64,000 nt of DNA from Actinomycetota bacterium (lineage in GTDB: Bacteria; Actinomycetota; AC-67). The stretch is from contig JBBDRM010000085.1 of the NCBI GenBank assembly GCA_040905475.1, forward strand, positions 3,959-67,958. Reading direction: 5' to 3'. The notes beneath the pieces are model-generated. The model saw only the letters and a program-made list of their open reading frames with translations. It was not told where the DNA came from and ran no database searches. Made by a program: the position numbers and the translations under genes. Shown here piece after piece: positions 1 through 64,000 of this stretch (position 1 is the stretch's first letter; the number at the start of each line of letters is the position of its first letter).

Positions 1-964
1 ACCCGTTCCACCACGTGCTCCATTTCGAGTAGAAGAGGAATGTCGCGATCGCCGACAACGCGAGGACCACAAGGCGCTGCTCGACGGGACTGCGGAGCCG
101 CCTGAGCGCCATCACCGCCCCGACGAATCCGAGGATGAGCACGGGCGAATAGACGAACATCCCTCGCCACCAGCCGAACGAAAGGCCGAACAGGGCGCTC
201 GGCATCTCGGCATCGAAGGCGATCCCCGAATGCGCGTAGCCGCCCGTCAGCCAACTCCCCCAGATCCACCGGTTCTGGATCAGCATGCCGGCCAGGGGCG
301 CCACGCTTCCTAGCGTGAAATAGCCGACGGGACGCTTGCCGCGCACGAGGTAGTAGAGGCCGACGAATGCGAACGTGATCCCCGTCGTCGGCCTGATGAA
401 GGTCGACGACGCGAACGCGAGCCCGGCCACAGCGGGCGCCCGCGGCTTCTCCGAGAAGAGCGCGATGAGGCCTATCAGTTGGAACATCGCGACCGGGGCA
501 TGCTGATACATGGCCATCGACGCCAACGGCCACATCGTCGTGCCGAAACCGAAGACGATCGCTCCGGCGATCGCGAGCCTGCGCTCGACCAGCCGCGACA
601 GGAGCACGTACATAAGGATGATCGCGGCGGCAACGGACGGGATCGCGACGGATGCCTGCAGGAGAGAGGTGGACGCGCCCATGCGCGTGAGCACCGCGAA
701 GATCGGCGCGGCCACCAGGCTGACCCCGACGCCGTAGATGGAGTACAGATGCGACCCGCGCTCACGGGCGAAGTATTCCGTGTCGTTGAAACGCGGATAC
801 CGGTCCAGATCGATGTCCCCATGAAGGACAAGGGCACGGGTCTGGAAGCTGTTGAGCTCGGTATCGGTGATCTGACGGAACGTGTACGTGGCCGCAAGGA
901 ACCCGACCAGGACGACGAACAGGAGCACGAACGCCGAGCGTGGCCGAACCGCCGGCGCTCTCAT
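1..964 (-). CDS. GT-C family integral membrane glycosyltransferase (PMT/ArnT-like). The 3' end runs off the window.
   Basis: ATG at 964 on the minus strand. I translated it by hand as a multi-TM protein (MRAPAVRPRSAFVLLFVVLVG...YSKWSTWWNG) with strongly GC-rich third codon positions. It is not in the ORF track because it crosses the window edge. Confidence 0.45.
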   Translation of the reverse strand, partial: MRAPAVRPRSAFVLLFVVLVGFLAATYTFRQITDTELNSFQTRALVLHGDIDLDRYPRFNDTEYFARERGSHLYSIYGVGVSLVAAPIFAVLTRMGASTSLLQASVAIPSVAAAIILMYVLLSRLVERRLAIAGAIVFGFGTTMWPLASMAMYQHAPVAMFQLIGLIALFSEKPRAPAVAGLAFASSTFIRPTTGITFAFVGLYYLVRGKRPVGYFTLGSVAPLAGMLIQNRWIWGSWLTGGYAHSGIAFDAEMPSALFGLSFGWWRGMFVYSPVLILGFVGAVMALRRLRSPVEQRLVVLALSAIATFLFYSKWSTWWNG

Positions 965-1096
965 CGGAGTGAATCGTATCCGCAGGTCGAGGAGCTGGAT
1001 GGGAGGACGGCCGACCCATATCGCAGAGGGCCCGAACTCCTACAGACGGGGAAAAACCCGCCGATACACTTACTGATCCTTGGGGGTCGGTGATCG

Positions 1097-3313
1097 ATGG
1101 CGCGCACGGTGCGTTCAACTCTTACGCCTACGTCGGCGGCGGGGAAGCTCTTCCTCGCGAGCTTCCTAAGCCTGTTCCTCGAGCTCGCACTCATCCGGTG
1201 GATCCCCGGCACCGTCCACATCGTGGGCTTCTTCACCAACCTCGTCCTGATCGGCAGTTTCCTCGGTTTGGGTATCGGCATGGCCCGCCCCGCCCCCGAG
1301 GGCGATGCCGCCTGGAGGACGTTCTTCCGACTGGCGGTCGTCGTCGGCGTGCTCGGACTGATCCACGTGCTCAACCCCGAGGTGGCTCTCCCCCAAGGCG
1401 GGGATTACGGCCTGAACGAGGCGTTGCTCGACGTGGGCATCTCCATCCCCTTGCCGTTCGTGTTGATCGCGGTGTTCGGGATGGTCGCATGGTCGATGAT
1501 CCCGCTGGGACAACTCGTGGCCTCGCCGTTCGACAAGCTCGAACGGATTCAGGCCTATTCGATCAACATCGGCGGGAGCCTTGCCGGGGTCGTCGCGTTC
1601 TCGATCCTGGCGTGGGCGCAGCTGCCCCCCGAGGTCTGGTTCGCGGTGGGCCTCGGCATCCTGTTCCTGATCGACCGAAGGGTCGGCAATCTGGTCCCTG
1701 CGCTCGTCGTCGTCGCGGTCCTTTTCGCGTTGCTCGTGAGCGACACGAACCGGTTCGCCAACGACGTCAAGTGGTCGCCGTATTACAAGGTCATCACGCG
1801 ACCGGTCGTCGAGGGGGGCACGCTCGACCAGGGATTCGTGATCGACGTAAACGATCAGTTCCTGCTCTCGGGTCTCGATCTACGCCCGGAGGCGTCGCTC
1901 GACATGCGCGCGCCACTCAACGTCGCGGCCGACGTCGAGATGCTCAAGTCCTATTACTCGCTCCCCTTCCAGCTACGGCCGGTGAAGCGAGTGCTCGTGC
2001 TCGGGGCCGGCGCGGGGAACGACGTCGCGGCTGCTCTGCGCAACGGCGTCGAGCACGTGACGGCGGTCGAGATCGATCCGCTCGTGCTGAGCCTCGGGAA
2101 GGCGCACCATCCGGAACGGCCGTACTCCTCCCCCAAGGTCGAGACGGTGCTCAACGACGCCCGCGCCTATCTGAACCGGACGGACGAGAAGTTCGATCTC
2201 ATCATCTTCGCGACGCTCGACGCCCACGGGCTCCTCTCCGGCGCAGCCAACGTGCGCCTCGACAGCTTCGTATACACGCGCGAAAGCCTCGAGTCCGCGA
2301 AGGAGCACCTGACCGACGACGGGCTGCTGGTGCTGTCGTTCGGGCCGTTCCGCGACGACATCCAGCTGCGTCAATACGCCATGGTTCGCTCCTTGTTCGA
2401 GCAGGATCCGATCTATCTGAAGCATACGAACCGTCACCGCACGATCGTCGCAGGAGACATCGACGCCCTGTCCCCGGCGGAATTGCCTTCGGAGTGGCGG
2501 AGGATCACCGACGACGAGATCGCGCGTGACCTCGAGCGCTTCCCGTACGCGTTGCGCCCGGCGACCGACGACTGGCCGCACCTGTACATCCGCGACAAGC
2601 ACGTGCCGACGGAGTACCTCGGCGTGTTCGCCGGCATCCTGTTGCTCTCGCTGCTGCTCGTTCGCCGTAGCTTCCGCGGGACGCGCCGGCTCGATGGGCA
2701 GTTCTTCTTCCTCGGGGCCGGCTTCCTGCTGATGGAGACGAAGAGCGTCACCGAGTACGCGCTTCTCGTCGGCTCGACGTGGCAGACGAACTCGCTGGTG
2801 TTCACCGTCATCTTGACGACCATCCTGGTCGCGAATCTCCTCGTCCTCACGCGCGTGCGCAAGCCACCGATCGGCGCGCTCTACGGTCTCGTGATCGCCA
2901 CGCTGGCGATGACCTACCTATGGCCGATCTCGCGGTGGGGTCTGGCGCCGGGCATCGGCGCGTACGCCGCGGCGGCGGTCTATCTCGGCGTGCCCATCTT
3001 CCTCGCGGCCGTGATCTTCGCTACCGCGTTCCGCAACGTGCGGCTCGGCAGCGAGGCACTCGCCAGCAACCTACTCGGGGCGGTGCTCGGTGGCGTGCTG
3101 GAGTACCTGTCGCTCGCGCTCGGCATCCGCGCGCTCAGCCTTCTCGCAGCCACGATGTACCTCGCTGCGTTCGCGTTCTGGGTGAGGCCTCGACGCCCGA
3201 GCACTCCGGGCCGCGCTCGATCCGTCGTCCGCTCCGCAGCCCACCCTGGCGGATCGGTAGCTCGCGCCACCCCCACACGCCACGCCGGCGCCGTAAGGAT
3301 TCGGCGGCGGTGA
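1097..3313 (+). CDS. Membrane-anchored spermidine-synthase-like protein (polyamine aminopropyltransferase fold fused to multi-TM domains).
   Basis: 738-aa ORF. The N-terminal TM block carries a FLELALIRW-type motif. The central region VLVLGAGAGNDVAAALRNGVEHVTAVEIDP is a class-I SAM/dcSAM-binding fold. Further TM helices sit at the C-terminus. Confidence 0.6.
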   Translation: MARTVRSTLTPTSAAGKLFLASFLSLFLELALIRWIPGTVHIVGFFTNLVLIGSFLGLGIGMARPAPEGDAAWRTFFRLAVVVGVLGLIHVLNPEVALPQGGDYGLNEALLDVGISIPLPFVLIAVFGMVAWSMIPLGQLVASPFDKLERIQAYSINIGGSLAGVVAFSILAWAQLPPEVWFAVGLGILFLIDRRVGNLVPALVVVAVLFALLVSDTNRFANDVKWSPYYKVITRPVVEGGTLDQGFVIDVNDQFLLSGLDLRPEASLDMRAPLNVAADVEMLKSYYSLPFQLRPVKRVLVLGAGAGNDVAAALRNGVEHVTAVEIDPLVLSLGKAHHPERPYSSPKVETVLNDARAYLNRTDEKFDLIIFATLDAHGLLSGAANVRLDSFVYTRESLESAKEHLTDDGLLVLSFGPFRDDIQLRQYAMVRSLFEQDPIYLKHTNRHRTIVAGDIDALSPAELPSEWRRITDDEIARDLERFPYALRPATDDWPHLYIRDKHVPTEYLGVFAGILLLSLLLVRRSFRGTRRLDGQFFFLGAGFLLMETKSVTEYALLVGSTWQTNSLVFTVILTTILVANLLVLTRVRKPPIGALYGLVIATLAMTYLWPISRWGLAPGIGAYAAAAVYLGVPIFLAAVIFATAFRNVRLGSEALASNLLGAVLGGVLEYLSLALGIRALSLLAATMYLAAFAFWVRPRRPSTPGRARSVVRSAAHPGGSVARATPTRHAGAVRIRRR

Positions 3314-4428
3314 CCCCGGCCAGGCGGGTTGCGCTCTCGTGTGCTACAGCGGCCGTCGCCATCAGCGCGGTCGCGGTACTCGCGACCCTTTCCGTTCGGG
3401 ACTGGCGGGTCAGCACGCTCGTACGCATGTCGGCCGAGGAGCCGATGGCCCGGCTCGCCCGCGAGACCGATCCCGGCTTCGCGTTCGTCCACTTCGAGGC
3501 CCACTACGACGGCGTCTACTTCTACGCGATCGCGAACGACCCGTTCGCCCGCGGAGAAGCGCACCGTCTGATCGATGCCGCTCCGTATCGCTACGGCCAC
3601 GCCGGCTACGGCTGGCTCGCATGGATCGTGAGCTTCGGACGGGCGAGCGCGGTGCCGGCGGCACTTCTGGGATTGGGCCTCGCGGGCATGGCGATCGCTG
3701 CGTACGTGTCGAGCCTCCTCGCGCGCGAACTCGGATGGTCCGGCTGGTGGGGGCTCGTCGTCGGGCTCTCGCCCGGAGCGATCTTCGCGGTCACCGTCGA
3801 CACCAGCGAGCCGGTCGCGATGGCGGCGACCGCGCTGGCGCTGCTTGCGTGGACGAGACGCCGGTGGGGATGGGCCGGGATCGCGCTCGTCGCGGCGTGC
3901 TTGATCAAAGAGCCGCTGCTGCTGGTTGCGGCTGGACTCGGCGTTTGGGAAGCGCTGCGCGTGCTGCGGGGGCAGCGCTCTCCCGACCTGCTGCGGCGAG
4001 GGCTCGCGATCGTCGCGGGGCCCGTGAGTTTCGGGGCGTGGGCGATCTATCTGCGAGCCACGTTCGGCGAGTGGCCCTTCAGCCATCCATCGAACGAGTT
4101 CCTGGTATTCCCGTTCACGGGATGGGCGGACAGCCTCCGCAAGGCCGCCGATCTGGCCATGGGGTCTTTCGACCAGTCGCAGATCGGAAACGCCGCCGTG
4201 GCGTTGCTCCCCGTCACCGGCGCGGCGCTGCTGATCGGCATGGTGCGAGCAGGACGGCTGCGGTCCGAGCTGGATCCGATCTTCCTGCTCTACGCGCTGC
4301 TGATCTTCAGCTTGAACTGGCTGGGACTGCTCTACCCGAAGGACCTCATCCGGGAGACGACGATCCCGATGGCCCTCCTCCCGGCGGTGATCGCCTCGGT
4401 CCGCCGGTCCGGGCCCGGGGAGGGATAG
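3310..4428 (+). CDS. Integral membrane protein, possibly an uncharacterised GT-C-like glycosyltransferase.
   Basis: GTG at 3310 overlaps the upstream stop (GTGA). About 10 TM helices. The ORF-track entry 2779..4428 has a spurious 5' extension that overlaps the previous gene. Confidence 0.45.
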   Translation: MTPARRVALSCATAAVAISAVAVLATLSVRDWRVSTLVRMSAEEPMARLARETDPGFAFVHFEAHYDGVYFYAIANDPFARGEAHRLIDAAPYRYGHAGYGWLAWIVSFGRASAVPAALLGLGLAGMAIAAYVSSLLARELGWSGWWGLVVGLSPGAIFAVTVDTSEPVAMAATALALLAWTRRRWGWAGIALVAACLIKEPLLLVAAGLGVWEALRVLRGQRSPDLLRRGLAIVAGPVSFGAWAIYLRATFGEWPFSHPSNEFLVFPFTGWADSLRKAADLAMGSFDQSQIGNAAVALLPVTGAALLIGMVRAGRLRSELDPIFLLYALLIFSLNWLGLLYPKDLIRETTIPMALLPAVIASVRRSGPGEG

Positions 4429-4479
4429 CCGCCTCAGGCCCCGAACCTACCTCGTACGGATCCGGGGGAGGGCGCTCAC

Positions 4480-6750
4480 GTGCCGAAACGAACCTTCATC
4501 GCGGTCGCGCTGATGCTTGCCGCCGTCGCTCCCGCCGCCGCCGACGAGCCGCAGTCGATGAGCGACGCCGACGTGTACGCGAGCGTCGGGGAGACCGAGG
4601 TGGTGCTCGGCAACGCGACCGTCGAGCGCCGCTGGCGGCGAGACGCGCTCGTCACCACCGCGGTCGTCGACAAACGTCCCGGCGGCCGGACGTTGGGCGA
4701 GCATCCCGATTTCTCGCTGCTGCTCGACGGCCTGTCCGTCGCCAGCGACCGCTTCACGATCGAGGACGTGACGCTGTCGACGCTGTCGCGAGGCGGACTC
4801 CGCATGACGTTCTCGCTGACGCTCGCGGGACTCGTCGGATTCGAGCGCGTCGTCGAGGCGTACCCCGGCGTGGCCGGATTCTCGAGCCGCACGACCGTCA
4901 CGCCGCTGTTGCCGCTCGCCGTCTCCGGCTACACGCTCGACGAGGTCGCGGCGGGAGCGGGCCTCACGCCGACGATCCACGCGTTCAGGGCCGGCGCGGA
5001 CTGGCGAGACGAAGGGTGGAGCCCGTTCTCGATCGGCGACGCGCACCTGGGGGACTGGCACGTGTCCGAGACCACAGGCGCCGGACAGGCGCTGAACGCG
5101 CCGGGCGAATGGCTCTCGGCGTCCGGAGCCGACGGTCGCACCGTGTTCATAGTGATGGAGCGGCACGACTACGCCTCCTCGCGCATGGCCTACGAGGGTG
5201 GCACCGCGAGCGCGGTGGTCGACCTATCCCGCGACATCGTCTACACGGGCCCGTTCGAGGAGTCGATCCACGTCGAGAACCCCACTCCCCGGCCGGCCCG
5301 TCACCGCGTTCTCGTTCCGGGCCGCACGGTCGAGCTCGAGCGCGCCTTCACCGGCTTCGGCTCCGACCTCGACGACGAGCCGTGGCAGTTCTACCGCTAC
5401 CTAACCGGCCACCGGCTGATCCCCTATCAGAAGGCGGTCACGTTCAACACGAACCAGGTGGACGACAACGCCATCTCGACCGGCGCCAAGGACGACGTGG
5501 ACTTCGCACGCTTCGAAAAGCTCGCCGACGCGGCGCGAGAGATGGGTGTCGAGACCTTCATATTCGACGACGGCTGGCAGGCGACGTCGGGCGATTGGTG
5601 TCCCGACTCGCCAGACTGTCCCGAGCCGCGCTCGCCGCGGTGGCCACCCCGCTTCCCCGACTCGACCTTCACCGCGGTGCGGCAGGAGCTCGCCGGCGAT
5701 CCTTCGACCGGCGCCGACGACATGGCGCTTGGACTGTGGATGAATCCGATGGAGTACCACCCGGCCTCGGCCGCGTTCGAGAACAGCCCGAGCTGGGCGT
5801 GCCTGCCGGTCGGGCTCGGCACGGGGGTCGTCAACCTCGCGCAGCCCGACGACGGCTCGAACGAGGCCGGGATCGGCGTGTGGAACCCCGAGGCGCTCGG
5901 CCTGCACCCCGATACCCGCGCGCCGACGAGGTTGATCGACTATATCGAGGAACGGATCCTCCGCATGATCGAGTCCTACGGCGCGCGCTACTTCAAGTTC
6001 GACTTCTTGGTGTGGCTCGACTGTCTCGGCGTGGAGCCGGTCGACATGTACGGCTACCGCGAGTCGTTCATCGCGCTTCTCGACCGGCTGCAGGCCGCAC
6101 ACCCCGAGGTGACGTTCCAGATCGACGAGACCAACGACTACCGCCTGTTCCCGTTCGAGTCGGTCGCGCGGGGGCCGTCGTGGTTCCAGAACGGCGGCCC
6201 ACCGACGCCGCAGCTGCTGCACAACATCTGGAACCTGGCGCCGTACGTGCCGGGCTTCTCGCTCGGCCAGCATGCACTCGGAAACGCCGCCGAGATCGAC
6301 GAGCGTGGCATCGACTCACTGATGGCCGCGGCGCTCGGCTCGCACATCACGTTCTGGACCGAGATCGGCGAGCAGCTCAGTCCGGCTGAGCGCGCCCAAG
6401 TGAAGCTGTGGACCGATTTTTACAAGGCGAACCGCGAAGGGCTCGCGACGTTCACCTATCCTCTGCTCGCCGACCCGCTGGCTGAGGGCTGGACGGCATT
6501 GCAGCCCTGGAACCCGGACACAGGGACGGGCTTCCTGCTCGCGTACCGCCAAGGAGCGACCACGGCCACGCAAACGATCGCGCTGCGGGGTGTGCGCGGC
6601 GAGGGTTCGTTCGTCCTGACCGCCCTCGATCCCGCGACCGGAACGCAGTCGGGACTCGGAGCCTTCTCTGCAGACGCGCTGCGAGCAGGGATCGGCGTGA
6701 GCATCGCTCAGCCGTACGGCTACGCGATCGTTCAGATAGTGCCGGCGTAG
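4480..6750 (+). CDS. Secreted glycoside hydrolase, GH36/melibiase-like (alpha-galactosidase family).
   Basis: Signal peptide MPKRTFIAVALMLAAVAPAAA. A FIFDDGWQ motif and a YFKFDFLVWLD (KWD-like) motif are typical of clan GH-D. Confidence 0.45.
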   Translation: MPKRTFIAVALMLAAVAPAAADEPQSMSDADVYASVGETEVVLGNATVERRWRRDALVTTAVVDKRPGGRTLGEHPDFSLLLDGLSVASDRFTIEDVTLSTLSRGGLRMTFSLTLAGLVGFERVVEAYPGVAGFSSRTTVTPLLPLAVSGYTLDEVAAGAGLTPTIHAFRAGADWRDEGWSPFSIGDAHLGDWHVSETTGAGQALNAPGEWLSASGADGRTVFIVMERHDYASSRMAYEGGTASAVVDLSRDIVYTGPFEESIHVENPTPRPARHRVLVPGRTVELERAFTGFGSDLDDEPWQFYRYLTGHRLIPYQKAVTFNTNQVDDNAISTGAKDDVDFARFEKLADAAREMGVETFIFDDGWQATSGDWCPDSPDCPEPRSPRWPPRFPDSTFTAVRQELAGDPSTGADDMALGLWMNPMEYHPASAAFENSPSWACLPVGLGTGVVNLAQPDDGSNEAGIGVWNPEALGLHPDTRAPTRLIDYIEERILRMIESYGARYFKFDFLVWLDCLGVEPVDMYGYRESFIALLDRLQAAHPEVTFQIDETNDYRLFPFESVARGPSWFQNGGPPTPQLLHNIWNLAPYVPGFSLGQHALGNAAEIDERGIDSLMAAALGSHITFWTEIGEQLSPAERAQVKLWTDFYKANREGLATFTYPLLADPLAEGWTALQPWNPDTGTGFLLAYRQGATTATQTIALRGVRGEGSFVLTALDPATGTQSGLGAFSADALRAGIGVSIAQPYGYAIVQIVPA

Positions 6751-6753
6751 CTC

Positions 6754-7578
6754 CTACGCGTTCGGATCCACGCCCAGCAGGCGCTCCCGATTCACGGCCG
6801 TCCGTCCGCGGATGAGTCCGAGCAGCGCCCCCAGCCACGCGAGCAAGCCCAGGAACCACCCGGCCCCCGACGCCCCCAACAGCGATCCGGAGGATTGGCC
6901 GGCCGCCAGCAGGATCAGCGGCAGGGTGATCAAACCCGACGCCTGCTGCGCGGCCGCCGCACTCTTCACCTTCGAAGAAACACGAACGACGAAAGACAGT
7001 GCGAGCGCGATGAACGGAGGCACTATCCAGAACATCAAGAGCCACCAATCGGCGGTCGGGAAGAACCACCCACCGACCTGTGGGCCGACGATGATGTTCA
7101 CGACTAAGGCATAGATGCTGAACCCCACGAGCGTCGTCAAGTAGCCGGGGATGAACGACGCGATCAGCTTGCCGAGGTAGATCTCCCGCTCGTCGGCCGG
7201 TGAATGCGCAAGGAACTCGCCGGTGCCCTTCTCTCGCTCGCCGACGATCGCGTTCGCGGCCACCGCCGAGGAGATCGTCAGGGGAACGACCACCGCGAGC
7301 GGTGCGAACAGGTAGACGGCCATCGCGAACGAGGCTCGCGCGGCCGGCGTGTTCCCGCGAACCGTATCCTGCACGCTCTGCGGGAGGACATCGAGGGTCT
7401 CCCCCACCTTACGGATGATCTCGACGTTCTCCAGACGGGAGATCGTGAACAGCAGCACCGTCGGGATGATCACGAAGAACAGCCCGGCCATGATCATCAT
7501 CGGGATCCAGAAGTCCCTGCTGTCCCGAAGTTGCTTCAGATCGGTGCGAGCGATCACCCACGCGCGGCGCCAATTCAC
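6754..7578 (-). CDS. ABC-2 type transporter permease.
   Basis: Six predicted TM helices. It overlaps the upstream ATPase gene by 4 bp (ATGA). Confidence 0.6.
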   Translation of the reverse strand: MNWRRAWVIARTDLKQLRDSRDFWIPMMIMAGLFFVIIPTVLLFTISRLENVEIIRKVGETLDVLPQSVQDTVRGNTPAARASFAMAVYLFAPLAVVVPLTISSAVAANAIVGEREKGTGEFLAHSPADEREIYLGKLIASFIPGYLTTLVGFSIYALVVNIIVGPQVGGWFFPTADWWLLMFWIVPPFIALALSFVVRVSSKVKSAAAAQQASGLITLPLILLAAGQSSGSLLGASGAGWFLGLLAWLGALLGLIRGRTAVNRERLLGVDPNA

Positions 7579-8537
7579 GATGCGTCCTCCTCGATCTCCG
7601 CGCCGCCGATGTCGACCGAGTCCCCGTGCTCGCCGCGCTGAACCGCGAAGTACAGCTCCTCGAGCGTCGGCGTGCGCGGCTGGACCCGCGTGAGACGCAC
7701 GCCGGCCTTGGCGAGCGCCGCGATGATGTCGGGCACGCGCCCGATCTCGTCCAACTCGACGAGCGCGTGGCCGTTCCGCTCGAAGGACACAACGCCCTTG
7801 AGACGCTCGACCTTGGCGAACAGCCGGTCGCGGTCCTCCGCGTCGAGCAATACCTGAGGGGGCCAGTAGCGAGCGGCGAGCTCGGCCGGTGAGCCGGCGA
7901 CGACGCTGCGGCCGCGTTCCATGATCACGACCTGATCCGCGATCCCTTCAGCCTCGAGCAAGAGGTGGGTGCACATGATGACGGTCTTGCCGGTCGTCGC
8001 CATCCAGTCGATGTGCGCGAGCACGGAACGCGCGGCTTCCGGGTCGAGCCCGGCGGTCGGCTCGTCGAGCAGGAGTAGATCCGGATCGTGCAGGACCGCT
8101 CGCGCGAGGGCGAGGCGGCTCTTCATCCCCGTCGAGTAGCCGCCCACGCGCAGATCGAGCGCGTTGGAGATGCCGAAGCGCTCGGCCGCTTCAGGGATCC
8201 GTCCCTGACCGACGCCGAACAGGTCGGCGGCGTAGCGGAGATTGTCCCGGCCGGTGAGCCGGTCGTAGAGCGCCGGCTTCGCGGAGACCACCCCGCACCG
8301 CTGGCGGACCGCTTCGCCCTGTAGGAGCGGATCCATCCCGAAGACCCGAACCGTCCCGTTCTGCGGCCGGAGCGCGCCGGTGATCAGGCGGACGGCGGTG
8401 GTCTTCCCGGCCCCGTTGGGGCCCACCAGAACGGCCACGGAGCCCGGAGGGGCGACCAGGGTCAACTCGGCTATGGCGAGAACCCGCCCGAACGAGCGGG
8501 CGACGCCTTCTAGCTGGACGACGGGGGTTTCGCTCAC
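7575..8537 (-). CDS. ABC transporter ATP-binding protein.
   Basis: Walker A GPNGAGKTT, the LSGGMKQR-like signature and a Walker B LLLDEPT motif. Confidence 0.8.
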   Translation of the reverse strand: MSETPVVQLEGVARSFGRVLAIAELTLVAPPGSVAVLVGPNGAGKTTAVRLITGALRPQNGTVRVFGMDPLLQGEAVRQRCGVVSAKPALYDRLTGRDNLRYAADLFGVGQGRIPEAAERFGISNALDLRVGGYSTGMKSRLALARAVLHDPDLLLLDEPTAGLDPEAARSVLAHIDWMATTGKTVIMCTHLLLEAEGIADQVVIMERGRSVVAGSPAELAARYWPPQVLLDAEDRDRLFAKVERLKGVVSFERNGHALVELDEIGRVPDIIAALAKAGVRLTRVQPRTPTLEELYFAVQRGEHGDSVDIGGAEIEEDAS

Positions 8538-8628
8538 GCGCAGACGGGTCCTCGGTTCGGGCCTCCGAGCGTACCATCGGCCTCTTAGGGCGGCCTCTCA
8601 AGGGCCGGATCGCCGGAGATTTCGCGTC

Positions 8629-10407
8629 CTAACGGATCAGCAAGACGCCCTGGAGCGGGATCGGGGTGACTCGATCCGGGTCCGGCTGCATGCGCAGGAC
8701 GCCCTGACCGCTCACCTCCAGCCGGAAGGTCACGAACTGGGCCTTGGTCTGGTACTGAAGGCCTTGCCCGGCGAACCGGAAGGGGAAGGCGAAAGGCGTG
8801 AAGAAGGTGCCCTCGATATCGAGCAGAGCCTGCCCCCCGATGAGGTGCTGGGTCTCACGCTCCGACCACAGGGCAAGGTCCTCGAAGAACCCTGCCTCGG
8901 GCGCGATCCACGTGAGACCGCCGCTGCCGGCGCCGAGATCGACGCGACCGTTGTCGACGTACACCATCGTTCGCATCAGGTTCAGCGTCGCGAACGAATC
9001 CTTCTCGAAGTTGCCGACCGCCTGGCTCTGCTCGGTATCGCCCTTGCGGAAGTAAACGTAGCCGTCCCACGACCCCGTTGTATCGGCGCAGGAAGAGACG
9101 TTCACGCAGAGCTTCCCGGTGCTCGATCCGACGTTCACGGTCCCTTCGAACACGACGTTCGAGGGCGCTTGGAAGATGACTTCGTTCGCGAGGTCGAGCT
9201 GGCCGCAGCTCACGTACCAGTTACCAGGAGGTATCACGATGCTCGGCGAGCTCGGTTGGGTCTTGCACGTCGGGAAGTAGGAGTCGGCCGAGGTGAACCC
9301 CGCCGGGATCCCGGTCGCTCCGATCGCGTTTCGAAGATTGTCCATGTGCGGAGCCTCGGTCGCTGCGTCCCGGCAAGGAGCGACCGCCACACCGTAGTAC
9401 GCCGGATAGGAAGACTTGCAGTTGTACCGGTGGTCGATCGGCGCTCGCGTGATGCGATGGCCTGCGATCGGGCGCGGTACCAGCCGGCATCCCGTGACGT
9501 CGATGTCCTCGAAGGCTTGGCCCGGGTTCTGACCCGGCATGAGGGCGAAGCTGAAGATGAGCCCGTTGTTCACGTTGCAGTCGAGCTCGCTGACGCCTCC
9601 GGCCTGGATCTTGGAATTCTGGGTGCCGAACGCATCGATGGAGAAGTCCTGGGTTGCCTGGGTGCACTTCCGCTCCGTGGGGGTGCCGCCGCTCACCTCC
9701 GACGCGCTCGAGTCGACGGTGATGATGCCGGGGAAGTTCCCGACCGGCATGACGAAGACCTTCGCCTGTCCCGAAGCGACCAGGGCCTTACAGCCGGTCG
9801 GATCGAGAAGCACGAGCGAAACGAGGCCGTCCAAACTCTTGCCGGCGGTCGCTCGCGCCACGGCCGGCGGCCTGCTCGTGCCCTGCGTGGCATTGAGGAC
9901 CCCGCCGAACAGGTACGTCCTTGTTCTTTGGACCTCTACGGCGATCCGCTGACAGGGTGAACCGTCGATCGCGACGTCCAGTCGTCCTTGCATGTACGGA
10001 GAGCCATCGGGCACAGGATTGATGATCGTCACCTGATACGGCGGAACTTGCACCACGGCGGCTGTCTCGGGCGTCGTGGCGCCACAGAATGGGACAGAGG
10101 CGAACGCCGCGCACGCGCTGGCCGGGGTCGGTACATTGCCGAGGCCGCGCGTGTTGGCCACGAAGTACTGATAGGCCGCGACGCATCCTCCGTAGGGATT
10201 CCCGCCTCCGACCGGATCGAGGGCCATCGCGCCGGCCATCGCTGCGAAATCCCCCGTCGCCTGACCCGCGCGCGCGTCCGCGCGCAACGCCGCGATGTCG
10301 ATGACCAGGGCCACGAGGGTGAACATCGCGACCAGCAGGACGGTCACGAGCACGGCACTCGCTCCCCGTTCCTCGCCCAAACGAGCGAAGATCCCGCGCC
10401 TGCTCAT
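8629..10407 (-). CDS. TadG-like pilus-assembly or surface protein with an N-terminal TadE-like TM segment.
   Basis: Internal start MSRRGIFARLGEERGASAVLVTVLLVAMFTLVALVIDIA at 10407 forms an ATGA overlap with the upstream gene. It is a large, Cys-containing extracellular protein. The ORF-track 5' extension to 10761 is Arg-rich and overlaps the TadE gene. Confidence 0.5.
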   Translation of the reverse strand: MSRRGIFARLGEERGASAVLVTVLLVAMFTLVALVIDIAALRADARAGQATGDFAAMAGAMALDPVGGGNPYGGCVAAYQYFVANTRGLGNVPTPASACAAFASVPFCGATTPETAAVVQVPPYQVTIINPVPDGSPYMQGRLDVAIDGSPCQRIAVEVQRTRTYLFGGVLNATQGTSRPPAVARATAGKSLDGLVSLVLLDPTGCKALVASGQAKVFVMPVGNFPGIITVDSSASEVSGGTPTERKCTQATQDFSIDAFGTQNSKIQAGGVSELDCNVNNGLIFSFALMPGQNPGQAFEDIDVTGCRLVPRPIAGHRITRAPIDHRYNCKSSYPAYYGVAVAPCRDAATEAPHMDNLRNAIGATGIPAGFTSADSYFPTCKTQPSSPSIVIPPGNWYVSCGQLDLANEVIFQAPSNVVFEGTVNVGSSTGKLCVNVSSCADTTGSWDGYVYFRKGDTEQSQAVGNFEKDSFATLNLMRTMVYVDNGRVDLGAGSGGLTWIAPEAGFFEDLALWSERETQHLIGGQALLDIEGTFFTPFAFPFRFAGQGLQYQTKAQFVTFRLEVSGQGVLRMQPDPDRVTPIPLQGVLLIR

Positions 10408-11012
10408 GACGGCGGCACCGACTCGTAGCGCGCGACCGCCTCCGAGGTGAGCGTGAGATCGGTGCTCCACAGCAAGGCGTCGAATTGCGAGTTGCGCCGC
10501 ACGACGACCTGGACGCGTCGCTCGTTGCCGTCGCTTCCTCGCCCGTCGTCGAAGCACCACGTCGCCGGCGTGCCCGTAGAGCCGTTCGTGTACACGGCGG
10601 CGCCGGCACCAGATTTCTCGCGCTTGCGCGTCTGATCGGTGGACGAGCTGATGGGCGACCCGTACCCGATATAGGCAACGCAGATGTACTGACCCGGCCA
10701 CGTTTCGGCAAGGTCGCCGGCGGCCGAGGCCATAGCGCGTTGGGCCACCGACTCGAACCAAGAGTTCGGGACGCCCGCGCTCCCCGTCGGAAGCGTGGCG
10801 GCGTGGCGGACGCCCTCACGCGCGGCGTCCGTCAGCGCGATCTTCCGCGCGTAGGCCAACCCGCCGGAGAACATCCCGAGCACCACCATCAGCAGCAACG
10901 GGGCCAGGAGGGCGAACTCGACCGCAGAGGCCCCTCGCTCGCTACTGAGGAGTCGTTCTCCTCGGCGGCGGCCGGCAAACGTCGCGTGTGGCGTCCGAGC
11001 CGACATCGGCAC
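10404..11012 (-). CDS. TadE-like pilus-assembly protein.
   Basis: Motif GASAVEFALLAPLLLMVVLGMF is typical of TadE/CpaK. Confidence 0.55.
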   Translation of the reverse strand: MPMSARTPHATFAGRRRGERLLSSERGASAVEFALLAPLLLMVVLGMFSGGLAYARKIALTDAAREGVRHAATLPTGSAGVPNSWFESVAQRAMASAAGDLAETWPGQYICVAYIGYGSPISSSTDQTRKREKSGAGAAVYTNGSTGTPATWCFDDGRGSDGNERRVQVVVRRNSQFDALLWSTDLTLTSEAVARYESVPPS

Positions 11013-11254
11013 ATTCCCCTGCTCTCGAGGACTCGCTTTTCCGCTTCTTCAACGTTCGTCATCCACCGATAGTGACGGCCTTCCCGCTTTCCGTGGGGAC
11101 TGCCGATCTATCGGACGGGACGAAGCGTCGCGAATCCCCCAGGGTTCGTCGACTCCCGTTGTTCTCTCAACGAAACGACCGAACGCAGCAAGTGTCAATG
11201 GCCACACACCAAGTAGTGAGGTTGCCGTGCGTGGCCTTCGCCGCTTCTACCGCT

Positions 11255-12031
11255 TTATCCTGGTCGGCGGCCTATGGCGACGACGCTCTGCCCGAAGGGC
11301 CGGAACCCGATCCGATCGAGGGCCCGGCCGATGGGGACCGCCACCCATTCCGATAGCCGGATCGTCATCCGGGTCAGCCGGGTCCGCCCGAGCAGCCGGA
11401 TGAAGACGAACCACCCGACGGCACCGATCGGGTTGAAGTAGCGGACCTGGTCCACCTCGATCCCGGCGCGGGACATGACCTGCGATAGCTGCCGGCGCGA
11501 ATAGCGGCGCACATGGTGATACCGGCGGTCGAGCTTCCCATAGAGAGCTGCGTGCGCGGGGACGAGGATCGCGATCCTCCCGCCCGGTTTCACGAGGTCG
11601 CGGATCGAGCGCAACGCGGCCTCGTCGTCCTCGATGTGCTCGAGCACGTTCATCGACACCGCCATGTCGAAGGCCTCGCGTCCGGCCAACGTCTCCACCC
11701 GCGAGCGAACGACCTCGACCCCCGGGAGCGCAAGCTTCTCGATGCGATCGGCCAGCCCGCTGTGCGGCTCCACGGCCACCACCTTGGCGGCGCGGGTCGC
11801 GAGGAAACGCGTGAAGTTCCCGCTGCCGGCTCCGACCTCCACGACCGATCCGCCGACCGGCTCGAAGGCCGAGAGCACCCACCGCTGATACCGCACGGCG
11901 CCGGCCAAGAGCTCCAGATCGAACTGCTCGTCGCGCGAGATCTTCTGATCCACGGGCGGGATTGTACGGGCTGAACGGCGAACCTCGGCGCCGACCGGTG
12001 AACCCCTTGTAGGGTCGAACCGTAAGCTCAT
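11255..12031 (-). CDS. Class I SAM-dependent methyltransferase.
   Basis: VVEVGAGSGNFTRFLA glycine-rich SAM motif. Likely start MSLRFDPTRG at 12031. The ORF-track 5' extension overlaps the divergent Calx-beta gene. Confidence 0.7.
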   Translation of the reverse strand: MSLRFDPTRGSPVGAEVRRSARTIPPVDQKISRDEQFDLELLAGAVRYQRWVLSAFEPVGGSVVEVGAGSGNFTRFLATRAAKVVAVEPHSGLADRIEKLALPGVEVVRSRVETLAGREAFDMAVSMNVLEHIEDDEAALRSIRDLVKPGGRIAILVPAHAALYGKLDRRYHHVRRYSRRQLSQVMSRAGIEVDQVRYFNPIGAVGWFVFIRLLGRTRLTRMTIRLSEWVAVPIGRALDRIGFRPFGQSVVAIGRRPG

Positions 12032-12743
12032 GCCGAAGGGGGATGGGAGGGTGATGCGCAGACGATGGATCCTTCCGGTGCTCGCTGCCGCGGTCGTGTT
12101 CGCGCTCCCGATACTCTCCGCGACCGCTGGTTGCCATGCCTTCTCGTTCACGGAAACCACCTACACGGTCAACGAGCAGGCAGAATCAGTAACCCTCACC
12201 GTTGAACGCGACAACAACGTTGCGGACAGCAGCGTTAAATTCCATACGGTCGACGGCACCGCGAAAGCGCCCCAGGACTACAGCCAGGACTCCGGAACGC
12301 TCGAATACACGGGCCAGGATCTCCAGAAACAGTTCCAGATCAACATCGTGGACGACGCCTCGGATGAGCAGAACGAAGTCTTCACCGTCGACCTGGACGG
12401 TGGAAGTGGCTGCGGCGCCGTGAACTTTCAGTACGACACCGCCACGGTGAGGATCCTCGACAACGACGAGAAGCCGATCGCTCAGCCAACGCCGACGCCT
12501 ACCCCGACTCCGAAGCCGACACCGACCAAGACGAGCACTCCGACGCCGAAGCCTTCCACGGCGAGCGCATCGCCCTCGCCGACACCGAGCTCACCCAGCC
12601 CGACCGCGACCGGCTCGCCCATCGCCGCAGCCGGCCCCGGCGACGGGGGGCTGTCCGGCGGAGCGCTGGCCGGCATCGTGGCCGCAACGGTCGCACTCGG
12701 TGGGGTCGCGGCGTTCTGGGTTCGCCGCCGTTTCCTGATCTAA
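12030..12743 (+). CDS. Calx-beta domain cell-surface protein with a Pro/Thr-rich linker and a C-terminal TM anchor.
   Basis: Signal peptide. Calx-beta signature GTAKAPQDY...FTVDL. A PTPTPTPKPTPTK linker. The C-terminus reads GGLSGGALAGIVAATVALGGVAAFWVRRRFLI. Confidence 0.6.
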   Translation: MPKGDGRVMRRRWILPVLAAAVVFALPILSATAGCHAFSFTETTYTVNEQAESVTLTVERDNNVADSSVKFHTVDGTAKAPQDYSQDSGTLEYTGQDLQKQFQINIVDDASDEQNEVFTVDLDGGSGCGAVNFQYDTATVRILDNDEKPIAQPTPTPTPTPKPTPTKTSTPTPKPSTASASPSPTPSSPSPTATGSPIAAAGPGDGGLSGGALAGIVAATVALGGVAAFWVRRRFLI

Positions 12744-12809
12744 CCTTGCTTTTTGGGTCCCCTTCTCCCGTATCCTGAAGGCTCGGGGTCGGGGGCGGGG
12801 GTCCTAACG

Positions 12810-13565
12810 ATGCGAACGAATCGACGGATGCTTGTTTTCCTGGCAGCTTCCGTCGCTGCCCTCTCGCTGGTCCCGGCGGGTCCCGCGTGGGCATGCGGCA
12901 AGGCTTCGTTCTCACCGCAGAGCTACACCGTCGGCGAGAACGACGGTTCCATCACGCTGACGATCGCCTTGGTTCTGAACAACCCCGAGTCACGCACGCG
13001 CACGATCGGTTATCAGACGAAGACGGGAACCGCGAAGAGCGGACAAGACTTCTTCGCTAAGACGGGTTCGGTCACGTTCTCGCCCGGCGACCACTCGAAG
13101 ACGTTCACCGTCAACATCAAGAACGACTCCACGAACGAGCCCACCGAACGCTTCGAAGTCGAGGTCAAACCCGGGCCGACCAACGGCTGCATCGAGCCCG
13201 GCCCCGACGCGACTGTCACGATCCAAGACGACGATCCAAAGCCGAAGCCGTCGCCGACGCGAGACGAAGGATCGGACCCGCCGCCTTCCGATCCCGAGCC
13301 CGATCCGTCCACGGGATCCGCTCCGGATCCGGTCGTTGCCGAGCCGTCGGTCACGGCCTCGGCTTCGCCGACACCCTCGCCCACTCCGTCGACATCCGCA
13401 TCGAGCACCGCGTCACCAGCGGTGTCCGCTTCTGGTTCCTTCGGCAGCGGAGGTGGCCTGTCCGCCTTCGCGCTCGCCGGCATCGCGCTCGGCGCGATCA
13501 CGATCGGTTCGCTCGCGGTGGCCGGGGTGCGCCGGCGATTCCTGGTTACTCAGCCGCCGAGCTGA
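12810..13565 (+). CDS. Calx-beta domain cell-surface protein, tandem paralogue of the previous gene.
   Basis: Start MRTNRRMLVFLAASVAALSLVPAGPAWA (signal peptide). Motif GTAKSGQDF. Same C-terminal anchor ...GIALGAITIGSLAVAGVRRRFLV. Confidence 0.6.
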   Translation: MRTNRRMLVFLAASVAALSLVPAGPAWACGKASFSPQSYTVGENDGSITLTIALVLNNPESRTRTIGYQTKTGTAKSGQDFFAKTGSVTFSPGDHSKTFTVNIKNDSTNEPTERFEVEVKPGPTNGCIEPGPDATVTIQDDDPKPKPSPTRDEGSDPPPSDPEPDPSTGSAPDPVVAEPSVTASASPTPSPTPSTSASSTASPAVSASGSFGSGGGLSAFALAGIALGAITIGSLAVAGVRRRFLVTQPPS

Positions 13566-14622
13566 TCGTCGCCTCGATCTCGCCCTTGCGGGCGTCGAGC
13601 TCGTCCGCGAATCGCTCGTCGGCCGCCGACGCCTCGTCGGGATCGATCGCTGCGAAGTCGATCACGCCCATCTCGGCGTAGGCGCGCTGCACCTTCGGGC
13701 CCCACAGCCCGATGTCCTTGATCGTAGGCACGATCCTCGTGAACAGAAGCTTGCGGAACTCGACCATGATCGGCGCGTTGTCGACGTATTCTTGGAAGTC
13801 CTCGTCCGGGAAGCCGAGCCGCTGCCAAACCTCTGCGGCTTGGAACCGATCGCGCATCAAGAACGAGGCTTCGACGACGAACTCCTCGCGCTCGTCGCGC
13901 TCCCTCTGCGTGAGCTGCGGATAATAGTCCTTGAGCGAGAGGCGGCCGAACGCGACGTGCCGCGCCTCGTCCTGCATCACGTACGCGTTGACCGCGCTCG
14001 CCAGCGGGTTCGCCGAGAAGTCGCGGATCAAGCCGAACGCGGCGAGTGCGAGCCCCTCGATCAGCACCTGCATACCGAGATAGGTGAAGTCCCACCGCGA
14101 GTCGCGGATGACTTGCTCGAGCATCTCCTTGAGCGGATCGGTGATCGGGTACGCGAGCTCGAACTTCTCGTGCAGGAGCCGCGAGTACACCTCGACGTGC
14201 CGGGCCTCGTCGATCACTTGCGTCGCTGCGTAGAACTTCGAGTCGAGGTCCGGCACGGTCTCGACGATCTTCGCGGCGCAGATCAGCGCGCCCTGCTCGC
14301 CGTGAAGGAACTGAGAGATCTGCCAGGCCTGGCCGTGGTGGCGGAGCTCAACGCGTTCCTTCGATGTCATCTTGTTCCACAGATCGGTCCCGTAGATGCC
14401 GAGGTACTCGTCCGCGAGCTCCATCGGGTTCTCGGGATCGAGATCCTGCGACCAATCGATCCGGACCTCGGCATCCCACTGCTTCTGCTTTCCCTTCGAA
14501 TACAACGTGATGAGACGGTCGCGCATCTCGTCGTACTCCCAGTTGAAGACGGTCTCGAAAGAACCGTTGACCGCCCACCCCGTCTGCTCCACCGGAAGCG
14601 TGTAGATGCGCCGCGTCGTCAT
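13546..14622 (-). CDS. Ferritin-like di-iron oxygenase (AurF / p-aminobenzoate N-oxygenase-like family).
   Basis: Two ExxH di-iron motifs (IDEARHVEVY and MQDEARHVAFG) in a protein of about 358 aa. Confidence 0.5.
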   Translation of the reverse strand: MTTRRIYTLPVEQTGWAVNGSFETVFNWEYDEMRDRLITLYSKGKQKQWDAEVRIDWSQDLDPENPMELADEYLGIYGTDLWNKMTSKERVELRHHGQAWQISQFLHGEQGALICAAKIVETVPDLDSKFYAATQVIDEARHVEVYSRLLHEKFELAYPITDPLKEMLEQVIRDSRWDFTYLGMQVLIEGLALAAFGLIRDFSANPLASAVNAYVMQDEARHVAFGRLSLKDYYPQLTQRERDEREEFVVEASFLMRDRFQAAEVWQRLGFPDEDFQEYVDNAPIMVEFRKLLFTRIVPTIKDIGLWGPKVQRAYAEMGVIDFAAIDPDEASAADERFADELDARKGEIEATISSAAE

Positions 14623-15152
14623 GGGGCCCTCCCGCCGTGATCCTCAACGGATGATACCCCGCCTCCGTCGTGGACCTCCTCATATCCCCTGCGCCCAGCC
14701 TCTCTCAACGCTTTCGCTACGGCGCGCCCTTCTTTCGTGATCCGCCGACCGCTCGCGGAAACGAAGTCCGTAAGTCCCTTGGCGTCGAGGTCCCTCAGCG
14801 TTCGGAAGAACCCACCTTGATCGGCCAGGAACGCCGAGCCCGGCGCGTGCCAATAGCCCGTTGGCGTCGACGCCGCGTCGATGAGGAACTCACAGGCGAG
14901 CTCGCTCAAGTCCAAAGCGTCGAGATCGACGTCCGCTTCCGGTTGCCGTCGTCCCGCGCTCGTAACCGGAGCCCGTTCTTCGAACTCGATGATCACGTGC
15001 TCGGGGAGCGGCACCAAGAGAGCGACCATGCGTCCGCGTCTACTCACGACGAACGCCTTCCCGTCGCGTTCCACCTCGTCGATCAACTCTCCAGTCGAGC
15101 GCGAGAGCTCGCGGATCGCCACACACCTCGCGGCCGAGGTCACATCCACCAT
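14619..15152 (-). CDS. Phd/YefM-like N-terminal domain fused to a putative winged-helix C-terminal domain (antitoxin-like regulator).
   Basis: ELSRSTGELIDEVERDGKAFVVSRRGRMVALLVPL matches the Phd/YefM fold. Start MVDVTS at 15152 is preferred over the track start 15194, because it places the TGTCTGACA...TGTCAGACA inverted repeat in the promoter. Paralogue of 43014..43457. Confidence 0.4.
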   Translation of the reverse strand: MVDVTSAARCVAIRELSRSTGELIDEVERDGKAFVVSRRGRMVALLVPLPEHVIIEFEERAPVTSAGRRQPEADVDLDALDLSELACEFLIDAASTPTGYWHAPGSAFLADQGGFFRTLRDLDAKGLTDFVSASGRRITKEGRAVAKALREAGRRGYEEVHDGGGVSSVEDHGGRAP

Positions 15153-15182
15153 TTCGTTCCTCCTCGTGTGTCTCCGAAGGAT

Positions 15183-15213
15183 GTCTGACAACACGACGTC
15201 GTTCTGTCAGACA
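15183..15213. promoter_or_regulatory. Inverted repeat TGTCTGACA-N13-TGTCAGACA upstream of the Phd-like gene.
   Basis: Seen directly. The 9-bp arms are exact reverse complements. Confidence 0.4.
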
Positions 15214-15318
15214 ACGGCGGAGAGTACATGGCCCCACCGACACGGATGAGTATTCCGCGGAGCCGGTTGAGGGCATTGCTACGATGAGCCGGTTCCGCTC
15301 GACCGGGAGGACTCACGC

Positions 15319-16239
15319 ATGCCTGCGGTAGAAGCGCGCGGTCTTGCGAAGCGCTACGGCGACTTCGAGGCCGTGCGCGGGATCGACTTCAGCGCCGAGG
15401 AGCGCACGTGCTCCGGCTTCCTCGGCCCGAACGGGGCCGGGAAGACGACGACGATGCGCATGATCTCGTGCATCTCGCCGCCGAGCGCGGGCACGCTGGA
15501 GGTCCTCGGCATGTCGGTCACGGAGCGCCAGCGCGAGATCAAGGCACGCATGGGCATCGTCCCCCAGGAGAACAACCTGGACGACGAGGTCTCGGTTATC
15601 GAGAACCTCCTGATCTACGCGCGCTACTTCGGGATCCGGGCGCGTCAGGCGGAGCCTCGCGCGACCGAGCTGCTCGAGTTCGTCCAGCTCTCCGACAAGC
15701 GCGACTGGAAGATCCCGCGACTTTCGGGAGGGATGAAGCGGCGGCTGCTGATCGCGCGGGCTCTCATGAACGAGCCGGAGATCCTCATCCTCGACGAGCC
15801 GACGACGGGACTAGACCCCCAGGCGCGACACCTCGTGTGGGAGAAGCTCCGGACGCTCAAGCGCGGCGGCGTTACGTTGATGCTCACGACGCACTACATG
15901 GAAGAGGCCGCGCAGCTCTGCGATCGGGTCGTCATCATGCACGAGGGAAAGATCCTCGTGCAGGGATCCCCGCGCGAGCTGGTCGCCGCGCACACGACCC
16001 GGCAGGTCGTCGAGGTGTTCGAGCCGCCCGAGGAGATCCACGCCGCGCTGACCTCGCTCGACAGTCTCGCGGCGCACGTGGAGCGGCTCGCCGACCGCTG
16101 GATCTTCTACACCGACGACGGCGACGAGATGCTGGGCAAGGTGCGAACGCTCGCGATCGATCCCGGAGCGGTTTGGCTGCGCGGCGGCACCCTCGAGGAC
16201 GTCTTCCTCGCGCTCACCGGAAGGAGGCTCGTGGAATGA
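15319..16239 (+). CDS. ABC transporter ATP-binding protein (DrrA-like ABC-2 exporter).
   Basis: GPNGAGKTTT Walker A, LSGGMKRRL signature, ILILDEPTTGLD Walker B. Confidence 0.8.
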   Translation: MPAVEARGLAKRYGDFEAVRGIDFSAEERTCSGFLGPNGAGKTTTMRMISCISPPSAGTLEVLGMSVTERQREIKARMGIVPQENNLDDEVSVIENLLIYARYFGIRARQAEPRATELLEFVQLSDKRDWKIPRLSGGMKRRLLIARALMNEPEILILDEPTTGLDPQARHLVWEKLRTLKRGGVTLMLTTHYMEEAAQLCDRVVIMHEGKILVQGSPRELVAAHTTRQVVEVFEPPEEIHAALTSLDSLAAHVERLADRWIFYTDDGDEMLGKVRTLAIDPGAVWLRGGTLEDVFLALTGRRLVE

Positions 16240-17009
16240 CGGTGGCCCACGTCTCGCTCGGTCACGCGTGGGGGTACTGGCTGCGGAACTGGGCGATCTT
16301 CAAGCACACCTACCGGCTCAGCCTCCTCGCCTGGTTCATCGAGCCCGTCATCTATCTGGTCGCGATGGGCTTCGGACTCGGCGAGTATCTGGAGCGCGTT
16401 CAAGGCGTCGAGTACATCGATTTCATCGCGCCCGGACTCGTGGCGCTGTCGGTGATGTACGGCGCGACGTTCGAGACCACGTGGAACACGTACTTCAAGA
16501 TGGAGCGCGCGCGCATCTACGACGCGGCCGTCTCCGCACCCCTCAGCGCCGAGGATGTCGCGCTCGGCGAGTCGTTGTGGGGAGCGACGCGCGCGGCCAT
16601 CTACGGCGGTGCCTTCATCGTCATCGCGCTGCCGTTCGGCGTCTTCCATTCCTGGTGGGGGCTCGCGGCACCGGTCGCGCTCGCGCTGGTCGGGCTGATG
16701 TTCGCGGTCCTCGGGCTGACGTTCACGTACTGGATCTCGGTGGTCGACTATCTCTCGTATTACTGGACGCTCTTCCTCACGCCGATGTTCATGTTCTCCG
16801 GCATCTTCTTCCCGCTCGACCGTCTGCCGGGGTGGGTGCAAGCGCTCTCCTGGTGCATGCCGCTTCGACACGCGGTCGACCTCATGCGGGCGCTGCTGGT
16901 CGACGGCGATCCCGGCGCCGCTGCGGGCGCGGCGGCGTGGATCATCGTGCTGACGGGAGGGCTGTTCATCCTTCCGCTCAACCTGCTGCGCCGGCGCCTC
17001 GTGCAGTAG
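16236..17009 (+). CDS. ABC-2 type transporter permease.
   Basis: ATGA overlap with the ATPase gene. Six TM helices. Start MTVAHVSLGH. Confidence 0.7.
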   Translation: MTVAHVSLGHAWGYWLRNWAIFKHTYRLSLLAWFIEPVIYLVAMGFGLGEYLERVQGVEYIDFIAPGLVALSVMYGATFETTWNTYFKMERARIYDAAVSAPLSAEDVALGESLWGATRAAIYGGAFIVIALPFGVFHSWWGLAAPVALALVGLMFAVLGLTFTYWISVVDYLSYYWTLFLTPMFMFSGIFFPLDRLPGWVQALSWCMPLRHAVDLMRALLVDGDPGAAAGAAAWIIVLTGGLFILPLNLLRRRLVQ

Positions 17010-17034
17010 ATCGACCGCCGGGCTAGGTCATCGG

Positions 17035-17907
17035 TCAGGGCCGCAGCGGATGCGCGGGGTCCATCCGCCCGAGCGGCGACGGGACCCCCCGCCGCTCCAG
17101 GACGCGGATCGCGAGCGGCTCCAACAGACCCACAAGCTCCTCGGCCCTGTCCGCCCCGAGCGCGGCGAACGGAGCGACGGCGGTCCGGTCGGTGTCGTGC
17201 TCGATCATCCCGCGGAACTTCCCGCCCGCGTCGGTGAGCATCCCGTCCGTGTCGATGAAGTGGCGCTCCCGGAGCGTTTCCTCCGCGCGCCGCAGGGACG
17301 GCTCGTCCCACGCTCGCGTCATGAAGAAGGCCTCGCGCCGGCGATCGGTGAGCCCCATGTACCCGCAATGGAGGTAGAGGGCTTCGACCGGGCCGACGCC
17401 GTGCCCGACGAGGACGGCGACGTGGCCGTCGCCGCGGAACTCCCGGAGCACGTTCGCCGCGTAGAACAGAGCGGCGAAGGGGTCCTCCGGCCAGGATTTG
17501 GCGGCGTGCGGGGCGGCGATCGGACGACCCTCGGGCGGGCACGCCTCGACGGCCGGACGAAACAGCTCGAGGGCGCGGCCGAGATCCGGGAGGTCGTCTC
17601 CCTCGGCCAGCAGGCGCCGAAGCGTGCGCTCGGCACCCCGCAGCCGGGCCGCGTAGACGTCCTCCGCGGGAGCGATCGACCAGTCCACGCTCTTTCGTAC
17701 GAGCTCCGGGTTGAAGTTGTAGAAGGTTGCAGTGACCAGGTCGGCGGATACTTCGCCCATCGCCGCCGATCGGGAGCAGAAATAGGCGCTCCAGCCATCC
17801 ACGAGGCCGAGTTTCCCGTATTCCTCGAAGGCGTCCGCGCTGAAGAAGTTCATGGAAACCAGGGGCTCGAGCACCGAGAGGAAGCGCCGGGCGTACGGGG
17901 TGGTCAT
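17035..17907 (-). CDS. Conserved hypothetical protein, divergent from whiB.
   Basis: 290-aa ORF with protein-like composition. No motif recognised. Confidence 0.45.
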   Translation of the reverse strand: MTTPYARRFLSVLEPLVSMNFFSADAFEEYGKLGLVDGWSAYFCSRSAAMGEVSADLVTATFYNFNPELVRKSVDWSIAPAEDVYAARLRGAERTLRRLLAEGDDLPDLGRALELFRPAVEACPPEGRPIAAPHAAKSWPEDPFAALFYAANVLREFRGDGHVAVLVGHGVGPVEALYLHCGYMGLTDRRREAFFMTRAWDEPSLRRAEETLRERHFIDTDGMLTDAGGKFRGMIEHDTDRTAVAPFAALGADRAEELVGLLEPLAIRVLERRGVPSPLGRMDPAHPLRP

Positions 17908-18025
17908 GCCCCGGACGATAGCGGACGAACCGCGCGCCGGGCCAAGACGACGGAGGCCGGAAGAAATGCCAGGTCGCCGGCGTTGGAACCGTTGCGTTGT
18001 GTTACCGGCGCCTCATGCGGGAAGG

Positions 18026-18322
18026 ATGGCTTGGATGAGGAGGATCGAGCAGACCGAACGGATCGCGACGGACTACTCCTGGCAAGAGCGCGGCTCCTGC
18101 CGGGGAGTCGACTCTGAGCTGTTCTTCCCGGCCTCTGAGGACGAGGCGATGCCAGGGAAGGCGATCTGCGCGACCTGCCCCGTCCGGCTCGCTTGCCTGG
18201 CTTTCGCGCTCGAGCGCAATGAACGCTTCGGCATCTGGGGTGGTCTGACCGAGCGCGAGCGCGGCCGGCTCTCCCCGACCGCCCGCGAGCAGATCGTCCG
18301 CGAAGCCACCGCCGCGGCTTAA
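18026..18322 (+). CDS. whiB: WhiB-family (Wbl) transcriptional regulator.
   Basis: Four-Cys pattern C-X(n)-C-X2-C-X5-C (GSCRGVD...AICATCPVRLACL) and a C-terminal GIWGG turn. Start at MAWMRR (18026) or MRRIEQ (18035). Confidence 0.8.
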   Translation: MAWMRRIEQTERIATDYSWQERGSCRGVDSELFFPASEDEAMPGKAICATCPVRLACLAFALERNERFGIWGGLTERERGRLSPTAREQIVREATAAA

Positions 18323-18341
18323 CCCCTAAACTGGCGCCCGC

Positions 18342-19559
18342 ATGAGCGGGCCCATCGTCATCGTCGGAGCGAGCCTCACCGGAGGCACCGCTGCCGCAAC
18401 GCTCCGAGAGCAAGGTTTCGACGGTCCCCTCTATCTCATCGGCGCCGAGCCGCGGGCGCCGTACGAGCGGCCGCCGCTCTCGAAGGAGTATCTCCGCGGC
18501 GAGAAGCCCTTCGAGAAGTCCCTCGTGCGGCCGGCCGAGTGGTGGGAAGCCAACGGCGTCGAGACCCGCTTCGGCGCGACCGTCGAACGGGTCGACACCG
18601 CCGCTCGCGAGGTCGTCCTCGTCGGCGGCGAACGGATCGGCTACGACAAGGTTCTGATCGCCACCGGTGTTCGCAACCGGAAGCTCGATGCTCCGGGGGT
18701 CGAGCTGGAAGGCGTGCACTCGCTGCGAACCGTCGAGGACTCCGACCGGATGCGGGCCGACGCCGAACGCGCGAAGCGGGCCGTGGTCGTCGGGATGGGG
18801 TTCATCGGCGCCGAAGTGGCGGCGTCACTCCGCACCCTCGGCCTGGATGTGACGGCGGTCGAGCCGACCCCGACGCCGCTCCATCGCGTTCTCGGCTCCG
18901 AGGTCGGAGGCGCCATCGGCGCGTTGCACGCGGATCACGGTGTGCACATGCGTTTCGAGGACACCGTCGTAGCTCTGGAGGGCTCGACCCGGGTTGAGAC
19001 GGCCGTCACCAAGTCCGGCGCACGGCTCCCGTGCGACATCGTCGTCGTCGGCGTCGGCGTCGAGCCGGTCACCGATCCGGTCGCCGGCACCGACATCGAG
19101 CTGGACAACGGCATCGCCGTCGACGAGCGCTGCCGCACGAACGTCGAGGGCGTCTACGCGGCCGGCGACATCGCGAATCACTTCCACCCGCTGTACGGCC
19201 GCCGCATGCGCGTGGAGCACTGGCAGAACGCCATGCGCCACGGCGCGCACGCCGCGAAAAGCATGCTGGGATCCGAGGAGCCGTACGTCGAGGTGCACTG
19301 GTTCTGGTCCGATCAGTACGACGCCAACATCCAGTACGCCGGCCACCACCGCGAATGGGACTCGCTCGTGATCCGAGGCTCGATCCCCGACCGTTCCTTC
19401 CTGGCCTTCTACGTCAAGGACGGCCTCGTCGACGGGATCGCCGCGCTCAACCGCGGCAAGGAGCTGCGCCGCGCGATGGGGATCATCAGGGCCCGGAAGG
19501 CGGTCGAGGAGTCCGCGCTCCGCGACGAGTCCGTCGACCTCAAGACCCTCGGCGCGTAA
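18342..19559 (+). CDS. FAD-dependent NAD(P)H ferredoxin/rubredoxin reductase-like oxidoreductase.
   Basis: GASLTGG and VVVGMGFIGAEVA dinucleotide-binding motifs. Putidaredoxin-reductase-like architecture. Confidence 0.8.
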   Translation: MSGPIVIVGASLTGGTAAATLREQGFDGPLYLIGAEPRAPYERPPLSKEYLRGEKPFEKSLVRPAEWWEANGVETRFGATVERVDTAAREVVLVGGERIGYDKVLIATGVRNRKLDAPGVELEGVHSLRTVEDSDRMRADAERAKRAVVVGMGFIGAEVAASLRTLGLDVTAVEPTPTPLHRVLGSEVGGAIGALHADHGVHMRFEDTVVALEGSTRVETAVTKSGARLPCDIVVVGVGVEPVTDPVAGTDIELDNGIAVDERCRTNVEGVYAAGDIANHFHPLYGRRMRVEHWQNAMRHGAHAAKSMLGSEEPYVEVHWFWSDQYDANIQYAGHHREWDSLVIRGSIPDRSFLAFYVKDGLVDGIAALNRGKELRRAMGIIRARKAVEESALRDESVDLKTLGA

Positions 19560-19567
19560 CGCGGGCC

Positions 19568-20536
19568 TTAGAACTCCTTGTCCGCCGTGCCGGTCTCGGT
19601 CTTCGACGAAGTCGAGCAAGCATTGCCCGCCCGGTCGGTCGCGGTGGCAGACGGCGTCCAGCTCATGTTCCCGTTGCCCCCGGCCGTGGTCGCCGCGCCG
19701 CTCTGCGTTCCGAGCGTGATCGTGATGGAATTGCCCGACATCACCATCGTCGAAGGCGTGCCGGTGGCGCCGAAGGTGCGGTTCGAGGACGTGTAGTCCC
19801 CCCGGCGGAGATCAACCGAGCCCAGGGGCAGCTGCGCCGCGTTCGAGGAGTTGTAGATCCTGACCGAGTCGCTCCCCAGCCCGAGGAGCCCGTCGTCGTT
19901 CAGGCGCACCACGACGCTGGTCGACAGCCCGTCCCAACCCGACAGGATCGAGTTCGGGTCGATCGGCTCGCTGAACGTGAACGTGATCGCGTCTCCGATA
20001 TCGGCACGACCCACGATGGAACCGCCGTTCGCGGTCTGGATGTCGGACGCTGCCGGGACGGTGTTGTCGACCACGACAGAGAATCCCGCCTGAGTCTTCG
20101 AGTTACCCTCGACGTCGGTCATCGTTACCGTGTACCCGTACGTCCCCTCGCTCAACGTACCGTTCGCAGTCAGCGAGGCGCTGCGCCGGTTGTAGCTCAC
20201 GCCCTCGACGCTGAAGGACCCGGATGCGAGCGCCACCGCGGTCTGGCCGGTGTCGATCGTGGACACGTCGGCGGTAGCGGTGGAAACGCCGCTCGCGGGG
20301 TTTCCACCGTCGGTGATGTTCGCGTAGACGTAGTAAGTGGCACCCTGCTTGATGTAGCCGGCAGAGTACCCGACGGTTTTCGCAACAACGGACTCCGAGG
20401 CGGTCGGCGCCTCCCAGTCGGCCTTGGTCGAGAACGTGTTTCCCGTGACGGGACTCGAGTCGCTGAAGAACGCGAACGCCACTCCTGCCGAAAGGCACAC
20501 CAGAAGCAGCACGAGAAGGATCGCGGCCCGGCGCAC
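19568..20536 (-). CDS. Secreted protein with a SipW-cognate-class signal peptide.
   Basis: N-terminus MRRAAILLVLLLVCLSAGVAFAFFSDSSPVTGNTFSTK matches the A[FY]F[ST]D...NTF..G motif of SipW substrates such as TasA. Confidence 0.55.
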   Translation of the reverse strand: MRRAAILLVLLLVCLSAGVAFAFFSDSSPVTGNTFSTKADWEAPTASESVVAKTVGYSAGYIKQGATYYVYANITDGGNPASGVSTATADVSTIDTGQTAVALASGSFSVEGVSYNRRSASLTANGTLSEGTYGYTVTMTDVEGNSKTQAGFSVVVDNTVPAASDIQTANGGSIVGRADIGDAITFTFSEPIDPNSILSGWDGLSTSVVVRLNDDGLLGLGSDSVRIYNSSNAAQLPLGSVDLRRGDYTSSNRTFGATGTPSTMVMSGNSITITLGTQSGAATTAGGNGNMSWTPSATATDRAGNACSTSSKTETGTADKEF

Positions 20537-20539
20537 GGG

Positions 20540-21151
20540 TCAGCCTCCCGGATCGCTCCCCAGACCCGGCGTACCCCGTACGAGCTGGTAGGTCGTTGTG
20601 GACCAGCCGAAGTCGGTCGAGTCCGACCGGCGGCGGCGGAGTCCGGCACCGACCCGCCGGCTGCGACTCTTCCGGCCCTGGCGATCGATCACCAGACCCA
20701 CGATCGGAATCAAGATGAGTGCCACGCCGCCAAGAGGTGTTCGCGCATAGCGGATCACGTGGCCGGCCAACGGCACGACGTACTCGACGCGGTGTATCCG
20801 CGCGCTGACGACCACACTCTCTGGATCCGGATCGGCATTCGCGTCGCCCTTGGTCGTAAGAGCAACCTGTCCGACCTCGTCGCTGAGGGCGACGACCCGA
20901 TGGGTGACGGTCTCGCTTTCGCCCCGACGTCGAAAGCTGACCACATCTCCGACCGAGACCGCCTTCGCCTCGACGGCTCTCGTCAGCGCGACCGAGCCGA
21001 TGGGGAGCGTGCGCCCCATGCTTCCACTGGCCACGATCAGGGACTCGAAGCCGAACAGGGTCGGGACGAATGAAAGCGCGAGGAGGAAGGTCGCGATCGA
21101 AGCGGCGGCCCACGCGACCAGGCCGAGACCCCAGCCCATCCACTTGCGCAT
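20540..21151 (-). CDS. sipW: Signal peptidase I, archaeal/eukaryotic type (S26B, SipW-like).
   Basis: An N-terminal TM, then the catalytic Ser in SGSMGRTLP, then the TKGDAN motif typical of SipW/S26B. A C-terminal TM follows. Confidence 0.6.
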   Translation of the reverse strand: MRKWMGWGLGLVAWAAASIATFLLALSFVPTLFGFESLIVASGSMGRTLPIGSVALTRAVEAKAVSVGDVVSFRRRGESETVTHRVVALSDEVGQVALTTKGDANADPDPESVVVSARIHRVEYVVPLAGHVIRYARTPLGGVALILIPIVGLVIDRQGRKSRSRRVGAGLRRRRSDSTDFGWSTTTYQLVRGTPGLGSDPGG

Positions 21152-21224
21152 TGCCTCTCCCCCCTAGCGGTCTCGATGTAGCACCCTGGTGGGCTCGCCA
21201 TACCGCGAGCCCATCAGGGAGTTC

Positions 21225-21788
21225 TTACGGGTTGTTGCTCGTCTGCTCGGCGGCGAACGTGAAGGTCGCCGTGGTGGAAAGCCCTTGCAATCCGGTGCCG
21301 GCGCCGGACGGGAGCCGCACCTGGAAGCAGAGGATCTCACTGGTGCTGGCGTCGAGCGTCCGGTCGCCCGCCTGGCTGCCCTGCGCGGCGCTCCCGATCG
21401 CGCCGGCCGTCAGCGTGCTGTCGTAGAGCGACGTCCCGTCGGCGCCGTAGCCGGCGGTCGTGCAGGTCGTCACTCCGGACTTGATCTGCAATTCGAGCCC
21501 GTCCGAGAGCACGGTGCTTCCCGAGATCCCCGTGGACATCGCGTAGCGGAGCTGCAACGTCCCGGCGTTCGAGACGGTAAGCGGCGCGGTGACCGTGTCC
21601 CCGGGAGCCATCGCCGAGAACGTCACGAGCGCGGACGTCGGCGACGTTGAGATGTCTACCGATCCGGTCGTGAAGGTGTTGGCGGCCACGTCTTGCGAGT
21701 CGGTCCAGACCGCCTGCGTGATCGCCCAAGGAGCACCGGCGAGAACGCCTGCGACGAGCAACAGGATGAAGAAGTTTCGGCGGTTCAT
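21225..21788 (-). CDS. TasA/camelysin-like exported protein with a SipW-cognate signal peptide.
   Basis: Start MNRRNFFILLLVAGVLAGAPWAITQAVWTDSQDVAANTFTTGS with a GGGG RBS 8 nt upstream. It carries the same cognate motif as 19568..20536. Confidence 0.55.
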   Translation of the reverse strand: MNRRNFFILLLVAGVLAGAPWAITQAVWTDSQDVAANTFTTGSVDISTSPTSALVTFSAMAPGDTVTAPLTVSNAGTLQLRYAMSTGISGSTVLSDGLELQIKSGVTTCTTAGYGADGTSLYDSTLTAGAIGSAAQGSQAGDRTLDASTSEILCFQVRLPSGAGTGLQGLSTTATFTFAAEQTSNNP

Positions 21789-21987
21789 GAGCTTTGCCCC
21801 TTTTCTAACAAGCAACCCGAGTGAACAACGATTCAGTCCTCGGTTGTCGCTTACCGGTTCTTTAGTTACTGATGGTGCGACCTTCGCAGGCCCCTCGTTC
21901 GGCGCATTCGCTCGTTCGGGCCACGGAAAGTGGGCGGAAACGGCCGCGGGAGGGCTGTGAGGCCCGCGCTATACTCCGCGGACCCGT

Positions 21988-22063
21988 TCCGGGGTGGCGC
22001 AATTGGCAGCGCGGCGGACTGTTAATCCGTAGGTTGCGGGTTCGAGTCCCGCCCCCGGAGCCA
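21988..22063 (+). tRNA. tRNA-Asn (anticodon GTT).
   Basis: Hand-folded cloverleaf. Acceptor stem TCCGGGG/CCCCGGA. D-arm GCGC-AATTGGCA-GCGC. Anticodon loop CTGTTAA. T-arm GCGGG-TTCGAGT-CCCGC. Discriminator G followed by an encoded CCA. Confidence 0.75.
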
Positions 22064-22210
22064 CCGACTACCTGGGTTTTCGCAGGTCACGCCCTTACCC
22101 GACCTCCGACCAACCTCTCCTAGCGCACCCTAGATCGCCCTAGAAATTCGTAGCGACAAGGTCCAAACGAGGTCCACCTCGATGGCTATCCTGGGCGGAT
22201 TTCCTTCCAT

Positions 22211-22948
22211 GTGGAACCGGAACCTCCTGAGCCAGATGCGGGGTCGATCGACGGTCTACTCGGTCTGATCGGGCGACAGCGCGATCTCATCATCGCGGTC
22301 GGTACCGGCGGCCCCGGAATCAAAACCGTCGACGACCAGTACCAAGACCGCCGACGACGCATCGCCGCTGGGCTGGCTCGCCTCGGACTCCCGGAGCCTT
22401 TCCCATGGCGCAGCTTGTGGGACTGGTACGGGTTCTATTCCGCAAACCTAGCCACGTATCAGGAACGACGGGAGCACATCCGCGAGCTCGCCGATACCGT
22501 GCTTCAGGAACTCGAACGACGCCAGACGCAAGCGACGGTCGCCGACTGGGGACAGAGCCAGGAGCCAACGTGGGACTCCCTCGAAGCGCGTCTCACCGGG
22601 CTAAAGACCGAGCTCGACGCGGCTGCGTCTCAGGACGACCTTCAGGACGTGGGTCGCCGTGCGCGCGAGACCATCATCGATGCCGCAAACCTTGTCTTCG
22701 AAGACTCCATGGTTCCGGCCGGGCAAGACGTTCCACCTGCTGGGGACGCGAAGAACCGCATCGGTTATTACATCGCGGCACGAATGACCGGACCAGCACA
22801 CGCCGAACTCCGCTCGGTCGTAAAGAAGACGCTGGAATTGGCGCACAAGGTGACCCATTCGTCAGGCATCACACGGGTCGATGCCTTCGCCGCAGCGCAG
22901 GCGACCGTGCTTGTTGTCCGCACGCTCCAAGAGATCCAGCGCGATTGA
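22211..22948 (+). CDS. Hypothetical protein (island cargo) with a HEPN-like Rx5H motif.
   Basis: GTG start. 245 aa with protein-like composition. C-terminal motif AARMTGPAH (R-x5-H). Confidence 0.4.
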   Translation: MEPEPPEPDAGSIDGLLGLIGRQRDLIIAVGTGGPGIKTVDDQYQDRRRRIAAGLARLGLPEPFPWRSLWDWYGFYSANLATYQERREHIRELADTVLQELERRQTQATVADWGQSQEPTWDSLEARLTGLKTELDAAASQDDLQDVGRRARETIIDAANLVFEDSMVPAGQDVPPAGDAKNRIGYYIAARMTGPAHAELRSVVKKTLELAHKVTHSSGITRVDAFAAAQATVLVVRTLQEIQRD

Positions 22949-22955
22949 CTGAACC

Positions 22956-23978
22956 TCACCCGGCGTCCGCGTCACGGTCGCCCGCGCGGTTGAACATCCC
23001 GTGTGGCCCCCACAACCAGAGCCGCCATTCGCCTTGCTCGATCGGCGTCACCGATTCGCCTTCGGAGTTCTCGCGAATCCAACGCATCCGACCCGGCTTC
23101 ACTCCTTCCGCAAGCGTCAGCGTCACGTCCACTTCGCACACCGCCGGAGCGTTGAAGTCAAGCGCAACGACCTCGAAATGTTGAAGATCGAATCCCTCGA
23201 ACTGGGTCCGTATTTCACCTGCCATCTTGTTCACGGACGACTCGCTGAGTTGACGGGGCACCATCGTGGCCATGCGGCCGAGGTTCTTCTCGCGCCAAGC
23301 CGCGAGGTATCGCGAGGCCGCAACGAAGACCTCGTTGGTTTCAAAACCCGCGTCGCCGGGGCGCACCGTAGATGGCGACCACGCATCGTTGGCTTTCTGT
23401 GCTTCGACGCTCTTGCGAACCTGCGCCAGCGATTCACGCAGTTTCGGCGGCTCCTTCTTCGGCTCCGCTTGTTTCGCCCTGCTCCGCGCCCAGTCCGCCA
23501 CCGCGAACAAGCGATTCCTTGCCTTCGTCGCAACGACGACGTTGTTGTAGTTGACGACCATGCCGTGGACGATTCCGTGGCGCTGAAGTTCCGACATCTC
23601 CTCCGTAACTAGCTTCTTCGTGCTCTTGATGAACGACCGATGCGCATGGCTAAGACCCCGGTGATGGCCCACCACGTCGTCCCACGCGGTCACCTCCTCC
23701 TCGGTACGAGCGTGCAGGCCGCGCCGCTCCGCGTCGACGTCGTTCACGAAACCGTCCATCACCGAAAGGAGAACCAGCGTGGTCGCGTAGAAGCGCCCCT
23801 CCGCGTAGTCCTGGGCCGCGAGGCGCACAAGGTCGAGTCGCGGTTGCATGGCGGGTAGGCTCCGCAGCCGCCCGATCATGAACCCCAACGTGTCGGGGTC
23901 GCGGTAGATCTCGATGAACTTCGCCTCGGCGCGTTCGGGATCGGTTTCCGAATCCAATATGTCCTCGACGACGTCCAT
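22956..23978 (-). CDS. Hypothetical protein (island cargo).
   Basis: Internal start MDVVEDILDSETDPE at 23978. The track ORF extends to 24218 with an Arg/Pro-rich 5' extension. No recognised domain. Confidence 0.4.
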   Translation of the reverse strand: MDVVEDILDSETDPERAEAKFIEIYRDPDTLGFMIGRLRSLPAMQPRLDLVRLAAQDYAEGRFYATTLVLLSVMDGFVNDVDAERRGLHARTEEEVTAWDDVVGHHRGLSHAHRSFIKSTKKLVTEEMSELQRHGIVHGMVVNYNNVVVATKARNRLFAVADWARSRAKQAEPKKEPPKLRESLAQVRKSVEAQKANDAWSPSTVRPGDAGFETNEVFVAASRYLAAWREKNLGRMATMVPRQLSESSVNKMAGEIRTQFEGFDLQHFEVVALDFNAPAVCEVDVTLTLAEGVKPGRMRWIRENSEGESVTPIEQGEWRLWLWGPHGMFNRAGDRDADAG

Positions 23979-24256
23979 GTTTAGCGGGTCAAGGAATCTT
24001 GTCGTCCGCGCGGAACACTGCCGTGTTGGGCTCACCCATTCGTGCCTCCCGGGTACAGCACGCCGGGAACGGGAGCCCCGGGGAAGGGGTATGCGGAGGG
24101 GTCCGCCCCGGGGGGCCCTGGCCACGATCGGTATGAGTGCATTGCCCGGAGGTGCCACCCCCGAATGGGCATTGACTTTTTGTTTTGGCGGGAGCATAGT
24201 CCCGAGGGCGGATACCACCGCAGATCGGAGAGCGCCTCCAAATAGGCGTCGGGGCC

Positions 24257-25054
24257 TTGTCGAAGAGATCTGGATCTCTCCGGGTTCACGCGCTAATGCT
24301 CATACTTGGAGTGCTGGTTGCGTGTGGTCAACCCCAAACCCCGTCGACGGCACCCTCGGCAACCGAGACGGAGGGTACGGATCCCGTTCCTACGTTCCCA
24401 CCCGTCGAACAGGGGGACGGGGAATACCCAATCTACCGGGATCCGCCTGTCCGACTCACTGCGGGGAGATACGACAGCGCCTTGGATTCGCCTGCCGAAC
24501 ATCAGGCCGGTGAACAAGCACAAGAAGCTGACGCATCGAAATCGCGCTTTCAGGGGTGGGTCGCTGGCATCTACGTAGCCCAGTTCCCCGACCCGAAGGA
24601 GGTCCAACTCTTCCCATGTGAGCGCGAAGACGTCGAGGCGCTGGGTCGGCCGAAGGACGAAGATGAGCTTCGCACGAGTCCGTTCTGGTTCGACCCTCCG
24701 TCGTACCTGCCCCCCGGTACCTTCGACTGGACGTATCCAGGAGGCGATGCATGCGGATCCGAGCCGGCATTCGGTATCTGGCGCGAGTTCCTGGTTGATG
24801 GAGGAGCGGAGATTACGATTGGTCGGTCATGGCGGCGCTATTTCCGTGGGGACTTCTCGGAGGACCGCGTGCAGAGCGGCTCGATAAACGGGCTTCCTGC
24901 TGTCATCATTCCCCCCTTCACCGCAGAAGGATATGGGGACTCCCACATCATTGTGCGGGACCCTTCTGGCGGGACGATCCAAGTCAATGGTTTCCAGCTC
25001 CCCTTATCGGAACTCCAGAAGATTGCAGAGGCTCTGGTTAGAGACCTGACCTAA
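24257..25054 (+). CDS. Lipoprotein (island cargo).
   Basis: Signal peptide with lipobox LVAC-G, then a Pro/Thr/Glu-rich linker. Confidence 0.5.
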   Translation: MSKRSGSLRVHALMLILGVLVACGQPQTPSTAPSATETEGTDPVPTFPPVEQGDGEYPIYRDPPVRLTAGRYDSALDSPAEHQAGEQAQEADASKSRFQGWVAGIYVAQFPDPKEVQLFPCEREDVEALGRPKDEDELRTSPFWFDPPSYLPPGTFDWTYPGGDACGSEPAFGIWREFLVDGGAEITIGRSWRRYFRGDFSEDRVQSGSINGLPAVIIPPFTAEGYGDSHIIVRDPSGGTIQVNGFQLPLSELQKIAEALVRDLT

Positions 25055-25078
25055 CCGACCTTCGAAACAGGCAGGGGG

Positions 25079-25787
25079 ATGAAGATGCGGGTGCGCTCAG
25101 TAGTCACGATCGTTGGTGCTCTTCTCCTTTTGGCAACTCTTTCGACGGCGCCAGCCCATGCGTCCCACCTCCGCTGGCTGGACATGAAGCCTCCCCGTGG
25201 GGAGTTACGATGGCGACGCGCACATGAACCAGGGATACCACGATCCAGAGGTCGGTGTGGACTGGGATGACGAAGACGGGGACGGAACCTGCTGCGGCGT
25301 GGGGCGCAACGTTTACTTCAATGCATGGCTCTACCGTGATGCCGCGACCACGCAGACGACGCTTTGGATCACGTACTATCAATCCAATACATCGAATTGC
25401 ACGCGCTTTCGGGCGCGGCTTTACGAGTACACGGATCTGAGTCGGATCATTGGCCACATGAATTATCGCCACGCCTATGTCGACAACCCACAACCAGCCC
25501 ACGGATGCTCGGCCAACTCTGGCGGAATAGCCTGCCGGAACACGGTTGGTCAGATCCAAACCACCACCCAGAGGAATCAATCGGGTGACACATGCGGCTG
25601 GACCGGTCCCCACCTTCACTCCGGCCACGCTACTTCAGTCTGGGGCGACTGGAGTTCGAATGTCGGTTCTCCGCCCGGCGGCATCCCGGCGAATGGTGGC
25701 GGCCCTTGGACATATCACAATCCCGGATATGAGGGCGCGGTTACAGAACGAAGCGTCCAATGGTGTAATCCAGCTGGCACATGCTGA
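25079..25787 (+). pseudogene. Secreted M23 (lysostaphin-like) metallopeptidase-like gene. Its signal-peptide ORF and body ORF are in different frames.
   Basis: ORF 25079..25270 encodes a clean signal peptide, MKMRVRSVVTIVGALLLLATLSTAPAHA. ORF 25197..25787 (frame +1) carries the HxxxD motif RHAYVD and TGPHLHSGH (compare the M23 SxHLH motif). The two frames overlap by about 70 nt, implying a frameshift or sequencing error. Confidence 0.4.
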
Positions 25788-26679
25788 ACCTGGCTGTGGC
25801 TTCTTTCTTGCTGAGACGGAACAGCCCGGCCTCCTCAAGGCCTACAACGACTCGTTCACCCAACGCGTCCAGGTTTGGCGCGTCCATTCGATCCTCCGCC
25901 AGGCCTCCGAGTACGCCGTCGAACAGCGATGGATCGACCTCAACCCAGCAGCGATCAAGCGTTATCACCCGGCTCGGGTAAGGCGTCGCCGCAAGACCAA
26001 GCTCGTTCCCTCGCGGGAACATGTTGAGAAGCTCCTCGCGGCTGCGTACGAGCAGGATGAGTCCTGGGGCTTCTTCGTGTACACGCTGGCCACGCTCGGT
26101 CTTCGCTGCGGCGAGGCGTGCGCGATGCACTGGGAGAACGTCGACTTCGAGACACACGAGGTCGAGATCGAATGGGCCGTCGCTACGCCCAAGACCGGCT
26201 GTCGCGAGCTCGGCCAGATGTTCCTGAAGGAGCCGAAGGTTGGAGAGTCGCGGACCCTGCCCATCGGATCCGAGTACTTCGAACGCGCCGCATCCCTCCG
26301 CAAGGAGGCCGGTCTCGTGTTCCCCAACCCGAAGTCTCGGGAGTCGTTGCGACCCGTTCAGGCCTCATATGGGGCCTGCCCACCGGGTCTTTGGCACCCG
26401 AACGAAGCCACCCGTCGCTTCCGCGCGATGCGGACCGCGATCGGTCTCCCGGCCTACACCCCGCACAGCCTCCGCCATTTCGTGGCGACCCAAGCACTCA
26501 TCAAGATGGAGGGCCGCTCCCTCAACCAGGTCGCCGAGTTCCTGGGTCACAGCCCACGGATGACGCTGGAGCTTTACGGATGGACGCTGGATCGCGAGGC
26601 TCTGAAGCACGTCGGGGAGACGGTGATGACGCTGGTGGACATCGACGGGATATGGCGCCCAGAGACCCGCGATCCTTAG
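25729..26679 (+). CDS. int: Tyrosine-type site-specific integrase/recombinase. The start is uncertain.
   Basis: C-terminal catalytic region ...HSLRHFVATQALIKMEGRSLNQVAEFLGHSPRMTLELYGW holds the R/H-x-x-R/H...Y motifs. An upstream core-binding-like region is present. The track start 25546 overlaps the previous gene, and 25729 (MRARLQ) is the first in-frame ATG inside the recognisable domain. Confidence 0.6.
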   Translation: MRARLQNEASNGVIQLAHAEPGCGFFLAETEQPGLLKAYNDSFTQRVQVWRVHSILRQASEYAVEQRWIDLNPAAIKRYHPARVRRRRKTKLVPSREHVEKLLAAAYEQDESWGFFVYTLATLGLRCGEACAMHWENVDFETHEVEIEWAVATPKTGCRELGQMFLKEPKVGESRTLPIGSEYFERAASLRKEAGLVFPNPKSRESLRPVQASYGACPPGLWHPNEATRRFRAMRTAIGLPAYTPHSLRHFVATQALIKMEGRSLNQVAEFLGHSPRMTLELYGWTLDREALKHVGETVMTLVDIDGIWRPETRDP

Positions 26680-26747
26680 CGATCGAATCGATCGTAGCAA
26701 CCGCTCACTGTTTGGAGCCGGGGGCTCTCTTTCGGGAGAATGCCGGC

Positions 26748-26954
26748 ATGCGATATCGGGTGTTGGTTCGGCTCAAGGCCGACCGGGTCGTCGAGCTCGA
26801 CGCGAAAGACGCCGACGAGGCCTTCCAGAAAGCAGAGGACGCGGCGTTCCCCGGCAGGCACCGGCGCGACAAGGTCAAGACCATGATCGCGCCGGGCTTC
26901 CCCAAGAAGTCCACCAAGCGCAAGACGAAGCCGAGCGTCGGCGTCCCGACCTGA
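26748..26954 (+). CDS. Small hypothetical protein with a Lys-rich tail.
   Basis: ATG with a GGGAGA RBS 8 nt upstream. Its stop is 2 nt before the alkylsulfatase start. Sequence MRYRVLVRLKADRVVELDAKDADEAFQKAEDAAF...KKSTKRKTKP. Confidence 0.3.
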   Translation: MRYRVLVRLKADRVVELDAKDADEAFQKAEDAAFPGRHRRDKVKTMIAPGFPKKSTKRKTKPSVGVPT

Positions 26955-26956
26955 AC

Positions 26957-28237
26957 ATGGGCGAGGACCTGCTCGATATCGCCGACCGCCTCTGGCGGGG
27001 CGACATCGGCATCGAGCAGCGCTTCCCGTTCGCGGCTGGGGGCGAGCGCGCCGAAGTTGCCGACCGGACTCTGTTCACGGCCTCCTTCGCCAACGTCAGC
27101 GCCTTCGACACCGATGAAGGACTCGTCCTGGTCGACACGGGCGCCGTCTTCGTCGCGAAGAGCGTGTTCGACGTGATCAGGACTTGGACGAAGGAGCGTC
27201 TCCACACCGCGGTCTACTCGCACGGCCACGTCGACCACGTGTTCGGCGTGCCGGTGTTCGAGGAGGAGGCCAGGGAGCGCAACCTCCCGATGCCTCGTGT
27301 GGTCGCGCACGAGGCGATGCCGGCACGGTTCGACCGCTACATCCTCACGGCGGGTTTCAACGCCTGGATCAACCGCCGCCAGTTCGGCGTCGACGCGCTC
27401 GAGTGGCCGACCGAGTATCGCTACCCCGACGTGACCTACCGCGACACGCTGATGCTCGACGTAGGCGGCGAACGCTTCGAGCTGCATCACGCGCGCGGCG
27501 AGACCGACGACCACACCTGGACCTGGGTGCCCGGCCGCAAGGTGCTGTGCACCGGCGACTTCATCATCTGGGCGTCGCCGAACGCCGGGAACCCGCAGAA
27601 GGTGCAGCGGTACCCGCGCGACTGGGCGGCCGCGCTTCGAGACATGGCGTCTGTGGGCGCCGAGGTGCTGCTTCCCGGCCACGGCCTCCCGATCGTGGGC
27701 GCGGAGCGGATCCGGACGACGCTGACCGATACGGCCGCGCTGCTCGAGCACCTCCACGACGAGACGGTCCGCATGATGAACGACGGAGCCCGGCTCGACG
27801 AGATCATCCACGCGGTGCGCGCGCCGGAGCACCTCATCACGCGGCCGTACCTGCGCCCGGTCTACGACGATCCGGAGTTCATCGTTCGCAACGTGTGGCG
27901 CCTCTACGGCGGATGGTTCGACGGCAATCCCGCCTCGCTCAAGCCGGCGCCGGAGGCCGCGCTCGCCCGCGAGCTCGCGACGCTCGCCGGCGGCGCGCGC
28001 GTCCTGGCGGAACGCGCCCGGGCGCTCGCGGCGGCAGGTGATCTGCGTCTGGCGGCTCATCTCGCGGAGACGGCATCGCTCGCCGATCCCGGCGACGCGC
28101 AGCTCCACGCGATCCGCGCCGAGGTCTACGAGGCCCGCGTCGCGGCCGAGCCCGCACTGATGGCGAAGGGGATATTCGGCTGGGCGGCGCGCGAGTCGCG
28201 AGCCCGCGCGTCCGAACCACAAGACCCGAGCCGGTAG
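26957..28237 (+). CDS. MBL-fold alkyl/aryl-sulfatase (SdsA1/BDS1-like).
   Basis: HGHVDH metallo-beta-lactamase motif, plus a C-terminal alkylsulfatase dimerisation/SCP2-like region (VWRLYGGWFDGNPASL). Confidence 0.6.
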   Translation: MGEDLLDIADRLWRGDIGIEQRFPFAAGGERAEVADRTLFTASFANVSAFDTDEGLVLVDTGAVFVAKSVFDVIRTWTKERLHTAVYSHGHVDHVFGVPVFEEEARERNLPMPRVVAHEAMPARFDRYILTAGFNAWINRRQFGVDALEWPTEYRYPDVTYRDTLMLDVGGERFELHHARGETDDHTWTWVPGRKVLCTGDFIIWASPNAGNPQKVQRYPRDWAAALRDMASVGAEVLLPGHGLPIVGAERIRTTLTDTAALLEHLHDETVRMMNDGARLDEIIHAVRAPEHLITRPYLRPVYDDPEFIVRNVWRLYGGWFDGNPASLKPAPEAALARELATLAGGARVLAERARALAAAGDLRLAAHLAETASLADPGDAQLHAIRAEVYEARVAAEPALMAKGIFGWAARESRARASEPQDPSR

Positions 28238-28246
28238 CATGGGCGC

Positions 28247-29446
28247 ATGGACCTGACGCCGCTCGCGATCCGCGACGCGACCACGAAGATCCTGCTCGTC
28301 GTCATGGACGGACTGGGCGGCTACGCGGACGCCGAGCACGACACCGAGCTGGAAGAGGCGCTCACCCCTCACCTCGACGCGCTCGCGGCCGAGGGGATCA
28401 CCGGCCTCGTCGAGCCGGTCGGGCCCGGCATCACGCCCGGCTCGGGGCCCGGCCACCTGGCGCTTTTCGGATACGACCCCGAAGAGTTCGAGCTCGGACG
28501 CGGCGCGCTCAGCGCCGCCGGTCTGGAGTTCGACCTCAAACCGGGCGACGTCGCGGCGCGGGGCAACTTCGCAACGATCGCGCCCGACGGGACGATCATC
28601 GACCGGCGCGCCGCTCGCATCCCCGATCCCGAGGCGTCCGTGATCGTCGAGCGTCTCCAGCGCGAGGTGAAGCTCGGCGACGGGGTGGAGGTGTTCTTCG
28701 TCCCCGAGCGCGAGCACCGCGTGCTCGTGGTCCTGCGCGGCGAGGGCCTCGATCCCCGCATAACCGACACCGACCCACAGCGGATCGGCGTTCACCCGCT
28801 CGTATCGATGGCCGCCGAGCCGTCCGCGGATCGCACCGCCGAGTTGATCAACGAGCTGTCGAACCAGGTGCGCGACCTCCTCAGTGGTGGATCGAAAGCC
28901 AACGCGCTTCTGTTGCGCGGATCCGACTCGCTGCGCGAGATGCCGTCGTTCGACGATCGGTACGGGCTGCGCGCGGCCGCCATCGCGATCTATCCGATGT
29001 ACCGCGGGATCGCGAGGATCCTCGGGATGGACGTCCTGGCGCGAACGAAGGATCTCGCCGAGCAGATCGCGGTCGCTCGCGAGGCGTGGGATCGATACGA
29101 CTACTTCTTCCTGCATCACAAGTACACGGACTCCGCGGGAGAAGACGGCGATCGGCGACGCAAGATCGCGGCGATCGAGGACCTCGACCACGTCGTACCG
29201 GAGCTTCGCTCGCTGAACCCCGACGTGATCGTCATCTCCGGGGACCACGCGACGCCGACGCAGATGGCCGCGCACTCGTGGCATCCGGTGCCGACGCTGC
29301 TCTGGTCGACGAAGGGACAGCGCGACGAGGTCGACCGGTTCGGTGAGCGTTGGTGCGCGCGGGGCGCCCTCGGCACCCGCCCGACGAAGACGCTCATGCC
29401 GGTGATGCTCGCGCACGCCGGGCGCCTGCGGAAGTACGGGGCCTAG
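28247..29446 (+). CDS. apgM: 2,3-bisphosphoglycerate-independent phosphoglycerate mutase, archaeal type (ApgM-like, alkaline-phosphatase superfamily).
   Basis: N-terminal ILLVVMDGLGG and C-terminal VISGDHATP metal-binding motifs. About 400 aa. Confidence 0.7.
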   Translation: MDLTPLAIRDATTKILLVVMDGLGGYADAEHDTELEEALTPHLDALAAEGITGLVEPVGPGITPGSGPGHLALFGYDPEEFELGRGALSAAGLEFDLKPGDVAARGNFATIAPDGTIIDRRAARIPDPEASVIVERLQREVKLGDGVEVFFVPEREHRVLVVLRGEGLDPRITDTDPQRIGVHPLVSMAAEPSADRTAELINELSNQVRDLLSGGSKANALLLRGSDSLREMPSFDDRYGLRAAAIAIYPMYRGIARILGMDVLARTKDLAEQIAVAREAWDRYDYFFLHHKYTDSAGEDGDRRRKIAAIEDLDHVVPELRSLNPDVIVISGDHATPTQMAAHSWHPVPTLLWSTKGQRDEVDRFGERWCARGALGTRPTKTLMPVMLAHAGRLRKYGA

Positions 29447-30660
29447 CGCACCATCCCCGGTATCCGGAGCTTCCCACCCGGCGGCACCAGCCAGGCGAAC
29501 AACGCGTAGCCCAGCGCGGGGAACAGCGCGAACGCCGAGGCCGGGCCCGGCCCGACCAGGACCGCCAGTCCGCCGCCGGCGATGCTCGCCAGTGCCTGCC
29601 CGCCGAGCAGCATGCCTTGCAGCAGTCCGAATGCGGTCGCGCGGATGTCCGCGGGCAATCGCGTGCCGACGACGGCGTACGCGGGGATCACCATGGCGAA
29701 CACGACTCCGATCGAGAAGTACCCGGCGGCCGCCCAGTAGTTCGGCGGCTCGATCAGGAACCACAGGATGCCTCCGGCGGTTCCCAGCATGATGACGAGC
29801 GCCGAGGTTCGGAGCAGATCATCCGGCTCGCCCTGGCGGCGCACGAGAACCGACGCGAGGATCGTGCCCACCGGCACCGTCGCGGCCAGGATCCCGATCG
29901 CCGCGTCGCCGTAGCCGCTCAGGTTCTCCCGCACGTACACCACGACGAGCGCTTCCGCGACGATCGCGCACGAGGCACCCACGGTCGCGAGGCCGGCCGC
30001 GCGCCGCAGATACGGGTCGCCCAAGATCGTTCGTGCGCCGGCCTTGAGGCTCGCCCCCACCGAAACGATGGGCCGGCCGACGCGACCCCCGGCGAGGAAT
30101 CCGAGCAACAGAGCCGAAAGCCCGAAGGTCGCCGCGTTGACAACGAGCGCGCCCTCCGCGCCGACGGCGACGACGAGCCCTCCGCCGGCTGTGTATCCGA
30201 GCACGAGCACCACCTGATAGGTGATGTTGCTCAACGCGAGCGCATCGCCGTAGTGCTCCTCGGAGACGACCTCGGGTAAGAAGGCCGCCCGGGCGGCCTC
30301 GAACGGAGGCGTCGCGGCGGCCCCCAAAAACGCCAGCACCAGCAGGAGCCAGGCGGGTTCGACCGCGAGCATCACGAGGAACATGCCGCCGCGAACCAGA
30401 TCGGCGACGATCATGACCGTTCGGCGGGGGAAGCGGTCGCCGAGCGCGGCCAGCGCCTGGCCGAGCCCCACCCAGGGAAGCAGTCCGACGCCCGTCACCG
30501 CCGCGGTGAGCAGCTTCGAGCCGGTCCGGTTGTGCACGAGGACGGCGAGCGCCACCCGTGCCGCCCAGTCCCCGAGCTCGCTGAGGATCTGCGCCGACCA
30601 CAGCAGCCGGAAGTCGCGATGCTGAAGGGCTCGGAACAGGCTGCCCGTCCTTGCGCTCAT
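29443..30660 (-). CDS. MFS transporter.
   Basis: Twelve TM helices. Start MSARTGSLFRALQHRDFRLLW at 30660. The track 5' extension is Ser/Arg-rich. Confidence 0.65.
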   Translation of the reverse strand: MSARTGSLFRALQHRDFRLLWSAQILSELGDWAARVALAVLVHNRTGSKLLTAAVTGVGLLPWVGLGQALAALGDRFPRRTVMIVADLVRGGMFLVMLAVEPAWLLLVLAFLGAAATPPFEAARAAFLPEVVSEEHYGDALALSNITYQVVLVLGYTAGGGLVVAVGAEGALVVNAATFGLSALLLGFLAGGRVGRPIVSVGASLKAGARTILGDPYLRRAAGLATVGASCAIVAEALVVVYVRENLSGYGDAAIGILAATVPVGTILASVLVRRQGEPDDLLRTSALVIMLGTAGGILWFLIEPPNYWAAAGYFSIGVVFAMVIPAYAVVGTRLPADIRATAFGLLQGMLLGGQALASIAGGGLAVLVGPGPASAFALFPALGYALFAWLVPPGGKLRIPGMVR

Positions 30661-30770
30661 CCCCACGTCTCCCGACCCCGTAGTCGATGGTCGCGGTATC
30701 TTCCCACGGGCGGGGCTACTCCCCCGCGAGGCCGGCAGGGACGCGGAGCGCAGACATCGAAGACTCTCGG

Positions 30771-31685
30771 ATGAAGTCGTCGAGTGTGGCACGGCCGGCC
30801 GTGGTTCTGCTCGTCCTTGCCCTCGTGGCCCCGGGACTCGCCGGTGCCGACCATCCGCTGGGCAACATCCCCTGGAGCACCCTGCTACCGCCGCACCCCG
30901 GCGTGACCGCGCCCGCAGACCCCGCGATCCCTTGCGGCGAGCACCCGACGCCGGCGTGCGTCGATCAGGTCATCGACGACATGGTCGTGAACTGGGAACC
31001 ATGGGACGCGTCGTGCGACCCGCGCGCGGTGTTCGCGCTCACCTACCTGCTCACCACCGAGGCGTTCCGCGAGACGATCGAGGACACGGGCTTCTTCCAG
31101 GACAACGACGGCATCATCAACCTCGATCGCGTGTTCGCGGACCTCTTCTTCGCGGCCGTCGACGGCTATGAGAACGGAACCGCCCCGCCGGCATGGAAGG
31201 TCGCGTTCGATGCGGCGACGAGCGGACGCACGAACGCGGTGCAGGATGTCTTCCTCGGCATGAACGCCCACATCCAGCGCGACCTCCCGGTGGCGCTCGC
31301 CGCGGTCGGTCTCGTCCAAGCCGACGGAGCCAGCCGGAAGTCCGATCACGACGCCGTGAACGAGATCCTTTCCGATGTCCTCGACCACATCGAGGACGAG
31401 ATCGGCCGGCTCTACGATCCGATGGTCGCGCTCGCCGACGCGAAACCATCGCCGGTGGACGAGGTGGGAGCCCTCGAGCTGCTCAAGTCATGGCGCGAGG
31501 GCGCGTGGCGGAACGCCGAGCGTCTCACGCTGGCCCGCTCGAACGCAGAGCGAAACGTGGTGATGGCGCAGATCGAGGCCTACTCGACGATCTGGGCGAC
31601 GGTCATCGCGGGCCCGGACTTCAGCTGGTACGAGGCCCGGCGCTTCGCGTACTGCACGGCGGCCCACCAAGCGACGCAGCCGTAG
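30771..31685 (+). CDS. Secreted hypothetical protein.
   Basis: Start MKSSSVARPAVVLLVLALVAPGLAG (signal peptide). Conserved-looking NAHIQRDLP motif. No function assigned. Confidence 0.45.
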   Translation: MKSSSVARPAVVLLVLALVAPGLAGADHPLGNIPWSTLLPPHPGVTAPADPAIPCGEHPTPACVDQVIDDMVVNWEPWDASCDPRAVFALTYLLTTEAFRETIEDTGFFQDNDGIINLDRVFADLFFAAVDGYENGTAPPAWKVAFDAATSGRTNAVQDVFLGMNAHIQRDLPVALAAVGLVQADGASRKSDHDAVNEILSDVLDHIEDEIGRLYDPMVALADAKPSPVDEVGALELLKSWREGAWRNAERLTLARSNAERNVVMAQIEAYSTIWATVIAGPDFSWYEARRFAYCTAAHQATQP

Positions 31686-31724
31686 CGAGCGCGCGTTACG
31701 GCGGGTCCCTGCTTCTCGCGTCGC

Positions 31725-31994
31725 CTAGTTGCTCCAGGTCGACAGCGGCCCGGCCTCGAGCGCGAACGCTGCTTCCCAGACCGCCGCAAGGGCGAGCGGC
31801 CCGATCGAGCCGAGCTCGGCGAGGCGGTCCGTTGCGCTCGGTCCGTATCCCGAATCCGCGATCGTGGTCAGATTCAGGGAGCGCGACGAGACCGCGGGGT
31901 AGGTCCTGGCAGCCGGAGCGAAGGGCTCACCTTGGTAGGAGACGTTGCGCGGCGCGCGGGTGCGGAGCGCCTTCGGTTCCTTCTGCGATCCCAT
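31725..31994 (-). CDS. Possible small protein (89 aa).
   Basis: Third-position GC is about 85%. A GGAGGA RBS lies 4 nt upstream of the ATG. No homology recognised. Confidence 0.3.
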   Translation of the reverse strand: MGSQKEPKALRTRAPRNVSYQGEPFAPAARTYPAVSSRSLNLTTIADSGYGPSATDRLAELGSIGPLALAAVWEAAFALEAGPLSTWSN

Positions 31995-32250
31995 CCGGTC
32001 CTCCGTCGATCCTCGTCGTCCCGGTCGCCCCCGAAAACTGGAGCGAGGCCCCCGTTTCCGGGGGCCTCTCCCTGCAAGGAACCGAGGTCCGGTTCCACCC
32101 CCCGCAGGATGCAGGTACTCCCCCGCTGGTTTCGGAAAGTGCGTGTTGCCTCAGGTATTCCATCGGAAACGAGGGGGCCCTCAACAGTTGCACCTGCTTC
32201 AAACCGAGATGGGACGGATGCACTATTCCGGGGGGTGCTATTCGCCCCCG

Positions 32251-32769
32251 TCAGCCGGTCTGGCGGGCCCGTTCCTCGACCGCGACGCGGAAGGAGCGGA
32301 GGAACGTAGCCATCGTCGCCTCGGTTGCCAGCGATGCGGCCTTCGCGTCCGATAGGTCGATAACGGTGGACGGCAGCGCGTATGAGCCTTCGACCAGCAT
32401 CTCGCACGCGCGGGCCGAGACGCGCCTGACCACGATCCGCCCGGCGTAAGACGACGGAACCCAATGGAAGCCTGCGGTACGCCAGCGCAACGGTACGACG
32501 AGCTCGTCCCGGTCATCACCCGGAACCGCCGGAAGGAGGTCGACCGTGAGCTGCCGGCTCCCCGGGCGCGAGGTCAGGCGAAGGGAGCGTCCGGCGGCCG
32601 CCTCCCCCGCGTGGGTGGCGATCCGCAGGAATGCCACGACCCAGTCGGCCGGCCTGACGGACAAGAGCTCCGCCAGCTCGTCGAACGGCCTGTCGATCCG
32701 TACGGTCCCCGTTGGCGACATCGTTTCCCCGAAGACGCCCGGTGCCGAGGGCACCGAGTCTCCGACCAT
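32251..32769 (-). CDS. Hypothetical protein.
   Basis: 172-aa ORF with protein-like composition. The start could instead be the internal MSPTGTV. Confidence 0.4.
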   Translation of the reverse strand: MVGDSVPSAPGVFGETMSPTGTVRIDRPFDELAELLSVRPADWVVAFLRIATHAGEAAAGRSLRLTSRPGSRQLTVDLLPAVPGDDRDELVVPLRWRTAGFHWVPSSYAGRIVVRRVSARACEMLVEGSYALPSTVIDLSDAKAASLATEATMATFLRSFRVAVEERARQTG

Positions 32770-32829
32770 TGACGCACCCGCGGCCGGGGGCGGCCAGATT
32801 CAGACGCACTATCCGGGGCTAGTACAGAT

Positions 32830-33480
32830 TCAGGCTTGGCGGAGGATGCCCTCACGCACCGCGGTCGCGACCGCCTCGAGCTTGGAGTGAGCGCCCAGTT
32901 TGCCGATCACGTTCTGCACATGGTTGCGCACCGTGTGCAGGCTCAGGACCAAGCGTTCCGCGATCGCCGCGTTCGACAAGCCTTCTGCGAGGAATCTCAA
33001 GATCTCCATCTCGCGGGGGGTCAGATCCACGCCGTGGCCCTGCTCCTTGCGACGGAGGCGAGGCAGGAGCCGCGCCAGCATCGAGGGCGAGATGAGCGCT
33101 TCACCCGAGTGGGCGGCGCGCACGGCGCTCTCGACTTCACCGATCGCCTTGTGCTTGGTGATGAAGCCCGAGCACCCGGCCTCGATCGCGCGAACCAGCA
33201 CCGCCTCGTCGTCGAAGGAAGTGACCATGACGACCTGCACCGACGGAACCTCGGCCTTGATACGTTCCGTCGCCAGCACGCCGTCACCGTCGGGAAGCTC
33301 GTAATCCATGAGGACCACATCGGGCGCGTGCATGCGAACCGCTGCGCACCCCTCTTCAACGGTTCCGGCCGAGGCGATCACTTCGATATCGGACTCGGCC
33401 CCAAGGGCGGCTCGAAGTCCCTGTACGAGCATCTCGTGATCGTCGACGATGACGACGCGGATCGGCAGAGTGGTTTCCAT
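32830..33480 (-). CDS. NarL/LuxR-family response regulator.
   Basis: Start METTLPIRVVIVDDHEMLVQGL holds the receiver Asp pocket. The C-terminal LuxR helix-turn-helix is LTPREMEILRFLAEGLSNAAIAERL. Confidence 0.8.
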   Translation of the reverse strand: METTLPIRVVIVDDHEMLVQGLRAALGAESDIEVIASAGTVEEGCAAVRMHAPDVVLMDYELPDGDGVLATERIKAEVPSVQVVMVTSFDDEAVLVRAIEAGCSGFITKHKAIGEVESAVRAAHSGEALISPSMLARLLPRLRRKEQGHGVDLTPREMEILRFLAEGLSNAAIAERLVLSLHTVRNHVQNVIGKLGAHSKLEAVATAVREGILRQA

Positions 33481-33540
33481 CACCTTGTTTCGTTCGGCTC
33501 GCGGAGTGCGCGAGCGTAGCAGCGGAGAGGCCGCTCTCGG

Positions 33541-35283
33541 TTGCTGAACGGAAAAACCATAGACGAACGGTACACTCTGCGCGTGGTTCCCCCCACACCG
33601 CAAGCTGCCGCCTCCCCCTCGCAGCTGCGGCTCCGCCTCTTGCTGCTCGTTCTGCTTGCGGTGTTGCCCGCGCTGTTGCTCGTCGGGATCAGCGCGATCC
33701 GCAATCGGAACACGCTCGCGGAACAGGTCGAGGAGAACGCGCTTCGGGTTGCCCGTTTGTCGGCAGCCGGCCACGAGGCGGCGATCGAAGGCGCGCGACA
33801 GTTCCTCACCGCGCTCGCGCGTGTCCCGGAGGTGCGGTCGGGCAGCGCATCACGTTGCGAAGCGCTCGTGCGGGACCTCCTCGTGCAGTTCCCGGATTAT
33901 CTGAACTTCGGGCTTGCCGATCTTCCCGACGGCGAGCTCACGTGCAGCGCGGTCCCGGCTCGATCGACCGTGACCGTGAAGGATCGAGCCTATTTCCAGC
34001 GCGCGGTTCAGACAGGTGGGTTCGCCGTCGGCGACTTCCTGATCGGCCGGGTCACCGGACAACCGGCGCTGACGTTCGGGATCCCGGTGCTCGACGACCG
34101 GGGTGGCCCGCGCGCGATCGCGTTCGCGGCGATCTCACTTCAGGTCTTCGAAGACGTCGCCACGAAAGCCGCCTTGCCCGAGGGATCGTCGGTCGTCGTT
34201 GTCGATGGCAAAGGGACCGTTCTCGCGCGCGTTCCCGACCCGCTCGGGCTCGTCGGCAAGACCCTCCCGGAGGAAGCGCTCGTGAAAGCGGTTCTCGCGC
34301 GTCCGCAGGGCACGGTCGAGGTGGCCAGCTTCGACGGCGTGCGCCGGCTCTACGGATTCACGCGCCTGCAGGGCGGCGGTGACGTGTCCGTCGCCGTGGG
34401 CATCTCGAGCGCGGCGGCGTTCGCCGACGTGGATCGCACGTTCTGGTTCGGCGTGACCGGGCTCGCGCTGGTCGGGATCCTGGCAATGATCGCGGCGTGG
34501 TTCTTCGGGAGGGCGTTCGTCGTCCGTCCGGTTACGTCCGCTCTGCGAGGTGAGCGGCAAGCCGTCGAGCGTCTCGAGCAGGTCGATCAGATGCGGACGG
34601 ATTTCGTCTCGATGGTCTCCCACGAGCTTCGCAATCCGCTCGCCACCGTTCGAGGGTTCGGCCAGTTGCTCCGGGATCGGCCCGAGTCGCTCCCCGACGA
34701 GCAACGACATCAAGCCTACGAGGTGATCGTGCGGCAAGTGGACCGCATGGCGTCCCTGATCGACAACGTCCTCGACGTGTCGCGCCTCGAGTCCGACACG
34801 TTCTCCTACGCGTTCGTTGCTTACGAACCGGCGCGACTCCTCGATGAAAGCGCGGAGGAGGCTCGCGGCGCCTGGCGGCAGCACCAGCTCGTCGTCGACT
34901 CGCCCGACGGTCTTCCGACCGCGAAGGGCGACTCCGACCGCTTGAAGCAGGTGCTCCTGAACCTCGTGTCCAACGCCTGCCGCTACTCGGCAGAAGGAAC
35001 CACGGTGACGCTACGCGCGCGGAGCGTCGGCACGAACGTGCGCATCGACGTCGTCGACGAAGGACCCGGCATACCTGCCGAGAGCCTCGCGCTGCTTTTC
35101 CACCGGTTCGCGCGGCTGCGGACTCCAGACGCGCAAAACGTACGCGGCACCGGGCTCGGGCTCTACATCAGCCGTCGCATCGTCGAGGCGCACGGCGGAC
35201 ACATCACGGTCGAGAGCGAGCCGGGCCGCGGGTCGACCTTCTCGGTCGAGGTTCCTATCGACCCACCGCAGCCGGGAACCTAG
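33541..35283 (+). CDS. Sensor histidine kinase with a periplasmic Cache-like domain.
   Basis: Two TM helices flank an extracytoplasmic domain. HisKA H-box SHELRNPL. HATPase motifs DEGPGIP and GTGLGL. Confidence 0.75.
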   Translation: MLNGKTIDERYTLRVVPPTPQAAASPSQLRLRLLLLVLLAVLPALLLVGISAIRNRNTLAEQVEENALRVARLSAAGHEAAIEGARQFLTALARVPEVRSGSASRCEALVRDLLVQFPDYLNFGLADLPDGELTCSAVPARSTVTVKDRAYFQRAVQTGGFAVGDFLIGRVTGQPALTFGIPVLDDRGGPRAIAFAAISLQVFEDVATKAALPEGSSVVVVDGKGTVLARVPDPLGLVGKTLPEEALVKAVLARPQGTVEVASFDGVRRLYGFTRLQGGGDVSVAVGISSAAAFADVDRTFWFGVTGLALVGILAMIAAWFFGRAFVVRPVTSALRGERQAVERLEQVDQMRTDFVSMVSHELRNPLATVRGFGQLLRDRPESLPDEQRHQAYEVIVRQVDRMASLIDNVLDVSRLESDTFSYAFVAYEPARLLDESAEEARGAWRQHQLVVDSPDGLPTAKGDSDRLKQVLLNLVSNACRYSAEGTTVTLRARSVGTNVRIDVVDEGPGIPAESLALLFHRFARLRTPDAQNVRGTGLGLYISRRIVEAHGGHITVESEPGRGSTFSVEVPIDPPQPGT

Positions 35284-36080
35284 CGACGCTTCCTACGTTT
35301 CGGAGCCGGCCGCGGATCCGGGGCCGGGCCGCCTTTCGCCCGGGCCGCCTGCCGCCGATCGCGACGCGGCGCGCGCGAGAGCTTGCGTTCGCGTATCCGC
35401 CCTGCAGCGAACCATCCCGCGCCGATCGCCACCACCGAAGCGCCGGCCGACACCCAAACCCACGGGAACGGCTTCGCGTGGATGGTCTGCGCGGCGACGA
35501 ACACACCCAAGGCGTTGGTTTCGCCGAACACCTGGAGGCTCGCGGCGACGGGCTGCGCGCTGATCTCGATCCAGCCCTCGCCCTCCTGGTGACGAAGCAG
35601 CCGGGTTCCTCCGAGCGCCGAGCGGAGTATCACCGTGCCAGGATTGGCGAGCGCGGCAGGGGCGCCTTCCTTGGCGTAGGTCGCCGTGATCCGGTACGCG
35701 TTGCCGTCGTAACGCACTCCCTCCGGAGGCTCGCCGAACGTGGCCGGATCGAGTGGCCGGATCTCGACCAGCACCGCGATCTCCCCGAGCCGCGGCGTGA
35801 ATGAGCCCTCCCGCAGGGCGATCACCGCTTGACCCTCCGGTGTGATGACCTGGGCGGCCACCGTCCCGATATCGGTCATGGCGGCTTCTTGTTTCGTCCC
35901 CTCCGGCGGGATGTTGCCGGTCGCGAACTCCGGAGGCGGCTTGACCCAGCGGTAGGGTTCGATGGGGAGCGGGCCGCTGTCGTACAGGGGCAGGACCGGA
36001 CCGTTCCCGGCAAGTCCGATCGCGATCACGAGGTAGGCTCCCACTGCGAGGAGCCCCCAGACGAGCCGGCGGGCCCTCAC
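35280..36080 (-). CDS. Membrane-anchored protein: N-terminal TM, extracytoplasmic domain, C-terminal TM and a basic tail.
   Basis: GTG start at 36080 overlaps the stop of the CPBP gene (GTGA). The track 5' extension to 36437 overlaps the CPBP gene. Confidence 0.45.
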   Translation of the reverse strand: MRARRLVWGLLAVGAYLVIAIGLAGNGPVLPLYDSGPLPIEPYRWVKPPPEFATGNIPPEGTKQEAAMTDIGTVAAQVITPEGQAVIALREGSFTPRLGEIAVLVEIRPLDPATFGEPPEGVRYDGNAYRITATYAKEGAPAALANPGTVILRSALGGTRLLRHQEGEGWIEISAQPVAASLQVFGETNALGVFVAAQTIHAKPFPWVWVSAGASVVAIGAGWFAAGRIRERKLSRAPRRDRRQAARAKGGPAPDPRPAPKRRKRR

Positions 36081-36652
36081 AACAACATCAAAACGTTGGC
36101 CGCCGCGTGGGTCACGGCCGGGGCCGTCCACGATCCGGTCGCCCAGCGTTGCCATCCCAAGAGGGATCCGGCGGCAAGATCCACCGGCACGGCTCGCCAT
36201 CCCCAGAAGGTCACGTGCACGATGGCGAACCCGAACGAAGAGCCGGCGAGGGCGAAGGGAACTCCCCAACGCAAGAGCGTCGCGTAGACGAAGCGGCGGA
36301 AGAACGCCTCCTCCGCGACGGCCGCGACGATCGCGGAGCCCAGGAGTACCGCTCCGGGCGGCGGAATGAGGCTCCCGCCCAGCGCACCTCGCGCGATCGC
36401 GAAAGCACCGACCCCGAGCGCGACCGTTGCGCACCATAGGCGCGCGTTTGGCCCGGAGGTGCGTTCGATCGCCAAAGGATGAAGCGCTCCGGCGAGGCCC
36501 ACCACGATCGTGATCGCGGCGAACGCCGGCGAAACCGGGCGCGAGACGAGCGCGATGCAGCCGGCCACGACCGTCAACGCGGCGAGCGCTTCGGTGGGTG
36601 ATGCGGCGCGCGGCCCAGCCGCGAGGGCCGCGCGCACGGCGCCGACCGTCAT
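36077..36652 (-). CDS. CPBP-family intramembrane metalloprotease (CAAX protease / Abi-like).
   Basis: Motifs VAEEAFFRRFV (EExxxR), FGFAIVHV (FxxxH) and THAAANVL (HxxxN/D). Start MTVGAV at 36652. Confidence 0.7.
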   Translation of the reverse strand: MTVGAVRAALAAGPRAASPTEALAALTVVAGCIALVSRPVSPAFAAITIVVGLAGALHPLAIERTSGPNARLWCATVALGVGAFAIARGALGGSLIPPPGAVLLGSAIVAAVAEEAFFRRFVYATLLRWGVPFALAGSSFGFAIVHVTFWGWRAVPVDLAAGSLLGWQRWATGSWTAPAVTHAAANVLMLL

Positions 36653-37068
36653 GCGGCCGTGAAGGAAACGGCCGCGAGCACGCGCGGACTGAACGGGCCG
36701 TGGTCGGCGGCGACGAACTCCACCTGCAACAGATGTTGTCCCGTCGCCACAGCTTTGATGGTCTCGTCGAGGCTGCCGAGCAGCTGAACGACCCTGCCGT
36801 CCAGCAAGAGATGGATGTGGCCCTCGTCCGGGTTCAGGTTCGTTGAAACCTGCGGGACGATACGGCCGCCGGTCAGCGCGATCCGCACCCGCACGTCGCC
36901 TCCTTGGATGACCGCACCGTTCGCCGGCTCCAGGATCGAAACCGTCGCGGTTGAGCTCAGACGCGCGGACTGAGACGGGGTCGGCGCCGGCTCGGGATCC
37001 GAACTCGGACAGGCGGCAAGACCGGCCAGCAGTCCGGCGGCGAGCGCGAAGAAGAGCGGTCGTCTCAT
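36649..37068 (-). CDS. Lipoprotein (DUF4399-like His-rich fold).
   Basis: Lipobox LAGLAAC. HIHLLLDG motif. ATGA overlap with the CPBP gene. Confidence 0.5.
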   Translation of the reverse strand: MRRPLFFALAAGLLAGLAACPSSDPEPAPTPSQSARLSSTATVSILEPANGAVIQGGDVRVRIALTGGRIVPQVSTNLNPDEGHIHLLLDGRVVQLLGSLDETIKAVATGQHLLQVEFVAADHGPFSPRVLAAVSFTAA

Positions 37069-37319
37069 GGCAACAGTCAGGGAGTCTATCGGCCGGATGG
37101 GTCTTTGGTGGGGTCGTCCTCAGCCTCGTCCCCGGCCCCGTTCTGCGCCTCGACATGCTTGCGGCGCAGCTGAAGAACGAAGAAGAAGACGACGGCCGGC
37201 AGGAGCAGGAACAGGATCTCGTCCCACCCGCCGGCGTGTGCGAGCGGCATCACTCCAACCAGTCTAGAGCGGCGATCTCGGAACGGCGCGGTCACTGCGC
37301 GACGCCTAGACTTCAACTC

Positions 37320-38357
37320 ATGCGCAGCGCCGCTCGCCTCCTGTTCATTGCTTTCCTCCTGGTCGCCGCGTGCAGCGGGGACGAGCCGGTCGCCGGACCG
37401 ACGCCGGCCCCCTCGACGGCGACCCCCACGCCGTCCGGCCCGGCCGCGAGTCCGAGCGCACGGACGCCCCGGTTCCAGGAGTACCGCGTCCCCGCCGGCT
37501 CGCATCCACACGACGTCGCGCCGGCCCCCGACGGCACGGTGTGGTACACGGGACAGAACGTCGGCGAGCTCGGCCGGCTCGACCCGGCCAGCGGGAAGGT
37601 CGACCGCATCGAGCTGGGGGCCGGCTCGCGGCCGCACGGCGTCATCGTCGGACCGGACGGCGCGCCGTGGATCACCGATAGCGGGCTGAACGCGATCGTG
37701 CGCGTCGACCCCGCCACCGAGAAGGTCACGGTCTTCCGTCTGCCCGACTCGGCGTCCGACGCCAACCTGAATACGGCGACGTTCGATGCGAACGGCGTCC
37801 TTTGGTTCACCGGTCAGGCCGGCATCTACGGCCGCCTCGACCCGGCGACGAAAGCCATGAAGGTCTTCGACGCGCCGCGCGGGCGCGGTCCGTACGGGAT
37901 CGCGACCACGCCGGCCGGCGACGTCTACTACGCGTCGCTCGCGGGAAGCTACGTCGGGAAGATCGACGTGGCGACCGGGAAGGTGACCGTGCTCGAGCCG
38001 CCGACCAAGGGTCAAGGCGCGCGACGTGTCTGGTCGGACTCCGATGGACTGATCTGGGTGGCCGAGTGGAACGCCGAGCGGCTCGGCATGTACGACCCGG
38101 TCGGCAAGGAGTGGCGCGAGTGGAAGCTCCCCGGGAGCGGACCGATGCCGTACGCGATCTACGTGGACGACCGCGACATCGTCTGGCTCACCGACTTCGG
38201 CTCGAACGCCTTCGTCCGCTTCGACCCTGCAACGGAGAAGTTCACGACGTTCAAGCTGCCGAGTGCCGGTTCCTCGGTGCGCCAGCTCCTGGGACGGCCG
38301 GGCGAGGTGTGGGGCGCGGAGTCCGGTAACGACAAGCTCGTCGTGCTCAGGACCTAG
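37320..38357 (+). CDS. Vgb-like (streptogramin-lyase family) beta-propeller lipoprotein.
   Basis: Start MRSAARLLFIAFLLVAAC (lipobox). Repeated ...G-x-W-[FY]T... blade motifs (GTVWYTGQ, GAPWITDS, GVLWFTGQ, DVYYASL, LIWVAEW, IVWLTDF). Confidence 0.55.
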   Translation: MRSAARLLFIAFLLVAACSGDEPVAGPTPAPSTATPTPSGPAASPSARTPRFQEYRVPAGSHPHDVAPAPDGTVWYTGQNVGELGRLDPASGKVDRIELGAGSRPHGVIVGPDGAPWITDSGLNAIVRVDPATEKVTVFRLPDSASDANLNTATFDANGVLWFTGQAGIYGRLDPATKAMKVFDAPRGRGPYGIATTPAGDVYYASLAGSYVGKIDVATGKVTVLEPPTKGQGARRVWSDSDGLIWVAEWNAERLGMYDPVGKEWREWKLPGSGPMPYAIYVDDRDIVWLTDFGSNAFVRFDPATEKFTTFKLPSAGSSVRQLLGRPGEVWGAESGNDKLVVLRT

Positions 38358-38818
38358 AGCGAGGCGGATACCATCGCGAGCCGCTCGAGGCTCTTCTCCA
38401 TCTTGCGGGCCACCTCGCGGTTGCCCGCGTAGCGCCTCACGAGGCCGCGAACGTGCCCGGCAGGCTCCTGCTGCGAGACCAGGCGCACCAGCGTGCCACC
38501 GCCTTCCGCCTCCAGCCACACGGAGAAGATCGTCTCCGAAGCGAACCGGGGCGCCGGCTTGCCGTTCAGGCGTTCGGCCTCGTGCTTCCATGAAAGCAGG
38601 CGGCCGGGCTCGTACGCGGTCACGACCTGATCGATCTCGGACCGCTTCGCTCCCCACCGTCCGGCGATGCGCTGGCGGCGACCGATCCCGGCGCCTTCGA
38701 GAACCTCTGCCCGCTCGCAGAAGGCGAACCACATCGGCATGCGCCGGACGTCCTCGACGATCGCCCAAACCGCGTCCGGCCGGGCAGGGACCACCGCTTC
38801 TCGCTCGATCTCGATCAC
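38354..38818 (-). CDS. SRPBCC (polyketide cyclase / START-like) family protein.
   Basis: GTG start (VIEIEREAVVPARPDAVWAIVED...). About 154 aa, typical for SRPBCC. Confidence 0.5.
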   Translation of the reverse strand: MIEIEREAVVPARPDAVWAIVEDVRRMPMWFAFCERAEVLEGAGIGRRQRIAGRWGAKRSEIDQVVTAYEPGRLLSWKHEAERLNGKPAPRFASETIFSVWLEAEGGGTLVRLVSQQEPAGHVRGLVRRYAGNREVARKMEKSLERLAMVSASL

Positions 38819-38925
38819 GCGCCCTCCCGGTCGTCGTCTTGTCACGATAGTCCCATCGAAAGCGGCCTTCCCGGAAGCTCCCCGAACCCGGACGGTCCGC
38901 CGGCCGTATCCTTGGCCGGGGATCA

Positions 38926-39456
38926 ATGGAGCCGCAAGTGTTCGCCCTCGATGGGGAAGCCGGGGTCCGCGCCGCGTACCGGGCGCACGGCGCCGAGCTC
39001 TTCGGGTTCGCGCTGCGCGCGCTGAGGGATCCGGGGCTCGCCGAGGAGGCCGTGCAGGAGACGTTCCTGCGGGCGTGGCGAGCCGCCGATCGGTTCGACC
39101 CCGAGATCGCACCGCTGCGCGCCTGGCTGTACTCGATCATCCGCAACGTGGTGGTCGACCTCACCAGAGCGCGCGCGGCACGGCCGCAGATCGTGCAAAG
39201 CCCGACGGTGGTCGACCTCCGCGAGTCGGAGGGCGACCCGTTCGACCGGGCACTCGTCGCGTGGCAGGTCGAGGAGGCGCTGCGCAAGCTCGGCGAGGAC
39301 CACCGGCGCGTGCTGATCGAGACGTACTACCGGGCCAGGCCGTACGCGGAGGTCGCGGCGGAGCTGGGGATCCCCGAGGGGACCGTAAAGAGCCGCGTGT
39401 ACTACGCGCTGCGAGCGCTGCGGCTCACGCTGGAGGAGATGGGGTGGCAGGGATGA
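38926..39456 (+). CDS. ECF-subfamily RNA polymerase sigma-70 factor.
   Basis: Region 2 (ETFLRAWR...RAWLYSIIRNVVVD) and region 4 (YAEVAAELGIPEGTVKSR). Confidence 0.8.
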   Translation: MEPQVFALDGEAGVRAAYRAHGAELFGFALRALRDPGLAEEAVQETFLRAWRAADRFDPEIAPLRAWLYSIIRNVVVDLTRARAARPQIVQSPTVVDLRESEGDPFDRALVAWQVEEALRKLGEDHRRVLIETYYRARPYAEVAAELGIPEGTVKSRVYYALRALRLTLEEMGWQG

Positions 39457-40121
39457 CGACCGAAGGGTGCCGGCCGTGGCGGGAATCGCTCGGCGCATAC
39501 GCGCTCGGCCATCTTCCGACGGACGAACGTACCGCTCTCGAGGCGCACGTCGACGGGTGTGCGGCGTGCGACGCGGAGCTCCGGGAGCTGCGGCCGGTCG
39601 CCGAGGCGTTGCCGGCGGCTGATCCCGCCCACCTGGGCGCGCGTCCGGCTCCGCCGGCCGACCTGGGCGAGCGCGTCGCGGCGAGGATCCGCGCCGAGCA
39701 CAGCTCGCGCGTGCGGCGCCGCTGGAAGATCGCAGTTGCGGGCGTCGCGGCCGCGGCAGTGCTCGTCGCGACGACGCTGACGGTGTCGGCGGTGCTCCGT
39801 GAGGACCGCCCCGACTACGAGGTGTTCCGGTTCCCGGTGCTGCCCGCCGGCGTGGAGGCGAAGGCCTACCTGTACCCGCCCAAGGAGGGGACGCCGGGCG
39901 TCGAGGTGTGGCTCGAAGTGGACGGCCTGGAGCCGGGCGCCCGATACGCGGTCTGGGTCGAGCGGCGTTCGACCGGCGAACGCGTCGGATGCGGGACCTT
40001 CCGCGCGGTGGACGGCGCCGCGCACATCGTCCTGCCTTCTGAGGTCGACCGCGGCGACACCGGAGCCGTCGGCGTCAGCACCGCCGAAGGCGAGTTCGTG
40101 ATGATCGCTCCCGTCACGTAG
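39453..40121 (+). CDS. Anti-sigma factor (zf-HC2 type) with a TM helix and an extracytoplasmic domain.
   Basis: ATGA overlap with the sigma gene. HxxxCxxC motif (EAHVDGCAACD). Single TM (IAVAGVAAAAVLVATTLTV). Confidence 0.65.
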   Translation: MTTEGCRPWRESLGAYALGHLPTDERTALEAHVDGCAACDAELRELRPVAEALPAADPAHLGARPAPPADLGERVAARIRAEHSSRVRRRWKIAVAGVAAAAVLVATTLTVSAVLREDRPDYEVFRFPVLPAGVEAKAYLYPPKEGTPGVEVWLEVDGLEPGARYAVWVERRSTGERVGCGTFRAVDGAAHIVLPSEVDRGDTGAVGVSTAEGEFVMIAPVT

Positions 40122-40132
40122 CCTTCGTCTGG

Positions 40133-41293
40133 ATGGATCTTCGCTACACCGACGAGCAGGAAGCGTTCCGGGCCGAGGTTCGCGCCTGGCTCCGCGCACA
40201 CGTTCCCAAGGAGCGTCTGCCGACCGTCGGCACCCGCGAAGGCTTCGACGCGCATCGCGCCTGGGAGCAGGAGCTCGGCCGCGCCGGGTACGGAGCTCTC
40301 CACTGGCCCGTGGAGTACGGCGGCCGCGGCGCCGACGTCGTGATGACGGCGATCTTCGAGGAGGAGTACGCGATCATCGAGGGTCCCCCGCGCATCACCG
40401 TTCTGGGACGCAACCTCATGGGCCCCACGCTGATGGTCCACGGGACGCCCGAGCAGAAGGACCGGTGGCTGTCGCGGATCCTGTCCGCCGACGACATCTG
40501 GTCGCAGGGTTTCTCCGAGCCCGACGCAGGAAGTGACCTCGCCGGGCTGAAGACGCGCGCCGTTCGCGACGGCGAAGACTTCATCGTCGACGGACAGAAG
40601 ATCTGGACCTCGTACGGAACGTTCTCCGACTGGATCTTCGCCCTCGTCCGGACCGATCCGGAAGCGCCACGCCACGCCGGCATCACGTTCCTCGCGATCG
40701 ACATGCGCTCCCCCGGCGTCGAGGCCCGGCCGCTGGTGCAGGTCGACGGCCGCGCCGGCTTCGCCGAGGTTTTCTTCACCGACGTTCGCGTGCCTGCGAC
40801 GCAGGTGATCGGCGAGGTCAACCGCGGCTGGGACGTCGCGATGGCGACCCTCGGCTTCGAGCGCGACGCCCCGTCCGCGCCCGCCGGCCGCTTCGAGCGC
40901 GACGTCGCCGAGCTGGGCTCGATCGCGCGGGCGCTGGGCCGCGATTCCGACGCAGGCGTCCGGGACACCATCGGGTCGCTGTACGCGCAGGCACTCGCGT
41001 ACCGGTGGCACACGATGCGCACGCTCACCCGGCTCGCGCGCGGCGAGCGGATCGGGCCCGAAGGCTCCGTGACGAAGGTGCTCTGGTCCGAGCTCGAGCG
41101 CGACACGTTCGCCGCCGGACGCGAGCTGCTCGGGCCGTACGGCGAGGTACTCTCGGACGAGGCCCCGCAGACGGACCCGCTCCGCTGGCATTCGAAGTAC
41201 TGGTTCTCGCGGGCCGCGACGATCTACGCCGGGACCAGCGAGATACAGCGCAACATCATCGCCGAGCGCGTGCTCGGCCTCCCTCGGAAGTAG
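40133..41293 (+). CDS. Acyl-CoA dehydrogenase (alpha-type subunit of a putative heteromeric ACAD).
   Basis: ACAD N-terminal, middle and C-terminal domains. Paralogous to 48631..49764. Confidence 0.8.
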   Translation: MDLRYTDEQEAFRAEVRAWLRAHVPKERLPTVGTREGFDAHRAWEQELGRAGYGALHWPVEYGGRGADVVMTAIFEEEYAIIEGPPRITVLGRNLMGPTLMVHGTPEQKDRWLSRILSADDIWSQGFSEPDAGSDLAGLKTRAVRDGEDFIVDGQKIWTSYGTFSDWIFALVRTDPEAPRHAGITFLAIDMRSPGVEARPLVQVDGRAGFAEVFFTDVRVPATQVIGEVNRGWDVAMATLGFERDAPSAPAGRFERDVAELGSIARALGRDSDAGVRDTIGSLYAQALAYRWHTMRTLTRLARGERIGPEGSVTKVLWSELERDTFAAGRELLGPYGEVLSDEAPQTDPLRWHSKYWFSRAATIYAGTSEIQRNIIAERVLGLPRK

Positions 41294-41298
41294 CCGCC

Positions 41299-42264
41299 GT
41301 GGATTTCGATTTCTCTCCCGAGCAGCTGGCCGTCCGCGACCTCGCGCGGGAGCTCTTCGAGAAGGAGTCGCCGCCGTCACGTCTGCGCGAGCTCTGGAGC
41401 GGTGCCGAGCGGGATCGATCGGTCTGGAAGGCGCTCGGCCAGGCGGGCCTGCTCGAGATCACGGACCCGGTCGACCTTGTGCTGGTGCTCGAGGAAGCGG
41501 GGCGCGCAGCGCTGCCCGAACCGATCGCGGAGACACTCGCGATCGCGGCGCCGGTCCTCGCCGAAGCCGGGAGCGATTGGGTCCCGCGCGTCGCGTCGGG
41601 TGAGGCGATCGTGGCCGTCCAGCTCGGCGGCGCGCCGTTCGTCGTCGACGCCGGCGACGCGGATCTGCTGCTGCTGGAGCGCGACGGCGAGCTCCACGCG
41701 CTTCCTCACGATGCGTTCACGGCGACCCCGGTCCAGTCCGACGACAAGGCTCGTCGTCTTTACGCGGTGAACGCGCACACCGGATCCGAGACGCGGATCG
41801 CGGGCGATGCCGGCGTCGCGCTCGATCGCGGAGCGGCAGCCGTGGCGGCGGTCCTCAACGGGATCTCGATGCGCATGCTCGAAATGACGCTGGAGCACGT
41901 CAAGACCCGAGAGCAGTTCGGGAAGCCGGTCGGCTCGTTCCAGGCGGTGAAGCACAAGCTGGCGAGCGCGCACGTGCGTGTGGAATCCGCGCGCGCGGCG
42001 GCCTGGTACGCCGCGTTCGCGATCGGAGCCGGGCTGCCCGACCGCTCGCTCGCGGCGTCGGTCGCCAAGGTCGTCGCCGCCGAGGCCGAGGCCATCGCGA
42101 ACGCTGAAGCGCTGCAGTGCCACGGCGGGATCGGTTTCACCTGGGAGCACGACCTGCACATGTGGATGAAGCGGGGGAAAGCGCTGGAAGCGTCCTTCGG
42201 CACCGCTGCCGAGCATCGCGCGCGCGTCGCGGCTCACGTTCTTTCGGAGCAGGCCGATGCCTGA
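41299..42264 (+). CDS. Acyl-CoA dehydrogenase family protein (beta-type partner subunit).
   Basis: GTG start 6 nt after the upstream stop. A shorter ACAD (321 aa) with the characteristic C-terminal FGKPVGSFQAVKHKLA motif. Confidence 0.7.
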   Translation: MDFDFSPEQLAVRDLARELFEKESPPSRLRELWSGAERDRSVWKALGQAGLLEITDPVDLVLVLEEAGRAALPEPIAETLAIAAPVLAEAGSDWVPRVASGEAIVAVQLGGAPFVVDAGDADLLLLERDGELHALPHDAFTATPVQSDDKARRLYAVNAHTGSETRIAGDAGVALDRGAAAVAAVLNGISMRMLEMTLEHVKTREQFGKPVGSFQAVKHKLASAHVRVESARAAAWYAAFAIGAGLPDRSLAASVAKVVAAEAEAIANAEALQCHGGIGFTWEHDLHMWMKRGKALEASFGTAAEHRARVAAHVLSEQADA

Positions 42265-43033
42265 GGCGCCTCCGTACCCGCCGGGCCGCTCGCTGCTCGA
42301 GGGCAAGACCGTGCTCGTCACCGCGGCCGCAGGAGCGGGCATCGGGTTCGCGACCGCGAAACGCTGCCTCGAGGAGGGCGCCCGCGTGGTCCTCTCCGAC
42401 AAGCACGAGCGGCGTCTGGTGGAGGCGTCCGATCGGCTGGCCGAACTCGGACGGGTCGCCTGCTCGATCCCTTGCGATGTCACATCACAGGACGATGTCG
42501 ACCGGTTGTTCCGCGGAGCCATCGAGGCGACCGGCGGGCTCGACGTCGTCGTGAACAACGCCGGGCTCGGCGGTACGAAGGACATCGCCGAGATGACCGA
42601 CGACGAATGGGCCGTCGTGATCGACATCTCTTTGAACGGAACCTTCCGGTGCACGCGAGCGGCGCTGCAGCACATGATCCCTCGGGGCGGCGGCGTGATC
42701 GTGAACCTCGGGTCGATCCTCGGCTGGCGAGCGCAGGCCGGACAGGGGCACTACGCGGCCGCGAAGGCCGGCGTCATGGCACTGACCCGAGCCGCCGCTA
42801 TGGAGGCAGCGCCGCACAACGTCCGCGTGAACTGCGTGGCGCCCTCGTTCGCGGAGACGCCGTTCCTGTCGAAAGTGGTCGCGGAGGAGACGCTGGCCGA
42901 GCTCCGCGCCCGCGAGGCGTTCGGCCGGGCGGCCGAGCCGTGGGAGGTCGCCAACGTGATCGTCTTCCTCGCGAGCGACTACTCCTCGTACATGACCGGA
43001 GAGGTCGTCTCGGTCAGCGCGCAACACCCCTAG
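42257..43033 (+). CDS. SDR-family oxidoreductase.
   Basis: Cofactor motif TAAAGAGIG. NAG motif. Y-x3-K (YAAAKAG). Confidence 0.8.
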   Translation: MPEAPPYPPGRSLLEGKTVLVTAAAGAGIGFATAKRCLEEGARVVLSDKHERRLVEASDRLAELGRVACSIPCDVTSQDDVDRLFRGAIEATGGLDVVVNNAGLGGTKDIAEMTDDEWAVVIDISLNGTFRCTRAALQHMIPRGGGVIVNLGSILGWRAQAGQGHYAAAKAGVMALTRAAAMEAAPHNVRVNCVAPSFAETPFLSKVVAEETLAELRAREAFGRAAEPWEVANVIVFLASDYSSYMTGEVVSVSAQHP

Positions 43034-43457
43034 CGGCGACCATCCCTCGGGCGGTGACCTTCCAGCCGCCGCCCGCCCTGCTCTCGATCAGATCACGATC
43101 CTCGAGCCTGTGTCGCGGGCCGTGCATCCGCATCTCTTCCGTATCTCGCGGCATCCACCAATGCGGCGTCACAGCGGCGATCTCGACGAGCATGAAGCGC
43201 TCCGCTTCCTCGAGCTCCGCGATCTCCTCGTCGGAGACCTCGCTGACGAGCGCAGCCGTGCCCGTGAACCGAGGCGCAACGTGGACGCGTTCGAAGTCGC
43301 CGGGAACGTAGTCCTCGGGGATAGGCCCCAGATATGCGACCGCGCGCCCGAACCTGCTGATCACAACGCAGCGCCCGCTGCGCTCCACCTCGTCGAGCAA
43401 CGCCGCCGCGTGGCGGCCCAACTCCCGACTCGTCACTCCTCGTGTTACGTCTCCCAT
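43014..43457 (-). CDS. Phd/YefM-like N-terminal domain fused to a putative winged-helix domain. Paralogue of 14619..15152.
   Basis: ELGRHAAALLDEVERSGRCVVISRFGRAVAYLGPIPE is a Phd/YefM-like fold. The C-terminal GGWKVTARGMVAARGV parallels GRRITKEGRAVAKAL in the paralogue. Confidence 0.45.
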   Translation of the reverse strand: MGDVTRGVTSRELGRHAAALLDEVERSGRCVVISRFGRAVAYLGPIPEDYVPGDFERVHVAPRFTGTAALVSEVSDEEIAELEEAERFMLVEIAAVTPHWWMPRDTEEMRMHGPRHRLEDRDLIESRAGGGWKVTARGMVAARGVAR

Positions 43458-43492
43458 GACTGCCTCCTGCGCGTGCCTGCCATGCCTGACGT

Positions 43493-43517
43493 GCCTGACA
43501 TGGCAGGCATGTCAGGC
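43493..43517. promoter_or_regulatory. Inverted repeat GCCTGACATG-N5-CATGTCAGGC, about 36 nt upstream of the Phd-like gene.
   Basis: Seen directly. It is flanked by direct repeats GTGCCTG[CA]CATG. Confidence 0.4.
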
Positions 43518-43581
43518 TCAGGATCGAGAGTACGTCGCGGGTGTGACAGCTACGCGCCGCGCCGAGCTCGGGTTGAAAAAC

Positions 43582-43595
43582 TAGAACGTGTTCTA
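43582..43595. promoter_or_regulatory. KstR-type (TetR-family) operator-like palindrome TAGAACGTGTTCTA.
   Basis: Exact match to the TnnAACnnGTTnnA palindrome reported for mycobacterial KstR. It lies 14 nt upstream of the ATG of the LLM oxidoreductase gene. Confidence 0.5.
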
Positions 43596-43608
43596 TAGGG
43601 TGAGGCGC

Positions 43609-44730
43609 ATGGAATTCGGCATCTTCTTGCAGGGCCATGTGGCCGCGCGGAGCCTCGCCAAAGACCCCAACTTCGAGCACACCTCGCTCATGAACGACGT
43701 CGCGCTCGCGAAAGCCGCCGACGATTCGGGGTTCAAGTACATCTGGGTCTCCGAGCACCACTTCCTCGACGAATATTCGCACACGTCGGCGTCCGAGGTT
43801 TTCCTCGCCTACCTGGCCGGCGTCACGCAGCGGATCCACCTCGGCTCGGCGATCTGGAACATCTCCCCCGCCGTCAACCATCCCATCCGGGTGGCAGAGC
43901 GCGTGGCGATGATGGATCACGTCTCCGACGGCCGGTTCGAGTTCGGCGTCGGGCGCGGAGCCGGTTCGCACGAGGTGACCGGCTTCATGATCGAGAGCAC
44001 CGACGCCACGAAAGCGATGTTCGAGGAGACGTTCAAGGAGTTCGCGAAGATGTGGCGCCAGAACGAGTACTCGTTCAAGGGCGACTACTTCGAGGTTCCC
44101 CCGCGCAATGTCCTGCCGAAGCCCTGGCGCAAGCCGCACCCACCGATCTGGCAGGCGGCCGGCAACCCGCCGACCTACGAGAAGGCCGCGCGGTCGGGCG
44201 TCGGCGCGATCGGGTTCAACTTCTCGGCGGCGAAGGCGATGGCGCCCGTGGTCGAGGCGTACAAGAAGGCGATCCCCCAAGCCGAGCCGATCGGGGACTA
44301 CGTCAACGACAACGTGATGATCACGAACTCGGTCGTGTGCCTCGAGGACGGCCGAAAGGCGCGCGAGGTCGCCGCCGGGATGGGGAGCGGCCGCCTCCAG
44401 AGCCTCGTCTTCCGCTACCACGACACGTTCCCGAAGCCCGAGCACGTCCCGGCCTGGCCGAAGACGCTCCCCGAGCCCGACCTCGAGCAGGTCGAGTGGC
44501 GGGTCAAAGAGGGCTACATGCTCTGCGGTGACCCGGACGAGGTGCTCGAGCAGGTGCGCAAGTACGAGAGCGTGGGCTGCGACCAGGTCGTGTTCGGGCT
44601 ACCGATCTCGATGCCGATCGAGGCCGCGATCGAAACGGTCCGTCTCTTCGGCAAGCACGTCATCCCGAAGCTCGACCCCGACCCGGTCCACCGCACCACG
44701 CGCTTCCGCGACGCAGCGGCCGGCGCCTAG
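43609..44730 (+). CDS. LLM-class (luciferase-like) flavin/F420-dependent oxidoreductase.
   Basis: Start MEFGIFLQG with an AGGGTGAGG RBS. LLM motifs throughout. The track start (GTG at 43588) lies inside the operator. Confidence 0.75.
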   Translation: MEFGIFLQGHVAARSLAKDPNFEHTSLMNDVALAKAADDSGFKYIWVSEHHFLDEYSHTSASEVFLAYLAGVTQRIHLGSAIWNISPAVNHPIRVAERVAMMDHVSDGRFEFGVGRGAGSHEVTGFMIESTDATKAMFEETFKEFAKMWRQNEYSFKGDYFEVPPRNVLPKPWRKPHPPIWQAAGNPPTYEKAARSGVGAIGFNFSAAKAMAPVVEAYKKAIPQAEPIGDYVNDNVMITNSVVCLEDGRKAREVAAGMGSGRLQSLVFRYHDTFPKPEHVPAWPKTLPEPDLEQVEWRVKEGYMLCGDPDEVLEQVRKYESVGCDQVVFGLPISMPIEAAIETVRLFGKHVIPKLDPDPVHRTTRFRDAAAGA

Positions 44731-44732
44731 CT

Positions 44733-46115
44733 CTACTTCGACGGCTTGATGTTCTGGTTGAACCGGAACAGGTTCTCCGGGTCGTACTGGGCCTTGATCT
44801 CCGCCAGCCGGTCGTAGTTCTCCTTGCCGTACGCGGCGACGATCCGGTCCTCGCCCTCGTTCCCGATGAAGTTCAGGTACACGCCCTCGGAAGCGAACGA
44901 TCTCATGTCCTTATTGAAGCCGCGCGCCCAGTTCCTCCAGAAGTCATCGTCCGCCGCGTCCGGCCAAACCGCGAACGGGTGGGTGAGCCACGGCGTCTTG
45001 CGGCGCGCCATCGGGGTCTCGTCCGGGGATACCCGAGCGACCGCGCCACCCCACGGGAAGAAAGCCAGCTGCGAAGGCGACGGCTTCATCTGACGGCCGT
45101 ACTCGACGAACTTGTCGATCGCCGCATCGGGGAACGAGTCGTGGTACGCGGCGGTCCAGTAGTTCCGGTGGCCCGGCGGATCGTCCAGCATCTTGTTGAA
45201 CTCGGAATAGGGCGCCGGCATCACGAGCTCGACGTCGCGGCTTCCGAACTCGAGGATCGAAGCCATCACTTTCCTGCCTTCTTCGGGGTCGCCGAACCAA
45301 ATGCCGAGCACGCCGGTCAAGATCGTGCCCTGAAGGTTTTCGGGGACGATCCCTTCCATGGGTGGGCCGGTCAGGAACACGCATCCGCCGCCCAGCTCGT
45401 CGGGAGCGTCCGCGGCGAAATCGCGGTAGTTGCGGATGACTTCCTCGGCCTTCTCGGGCGTGTACATCAGTAGCCCGACGAGGATCTCCGTCATGGGGTC
45501 CAGGCGGAACTCGAGCTGGGTAGCGACGCCGAAGTTGCCGCCGCCGCCGCGCAGCGCCCAGAACAGGTCGGGGTTCTCGTCGGCGCTCGCGCGAACCCGT
45601 GAGCCGTCCGCGGTGACGAGCTCGGCGGACACCAGCCGGTCACACGCCAGGCCCATCTTTCGCTCGGCCCAACCGGAGCCGCCGTTCAGGGTCAGACCGG
45701 CGACCCCCGTCGTCGAGACCCGGCCGCCGGTGGTTGCCAGGCCGTGCTCGGCGGTTGCCGCGTCCAGCTCGCCCCAGATCGCGCCGCCACCCACGCGCGC
45801 GACGCGCTTGTCGGGATCGACGACGACCTCGTTCAAGCCGCGGAGGTCGAGCAGGATCGCGTCGTCGGCGATCGACATGCCGGCCACACTGTGTCCGCCG
45901 TTGCGGACCGTGAGATCCACACCAGTGTCGCGCGCAAGGGCGATGACCGCGGCGACGTCGTCGGCGTCCGTGGCTTTGGCGATCAGGGCCGGCTTGCGAT
46001 CGATCATCGAGTTGAAGATGGCCCGGCTGTCGTCGTACGCGGCGTCGCCCGGGACGACCGTGGTGCCTTTGAACTTCTTGCCGAAGGCCTTGAGCGCTGC
46101 AGCGTCGATCGCCAT
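44733..46115 (-). CDS. FAD-linked oxidase (PCMH-type FAD-binding, BBE / 6-hydroxy-D-nicotine oxidase-like).
   Basis: FAD-binding domain motifs (RNGGHSVAG, GGGNFGV) and a C-terminal BBE-like region. Confidence 0.75.
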   Translation of the reverse strand: MAIDAAALKAFGKKFKGTTVVPGDAAYDDSRAIFNSMIDRKPALIAKATDADDVAAVIALARDTGVDLTVRNGGHSVAGMSIADDAILLDLRGLNEVVVDPDKRVARVGGGAIWGELDAATAEHGLATTGGRVSTTGVAGLTLNGGSGWAERKMGLACDRLVSAELVTADGSRVRASADENPDLFWALRGGGGNFGVATQLEFRLDPMTEILVGLLMYTPEKAEEVIRNYRDFAADAPDELGGGCVFLTGPPMEGIVPENLQGTILTGVLGIWFGDPEEGRKVMASILEFGSRDVELVMPAPYSEFNKMLDDPPGHRNYWTAAYHDSFPDAAIDKFVEYGRQMKPSPSQLAFFPWGGAVARVSPDETPMARRKTPWLTHPFAVWPDAADDDFWRNWARGFNKDMRSFASEGVYLNFIGNEGEDRIVAAYGKENYDRLAEIKAQYDPENLFRFNQNIKPSK

Positions 46116-46128
46116 CGAGATCCCCTCC

Positions 46129-47643
46129 TCAGAGCATCGTCCGGAGCGCCTTGCGGTCGATCTTTCCGACCGGCGTCAGCGGGACGGCCGGCACGATGTT
46201 CACCACCCGCGGGTACTTGTAGCCACCGATCTTGCCCTTGGTGAAGGCGATCAGCTCCTCCGGCGTCACCTCCGCCCCCGGGTTCAGCGAAACGAACGCG
46301 ACGACCTCCTCGCCGAGCTTGGGGTCCTTGCGCCCGACGACCCCGGCGAGCGCGACCGCCGGGTGCTCGAGGAGGCAATCCTCGACGTCGCGGGGGAAGA
46401 CGTTGAAGCCGCCCCGGATGATCAGGTCCTTCTTGCGGTCGACGATCTTCAGATAGCCGTCCTCGTCGAACGTGCCGATGTCTCCGGTGTAGAGCCAGCC
46501 GTCCTTCAGGGTCGAGGCCGTCGCCTCGGGCGCCTTCCAGTAGCCCTGCATGACCCCGGGCGAGCGCGTCGTCACCTCACCGGGCTCGCCCGGCGCCGAC
46601 GGGGACCCGTCGTCGTTGCGCAGCACGACCTCGTAGCCGGGGATCACCTTGCCGACGGTCCCGAGCTTGGGGGCGTCGGGCGGATTCACCGAGATCACCG
46701 CGCCCGACTCCGTGCAGCCGTATCCCTCGCAGATCTTGACACCCGGGACGCGCCGCAGGAACTCCGCCGCGATCTCGGGAGCGAGCGGGGCCGCGCCGGA
46801 GGTTAGGTATCGCAGGGACGACAGGTCGTACTCCTCGAGCGGCTGGCCGAGCAGGATCTGGATCATCGACGGCACGACCGTCCCGCGCTGCACCTTCATG
46901 TCCTGGCTGAGACGCAGCCACTCGACCGGATCGAACCACTTCATCAAGATGCCCTCGCCGGGCTCCACGCTGTGCAGCGAGACGACGCTCACGATGAGCC
47001 CGAACGAGTGCGACAGCGGCAGCGGCACGAGCACGCGCGCGACGCCGGGGACGAACGAGGCCTCGTTGGCGGACTTCCCGCAGTACCAGAGGTTCTCGTG
47101 CGAGAGCATCACACCTTTGGCGCGCCCGGTCGTGCCTCCCGTGTACATCAGCGCCGCGAGATCGGAGTCGTCGCGGAGCACGATCTCGCCGGGCGCGGCG
47201 TCCTCGAGGGATCCCAATGAGATCACGCCGTCCTGCTCGGGCCCGAGCGAGATGATCCACTTCAGCGTCGAGACGCCCTCGGCGGCTTTGCGCACGTTGT
47301 CGAGGAACTCGGGGGTCGTGACGATCGCGGTGGCTTCCGAGTCCTCGAGGATCCGCCGGACCTCGTCGGGCGGGAGAAGGAAGATCAGCGGGGTAATCGC
47401 GGCGCCGGCGCTCCATAGCCCGCCGTAGACGATCCCGACCTCGGGACAGTTCGCCATGAGGACGGCCACCCGATCGCCGGGCGCGATCCCGAGCTCCCTG
47501 AAGCCGGTGCTGAGCTTTCGGGAGCGCTCGAAGAACTCGCCGGAGCGGTACCACTTGCCCTCGAAGAACAGCGACTCGCGATCGCCGTGCCGCTCGAACG
47601 ACTGCTCGCCGAGACGCGCCAGATTGTGTTCGCCCTTGGCCAT
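46129..47643 (-). CDS. fadD: Long-chain fatty-acid-CoA ligase (AMP-binding).
   Basis: Start MAKGEH with an AAGGGGAGGG RBS. AMP-binding motifs YTGGTTGRAKGV and GYGCTE. Confidence 0.8.
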   Translation of the reverse strand: MAKGEHNLARLGEQSFERHGDRESLFFEGKWYRSGEFFERSRKLSTGFRELGIAPGDRVAVLMANCPEVGIVYGGLWSAGAAITPLIFLLPPDEVRRILEDSEATAIVTTPEFLDNVRKAAEGVSTLKWIISLGPEQDGVISLGSLEDAAPGEIVLRDDSDLAALMYTGGTTGRAKGVMLSHENLWYCGKSANEASFVPGVARVLVPLPLSHSFGLIVSVVSLHSVEPGEGILMKWFDPVEWLRLSQDMKVQRGTVVPSMIQILLGQPLEEYDLSSLRYLTSGAAPLAPEIAAEFLRRVPGVKICEGYGCTESGAVISVNPPDAPKLGTVGKVIPGYEVVLRNDDGSPSAPGEPGEVTTRSPGVMQGYWKAPEATASTLKDGWLYTGDIGTFDEDGYLKIVDRKKDLIIRGGFNVFPRDVEDCLLEHPAVALAGVVGRKDPKLGEEVVAFVSLNPGAEVTPEELIAFTKGKIGGYKYPRVVNIVPAVPLTPVGKIDRKALRTML

Positions 47644-47680
47644 GTGCGACCGCCCTCCCCTTGATCGAGGTAGGGACAGG

Positions 47681-48625
47681 CTACAGAGCGATGCGCTCCC
47701 GGTGCCATGCGGCGGTGCCCCAGGCATGCGCGAGCGCCGTCGCCTTGTTGAGCCACAGATGCAGATCGTGCTCGTGGGTGTAGCCGATCGCGCCGTGCAC
47801 CTGGAGCGACGCGCGACACGCGTTCATCGCCGCGTCGGACGCATAAGACTTAGCCATCGAGACGTACCGCGAGCGCTGCTCGTCGCCGGTCGCGACCGAC
47901 CAGGCAGCCCGATACACGAGCGGCCGGGCGAACTCGAGCCCGAGCAGCGCGTCGGCGAGCAGGTGCTTGACCGCCTGGAACGAGCCGATCGGCTTGCCGA
48001 ACTGGTGACGCTCCTTCGCGTACGTCGCACCCAACTCGATGACGCGGGCGGCGATCCCGCACAGGACGGCCGCAGCCGCGAGGGCTCCCCGGTCGAACGC
48101 CGCGTCGTCGATCCCGGCGCCGTCGAATGCGAACAGGCGCCGGGTGGCGTCGATCGACGGGAGCCGCTCGAGGTGCAGATCGCTCGGCAGGACCGGGCCG
48201 TTCGGGGTCAGGATCAGGTCCGCGACATGCGCGTCGGCCAGCGTCACGCCGCTCATCGCGACGGTCAGGATCGCGTCGCCCGCCGCCACCCGCGGCAGCC
48301 ACTCCCGGGCGAGATCGCCCCCGATCGCGCGCAGCATCGGAACGCCGACGGCGGCCGTCTCGAGCAGCGGTTCGGGCAGCGCGGCACGCCCCGCCTCTTC
48401 CAGCAGGAGCACGAGGTCGATCTCCTCTCCGCCGAGGCCGCCGAATTCCTCGGGCACGGTGAGCCCGACAACGCCGAGCCCGGCGAGGCCCTTCCACAGC
48501 TTCGGCGAGCGGCCGGTCGGATCCGTCGTCATCGCGCGCACGTGCTCGGGCGGACACTCCTTCGCCAGGAAGTCGCGAACGGCGCGCTGGAACGCGCGCT
48601 GCTCGTCGGTGAACGTGAAGCGCAT
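47681..48625 (-). CDS. Acyl-CoA dehydrogenase family protein (beta-type partner).
   Basis: Start MRFTFTDEQRAF, 6 nt after the upstream stop. 314 aa. FGKPIGSFQAVKHLLA motif. Confidence 0.7.
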   Translation of the reverse strand: MRFTFTDEQRAFQRAVRDFLAKECPPEHVRAMTTDPTGRSPKLWKGLAGLGVVGLTVPEEFGGLGGEEIDLVLLLEEAGRAALPEPLLETAAVGVPMLRAIGGDLAREWLPRVAAGDAILTVAMSGVTLADAHVADLILTPNGPVLPSDLHLERLPSIDATRRLFAFDGAGIDDAAFDRGALAAAAVLCGIAARVIELGATYAKERHQFGKPIGSFQAVKHLLADALLGLEFARPLVYRAAWSVATGDEQRSRYVSMAKSYASDAAMNACRASLQVHGAIGYTHEHDLHLWLNKATALAHAWGTAAWHRERIAL

Positions 48626-48630
48626 CGCCC

Positions 48631-49764
48631 TCAGCCTCGGGGGAGGCCGAGCACGCGCTCGGCGACGATGTTGCGCTGGATCTCGTTCGTGCCGGCGTAG
48701 ATCGGCCCGGCGAGCGAGAACAGGAACCCGTCGGTCCACGGCCCGGCCAACTCGGCTTCCTCGCCGAGCACGGACAACGCGGTTCGATGCATGCGCTGAT
48801 CCATCTCGGACCAGAAGATCTTGTTCAGGCTCGTCTCGGCGCCGACCTCGCCGCCGGCCAGGAAATGCGAGACGGTCCAGTAGGTGTGCAGCCGGTACGC
48901 CTCGGTGTCGGTGACCGCGCGGGAAACCTCGTCGCGTAGGGACGCCGGGAGCGCAGCCGCGCGGGACCTATACAGCTTCACGAGCCGGGCGGCGGTCGCC
49001 ATGAAACGGCCCGGCGAGCGGAGCACCACGCCGCGCTCGAACCCGGTCGTCGACATCGCGATCTTCCAGCCCTCGCCGCGCCCGCCGAGCGTGTTGGCAA
49101 CCGGAACCTGCACGTCGTCGAGGAAGACTTCCGCGAAGCCCGCCTCGCCGTCGAGCTGCGCGATCGGACGGACCGTGACGCCGGGCGCGTCGAGCGGCAC
49201 GAGGAGGTAGGACAGCCCGCGATGCCGTTCCGAGCCGGGCTCGGTCCGGAAGATGCCGAACATCCAGTCGGCGAACGCTCCGCGCGAGCACCACGTCTTC
49301 TGCCCGCTCAGAACCCACTCGTCCCCGTCGAGCGTCGCGCGCGAGGTCAGCGACGCCAGGTCGCTCCCCGAGTTCGGCTCCGACCAGCCTTGGCACCAGA
49401 CCTCGTCGGACCGCGCGATCTTCGGCAGGTACCGCGCCTTCTGCTCGGGCGTCCCAAACTCGAGCAGCACCGGCCCGAGCAAGAAGATCCCGTTCTGATT
49501 CACGCGGCCCGGCGCGCCGGAGCCCCAGTACTCCTCCTCGAAGATCAGCCATTCGATGAGCCCGGCGCCGCGACCGCCGTACTCCTCGGGCCAGTTGACG
49601 ACCGCCCAACCGGCGTCGGCGAGGCGTCGCTCCCACTCGCGGTGCGCTTCGAAGCCTTCGGCGGTGTCGAACGACGGCAGTGGCTCGCGCGGGACGTTCG
49701 CAGAAAGCCAGGCGCGCGCCTCCGAGCGGAAGGCGTCCTGGGCCGGGGTGAAGGAAAGGTCCAC
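48631..49764 (-). CDS. Acyl-CoA dehydrogenase (alpha-type).
   Basis: GTG start. N-terminus MDLSFTPAQDAFRSEARAWLSANVP is paralogous to 40133..41293. Confidence 0.8.
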   Translation of the reverse strand: MDLSFTPAQDAFRSEARAWLSANVPREPLPSFDTAEGFEAHREWERRLADAGWAVVNWPEEYGGRGAGLIEWLIFEEEYWGSGAPGRVNQNGIFLLGPVLLEFGTPEQKARYLPKIARSDEVWCQGWSEPNSGSDLASLTSRATLDGDEWVLSGQKTWCSRGAFADWMFGIFRTEPGSERHRGLSYLLVPLDAPGVTVRPIAQLDGEAGFAEVFLDDVQVPVANTLGGRGEGWKIAMSTTGFERGVVLRSPGRFMATAARLVKLYRSRAAALPASLRDEVSRAVTDTEAYRLHTYWTVSHFLAGGEVGAETSLNKIFWSEMDQRMHRTALSVLGEEAELAGPWTDGFLFSLAGPIYAGTNEIQRNIVAERVLGLPRG

Positions 49765-49778
49765 GGGAGGCTAGAGTG

Positions 49779-49799
49779 TATCTGACGGGTCGTCAGATA
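49779..49799. promoter_or_regulatory. 21-bp perfect palindrome TATCTGACG-GGT-CGTCAGATA (candidate repressor operator).
   Basis: Seen directly, in the divergent promoter region between the ACAD gene (minus, start 49764) and the DUF1326 gene. Its core TCTGACGGGTCGTCAGA is repeated at 52317..52333. Confidence 0.5.
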
Positions 49800-49879
49800 C
49801 CTTCGGGCGTCCGCTCGACCGGCGCCTCTACTCGGTCGTATGGTTGGAAGGGCACGGGCGACCGAGGGAGGCGCAGATC

Positions 49880-50461
49880 ATGGCCTACACCATCAAGGGC
49901 GAGTACGTCGTCACCTGCAACTGCAATCTGATCTGTCCCTGCGGTGTCGACGGAACACCTACGTCGAAGGACGGCCAATGCCACGGCGGGCAGGTGCTCC
50001 ATGTCGCCGAGGGGACCAAGGATGGCGTCGACCTCGCCGGCGTCGACATCGGCTGGGTGTACCACATCCCCGGCAACGTAACGGGGGGAAATTGGACCAT
50101 GGTGCTCGTTCTCGACCCGAGCGTCTCCGACGAGCAAGTGAAAGCGGTCGAAGACATCATCCAGGGCAAGGACGGCGGACCGTTCGCAGACTTCGCGCCG
50201 CTGATCGGCACCTTCAAACCGACAGAACGCGCCCCAGTCTCGTTCACCGGCGGTAAAGAAGCGAAGGGCTCGATCGGTTCGAGCTCATTGGGCTTCACGC
50301 CCGTCCTCGGTGCGGACGGGAACCCGACGACCATCAAGAACGCGATGTTCGGATTCGCGCCCGAGTACGAGATCGGCAAGGGATCCGGCTCGGTCACGGC
50401 CGGGGGCATCTCGTACGACGCGATCTACGGCGAGCACGCGGCCTTCGAGTTCGCCAGCTAG
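49880..50461 (+). CDS. DUF1326-family protein.
   Basis: Start MAYTIKGEYVVTCNCNLICPC with a GAGGGAGG RBS. Cys cluster typical of DUF1326. Confidence 0.55.
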   Translation: MAYTIKGEYVVTCNCNLICPCGVDGTPTSKDGQCHGGQVLHVAEGTKDGVDLAGVDIGWVYHIPGNVTGGNWTMVLVLDPSVSDEQVKAVEDIIQGKDGGPFADFAPLIGTFKPTERAPVSFTGGKEAKGSIGSSSLGFTPVLGADGNPTTIKNAMFGFAPEYEIGKGSGSVTAGGISYDAIYGEHAAFEFAS

Positions 50462-50521
50462 GACGACGCCACAGCGTTACCCCGCGCTAGCATCTCCGGG
50501 CGCTCGACCGGGGAGGCTGTC

Positions 50522-51586
50522 ATGACGTATCGCGTCATCCAATGGAGCACGGGGAACGTCGGCCGTTACGCGCTTCGCGGGATCATCAACCATCCAGAGC
50601 TCGATCTCGTCGGGCTCTGGGTGCACTCCGAGAAGAAGGCCGGCATGGATGCCGGCGAGCTGGCCGGCGTTGGGCCCGTCGGCGTCATCGCGACCAACGA
50701 CGCCGAGGCGCTCCTCGCGCTCGACGCCGACGTCGTCGTCTACAACGCGACCGGCGACCTCCGTCCGCACGAGGCGGTCGAGGACACCGTCCGCATCCTC
50801 GATTCCGGCAAGAACGTCGTCGGAACGGCTTTGGTCCCGATGGTCTACCCGCCGAGCGCGCCCGAGCAGATGCGCGACCCGATCCAGGAGGCGTGCCTGC
50901 GGAACAACGTGTCGTGCTTCACGTCGGGCATCGACCCCGGCGTCGCGAACGACCTGCTGCCGCTCGTGATCACGGGGCTCGCCGAGCGGATCGACTCGGT
51001 GCGCGTGCAGGAGATCCTCAACTACGCGACCTACGACCAGCCCGAGGTGCTCTTCCACACTATGGGCTTCGCGAAGCCGCTCGATCACACGCCCATCCTT
51101 CTCCTGCCTGGCGTGCTGTCGCTCGCGTGGGGCTGCATCGTCAACGTCATCGCCGCCGGACTCGGCGTCGAGCTCGACGAGATCCGCGAGGTCGTCGTCG
51201 AGAAGGTCCCCGCGCCCGAGACGTTCGAGGTCCCCTCGGGAACCGTCGAGAAGGGCACGATGGCGGGATTGCGGTTCGAGATCCAAGGCATCGTCGGCGG
51301 CGAGGTGCGCATCGTCGTCGAGCACATCACCCGCCTGCGCGAGGACATCGCGCCGCACTGGCCGCCGCCGCCGGGCAAAGGCGGCTACAAGGTGCGCCTC
51401 GAGGGGTCGCCGACGATCACGCTGACCCTCGAGATGGAAGGCGACGGCGGCGACGAGAACTCGGGCGGATTGATCGTGACGGCCACGCGGCTGCTGAACT
51501 CGATCCCGGCCGTCGTGAACGCGCCGCCGGGCGTCCTGAGCGCCCTCGATCTGCCGCTGATCACGGGCAAAGGCTTGATGCGCTGA
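50522..51586 (+). CDS. NAD(P)-binding oxidoreductase, DapB-like (dihydrodipicolinate-reductase-like N-terminal fold).
   Basis: VIQWSTGNVGRYALRGII Rossmann motif. Confidence 0.5.
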   Translation: MTYRVIQWSTGNVGRYALRGIINHPELDLVGLWVHSEKKAGMDAGELAGVGPVGVIATNDAEALLALDADVVVYNATGDLRPHEAVEDTVRILDSGKNVVGTALVPMVYPPSAPEQMRDPIQEACLRNNVSCFTSGIDPGVANDLLPLVITGLAERIDSVRVQEILNYATYDQPEVLFHTMGFAKPLDHTPILLLPGVLSLAWGCIVNVIAAGLGVELDEIREVVVEKVPAPETFEVPSGTVEKGTMAGLRFEIQGIVGGEVRIVVEHITRLREDIAPHWPPPPGKGGYKVRLEGSPTITLTLEMEGDGGDENSGGLIVTATRLLNSIPAVVNAPPGVLSALDLPLITGKGLMR

Positions 51587-51603
51587 CCACCGGTCCCCGC
51601 CGC

Positions 51604-52005
51604 TTAGTGCGGATGATGGATCTTGAGCGGCGAATGCCGCGCGATCATGTCGAAGTCGCGGTCGTTGTGGAGGATCTCCGCTCCGGCGCGGATCGCTGGG
51701 ACGGCGACGAGACAGTCGGTCATCCCCCGCAACGTCTCCCCTGCCCGGCGGCACGACTGGAAGATGTATGCCGCGGCTTCGAAGTCGGCGAGGCCCGCAA
51801 GCGTGAGCATGGGGAGGTTGACGAGCCGCTCGCGGAGCACGCCCCGAGGAGGTCCCGGTTCCGCGCCTGCGAGAAGCTCCATCACGACGATCTCGGTGAC
51901 CGCCACCTGCACGTCGCGCGCAAACAAGCGCTCGAGTGCACGCCCAGCCGGGTGATCCGTGCCGCGAAGATGTTCGATCCACGCGGAGCTGTCGGCGACG
52001 ATCAC
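51604..52005 (-). CDS. vapC: PIN-domain toxin VapC.
   Basis: GTG start overlaps the vapB stop. PIN acidic residues (VADSSAW...E...D...NDRDF). Confidence 0.7.
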   Translation of the reverse strand: MIVADSSAWIEHLRGTDHPAGRALERLFARDVQVAVTEIVVMELLAGAEPGPPRGVLRERLVNLPMLTLAGLADFEAAAYIFQSCRRAGETLRGMTDCLVAVPAIRAGAEILHNDRDFDMIARHSPLKIHHPH

Positions 52006-52223
52006 TTCTTAGGGTGTGCTCGGCCGCGGATCTCGTCCAGGTCCCCCGGCCAGCCCATCCCTTGCAAGTCGAGCATGTCGCGCGGTCGGTACCGGCGTTT
52101 CCCGACGAGCGATTCCAGCGCGAACTGAACGGCCGCCCGCTTGGTCGGCAGGTCGTAGAGCTTCATGACCTTGGCCACCAGCTCATCGTCGATCACGATG
52201 TTCGTTCGCCCCATGATCTGCAT
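52002..52223 (-). CDS. vapB: VapB-family antitoxin.
   Basis: Start MQIMGRTNIVIDDELVAKVMKLYDL with a GAGGTG RBS. The track start 52280 lacks an RBS. Confidence 0.6.
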   Translation of the reverse strand: MQIMGRTNIVIDDELVAKVMKLYDLPTKRAAVQFALESLVGKRRYRPRDMLDLQGMGWPGDLDEIRGRAHPKK

Positions 52224-52316
52224 GATACACCTCGATACACATCGCCCTTCCTGGTAGGCGAGCCTATGGCCCTGGATCATGGAGTCCAGAGCAGCAACCA
52301 GCGCGATCGGTTGAAA

Positions 52317-52333
52317 TCTGACGGGTCGTCAGA
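52317..52333. promoter_or_regulatory. Second copy of the palindrome TCTGACGGGTCGTCAGA.
   Basis: Seen directly. It lies 13 nt upstream of the GTG start of the DUF35 / SCP2-thiolase / thiolase operon and is divergent from vapBC. Confidence 0.5.
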
Positions 52334-52345
52334 AAGAATGACGAC

Positions 52346-52783
52346 GTGCCCGAAGCCCCTTCCATCACCCCGGCTCCTGCCGTCGACGGCTGGTTCACCA
52401 CCGGCGCCGATCCGCACCTGATCGGCGTCCGCTGTCCGGCCTGCGGGACGTACGCGTTCCCGCCCGAGATCTTCTCCTGCCCGAACCCGCGGTGCGGGTC
52501 CTCGGACCTCGAGCGCGTGGCGCTGTCGCGTCGAGGCCGGGTCTGGTCGTTCTCGGTCAACCACTACGCCGCTCCCCCGCCGGCGCTATCCCCCGAGCCG
52601 TTCGAGCCGTACGCGGTCGCCGCGGTCGAGCTGCCCGAGGAGCGGATAGTTGTGCTCGGTCGCGTGGCCGACGGCGTCGCCTTGGATGAGCTCCAGATCG
52701 GCTCCGAGATGGAGATCGTCGTCGAGCCGATCATCCCGGGCGCCGACGAGCTCGTCTGGAAATGGAAGCCGGTGGGAGCTTGA
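52346..52783 (+). CDS. DUF35 OB-fold / Zn-ribbon protein (thiolase/aldolase partner subunit).
   Basis: Zn-ribbon CPACG...CPNPRCGS followed by an OB-fold. Immediately followed by an SCP2-type thiolase-like gene. Confidence 0.7.
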   Translation: MPEAPSITPAPAVDGWFTTGADPHLIGVRCPACGTYAFPPEIFSCPNPRCGSSDLERVALSRRGRVWSFSVNHYAAPPPALSPEPFEPYAVAAVELPEERIVVLGRVADGVALDELQIGSEMEIVVEPIIPGADELVWKWKPVGA

Positions 52784-53973
52784 GCGCGGGTCGCGTCGCG
52801 GTCGCCGGCGTTGGGATGCACCCCTGGGGCAAGTGGGGGAACAACTTCGTCTCGTACGGCGTCGTCGCGGCGCGCGCGGCGCTGGCAGACGCGGGCATCG
52901 AGTGGACCGACGTCCAGTTCATCGCGGGCGGCGAGACGGTGCGCAACGGCTACCCCGGCTACGTCGCCGGGGCGACCTTCGCGCAGGCGCTCGGCTGGTC
53001 GGGCGCGCAGGTCGCGACCTGCTACGCCGCGTGCGCATCGGGCGCGCAGGCGATCGACGTCGCGCGAGCGCGGATCCTTGCGGGGCTGTGCGACGTCGCA
53101 TTGGTGGTCGGATCGGACACCACGCCCCGAGGCTTCCTCGCGCCGTCGGGCGGCGAGCGGCGGACGGATCTCGACTGGCTGCGGTTCCGTCTCGTCGGGG
53201 CCACCAACCCGACGTACTTCGCGCTGTACGCGCGCCGGCGCATGGAGCTATACGGCGAGACCGAGGCCGACTGGGCGCAAGTGAAGGTCAAGAACGCGCG
53301 GCATGGGTTGAACAACCCGAACGCCCGCTACCGCAAGGAGGTCTCTGCGGACGAGGTGCTCGCGAGCGCGATGGTCTCCGACCCGCTGCGGCTGCTTCAG
53401 ATCTGCACGACCTCCGACGGCGCCGCGGCCGTGGTCCTCACATCGCTCGAGTACGCGAAGCGGCACGGGGTCCCAGACCCGGTCAAGGTCGCGGCCGTGT
53501 CGACGGTCACGCCGACCTACCCGCAGACGGCCATCGAGATGCCGTATCTATCGACCGACTCGGCGGCCGCCGTCGCGCCTCCCGAACGCCTGTTCCGCGA
53601 CGCGATCGCCCACGCGGCGCTGGAAGAAGCGGGTATCGGGCCCGAGGATCTCTCGCTCGCGGAAGTTTATGACCTATCCACGGCGTTGGAACTTGATTGG
53701 TACGAGAACATCGGCCTGTGCAAGGAGGGCGAGGCTGCGCGGCTGCTGCACGACGGCGACACGACGCTCGGCGGGCGCGTGCCGGTGAACCCGAGCGGCG
53801 GTCTGGCATGCTTCGGCGAGGCGGTTCCCGCACAGGCGATCGCGCAGGTGTGCGAGGTGACCTGGCAGCTTCGCGGGCAGGCCGAGGGCAGACAGGTGGC
53901 GAATGCAAACGTGGGACTGACCATCAACCAGGGGCTGTTCGGACACGGCTCCTCCGTGATCTGTGTGAGGTGA
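52762..53973 (+). CDS. Thiolase-like lipid-transfer protein (SCP-x / Ltp-type).
   Basis: RVAVAGVGMHPWGK N-terminus and an active-site Cys region (CYAACASG). Overlaps the DUF35 gene by 22 nt. Confidence 0.7.
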   Translation: MEAGGSLSAGRVAVAGVGMHPWGKWGNNFVSYGVVAARAALADAGIEWTDVQFIAGGETVRNGYPGYVAGATFAQALGWSGAQVATCYAACASGAQAIDVARARILAGLCDVALVVGSDTTPRGFLAPSGGERRTDLDWLRFRLVGATNPTYFALYARRRMELYGETEADWAQVKVKNARHGLNNPNARYRKEVSADEVLASAMVSDPLRLLQICTTSDGAAAVVLTSLEYAKRHGVPDPVKVAAVSTVTPTYPQTAIEMPYLSTDSAAAVAPPERLFRDAIAHAALEEAGIGPEDLSLAEVYDLSTALELDWYENIGLCKEGEAARLLHDGDTTLGGRVPVNPSGGLACFGEAVPAQAIAQVCEVTWQLRGQAEGRQVANANVGLTINQGLFGHGSSVICVR

Positions 53974-53976
53974 GCG

Positions 53977-55125
53977 ATGGCTGAGGCATACATCATCGAC
54001 GCGGCGCGTACGGCGGTCGGCAAGCGCGGCGGCGCGCTCTCGAAGGTGCACCCCGCCGACCTGGGCGCACACATCCTGAAAGCGATCGTCGAGCGCAGCG
54101 GCGTGGACCCGAACACGGTCGACGACGTCATCTTCGGCTGCATCGACCAGGTCGGCCCGCAGGCCGGCGACATCGCGCGCACCTCTTGGCTCGCGGCCGG
54201 GTTCCCCGAGGACGTGCCCGGCGTCACGATCGACCGCCAATGCGGCTCCTCGCAGCAGGCGGTTCACTTCGCGGCACAGGCCGTGATGAGCGGGACGATG
54301 GACGTCGTGATCGCCGGCGGTGTCCAGAACATGTCGCTGATCCCGATCGGCTCGGCCGGACGCGTCGGCAAGGACATGGAGCTCCCACACACCTTCCACG
54401 GGTCCGAGGGATGGGTGAAGCGCTACAACACCGAACCCGTCAGCCAGTTCTACGCCGCCGAGAAGATCGCGGAGAAGTGGAACATCAGCCGCCGGGACAT
54501 GGAAGAGTTCGCGCTCGAGTCGCACACCCGGGCTCGCCGCGCGCAGGCCGAAGGACGGTTCGACCGCGAGATCGTGCCGTTCGGCGAGTTCACGGTGGAC
54601 GAGGGCCCGCGCGACACCTCGCTCGAGAAGATGGCTTCGCTGGATCTACTGCCCGGCGCGAAGACGCTGACCGCGGCGGTCTCGTCGCCGACCAACGACG
54701 CGGCGTCGGCGGTCCTCATCGCGAACGAGGCGGCGGTCAAGCGGAACGGCTGGACGCCGCGCGCGCGCGTCCACTTCCTCGGCGTCCGCGGCGCCGATCC
54801 GATCTACATGCTCACCGCGCCGATCAACGCGACGTTCCACGCGCTCGAGAAGACCGGCATGTCGCTCGACGACATCGACCTGGTCGAGATCAACGAGGCG
54901 TTCGCGCCGGTCGTGCTCGCGTGGCAGAAGGAGACGGGGGCCGACCTGGGTCGCGTCAACGTGAACGGCGGCGCGATCGCGCTGGGTCACCCGATCGGCG
55001 CGACCGGGACGCGACTGATGACGACGCTGCTGCACGAGCTCGAGCGGTCGGGCGGCCGCTACGGGCTCCAGACGATGTGCGAGGGCGGCGGCCAGGCGAA
55101 CGCCACGATCATCGAACGCCTCTAG
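53977..55125 (+). CDS. fadA: Acetyl-CoA C-acyltransferase (thiolase II, FadA-like).
   Basis: IIDAARTAVGKRGG. Catalytic Cys in QCGSSQQA. NVNGGAIALGHPIGATG. CEGGG. Confidence 0.85.
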   Translation: MAEAYIIDAARTAVGKRGGALSKVHPADLGAHILKAIVERSGVDPNTVDDVIFGCIDQVGPQAGDIARTSWLAAGFPEDVPGVTIDRQCGSSQQAVHFAAQAVMSGTMDVVIAGGVQNMSLIPIGSAGRVGKDMELPHTFHGSEGWVKRYNTEPVSQFYAAEKIAEKWNISRRDMEEFALESHTRARRAQAEGRFDREIVPFGEFTVDEGPRDTSLEKMASLDLLPGAKTLTAAVSSPTNDAASAVLIANEAAVKRNGWTPRARVHFLGVRGADPIYMLTAPINATFHALEKTGMSLDDIDLVEINEAFAPVVLAWQKETGADLGRVNVNGGAIALGHPIGATGTRLMTTLLHELERSGGRYGLQTMCEGGGQANATIIERL

Positions 55126-55129
55126 CGCG

Positions 55130-55582
55130 ATGCCGGCCGTTCCCGCGCGCGTCTCGTTCGTCACGATCGGCGCGCACGACCTGGCCGCGCTGCGCGCCTT
55201 CTACGCGGGGCTGGGCTGGCGTGAGGCGATCTCGACCGATGGCTTCGCGGCGTTCGAGACCGGTGGAGCGATCCTCGGGCTCTTCCCGATCGAGGAGCTG
55301 ATCACCGACGCGAAGCTCGAGGTCTCGACGGAGCGCCCGGCATTTCGCGGCGTGACGCTGGCGATCAACGTGGAGTCGGCCGAGCGGGTCGACGAGACGC
55401 TCGACAACGCCCGGGACGCCGGCGCGATGATCCTGAAGGAGGGGACGACCGCCGAATGGGGCGGCCGTTCGGGTTACTTCGCCGACCCCGAGGGCAACAT
55501 CTGGGAGGTCGCGTGGATGCCGGGCTCGTGGTTCGACCCGAACGGCGGGCTCGTCCTGCCGGAACCTGAGCCCTCGGGGTGA
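55130..55582 (+). CDS. VOC-family protein (glyoxalase / bleomycin-resistance fold).
   Basis: VSFVTIGAHDLAALRAFYAGLGW...DPEGNIWEV. Confidence 0.7.
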   Translation: MPAVPARVSFVTIGAHDLAALRAFYAGLGWREAISTDGFAAFETGGAILGLFPIEELITDAKLEVSTERPAFRGVTLAINVESAERVDETLDNARDAGAMILKEGTTAEWGGRSGYFADPEGNIWEVAWMPGSWFDPNGGLVLPEPEPSG

Positions 55583-55595
55583 GCGTCGTCCCAAT

Positions 55596-55635
55596 GGTGA
55601 CTGTCATGACAGACATGTCTGTCATGTCTGTCACC
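55596..55635. repeat. 40-bp composite palindrome GGTGAC TGTCATGACAGACATGTCTGTCATGTCTGTCACC between convergent genes.
   Basis: Contains the perfect 18-bp palindrome TGACAGACATGTCTGTCA (55607..55624) and nested GTCATGAC / GACATGTC units. Confidence 0.45.
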
Positions 55636-55648
55636 TTCGTGGGACGGC

Positions 55649-57070
55649 TCAGGCGCGGTCGGCGGCCTTCAGCAGCTCATCGAGGGATCCATGCAGGCCG
55701 TCGGTGATCCGGTGAACATCGGGGAGCAGCGACGTGCACGAGATCGCTGCGAAGTTCATCTGGTCGATGTAGCTCCACACGGTGACGTTCAAGCCTATGC
55801 CCTCGAGGATCGGACCGACCGAGTAGAGCGCCGCGAGCTTCGCCCCGGCGATGTACAGAGGGGCGCGCGGCCCGGGCACGTTCGAGACGACCAGGTTGAT
55901 CGGCGGCCGATGCTTCGCCGCCAGCCCGCGGCGCGAGTAGGTACGCATGAACCAGTTGAACGGCCGAGGCGGCGCATACTCGAGCCAGCTCGCCATCGTG
56001 TCGGCACCCAGGATGTTCTGCACGATCTTCGCTTCCTTCGTGATCTCGTGGATCGCGCGCAAGCGTTCGACGGGGTCGGCGATGTCGGTACACAGCGAGG
56101 TGAACATGTTCGAGACCTTGTTTCCACCCAGCCGCGCCACGTCGTCGGGCTTGTCGGTGGCGACCGGAACGCCGGCGATCAAGGGCCGGTCGAGCCTCTC
56201 GCCGCGCTCCGCGAGGTAGCGCCGCACCGAGCTGCCGACGACGTCGAGGACGACGTCGTTGAGCGTGACGTCGAACGCGGTCTTGACCCGCTTGAAGTCG
56301 TCGAGAGCGAGCGAGGTCGTCGCGAAGGCGCGGCTCGCAGAGAGTGGCCCGTTGAACGAGGTTCTCGGCGCGTCGCGGATCGGGCGGGGCGGCCGGATCG
56401 TGGTCTGCTCGCGGTGACGCGCGAGGGCCTTCGCGCCGGCGCGAGTGCGCTTATACAGGGCAGGAACCAGTCGCAACGCCGCTCGCTTGTCGCTCCGGCC
56501 GGAGCGCGCAAGCGCTCGCGCGTCGGGGATCGGCTCGCCGCTCCACGGCTCGGCTGGAGGCTCCGGGTCGGCCGGCTCAGGGTCGACGCTGAGCACGTTC
56601 GCGAGAAGGGCGGCCGCGGCAACGCCGTCGGCGGCCGCGTGGTGGATCTTCGCGACGAACGCGACGTGGCCGTCCTCCAGTCCCTCGAGCGCCCACAGCT
56701 CCCAGAGCGGCTTGTCGCGGTCGAGTTGCGAGCTCGCGATCTTCCCGATGATCGCATCCATCTCCCGCGCGCCGCCGGGGGCCGGAACCGTCGTGCGCTT
56801 GAGATGCTTGTCGAGCGAGAAGTTGGGATCCTCGATCCACACCGGGTGGTGGATGCCCCGGGGAAGATCCACGATCCGCCGGCGGAACGGTGGAAGCAGG
56901 TGAAGACGCTTGGCGAGCTCCTCGCGGAAGCGCTCGAACGAGTAACCGCCGGGGACGTTGACCGGATCGATGACGCCGATCTTGAGCGTGTGCATGTGGA
57001 GCGTGGGCGTCTCCATGTAGAGGAAGCCCGCGTCCAGACCCGTCATGCGCTCCACGAGCGTCAGTGTCAC
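55649..57070 (-). CDS. Wax ester synthase / diacylglycerol acyltransferase (WS/DGAT).
   Basis: Catalytic HHxxxDG motif (HHAAADG). About 473 aa. Confidence 0.8.
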   Translation of the reverse strand: MTLTLVERMTGLDAGFLYMETPTLHMHTLKIGVIDPVNVPGGYSFERFREELAKRLHLLPPFRRRIVDLPRGIHHPVWIEDPNFSLDKHLKRTTVPAPGGAREMDAIIGKIASSQLDRDKPLWELWALEGLEDGHVAFVAKIHHAAADGVAAAALLANVLSVDPEPADPEPPAEPWSGEPIPDARALARSGRSDKRAALRLVPALYKRTRAGAKALARHREQTTIRPPRPIRDAPRTSFNGPLSASRAFATTSLALDDFKRVKTAFDVTLNDVVLDVVGSSVRRYLAERGERLDRPLIAGVPVATDKPDDVARLGGNKVSNMFTSLCTDIADPVERLRAIHEITKEAKIVQNILGADTMASWLEYAPPRPFNWFMRTYSRRGLAAKHRPPINLVVSNVPGPRAPLYIAGAKLAALYSVGPILEGIGLNVTVWSYIDQMNFAAISCTSLLPDVHRITDGLHGSLDELLKAADRA

Positions 57071-58167
57071 ACAATGCCGGGCGCCGTGGAAAGGCCCGGG
57101 CGTTGAGCGTCGAAAGCTTGATCTCGCGCGCGCGCCGGGACGTTGACGAGGGTCTGGTTCCGTCGTGCCAACTCGCGCTCGCGCGCGGCGGCGAGCTCAT
57201 CGCGTTCGAGACCATCGGCGAAGCGAGCGCCGCGAGCCGGTACACGATCTTCTCGGTGACCAAAGCGCTCGTCGCCGCCGCGGTATGGCGGCTCGTGGGC
57301 GACGGGAAGCTACGCTACGAGGAGCGCGTCGCGGACCTGGTCCCCGAGTTCGACGCGAACGGCAAACGCTCGGTCATCGTGGATCACCTGCTGCTCCACA
57401 CGGCCGGGTTCCCTCGGGCCCCGATGCGGCCCGAGGAGGGTGCGGTGCGCGAGGGTCGCCTCGCGCGGTTCGCGACCTGGCGGCTCGACCGGGAGCCGGG
57501 GACCAGCACCGAGTATCACCCCACCGCCGCGCACTGGGTTCTCGCCGAGCTGATCGAATGCGTCTCGGGTCAAGACTTCCGAACGTTCGTGACCGCGACG
57601 GCCGACGGCGCATTGACGCTGGGCTCCGGCGATGCATTGGACCTGGAGATCGGCGGGGATCCGGCGGACATCGGGACCGTGGAGCGTGGTGACGGCGACA
57701 CGCTCGTGATCCCAGAGATCAGCGGCGATCTCTTGCTCCGCTACAACGAGCCGGCCGTACGTGCCGCCGGGGTCCCGGGAGCCGGAGCGACCGGGACCGC
57801 CGCGGATGTCGCTCTGTTCTTCCAAACGTTGCTCCACAACCCGGGTGAGCAGTGGAACCCCGAGGTACTCGCCGACGGCACCGGCGTCGTTCGCAACGCG
57901 ATGCCCGACCCGTACACGCGGGTCGCGGCGAACCGGACCCGAGGCGTCGTCCTGGCCGGCGGCGACGGGTTCGAGTCGCTGCGTGGGTTCGGGCCCGGCG
58001 TCTCGCCTCGGGCGTTCGCGAGCCCGGGGCTCGGCGGGCAGGTGGCGTGGGCCGACCCCGAGTCTGGACTGAGCTTCGCCTACCTCACGAACGGGCTCGA
58101 CGCGGATCTGGTGCGCGCGTTCCGTCGCTCGATCTCGCTGTCGAAGCTCGCCGCGGCCGTTCGCTGA
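57064..58167 (+). CDS. Serine hydrolase (class C beta-lactamase / esterase family).
   Basis: S-x-x-K motif FSVTKAL. Confidence 0.7.
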   Translation: MSHNAGRRGKARALSVESLISRARRDVDEGLVPSCQLALARGGELIAFETIGEASAASRYTIFSVTKALVAAAVWRLVGDGKLRYEERVADLVPEFDANGKRSVIVDHLLLHTAGFPRAPMRPEEGAVREGRLARFATWRLDREPGTSTEYHPTAAHWVLAELIECVSGQDFRTFVTATADGALTLGSGDALDLEIGGDPADIGTVERGDGDTLVIPEISGDLLLRYNEPAVRAAGVPGAGATGTAADVALFFQTLLHNPGEQWNPEVLADGTGVVRNAMPDPYTRVAANRTRGVVLAGGDGFESLRGFGPGVSPRAFASPGLGGQVAWADPESGLSFAYLTNGLDADLVRAFRRSISLSKLAAAVR

Positions 58168-58253
58168 GGGTCTTCATGGAGAAGAGCAGGCTTTCGGCGG
58201 GCTGCCGGGGGGAAGGTTGGCGCCCGACACATCGAGATCCTCGCGGGGAAGAG

Positions 58254-58853
58254 CTAGCGTTCGGAATCTTCTCTTTCCGCATCGTCGTAAAGCGACTCGA
58301 TACGACGATCGGGGACGAGCCACATCAGGGCGACGAACACGTAGAGGCCCACCGACACCCAGCGGCTCACGAACGCGAACGCGATCGCGACGGAATAGAG
58401 CAGCGGAGAGGCCTTCCCCTTGCGGTCTTTTCCCAGCGCCGCCTTGAGGGCCGAGTCCGGGCCGTGCGCGGAGAGGATCTGACCCTGAAGGATGTAGTAC
58501 GCGATCGCGGACAGGAGCAGGACGATCCCGTAGGCAGCCACCGGCGCCGATGCGAACTCGTTCCCCATCCAGCCGGTGACGAACGGTGTCAGCGAGAGCC
58601 AGAAAAGCAAGTGGATGTTCGCCCACAAGATCCTTCCGTTCACGCGCTTCGTCGCTTGGATCAGATGATGATGGTTGCTCCAGTAGATGCCGAGGAACAC
58701 GAAGCTCAGCGCGAACGTGAGGAACTCAGAGCGCATCTCTGTCAGCGCATTCCATCCCGCCTCATCCATCGGCGGGGTGAGCTCCAGCACCATGATCGTC
58801 ATGATGATCGCGATGACCGCATCGCTGAACGCCTCGAGCCGGGCCGTCGTCAT
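58254..58853 (-). CDS. TMEM175-family (DUF1211) potassium-channel-like membrane protein.
   Basis: RLEAFSDAVIAIIMTIMVLEL signature helix. Start MTTARLEAF at 58853. Confidence 0.6.
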   Translation of the reverse strand: MTTARLEAFSDAVIAIIMTIMVLELTPPMDEAGWNALTEMRSEFLTFALSFVFLGIYWSNHHHLIQATKRVNGRILWANIHLLFWLSLTPFVTGWMGNEFASAPVAAYGIVLLLSAIAYYILQGQILSAHGPDSALKAALGKDRKGKASPLLYSVAIAFAFVSRWVSVGLYVFVALMWLVPDRRIESLYDDAEREDSER

Positions 58854-59002
58854 CAGAACGAAAGCATAGACCGAAGCGGCAATCCCAAGAAGCGCGCGGA
58901 GCGCTCCACCTCGGCACTGAGCGCGCTGCGGTCCTTGTAGGCGATGAAGTACTCGTCGCACGGGGGAAGCAGATGCACCAGGGGCTCCTTCAACAGCCGC
59001 CC

Positions 59003-59347
59003 CTACAACGCGAGCGCGAGCCGAAGCCCTGCGTCCACTTGGTCAACGACCCGCTTCGGAATCGACCGCACCTTCCTCGTGAGGAATCTCTTGTCGATCG
59101 TGATCACTTGGGAAACGTTCGCGACAGAAGTCTTCGGCAGACCACTCTCGCGTCGGCTGAGCAGCACGTTTCCGGGAGCTTCCGCGAGTCGCGTTGAGGA
59201 AGTCACGATGACCGCCAGGATCGTCTGGATGCGACTGCGATTGAATGCATCGGATTGGACGACGAGCACCGGCCTCGAGTACCCGGGCTCGGAGGCGCGA
59301 GGGTCTGGGAGCGTCGCCCACCAGATCTCGCCGCGGCGGATCACCAC
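59003..59347 (-). CDS. mazF: MazF/PemK-family endoribonuclease toxin.
   Basis: RGEIWWATL...RPVLVVQSD...VITIDK. Confidence 0.75.
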   Translation of the reverse strand: MVIRRGEIWWATLPDPRASEPGYSRPVLVVQSDAFNRSRIQTILAVIVTSSTRLAEAPGNVLLSRRESGLPKTSVANVSQVITIDKRFLTRKVRSIPKRVVDQVDAGLRLALAL

Positions 59348-59577
59348 TCCCCGGGCTCCACCGAAGCACTCTGGAGCTGCGCGTCGCCAGGCTCCAGCTC
59401 GGACGCCGTTTCCGAGTACAGCGCGTCGAGCGCCGCGGTCACACCATCGTCTCGATGGTCGTCCACGAACCGCCCGAGTGCACGGGCGTAGAGCTCGCTC
59501 CGCGAGACACCCAGGCGTCGAGCCAAACGCTCGGCCGCGTCGAAGAGCTCGTCGCCGAGCGAGATCGCCGTCTTCAT
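59341..59577 (-). CDS. Antitoxin (RHH/MazE-like), the upstream partner of mazF.
   Basis: Start MKTAISLGDELFDAAERLARRLGVSRSELYARAL. Overlaps the toxin gene by 7 nt. Confidence 0.55.
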   Translation of the reverse strand: MKTAISLGDELFDAAERLARRLGVSRSELYARALGRFVDDHRDDGVTAALDALYSETASELEPGDAQLQSASVEPGEW

Positions 59578-59584
59578 CGGGAAA

Positions 59585-59602
59585 GTATAACCACAGTTAT
59601 AC
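59585..59602. promoter_or_regulatory. Inverted repeat GTATAAC-CACA-GTTATAC in the mazEF promoter region.
   Basis: Seen directly, 8-25 nt upstream of the antitoxin ATG. Confidence 0.45.
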
Positions 59603-59644
59603 CGGTGAGTCCAGAGCGACCTTCGTCGCGATCGCTCCCCCCGC

Positions 59645-60901
59645 CTAGCAGGCGGCCGCGCGCCCCAGCAGCAGCGCGCGCTCGCGGACGTTGAGGGTGA
59701 GCGACGCGGCGCGCTCGAACTCCGCGCGAGCTTCGTCGAAACGGCCGAGCTTGGCCAGGAGGTCACCGCGAACGCTCGGCAAGAGGTGGTAGCCCTTCAG
59801 AGCCGGCTCCTCGGTCAGCGCGTCCACGACCTCGAGGCCCGCCGCAGGACCGAACGCCATCCCAACCGCCACCGCGCGATTCAGCTCGACGACCGGCGAC
59901 GGCGTGATCTGAGCAAGCGCTGCGTAGAGCGCCGCTATCCGGGGCCAGTCCGTCTCCTCGGGAGTGCGCGCTCTCGCGTGACACGCCGCGATCGCCGCCT
60001 GCAGCGCGTACGGACCGCTCGCGCCGCCGAGTTCCTCGGCGCGGTCGAGCGCCGCGAGACCGCGACGGATGAGGAGCTGATCCCAGCGCGCACGGTCTTG
60101 ATCGAGCAATAAGATCGGCTCTCCCGCCGGCCCGGTGCGCGCCCGCAAACGCGACGCTTGGATCTCCATCAGGGCGACGAGGCCGTGCACCTCCGGTTCC
60201 TTCGATGCCAGCCCGGCCAGGATCCGGCCGAGACGAAGAGCGTCCTCGCAGAGCGCCGGCCGCACCCAGTCCTCGCCTGCGGTCGCCGAGTAGCCCTCGT
60301 TGAAGATGAGGTAGACAACCTCGAGCACCGACGAAAGGCGGGGTGCTAGCTCGTCGCCGCTCGGGACCTCGAACGGGACGTGCTCGTCGGCGAGGGTCCG
60401 CTTGGCGCGAACGATCCGCTGCGCGACCGTCGGCTCAGGAACCAGGAACGCCCGCGCGATCTCCTCGGTCGTCAGACCGCCGAGCAACCGGAGCGTGAGC
60501 GCGACACGCGCTTCCGTGGAGAGCACCGGATGGCATGCGGTGAACACCAGCCGGAGGAGGTCGTCACCGATGTCGTCGTCGATCGCGGCGTCGAGGTCCG
60601 CCTCGCCCGTCTCCTGCCGGATAGCGATCTCGTTACCGAGCTCCTCGCGTTTCCGTTCGAGGCGCTCGTTGCGGCGGAACAGGTCGATCGCACGGTGCTT
60701 CGCGGTGGCCATGAGCCATGCTCCAGGGTTGTCCGGGATCCCCGACTCCGGCCAGCGCTCGAGCGCCGCGACGAGCGCGTCCTGCGCGAGATCCTCGGCG
60801 ACGCCGACGTCGCGGACCATGCGTGCGAGGCCGGCGATGAGCTTGGCGGACTCGATCCGCCAGACCGCATCGATGGCACGACGTGGATCGGGAGCCGTCA
60901 C
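59645..60901 (-). CDS. ECF42-like sigma factor with a C-terminal TPR-like extension.
   Basis: Sigma regions 2 and 4, plus an extension of about 200 aa. It is encoded downstream of two DGPF/YciI-like genes, the context described for group ECF42. Confidence 0.7.
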   Translation of the reverse strand: MTAPDPRRAIDAVWRIESAKLIAGLARMVRDVGVAEDLAQDALVAALERWPESGIPDNPGAWLMATAKHRAIDLFRRNERLERKREELGNEIAIRQETGEADLDAAIDDDIGDDLLRLVFTACHPVLSTEARVALTLRLLGGLTTEEIARAFLVPEPTVAQRIVRAKRTLADEHVPFEVPSGDELAPRLSSVLEVVYLIFNEGYSATAGEDWVRPALCEDALRLGRILAGLASKEPEVHGLVALMEIQASRLRARTGPAGEPILLLDQDRARWDQLLIRRGLAALDRAEELGGASGPYALQAAIAACHARARTPEETDWPRIAALYAALAQITPSPVVELNRAVAVGMAFGPAAGLEVVDALTEEPALKGYHLLPSVRGDLLAKLGRFDEARAEFERAASLTLNVRERALLLGRAAAC

Positions 60902-60955
60902 GGCTCCCGATCACACCATCTCCGATCAGCCGGAGCAAAGCCGGCGCGTTTGTGG

Positions 60956-61393
60956 CTACCGCTGTGTGACTTTGCTCTGCAGCTCGTCGCGAAGGGCCTG
61001 CTCGCGCGCGGCCGCCTCGGCCGGGAACACGTCCTCGGGGAAGTCGTTCGCTTCGAACAGCGGGCGGATCTCGGACTCACCCTCGCCGATCGCTGCGGCG
61101 AAGCGCTCGCTCCACTTCAGGCACACCTCCCAGGACGGGAAGTCGGCGAGGACATACCCGGCGATCAGTTCCTTCGTCTCGGTGAACGGGCCGTCGATCA
61201 CCTTGACGATCTTCCCGCCGGAGATCTTCAGGCGCTTGCCTTCAGAGCTCGGCTTGAGCCCGTCCGCAAGGATCAGGTGGCCCGCCTTGGCCATATCCTC
61301 CATGAGCTCACCCATCGCCGCGTACTCTTCCGGCTTCCCCAGGACCCCCGCCTCGGAGTCCTCCGTCGCCTTGACCATCATCAGGAATCGCAT
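60956..61393 (-). CDS. YciI-like (DGPF-motif) protein.
   Basis: MRFLMMVKA...VIDGPFTETKELIAGYVL. Confidence 0.7.
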   Translation of the reverse strand: MRFLMMVKATEDSEAGVLGKPEEYAAMGELMEDMAKAGHLILADGLKPSSEGKRLKISGGKIVKVIDGPFTETKELIAGYVLADFPSWEVCLKWSERFAAAIGEGESEIRPLFEANDFPEDVFPAEAAAREQALRDELQSKVTQR

Positions 61394-61424
61394 CGTCTTC
61401 TCCCTTGGGTTCGAGTTGGCCGCT

Positions 61425-61853
61425 TCAGCGCTGTGTGCTCTCCGTCAACTTCCGTACGCGCTCCTCTTGTTCCCGAAGTTCGGGCGTGAGTACCTCGCCG
61501 AAGTCGTCCGCCTCGAATACCTGGCGGATCTCGATCTCAGACTCACCGGGCATGGGGTTGGGGGCGCGCTTCACCCATTCGATCGCCTCTTCCTTCGACT
61601 TCACCTCGAAGATCCAGAAGCCGGCAACCAGTTCCTTCGTCTCGGAGAAGGGCCCGTCGATCACGGTGCGCTTGTCGCCGGAGAACCTGACGCGGGCGCC
61701 TTTGGAGCTCGGCTGGAGTCCTTCGCCCGCGAGCATCACGCCGGCCTTGGCCAGCTCTTCGTTGTATTTGCCCATCGCGGCAAGGAGCTCCTCGCTGGGG
61801 AGAACGCCGGCCTCGGAGTCCTTTTCTGCCTTGACCATGACCATGAATCGCAT
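61425..61853 (-). CDS. YciI-like (DGPF-motif) protein, tandem paralogue.
   Basis: MRFMVMVKA...VIDGPFSETKELVAGFWI. Confidence 0.7.
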   Translation of the reverse strand: MRFMVMVKAEKDSEAGVLPSEELLAAMGKYNEELAKAGVMLAGEGLQPSSKGARVRFSGDKRTVIDGPFSETKELVAGFWIFEVKSKEEAIEWVKRAPNPMPGESEIEIRQVFEADDFGEVLTPELREQEERVRKLTESTQR

Positions 61854-61993
61854 CGCGGTCCCCTCCTTGTTTGCCCTGGTCCAGAGCTCGGTTCCGGACC
61901 TTCCGACCTGCCTTCTACCCCTACGACGAACGGGTCGCCGCGAAATCGACAGACCGCACCGATCTTTTTCGGGTCGCCGGCAAACGCCCCGAT

Positions 61994-62881
61994 CTAGTCT
62001 CCGATCGCGATCTCTTGGCGCCAGGTCGGGATCTCGTAGCCGAGCAGCTCGAAGAGCCGCTGGTTGTGCTCGGCGTAGCGGTTGTAGAGAAGCTTCCGAG
62101 CTCCTGCCGTCTCCTCCGCATGCACGCGAACGCCAGAGTACGTAAGCGGTCCGTCGAACGCCTGGATGCCGAGGAACCGACAGATCTCGTCGAGCGCACG
62201 GGTCGTGTGTTCAGTGGCGTCCTCGCCGGTCAGCTGACCTTCGAGCCGGCTCTCGCGCAAGCTCCCGCGGTCGATCGTGGCAGCGCTCGCGTCGGTCACG
62301 CTGATCAGCACCCGGTCGCGTGGGAAGTACGGTCGGATGTTCTCGCGGAGGTGCTTGGCGTAGAAGCCGCGGTCGAGCATGCGGCGGCCGCGAAGTGGGT
62401 CGCCGAGGATGTGCTTGCGCACGTAGTCCTCGTCTATCCGGTCGGCGACCGGGAGGGTGCCGCTCCGCATCCGGTGGTTGATCTCCGACAGCAGCCGCGC
62501 TACCGGCTCGCGGAGGAGCACGATGATCTTGGCGTTCGGAAGGACCCGATGGAGTCGGCGCATGAAGCGGTTCGTGCGCATGTACTCCGGGGTCTTCTCG
62601 CCGCAAATCTTCCCGGCCCCGTCCCGGAAGTGCGCGCGGTACCAGTCCAAGCCCTCGTGCCAGTGCTCGTTGAAGAACCGCACCTCGCGCCGAGGCATGA
62701 AGATCCTGGGATGCTGCTTTAGGTTCCCGGCGAGCGAGGTTGTCCCCGCCTTCGACGCACCCACGATCACGAAATCTGGGAGCGGGCCCGCCGCGGCGGA
62801 GCCCATAGGGGGACGGACGTCGCTCAGGCGATTGCGAACCTCGCGAACCACCTCCGCTCTCGTAGAGCGGAGGATACTCAC
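61994..62881 (-). CDS. PAPS-dependent sulfotransferase-family protein.
   Basis: GTG start. 5'-PSB loop VIVGASKAGTTSL. 3'-PB region REPVARLLS. Confidence 0.65.
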   Translation of the reverse strand: MSILRSTRAEVVREVRNRLSDVRPPMGSAAAGPLPDFVIVGASKAGTTSLAGNLKQHPRIFMPRREVRFFNEHWHEGLDWYRAHFRDGAGKICGEKTPEYMRTNRFMRRLHRVLPNAKIIVLLREPVARLLSEINHRMRSGTLPVADRIDEDYVRKHILGDPLRGRRMLDRGFYAKHLRENIRPYFPRDRVLISVTDASAATIDRGSLRESRLEGQLTGEDATEHTTRALDEICRFLGIQAFDGPLTYSGVRVHAEETAGARKLLYNRYAEHNQRLFELLGYEIPTWRQEIAIGD

Positions 62882-62917
62882 GACGCCGGCGAATGATACT
62901 GCGGCGCCGAGGCCATC

Positions 62918-62940
62918 TAACGACCCTGCGGCTCATCGGC
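62918..62940. repeat. Left copy of the 23-bp direct repeat TAACGACCCTGCGGCTCATCGGC.
   Basis: Identical copy at 63663..63685. The pair brackets the higBA module. Confidence 0.6.
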
Positions 62941-63005
62941 CGCGATAACCGCGAAGCGGGGACGCGGTCCGTTCCAGCCGCGCGTTATGCCGCGTTGCGC
63001 CATCA

Positions 63006-63296
63006 TTAGACCGTCAAGGATTCTCTGACTGCATCGGGATGTGTGGCGGCGACGCGGAGCAGAGCCCGGGCAGGGCCTTCGGGACGCCGGCGGCCCTGTT
63101 CCCAGTTCTGGAGCGTCGCGACGCTCACGCCGATCATGAAGGCGAACTCGGGCTGGGATAACCCGAGTCGAGTCCGGATCTTCCGCACTTGAGCGGGTCG
63201 AAACTCGAACCGCCGCGACGGAGCCTTCACGCCGCGCCGAATCTTTCCAGCCTCCCGGACGCTCGCGATCAGTTCCTCGAATTCGTTCGCCTTCAC
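63006..63296 (-). CDS. higA: HigA-like HTH (XRE-family) antitoxin.
   Basis: HTH LGLSQPEFAFMIGVSVATLQNWEQGRR. It lies downstream of the toxin gene, which is HigBA order. Confidence 0.7.
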   Translation of the reverse strand: MKANEFEELIASVREAGKIRRGVKAPSRRFEFRPAQVRKIRTRLGLSQPEFAFMIGVSVATLQNWEQGRRRPEGPARALLRVAATHPDAVRESLTV

Positions 63297-63610
63297 TTCA
63301 GTTCCTCCCGGACAACACGCCCCAACGTCTTGATCTGCGCTGCTGTGAGGTCATCCTGTCGCGTCTTCTCGAACAGGTAGATCATGTACAACCGATCTGC
63401 GGCTCGATCCCAGTAGTACAGAACGCGAAGGCTCCCACGCTTTCCCCGGCCGGGCTGATTCCAACGCACCTTCCGTAGTCCACCAGCCCCTCGGATCACC
63501 GCTCCCTGATCCGGCCGAAGGACCAGCGCTAGTTGGAGCCGCCGGATCTCCTCATCAGGAAGAAGAGAGCAGATGAGCCTTGTGAAGATGGAGGTTTCAA
63601 CGACAACCAC
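63293..63610 (-). CDS. higB: HigB/RelE-ParE-superfamily toxin.
   Basis: GTG start. ...LRVLYYWDRAADRLYMIYLFEKT... is typical of HigB-like killer proteins. ATGA-type overlap with higA. Confidence 0.7.
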   Translation of the reverse strand: MVVVETSIFTRLICSLLPDEEIRRLQLALVLRPDQGAVIRGAGGLRKVRWNQPGRGKRGSLRVLYYWDRAADRLYMIYLFEKTRQDDLTAAQIKTLGRVVREELK

Positions 63611-63617
63611 AAGTTAC

Positions 63618-63636
63618 TATACGCCATTGGCGTATA
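63618..63636. promoter_or_regulatory. Perfect 19-bp palindrome TATACGCCA-T-TGGCGTATA (candidate higBA operator).
   Basis: Seen directly, 8 nt upstream of the higB start. Confidence 0.5.
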
Positions 63637-63662
63637 GTGGTCAAGACCGAATGCCAGGGGCT

Positions 63663-63685
63663 TAACGACCCTGCGGCTCATCGGC
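63663..63685. repeat. Right copy of the 23-bp direct repeat TAACGACCCTGCGGCTCATCGGC.
   Basis: Identical to 62918..62940. Confidence 0.6.
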
Positions 63686-63779
63686 GCCGAGCCGCACTTG
63701 CGCGGCCGATGTCCGTTAGCAGCCGCGAGTTAACTCGTCCGAACTAATGGCTCGATCAACCGGAGTCACCACCGGGCTT

Positions 63780-63820
<41 letters not shown>

Positions 63821-64000
63821 CTACCGGAGTGGTCGCATTTCGAGAACGTACCGCCGACGGGTAGGACTAGCAAGGTTGGCCCGCTTCAGTGCTTAGGAAT
63901 CGCTGACGCGCCGCGGTGTGCGAGGCGCGCCTGTGCGCACTCGCATAACACCGGGAGCATCAGAAGCACCGACGCGCCGACGCCCCAGAGGCGAACTCGG

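Follow-up and report, generated by a model that had tools for sequence, protein, structure and literature searches.

The HigBA-2 toxin–antitoxin (TA) system of Vibrio cholerae is itself a cassette of the superintegron, and known attC sites measure between 57 and 141 bp. TA cassettes equipped with promoters of their own are typical of chromosomal integrons (PMC13108822, PMC8618304), where promoter-bearing TA cassettes are enriched and kill cells upon excessive excision (PMC13108822). In surveys of complete genomes, Actinobacteria were without any complete integron (PMC4889954, PMC9024848), and a later study of metagenome-assembled genomes (MAGs) still reported a virtual absence of integrons in this phylum (PMC13323075); reviews list Actinomycetota among the phyla with integron components (PMC8618304). 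The locus described here lies close to the right-hand end of the 64-kb stretch of DNA that we analysed (the window). It is an object of a well-known kind, and what is unusual about it is the host, an uncultured member of the Actinomycetota.

A sequence-only reading of the window had drawn attention to two perfect 23-bp direct repeats enclosing nothing but higBA and its promoter, and these are indeed present. The 23-mer TAACGACCCTGCGGCTCATCGGC occurs exactly twice in the 64 kb, at 62918-62940 and 63663-63685 on the plus strand, with a start-to-start distance of 745 bp. No further copy was found in the window when up to three mismatches were allowed, and matches appeared in 0 of 100 shuffled sequences. 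The exact 23-mers stand as described, but 23 bp is an incomplete account of the unit because the regions 62915-62990 and 63660-63735 resemble each other over about 76 bp, with a middle part that has diverged and a second block conserved in both copies, GTCCGTT..CAGCCGCG.GTTA. The ends of the 76-bp repeats read ..TAAC and GTTA.. and resemble the inverse-core and core sites of integron attC sites. We consider it highly probable that the repeats are attC sites of an integron cassette array and that higBA is one cassette of this array.

An Rfam search of the window returned one tRNA and no family matching the 76-bp repeats. At 18435-18453 the right repeat has a match of 19 nt, which was set aside as a chance occurrence; it is found inside a flavoprotein-like ORF, where it codes for a GxGxxG motif. 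The antisense ORF that had been noted to start in the left repeat (62211..62936) does have its start there, but it is a spurious high-GC ORF; its ATG is common in the repeat family, with ATGAGCCGC present in 64 of 94 copies. Of eight ORFs taken from among the longest of the window, seven have no Pfam match and are probably spurious high-GC ORFs.

The repeat belongs to a structured family. A two-block pattern scan, run on one genome per species, detected it in six genome contigs from Actinomycetota MAGs, one MAG labelled Trueperaceae and one unclassified MAG, with seven exact copies in 6.1 kb of one contig (L006) and three in another (L004). Among JGI metagenome contigs, 27 contain its 22-mer core, and several copies within a single contig of 1-5 kb are frequent. 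With 16 copies as its basis, a covariance model recovered 94 copies in 38 sources, of which 89 to 92 carry AAC and 92 to 94 carry GTT; the R' consensus of the family is GTT-R-N-R-Y. The ends of the 76-bp repeats are conserved while the variable centre covaries. In the predicted hairpin 95.1% of the alignment cells are paired, a percentage that is optimistic because the large alignment was fitted to the covariance model, and compensatory changes are found in 18 of 27 pairs, the compensatory counts being already present in an independent MAFFT alignment. None of 500 shuffles reached the observed values, and slid controls gave 26-42% paired cells.

The organisation of these copies is that of a cassette array. 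In all 24 sources with multiple copies, every copy lies on the same strand; the spacing is 313-1390 bp (median 599 bp) with one site per small ORF, and the longest ORF is on the array strand in 37 of the 49 informative cassettes. In L006 the plausible ORFs all share one strand, and each stops a few nucleotides ahead of a repeat. By eye, these ORFs correspond to a ParE/RelE-like pair, two HicAB-like pairs and DUF433/DUF5615-like, SnoaL-like and DUF4160/DUF2442-like proteins. The ORFs of L004, L011 and L013 are likewise confined to one strand, each ending before a site. The orientation of the ORFs in the repeat arrays identifies the ORF-sense strand as the top strand, which is the minus strand of the window. 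The plus strand was considered as the attC top strand, a choice under which higBA would be reversed within the array, and excluded by the ORF orientation in L006, L004 and L013 together with the intI-proximal junction in L005. Taxonomic labels come from MAG binning. The Trueperaceae label of L006 rests on the binning of a 6-kb contig consisting of cassettes only, so that sharing of these attC sites across phyla is not established by L006.

Cassette junctions were assessed in 50 units, each bounded by two detected attC sites. On average, 5.16 of the 6 bases ahead of AAC (R'') are complementary to the six that follow GTT in the preceding site, versus 3.64 out of 6 for the R' tail of the same site. 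In 38 of the 50 cassettes the preceding site matches better than the site's own tail, and in five it matches worse; for the higBA cassette of the window the values are 4/6 (preceding R') and 2/6 (own R'). A complementarity shifted by one unit places the cassette junctions at G|TT, as expected if excision and insertion occur by crossover there, the defining property of integron cassettes.

Within the window, the attC upstream of the higBA cassette occupies 63660..63735 on the minus strand (covariance model 77.2 bits, E 3e-20). Read on this strand, which is the top strand, its sequence is R'' AGTTAAC ... R' GTTAAGC, and the crossover is flanked by G 63666 and T 63665. Compared with the family, this site has one inserted base and changes in its centre, and it fails to fold into a single clean hairpin. 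The attC of the higBA cassette, the last detectable one in the array (62915..62990, minus strand, 83.4 bits), begins 15 nt after the higA stop codon and reads R'' GCATAAC ... R' GTTAGAT; it forms a single hairpin on both strands with a TAACG/CGTTA base. Both R' sites (GTTAGAT and GTTAAGC) fit GTTRRRY exactly, and GCATAAC and AGTTAAC as R'' show one deviation each. The cassette itself covers 745 bp (62921..63665, minus strand) from the TT of the upstream R' to the G of the R' of its own attC, and its inward-facing ends GTTAAGCC and GGCATAAC are complementary. Further upstream on the array strand, beyond the right attC, lies the 3' part of the preceding, penultimate cassette (63736..64000, minus strand), which is cut by the end of the window. 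It is not IntI-like; in one of its frames, a short hydrophobic C-terminus comes to an end some 150 nt ahead of the attC. The array thus enters the window from beyond position 64000, and the window stops 265 bp beyond the right attC.

The attC family has one structural peculiarity. Between its R and L boxes the unpaired spacer is strongly asymmetric, with GACCCT (6 nt) on the 5' arm of the bottom strand versus GA (2 nt) on the 3' arm; the '' arm has a single extra base, in the next internal loop. In canonical attC sites the extrahelical bases, which together with an unpaired central spacer confer selectivity for the bottom strand, are on the L'' arm, opposite to the side on which the asymmetry of this family is found (PMC5027507). 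With the asymmetric spacer on the non-canonical arm, neither strand choice nor activity can be assumed.

Two related contigs connect the family to an integrase. In L005, assigned to an Actinomycetota MAG, a 371-aa ORF reaches 436.8 bits with the integron integrase model TIGR02249, whose cut-off is 265, and can be aligned from end to end with V. cholerae IntIA (VchIntIA, 2A3V; E 5e-82), including the IntI-specific segment. On the same strand, 35 nt past the intI stop codon, lies GTTATACGG, followed by one small ORF and then by an attC whose R'', CCGTATAAC, is the exact complement of GTTATACGG. In L013, a 53-kb contig from forest soil, intI follows in the order cinA-pgsA-ftsK-dapA-thyX-intI and is itself followed by eight co-oriented attC sites. 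The order thyX-dapA-ftsK-pgsA-cinA is typical of Actinobacteria, which supports the Actinomycetota labels of the MAGs. Close IntI homologues are present in several Actinomycetota MAGs, and the NCBI annotation "integron integrase" already occurs in several MAGs of this phylum. In both L005 and L013 intI and the cassettes share one strand, a layout that IntegronFinder (version 2.0) recognises as "inverted integrase" (PMC13323075).

GC-rich hairpins located right after stop codons could also be generic REP/BIME- or MITE-like elements or terminator hairpins, and the repeats may act as transcriptional barriers in addition. As an explanation of what the repeats are we find this very unlikely. The 64 kb contain no more than two copies, each of them at the end of the array, and the organisation elsewhere is one of co-oriented tandem copies with one copy per ORF. 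Generic hairpins would account neither for the AAC/GTT termini combined with junction complementarity shifted by one cassette, nor for sites directly adjacent to integron integrases in L005 and L013. A search for T-tract terminators found none. We read the two 23-bp repeats as the conserved cores of attC sites, and not as a target-site duplication or as attL/attR.

The cargo of the cassette fits this identity. The toxin gene higB (63293..63610, minus strand) encodes a HigB-2-like protein of the RelE/ParE family of 105 aa that matches Pfam PF06296 with 29.3 bits and the V. cholerae HigB-2 structures 5JA8/5JA9 over residues 2-96 (E 2e-18); its sequence and that of MEX2555807.1, a protein of an Actinomycetota MAG, are 100% identical. 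The gene for the HTH antitoxin, higA (63006..63296, minus strand, 96 aa), comes second. Its GTG start overlaps the higB stop by 4 nt (GTGA), and the gene has a GGGAGGA motif. HigA matches Pfam HTH_3 and MqsA_antitoxin, the NadS family NF041265 (66.7 bits, cut-off 60) and the HigA-2 structures 9TV9/5JAA (E 6e-9 to 1e-8). By gene order, fold families and structure matches, the pair is classed as a HigB-2/HigA-2-like type II toxin–antitoxin system.

Only one promoter-like site was found in 62800-64000, a sigma-70-type TTGACC-17 nt-TATAGT (63644..63616, minus strand) that agrees with the consensus at 10 of 12 positions. The 19-bp palindrome TATACGCCATTGGCGTATA, which the earlier reading had placed upstream of higB, is found at 63618-63636. 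It consists of 9+1+9 nt (TATACGCCA-N-TGGCGTATA), matches the minus strand as well with one central mismatch, and has its end 7 nt upstream of 63610, where the RelE/HigB-like ORF starts with GTG. It extends over the spacer of the promoter into the -10 box, whose first four bases it includes. The promoter is conserved in four contigs with related cassettes (L007, L008, L011 and L041), and among the five cassettes the half-sites TACGCC/GGCGTA are kept while the central 3 nt vary, a pattern that fits an operator for a dimeric HTH protein. The earlier proposal of an operator is therefore plausible, with HigA or HigBA as the putative ligand. The higB GTG is situated 5 nt past the -10 box and has no Shine–Dalgarno sequence, a configuration which suggests that the higB-higA mRNA is probably leaderless.

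That higBA is a small mobile TA cassette, as the sequence-only reading had it, agrees well with its recurrence in other array contexts. The unit is found behind four other upstream neighbourhoods. In L007 (HigB 90% identical) an attC of the same family follows 12 nt after higA, in L008 (87%) higBA stands behind an ABM-domain cassette, in L041 (HigB of the same 90% protein cluster as that of the window) behind two unrelated cassettes, and in L011 (85%) it is part of a 10-kb array with more divergent sites. In a multiple alignment the higBA homology begins immediately past the upstream GTT, the neighbouring sequence being unrelated, and in L007, where the downstream end is visible, it stops with the downstream attC. 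By the type of their central region, both the upstream and the downstream sites differ between the contigs with homologous higBA cassettes. More distant higBA homologues (72% identity, L009 and L010) lie outside arrays, so this TA family is not restricted to integrons.

The chromosome to the left of the cassette can be compared with that of a relative. The window and L004 are 86.5% identical over about 3 kb comprising two YCII genes and an ECF sigma factor gene. In the window these genes are on the minus strand, as are higB, higA and a sulfotransferase gene (61994..62881; Pfam Sulfotransfer_1/3). Synteny starts around the sulfotransferase stop codon (~61993). The interval from there to the last attC is occupied by the sulfotransferase gene in the window and by about 560 bp of unrelated sequence in L004. 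The sulfotransferase gene is co-oriented with the array and starts 40 nt after the crossover of the last attC. No third attC was found past it by the covariance model with filters off, and no AAC...GTT hairpin was seen when 61993-61850 was read by eye. In L013 the last attC is similarly followed by a gene without a site (glyoxalase). The sulfotransferase gene is a variable terminal segment of the array region without a detectable attC of its own. On the other side, at least four good attC sites precede the end of the L004 contig at this same locus, and the cassettes between these repeats, which are of the same kind, all differ from those of the window.

The comparison with L004 also bears on the explanation offered by the earlier reading, in which the 23-bp repeats were either a target-site duplication made upon insertion of the module or attL/attR of a minimal TA element able to move by itself. 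In its favour, higBA and its promoter, with nothing else, stand between two perfect direct repeats of 23 bp, but neighbouring cassettes at the orthologous L004 locus share the same flanks, and a 76-bp similarity with a diverged, covarying centre is unlike a recent duplication. The same sequence flanks dozens of unrelated ORFs elsewhere (more than 90 sites in other contigs); the earlier reading had itself named occurrence of the 23-mer at many unrelated loci as an observation that would refute it. A duplication made by insertion is at odds with a structured 76-bp family in at least 38 sources that forms co-oriented arrays beside integron integrases. Nor do the repeats serve as attL/attR of a self-contained element, since the recombinase, IntI, would act in trans from outside the module: neither the ORF list nor Pfam gave a recombinase or transposase gene within the 745-bp unit. 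We therefore regard this explanation as extremely improbable. What survives of it is the notion that the flanking repeats are sites of site-specific recombination, which the evidence supports in the form of attC sites.

Seen strictly within the window, the locus is a cluster of two attC sites lacking an integrase (CALIN). A variant of the cassette explanation, compatible with the identity of the sites as attC, is that this array fragment is a relic or a secondary CALIN with decaying attC sites, in a genome that would have no integrase nearby or none that functions, and in which higBA has effectively become a fixed chromosomal TA locus. CALINs are common (PMC4889954), and tblastn searches of the window with IntI, ThyX, DapA, FtsK and the distal genes of L013 gave no matches, so that neither an IntI-like sequence nor thyX/dapA/ftsK, the site of intI in L005 and L013, was found in it; no attI is visible in the window, which shows two attC sites only. 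None of the best 120 IntI homologues is on the contig of MEX2555807.1. With 83 and 77 bits versus about 100, the two sites of the window have the lowest scores of the near-consensus copies, and the right one has an insertion and is misfolded. On the other hand, the window ends 265 bp past the right attC and the proximal array is out of sight, the at least four good attC sites of L004 are at this very locus, and close IntI homologues exist in several Actinomycetota MAGs. A relic seems to us possible, if somewhat doubtful.

Taking the repeats as attC sites of a cassette array, we propose the following course of events. The array would end near 62915 or at the sulfotransferase gene, with the two YCII genes and the ECF sigma gene, which belong to conserved chromosome, to its left. 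The 745-bp unit would consist of TTAAGCC, the promoter with its operator, higB, higA and the 76-bp attC ending in G. IntI would excise this unit as a circle through attC × attC recombination and re-insert it at attI; recombination as such and the strand on which it would proceed we infer from the sequence. The cassette, unlike most, appears to have its own promoter, which probably gives rise to a leaderless higB-higA mRNA, and the HTH antitoxin, alone or together with the toxin, may repress transcription by binding to the palindrome over the -10 box. The HigB-2-like protein, predicted to be a toxic mRNase, would kill or arrest cells that lose the cassette, by which the array would be stabilised and excess excision penalised. 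Such a role in array stabilisation is the most likely one by analogy with the V. cholerae superintegron.

On a wider proposal our judgement is evenly balanced: an uncultured lineage of soil Actinomycetota would carry native, sedentary chromosomal integrons with a co-oriented intI beside thyX in the core ftsK-dapA-thyX region, homogeneous 76-bp attC sites with an asymmetric spacer and TA-rich arrays, the window representing the distal end of the array or a second array at the YCII-YCII-ECF-sigma locus. If this were true, the asymmetric spacer on the non-canonical arm might imply a different strand selection. Already at present, a coherent attC family is linked to bona fide IntI within actinobacterial core synteny in several soil MAGs and metagenome contigs, and a covariance model that recovers these attC sites is now available. 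With this system one can ask if integrons function in Gram-positive hosts of high GC content, and in what way; features to study include the leaderless expression of cassettes and the folding of attC at 67-70% GC. A textbook mechanism accounts for what had looked like an odd "TA module with direct repeats", which need not be chased as a new mobile element.

Compared with known systems, the window on its own resembles a CALIN, showing two or more attC sites with no intI within reach in a sequence that is cut 265 bp past the second site. L005 and L013 resemble the inverted-integrase integrons of the Treponema denticola type, in which intI and the attC sites with their cassette ORFs share one strand and the array lies directly downstream, but they belong to another phylum and have another attC family. 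With HigBA-2 of V. cholerae the higBA pair shares the toxin-first gene order, a toxin of the RelE/ParE fold, an antitoxin with a C-terminal HTH and the character of a promoter-bearing integron cassette. In sequence, however, the proteins show only a distant relationship, and the antitoxin described here is also NadS/MqsA-like; the mRNA appears to be leaderless and the putative operator sequence would be specific to this cassette family. The closest parallel is with sedentary chromosomal integrons such as the V. cholerae superintegron with its VCR repeats. The present arrays differ from it in their hosts, which are uncultured soil Actinomycetota according to the MAG labels, in having intI on the strand of the cassettes, in the 6 versus 2 nt spacer on the arm opposite to that of the canonical extrahelical bases, and in their short length as seen here (up to about 10 sites, not hundreds). 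They share with it homogeneous imperfect-hairpin sites of about 76 bp with AAC/GTT ends, a conserved R/L region with a variable terminal structure, one co-oriented site per short ORF, junctions at G|TT and, in related contigs, a nearby IntI with the integron-specific segment.

The end of the array is marked by two YCII-domain genes and an ECF sigma factor gene whose product has a DUF6596/TPR region at its C-terminus; they lie at 59645-61853 in the window and at 3503-5720 in L004, an Actinomycetota MAG contig that carries the orthologous locus with other cassettes. This conserved YCII-YCII-ECF sigma flank shows 86.5% identity between the two Actinomycetota MAGs and marks a constant position in the chromosome at which the array ends. 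Just inside the end, three arrays possess a co-oriented gene or segment that lacks a site of its own and lies 11-45 nt past the last detectable attC: a sulfotransferase gene in the window (61994-62881), a glyoxalase gene in L013, a 53-kb forest-soil contig (15030-15482), and a 68-aa ORF in L004 (2800-3360). The content of this terminal segment varies among related genomes.

At the opposite end, a putative attI region can be delimited by the intI stop codon and the first GTTATACGG crossover, at 781-835 on the minus strand of L005, an Actinomycetota MAG contig with intI, where it measures only about 35 nt, and at 11198-11555 in L013. Since intI and the cassettes are on one strand, a cassette promoter would need to be positioned within or upstream of intI.

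Two further arrays deserve mention. The 6.1-kb contig L006 (1-6116) consists of nothing but about 10 cassettes, among which toxin-antitoxin pairs are abundant (ParE-like, two HicAB-like and DUF433/DUF5615-like, the translations being judged by eye); its Trueperaceae label has binning as its sole basis. In L011, a 10-kb array, the higB homologue (7033-7272) has a CTG at the position of the GTG start of the other cassettes and a called product of 79 aa, and this toxin may be N-terminally truncated or inactivated next to an intact antitoxin. An Rfam search of the window returned a single tRNA gene (21988-22060; RF00005, 70.9 bits) and no other family match.

An ATG lies on the array strand inside the conserved 3′ block GCCGATGAGCCGCAGGGTCGTT (columns 116-118 of the family alignment A4) in 64 of the 94 attC copies, or roughly two thirds of them. 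The ORF that begins there, 'MSRRVV...', crosses the crossover point and enters the next cassette; because the attC-borne ATG opens it, spurious window ORFs start at 62936 and 63681, within the sites at 62915-62990 and 63660-63735. The unpaired R/L-box spacer (62921-62934 and 62972-62985 in the window; consensus in alignments A3 and A4) is uneven: the bottom strand carries GACCCT on its 5′ arm and two nucleotides, GA or GC, on its 3′ arm. An alternative top-strand pairing of AACTC with GGGT is possible in this region. The uneven spacer contrasts with canonical attC sites, where the extrahelical bases are found on the other arm from the longer spacer side (GACCCT) of the present family.
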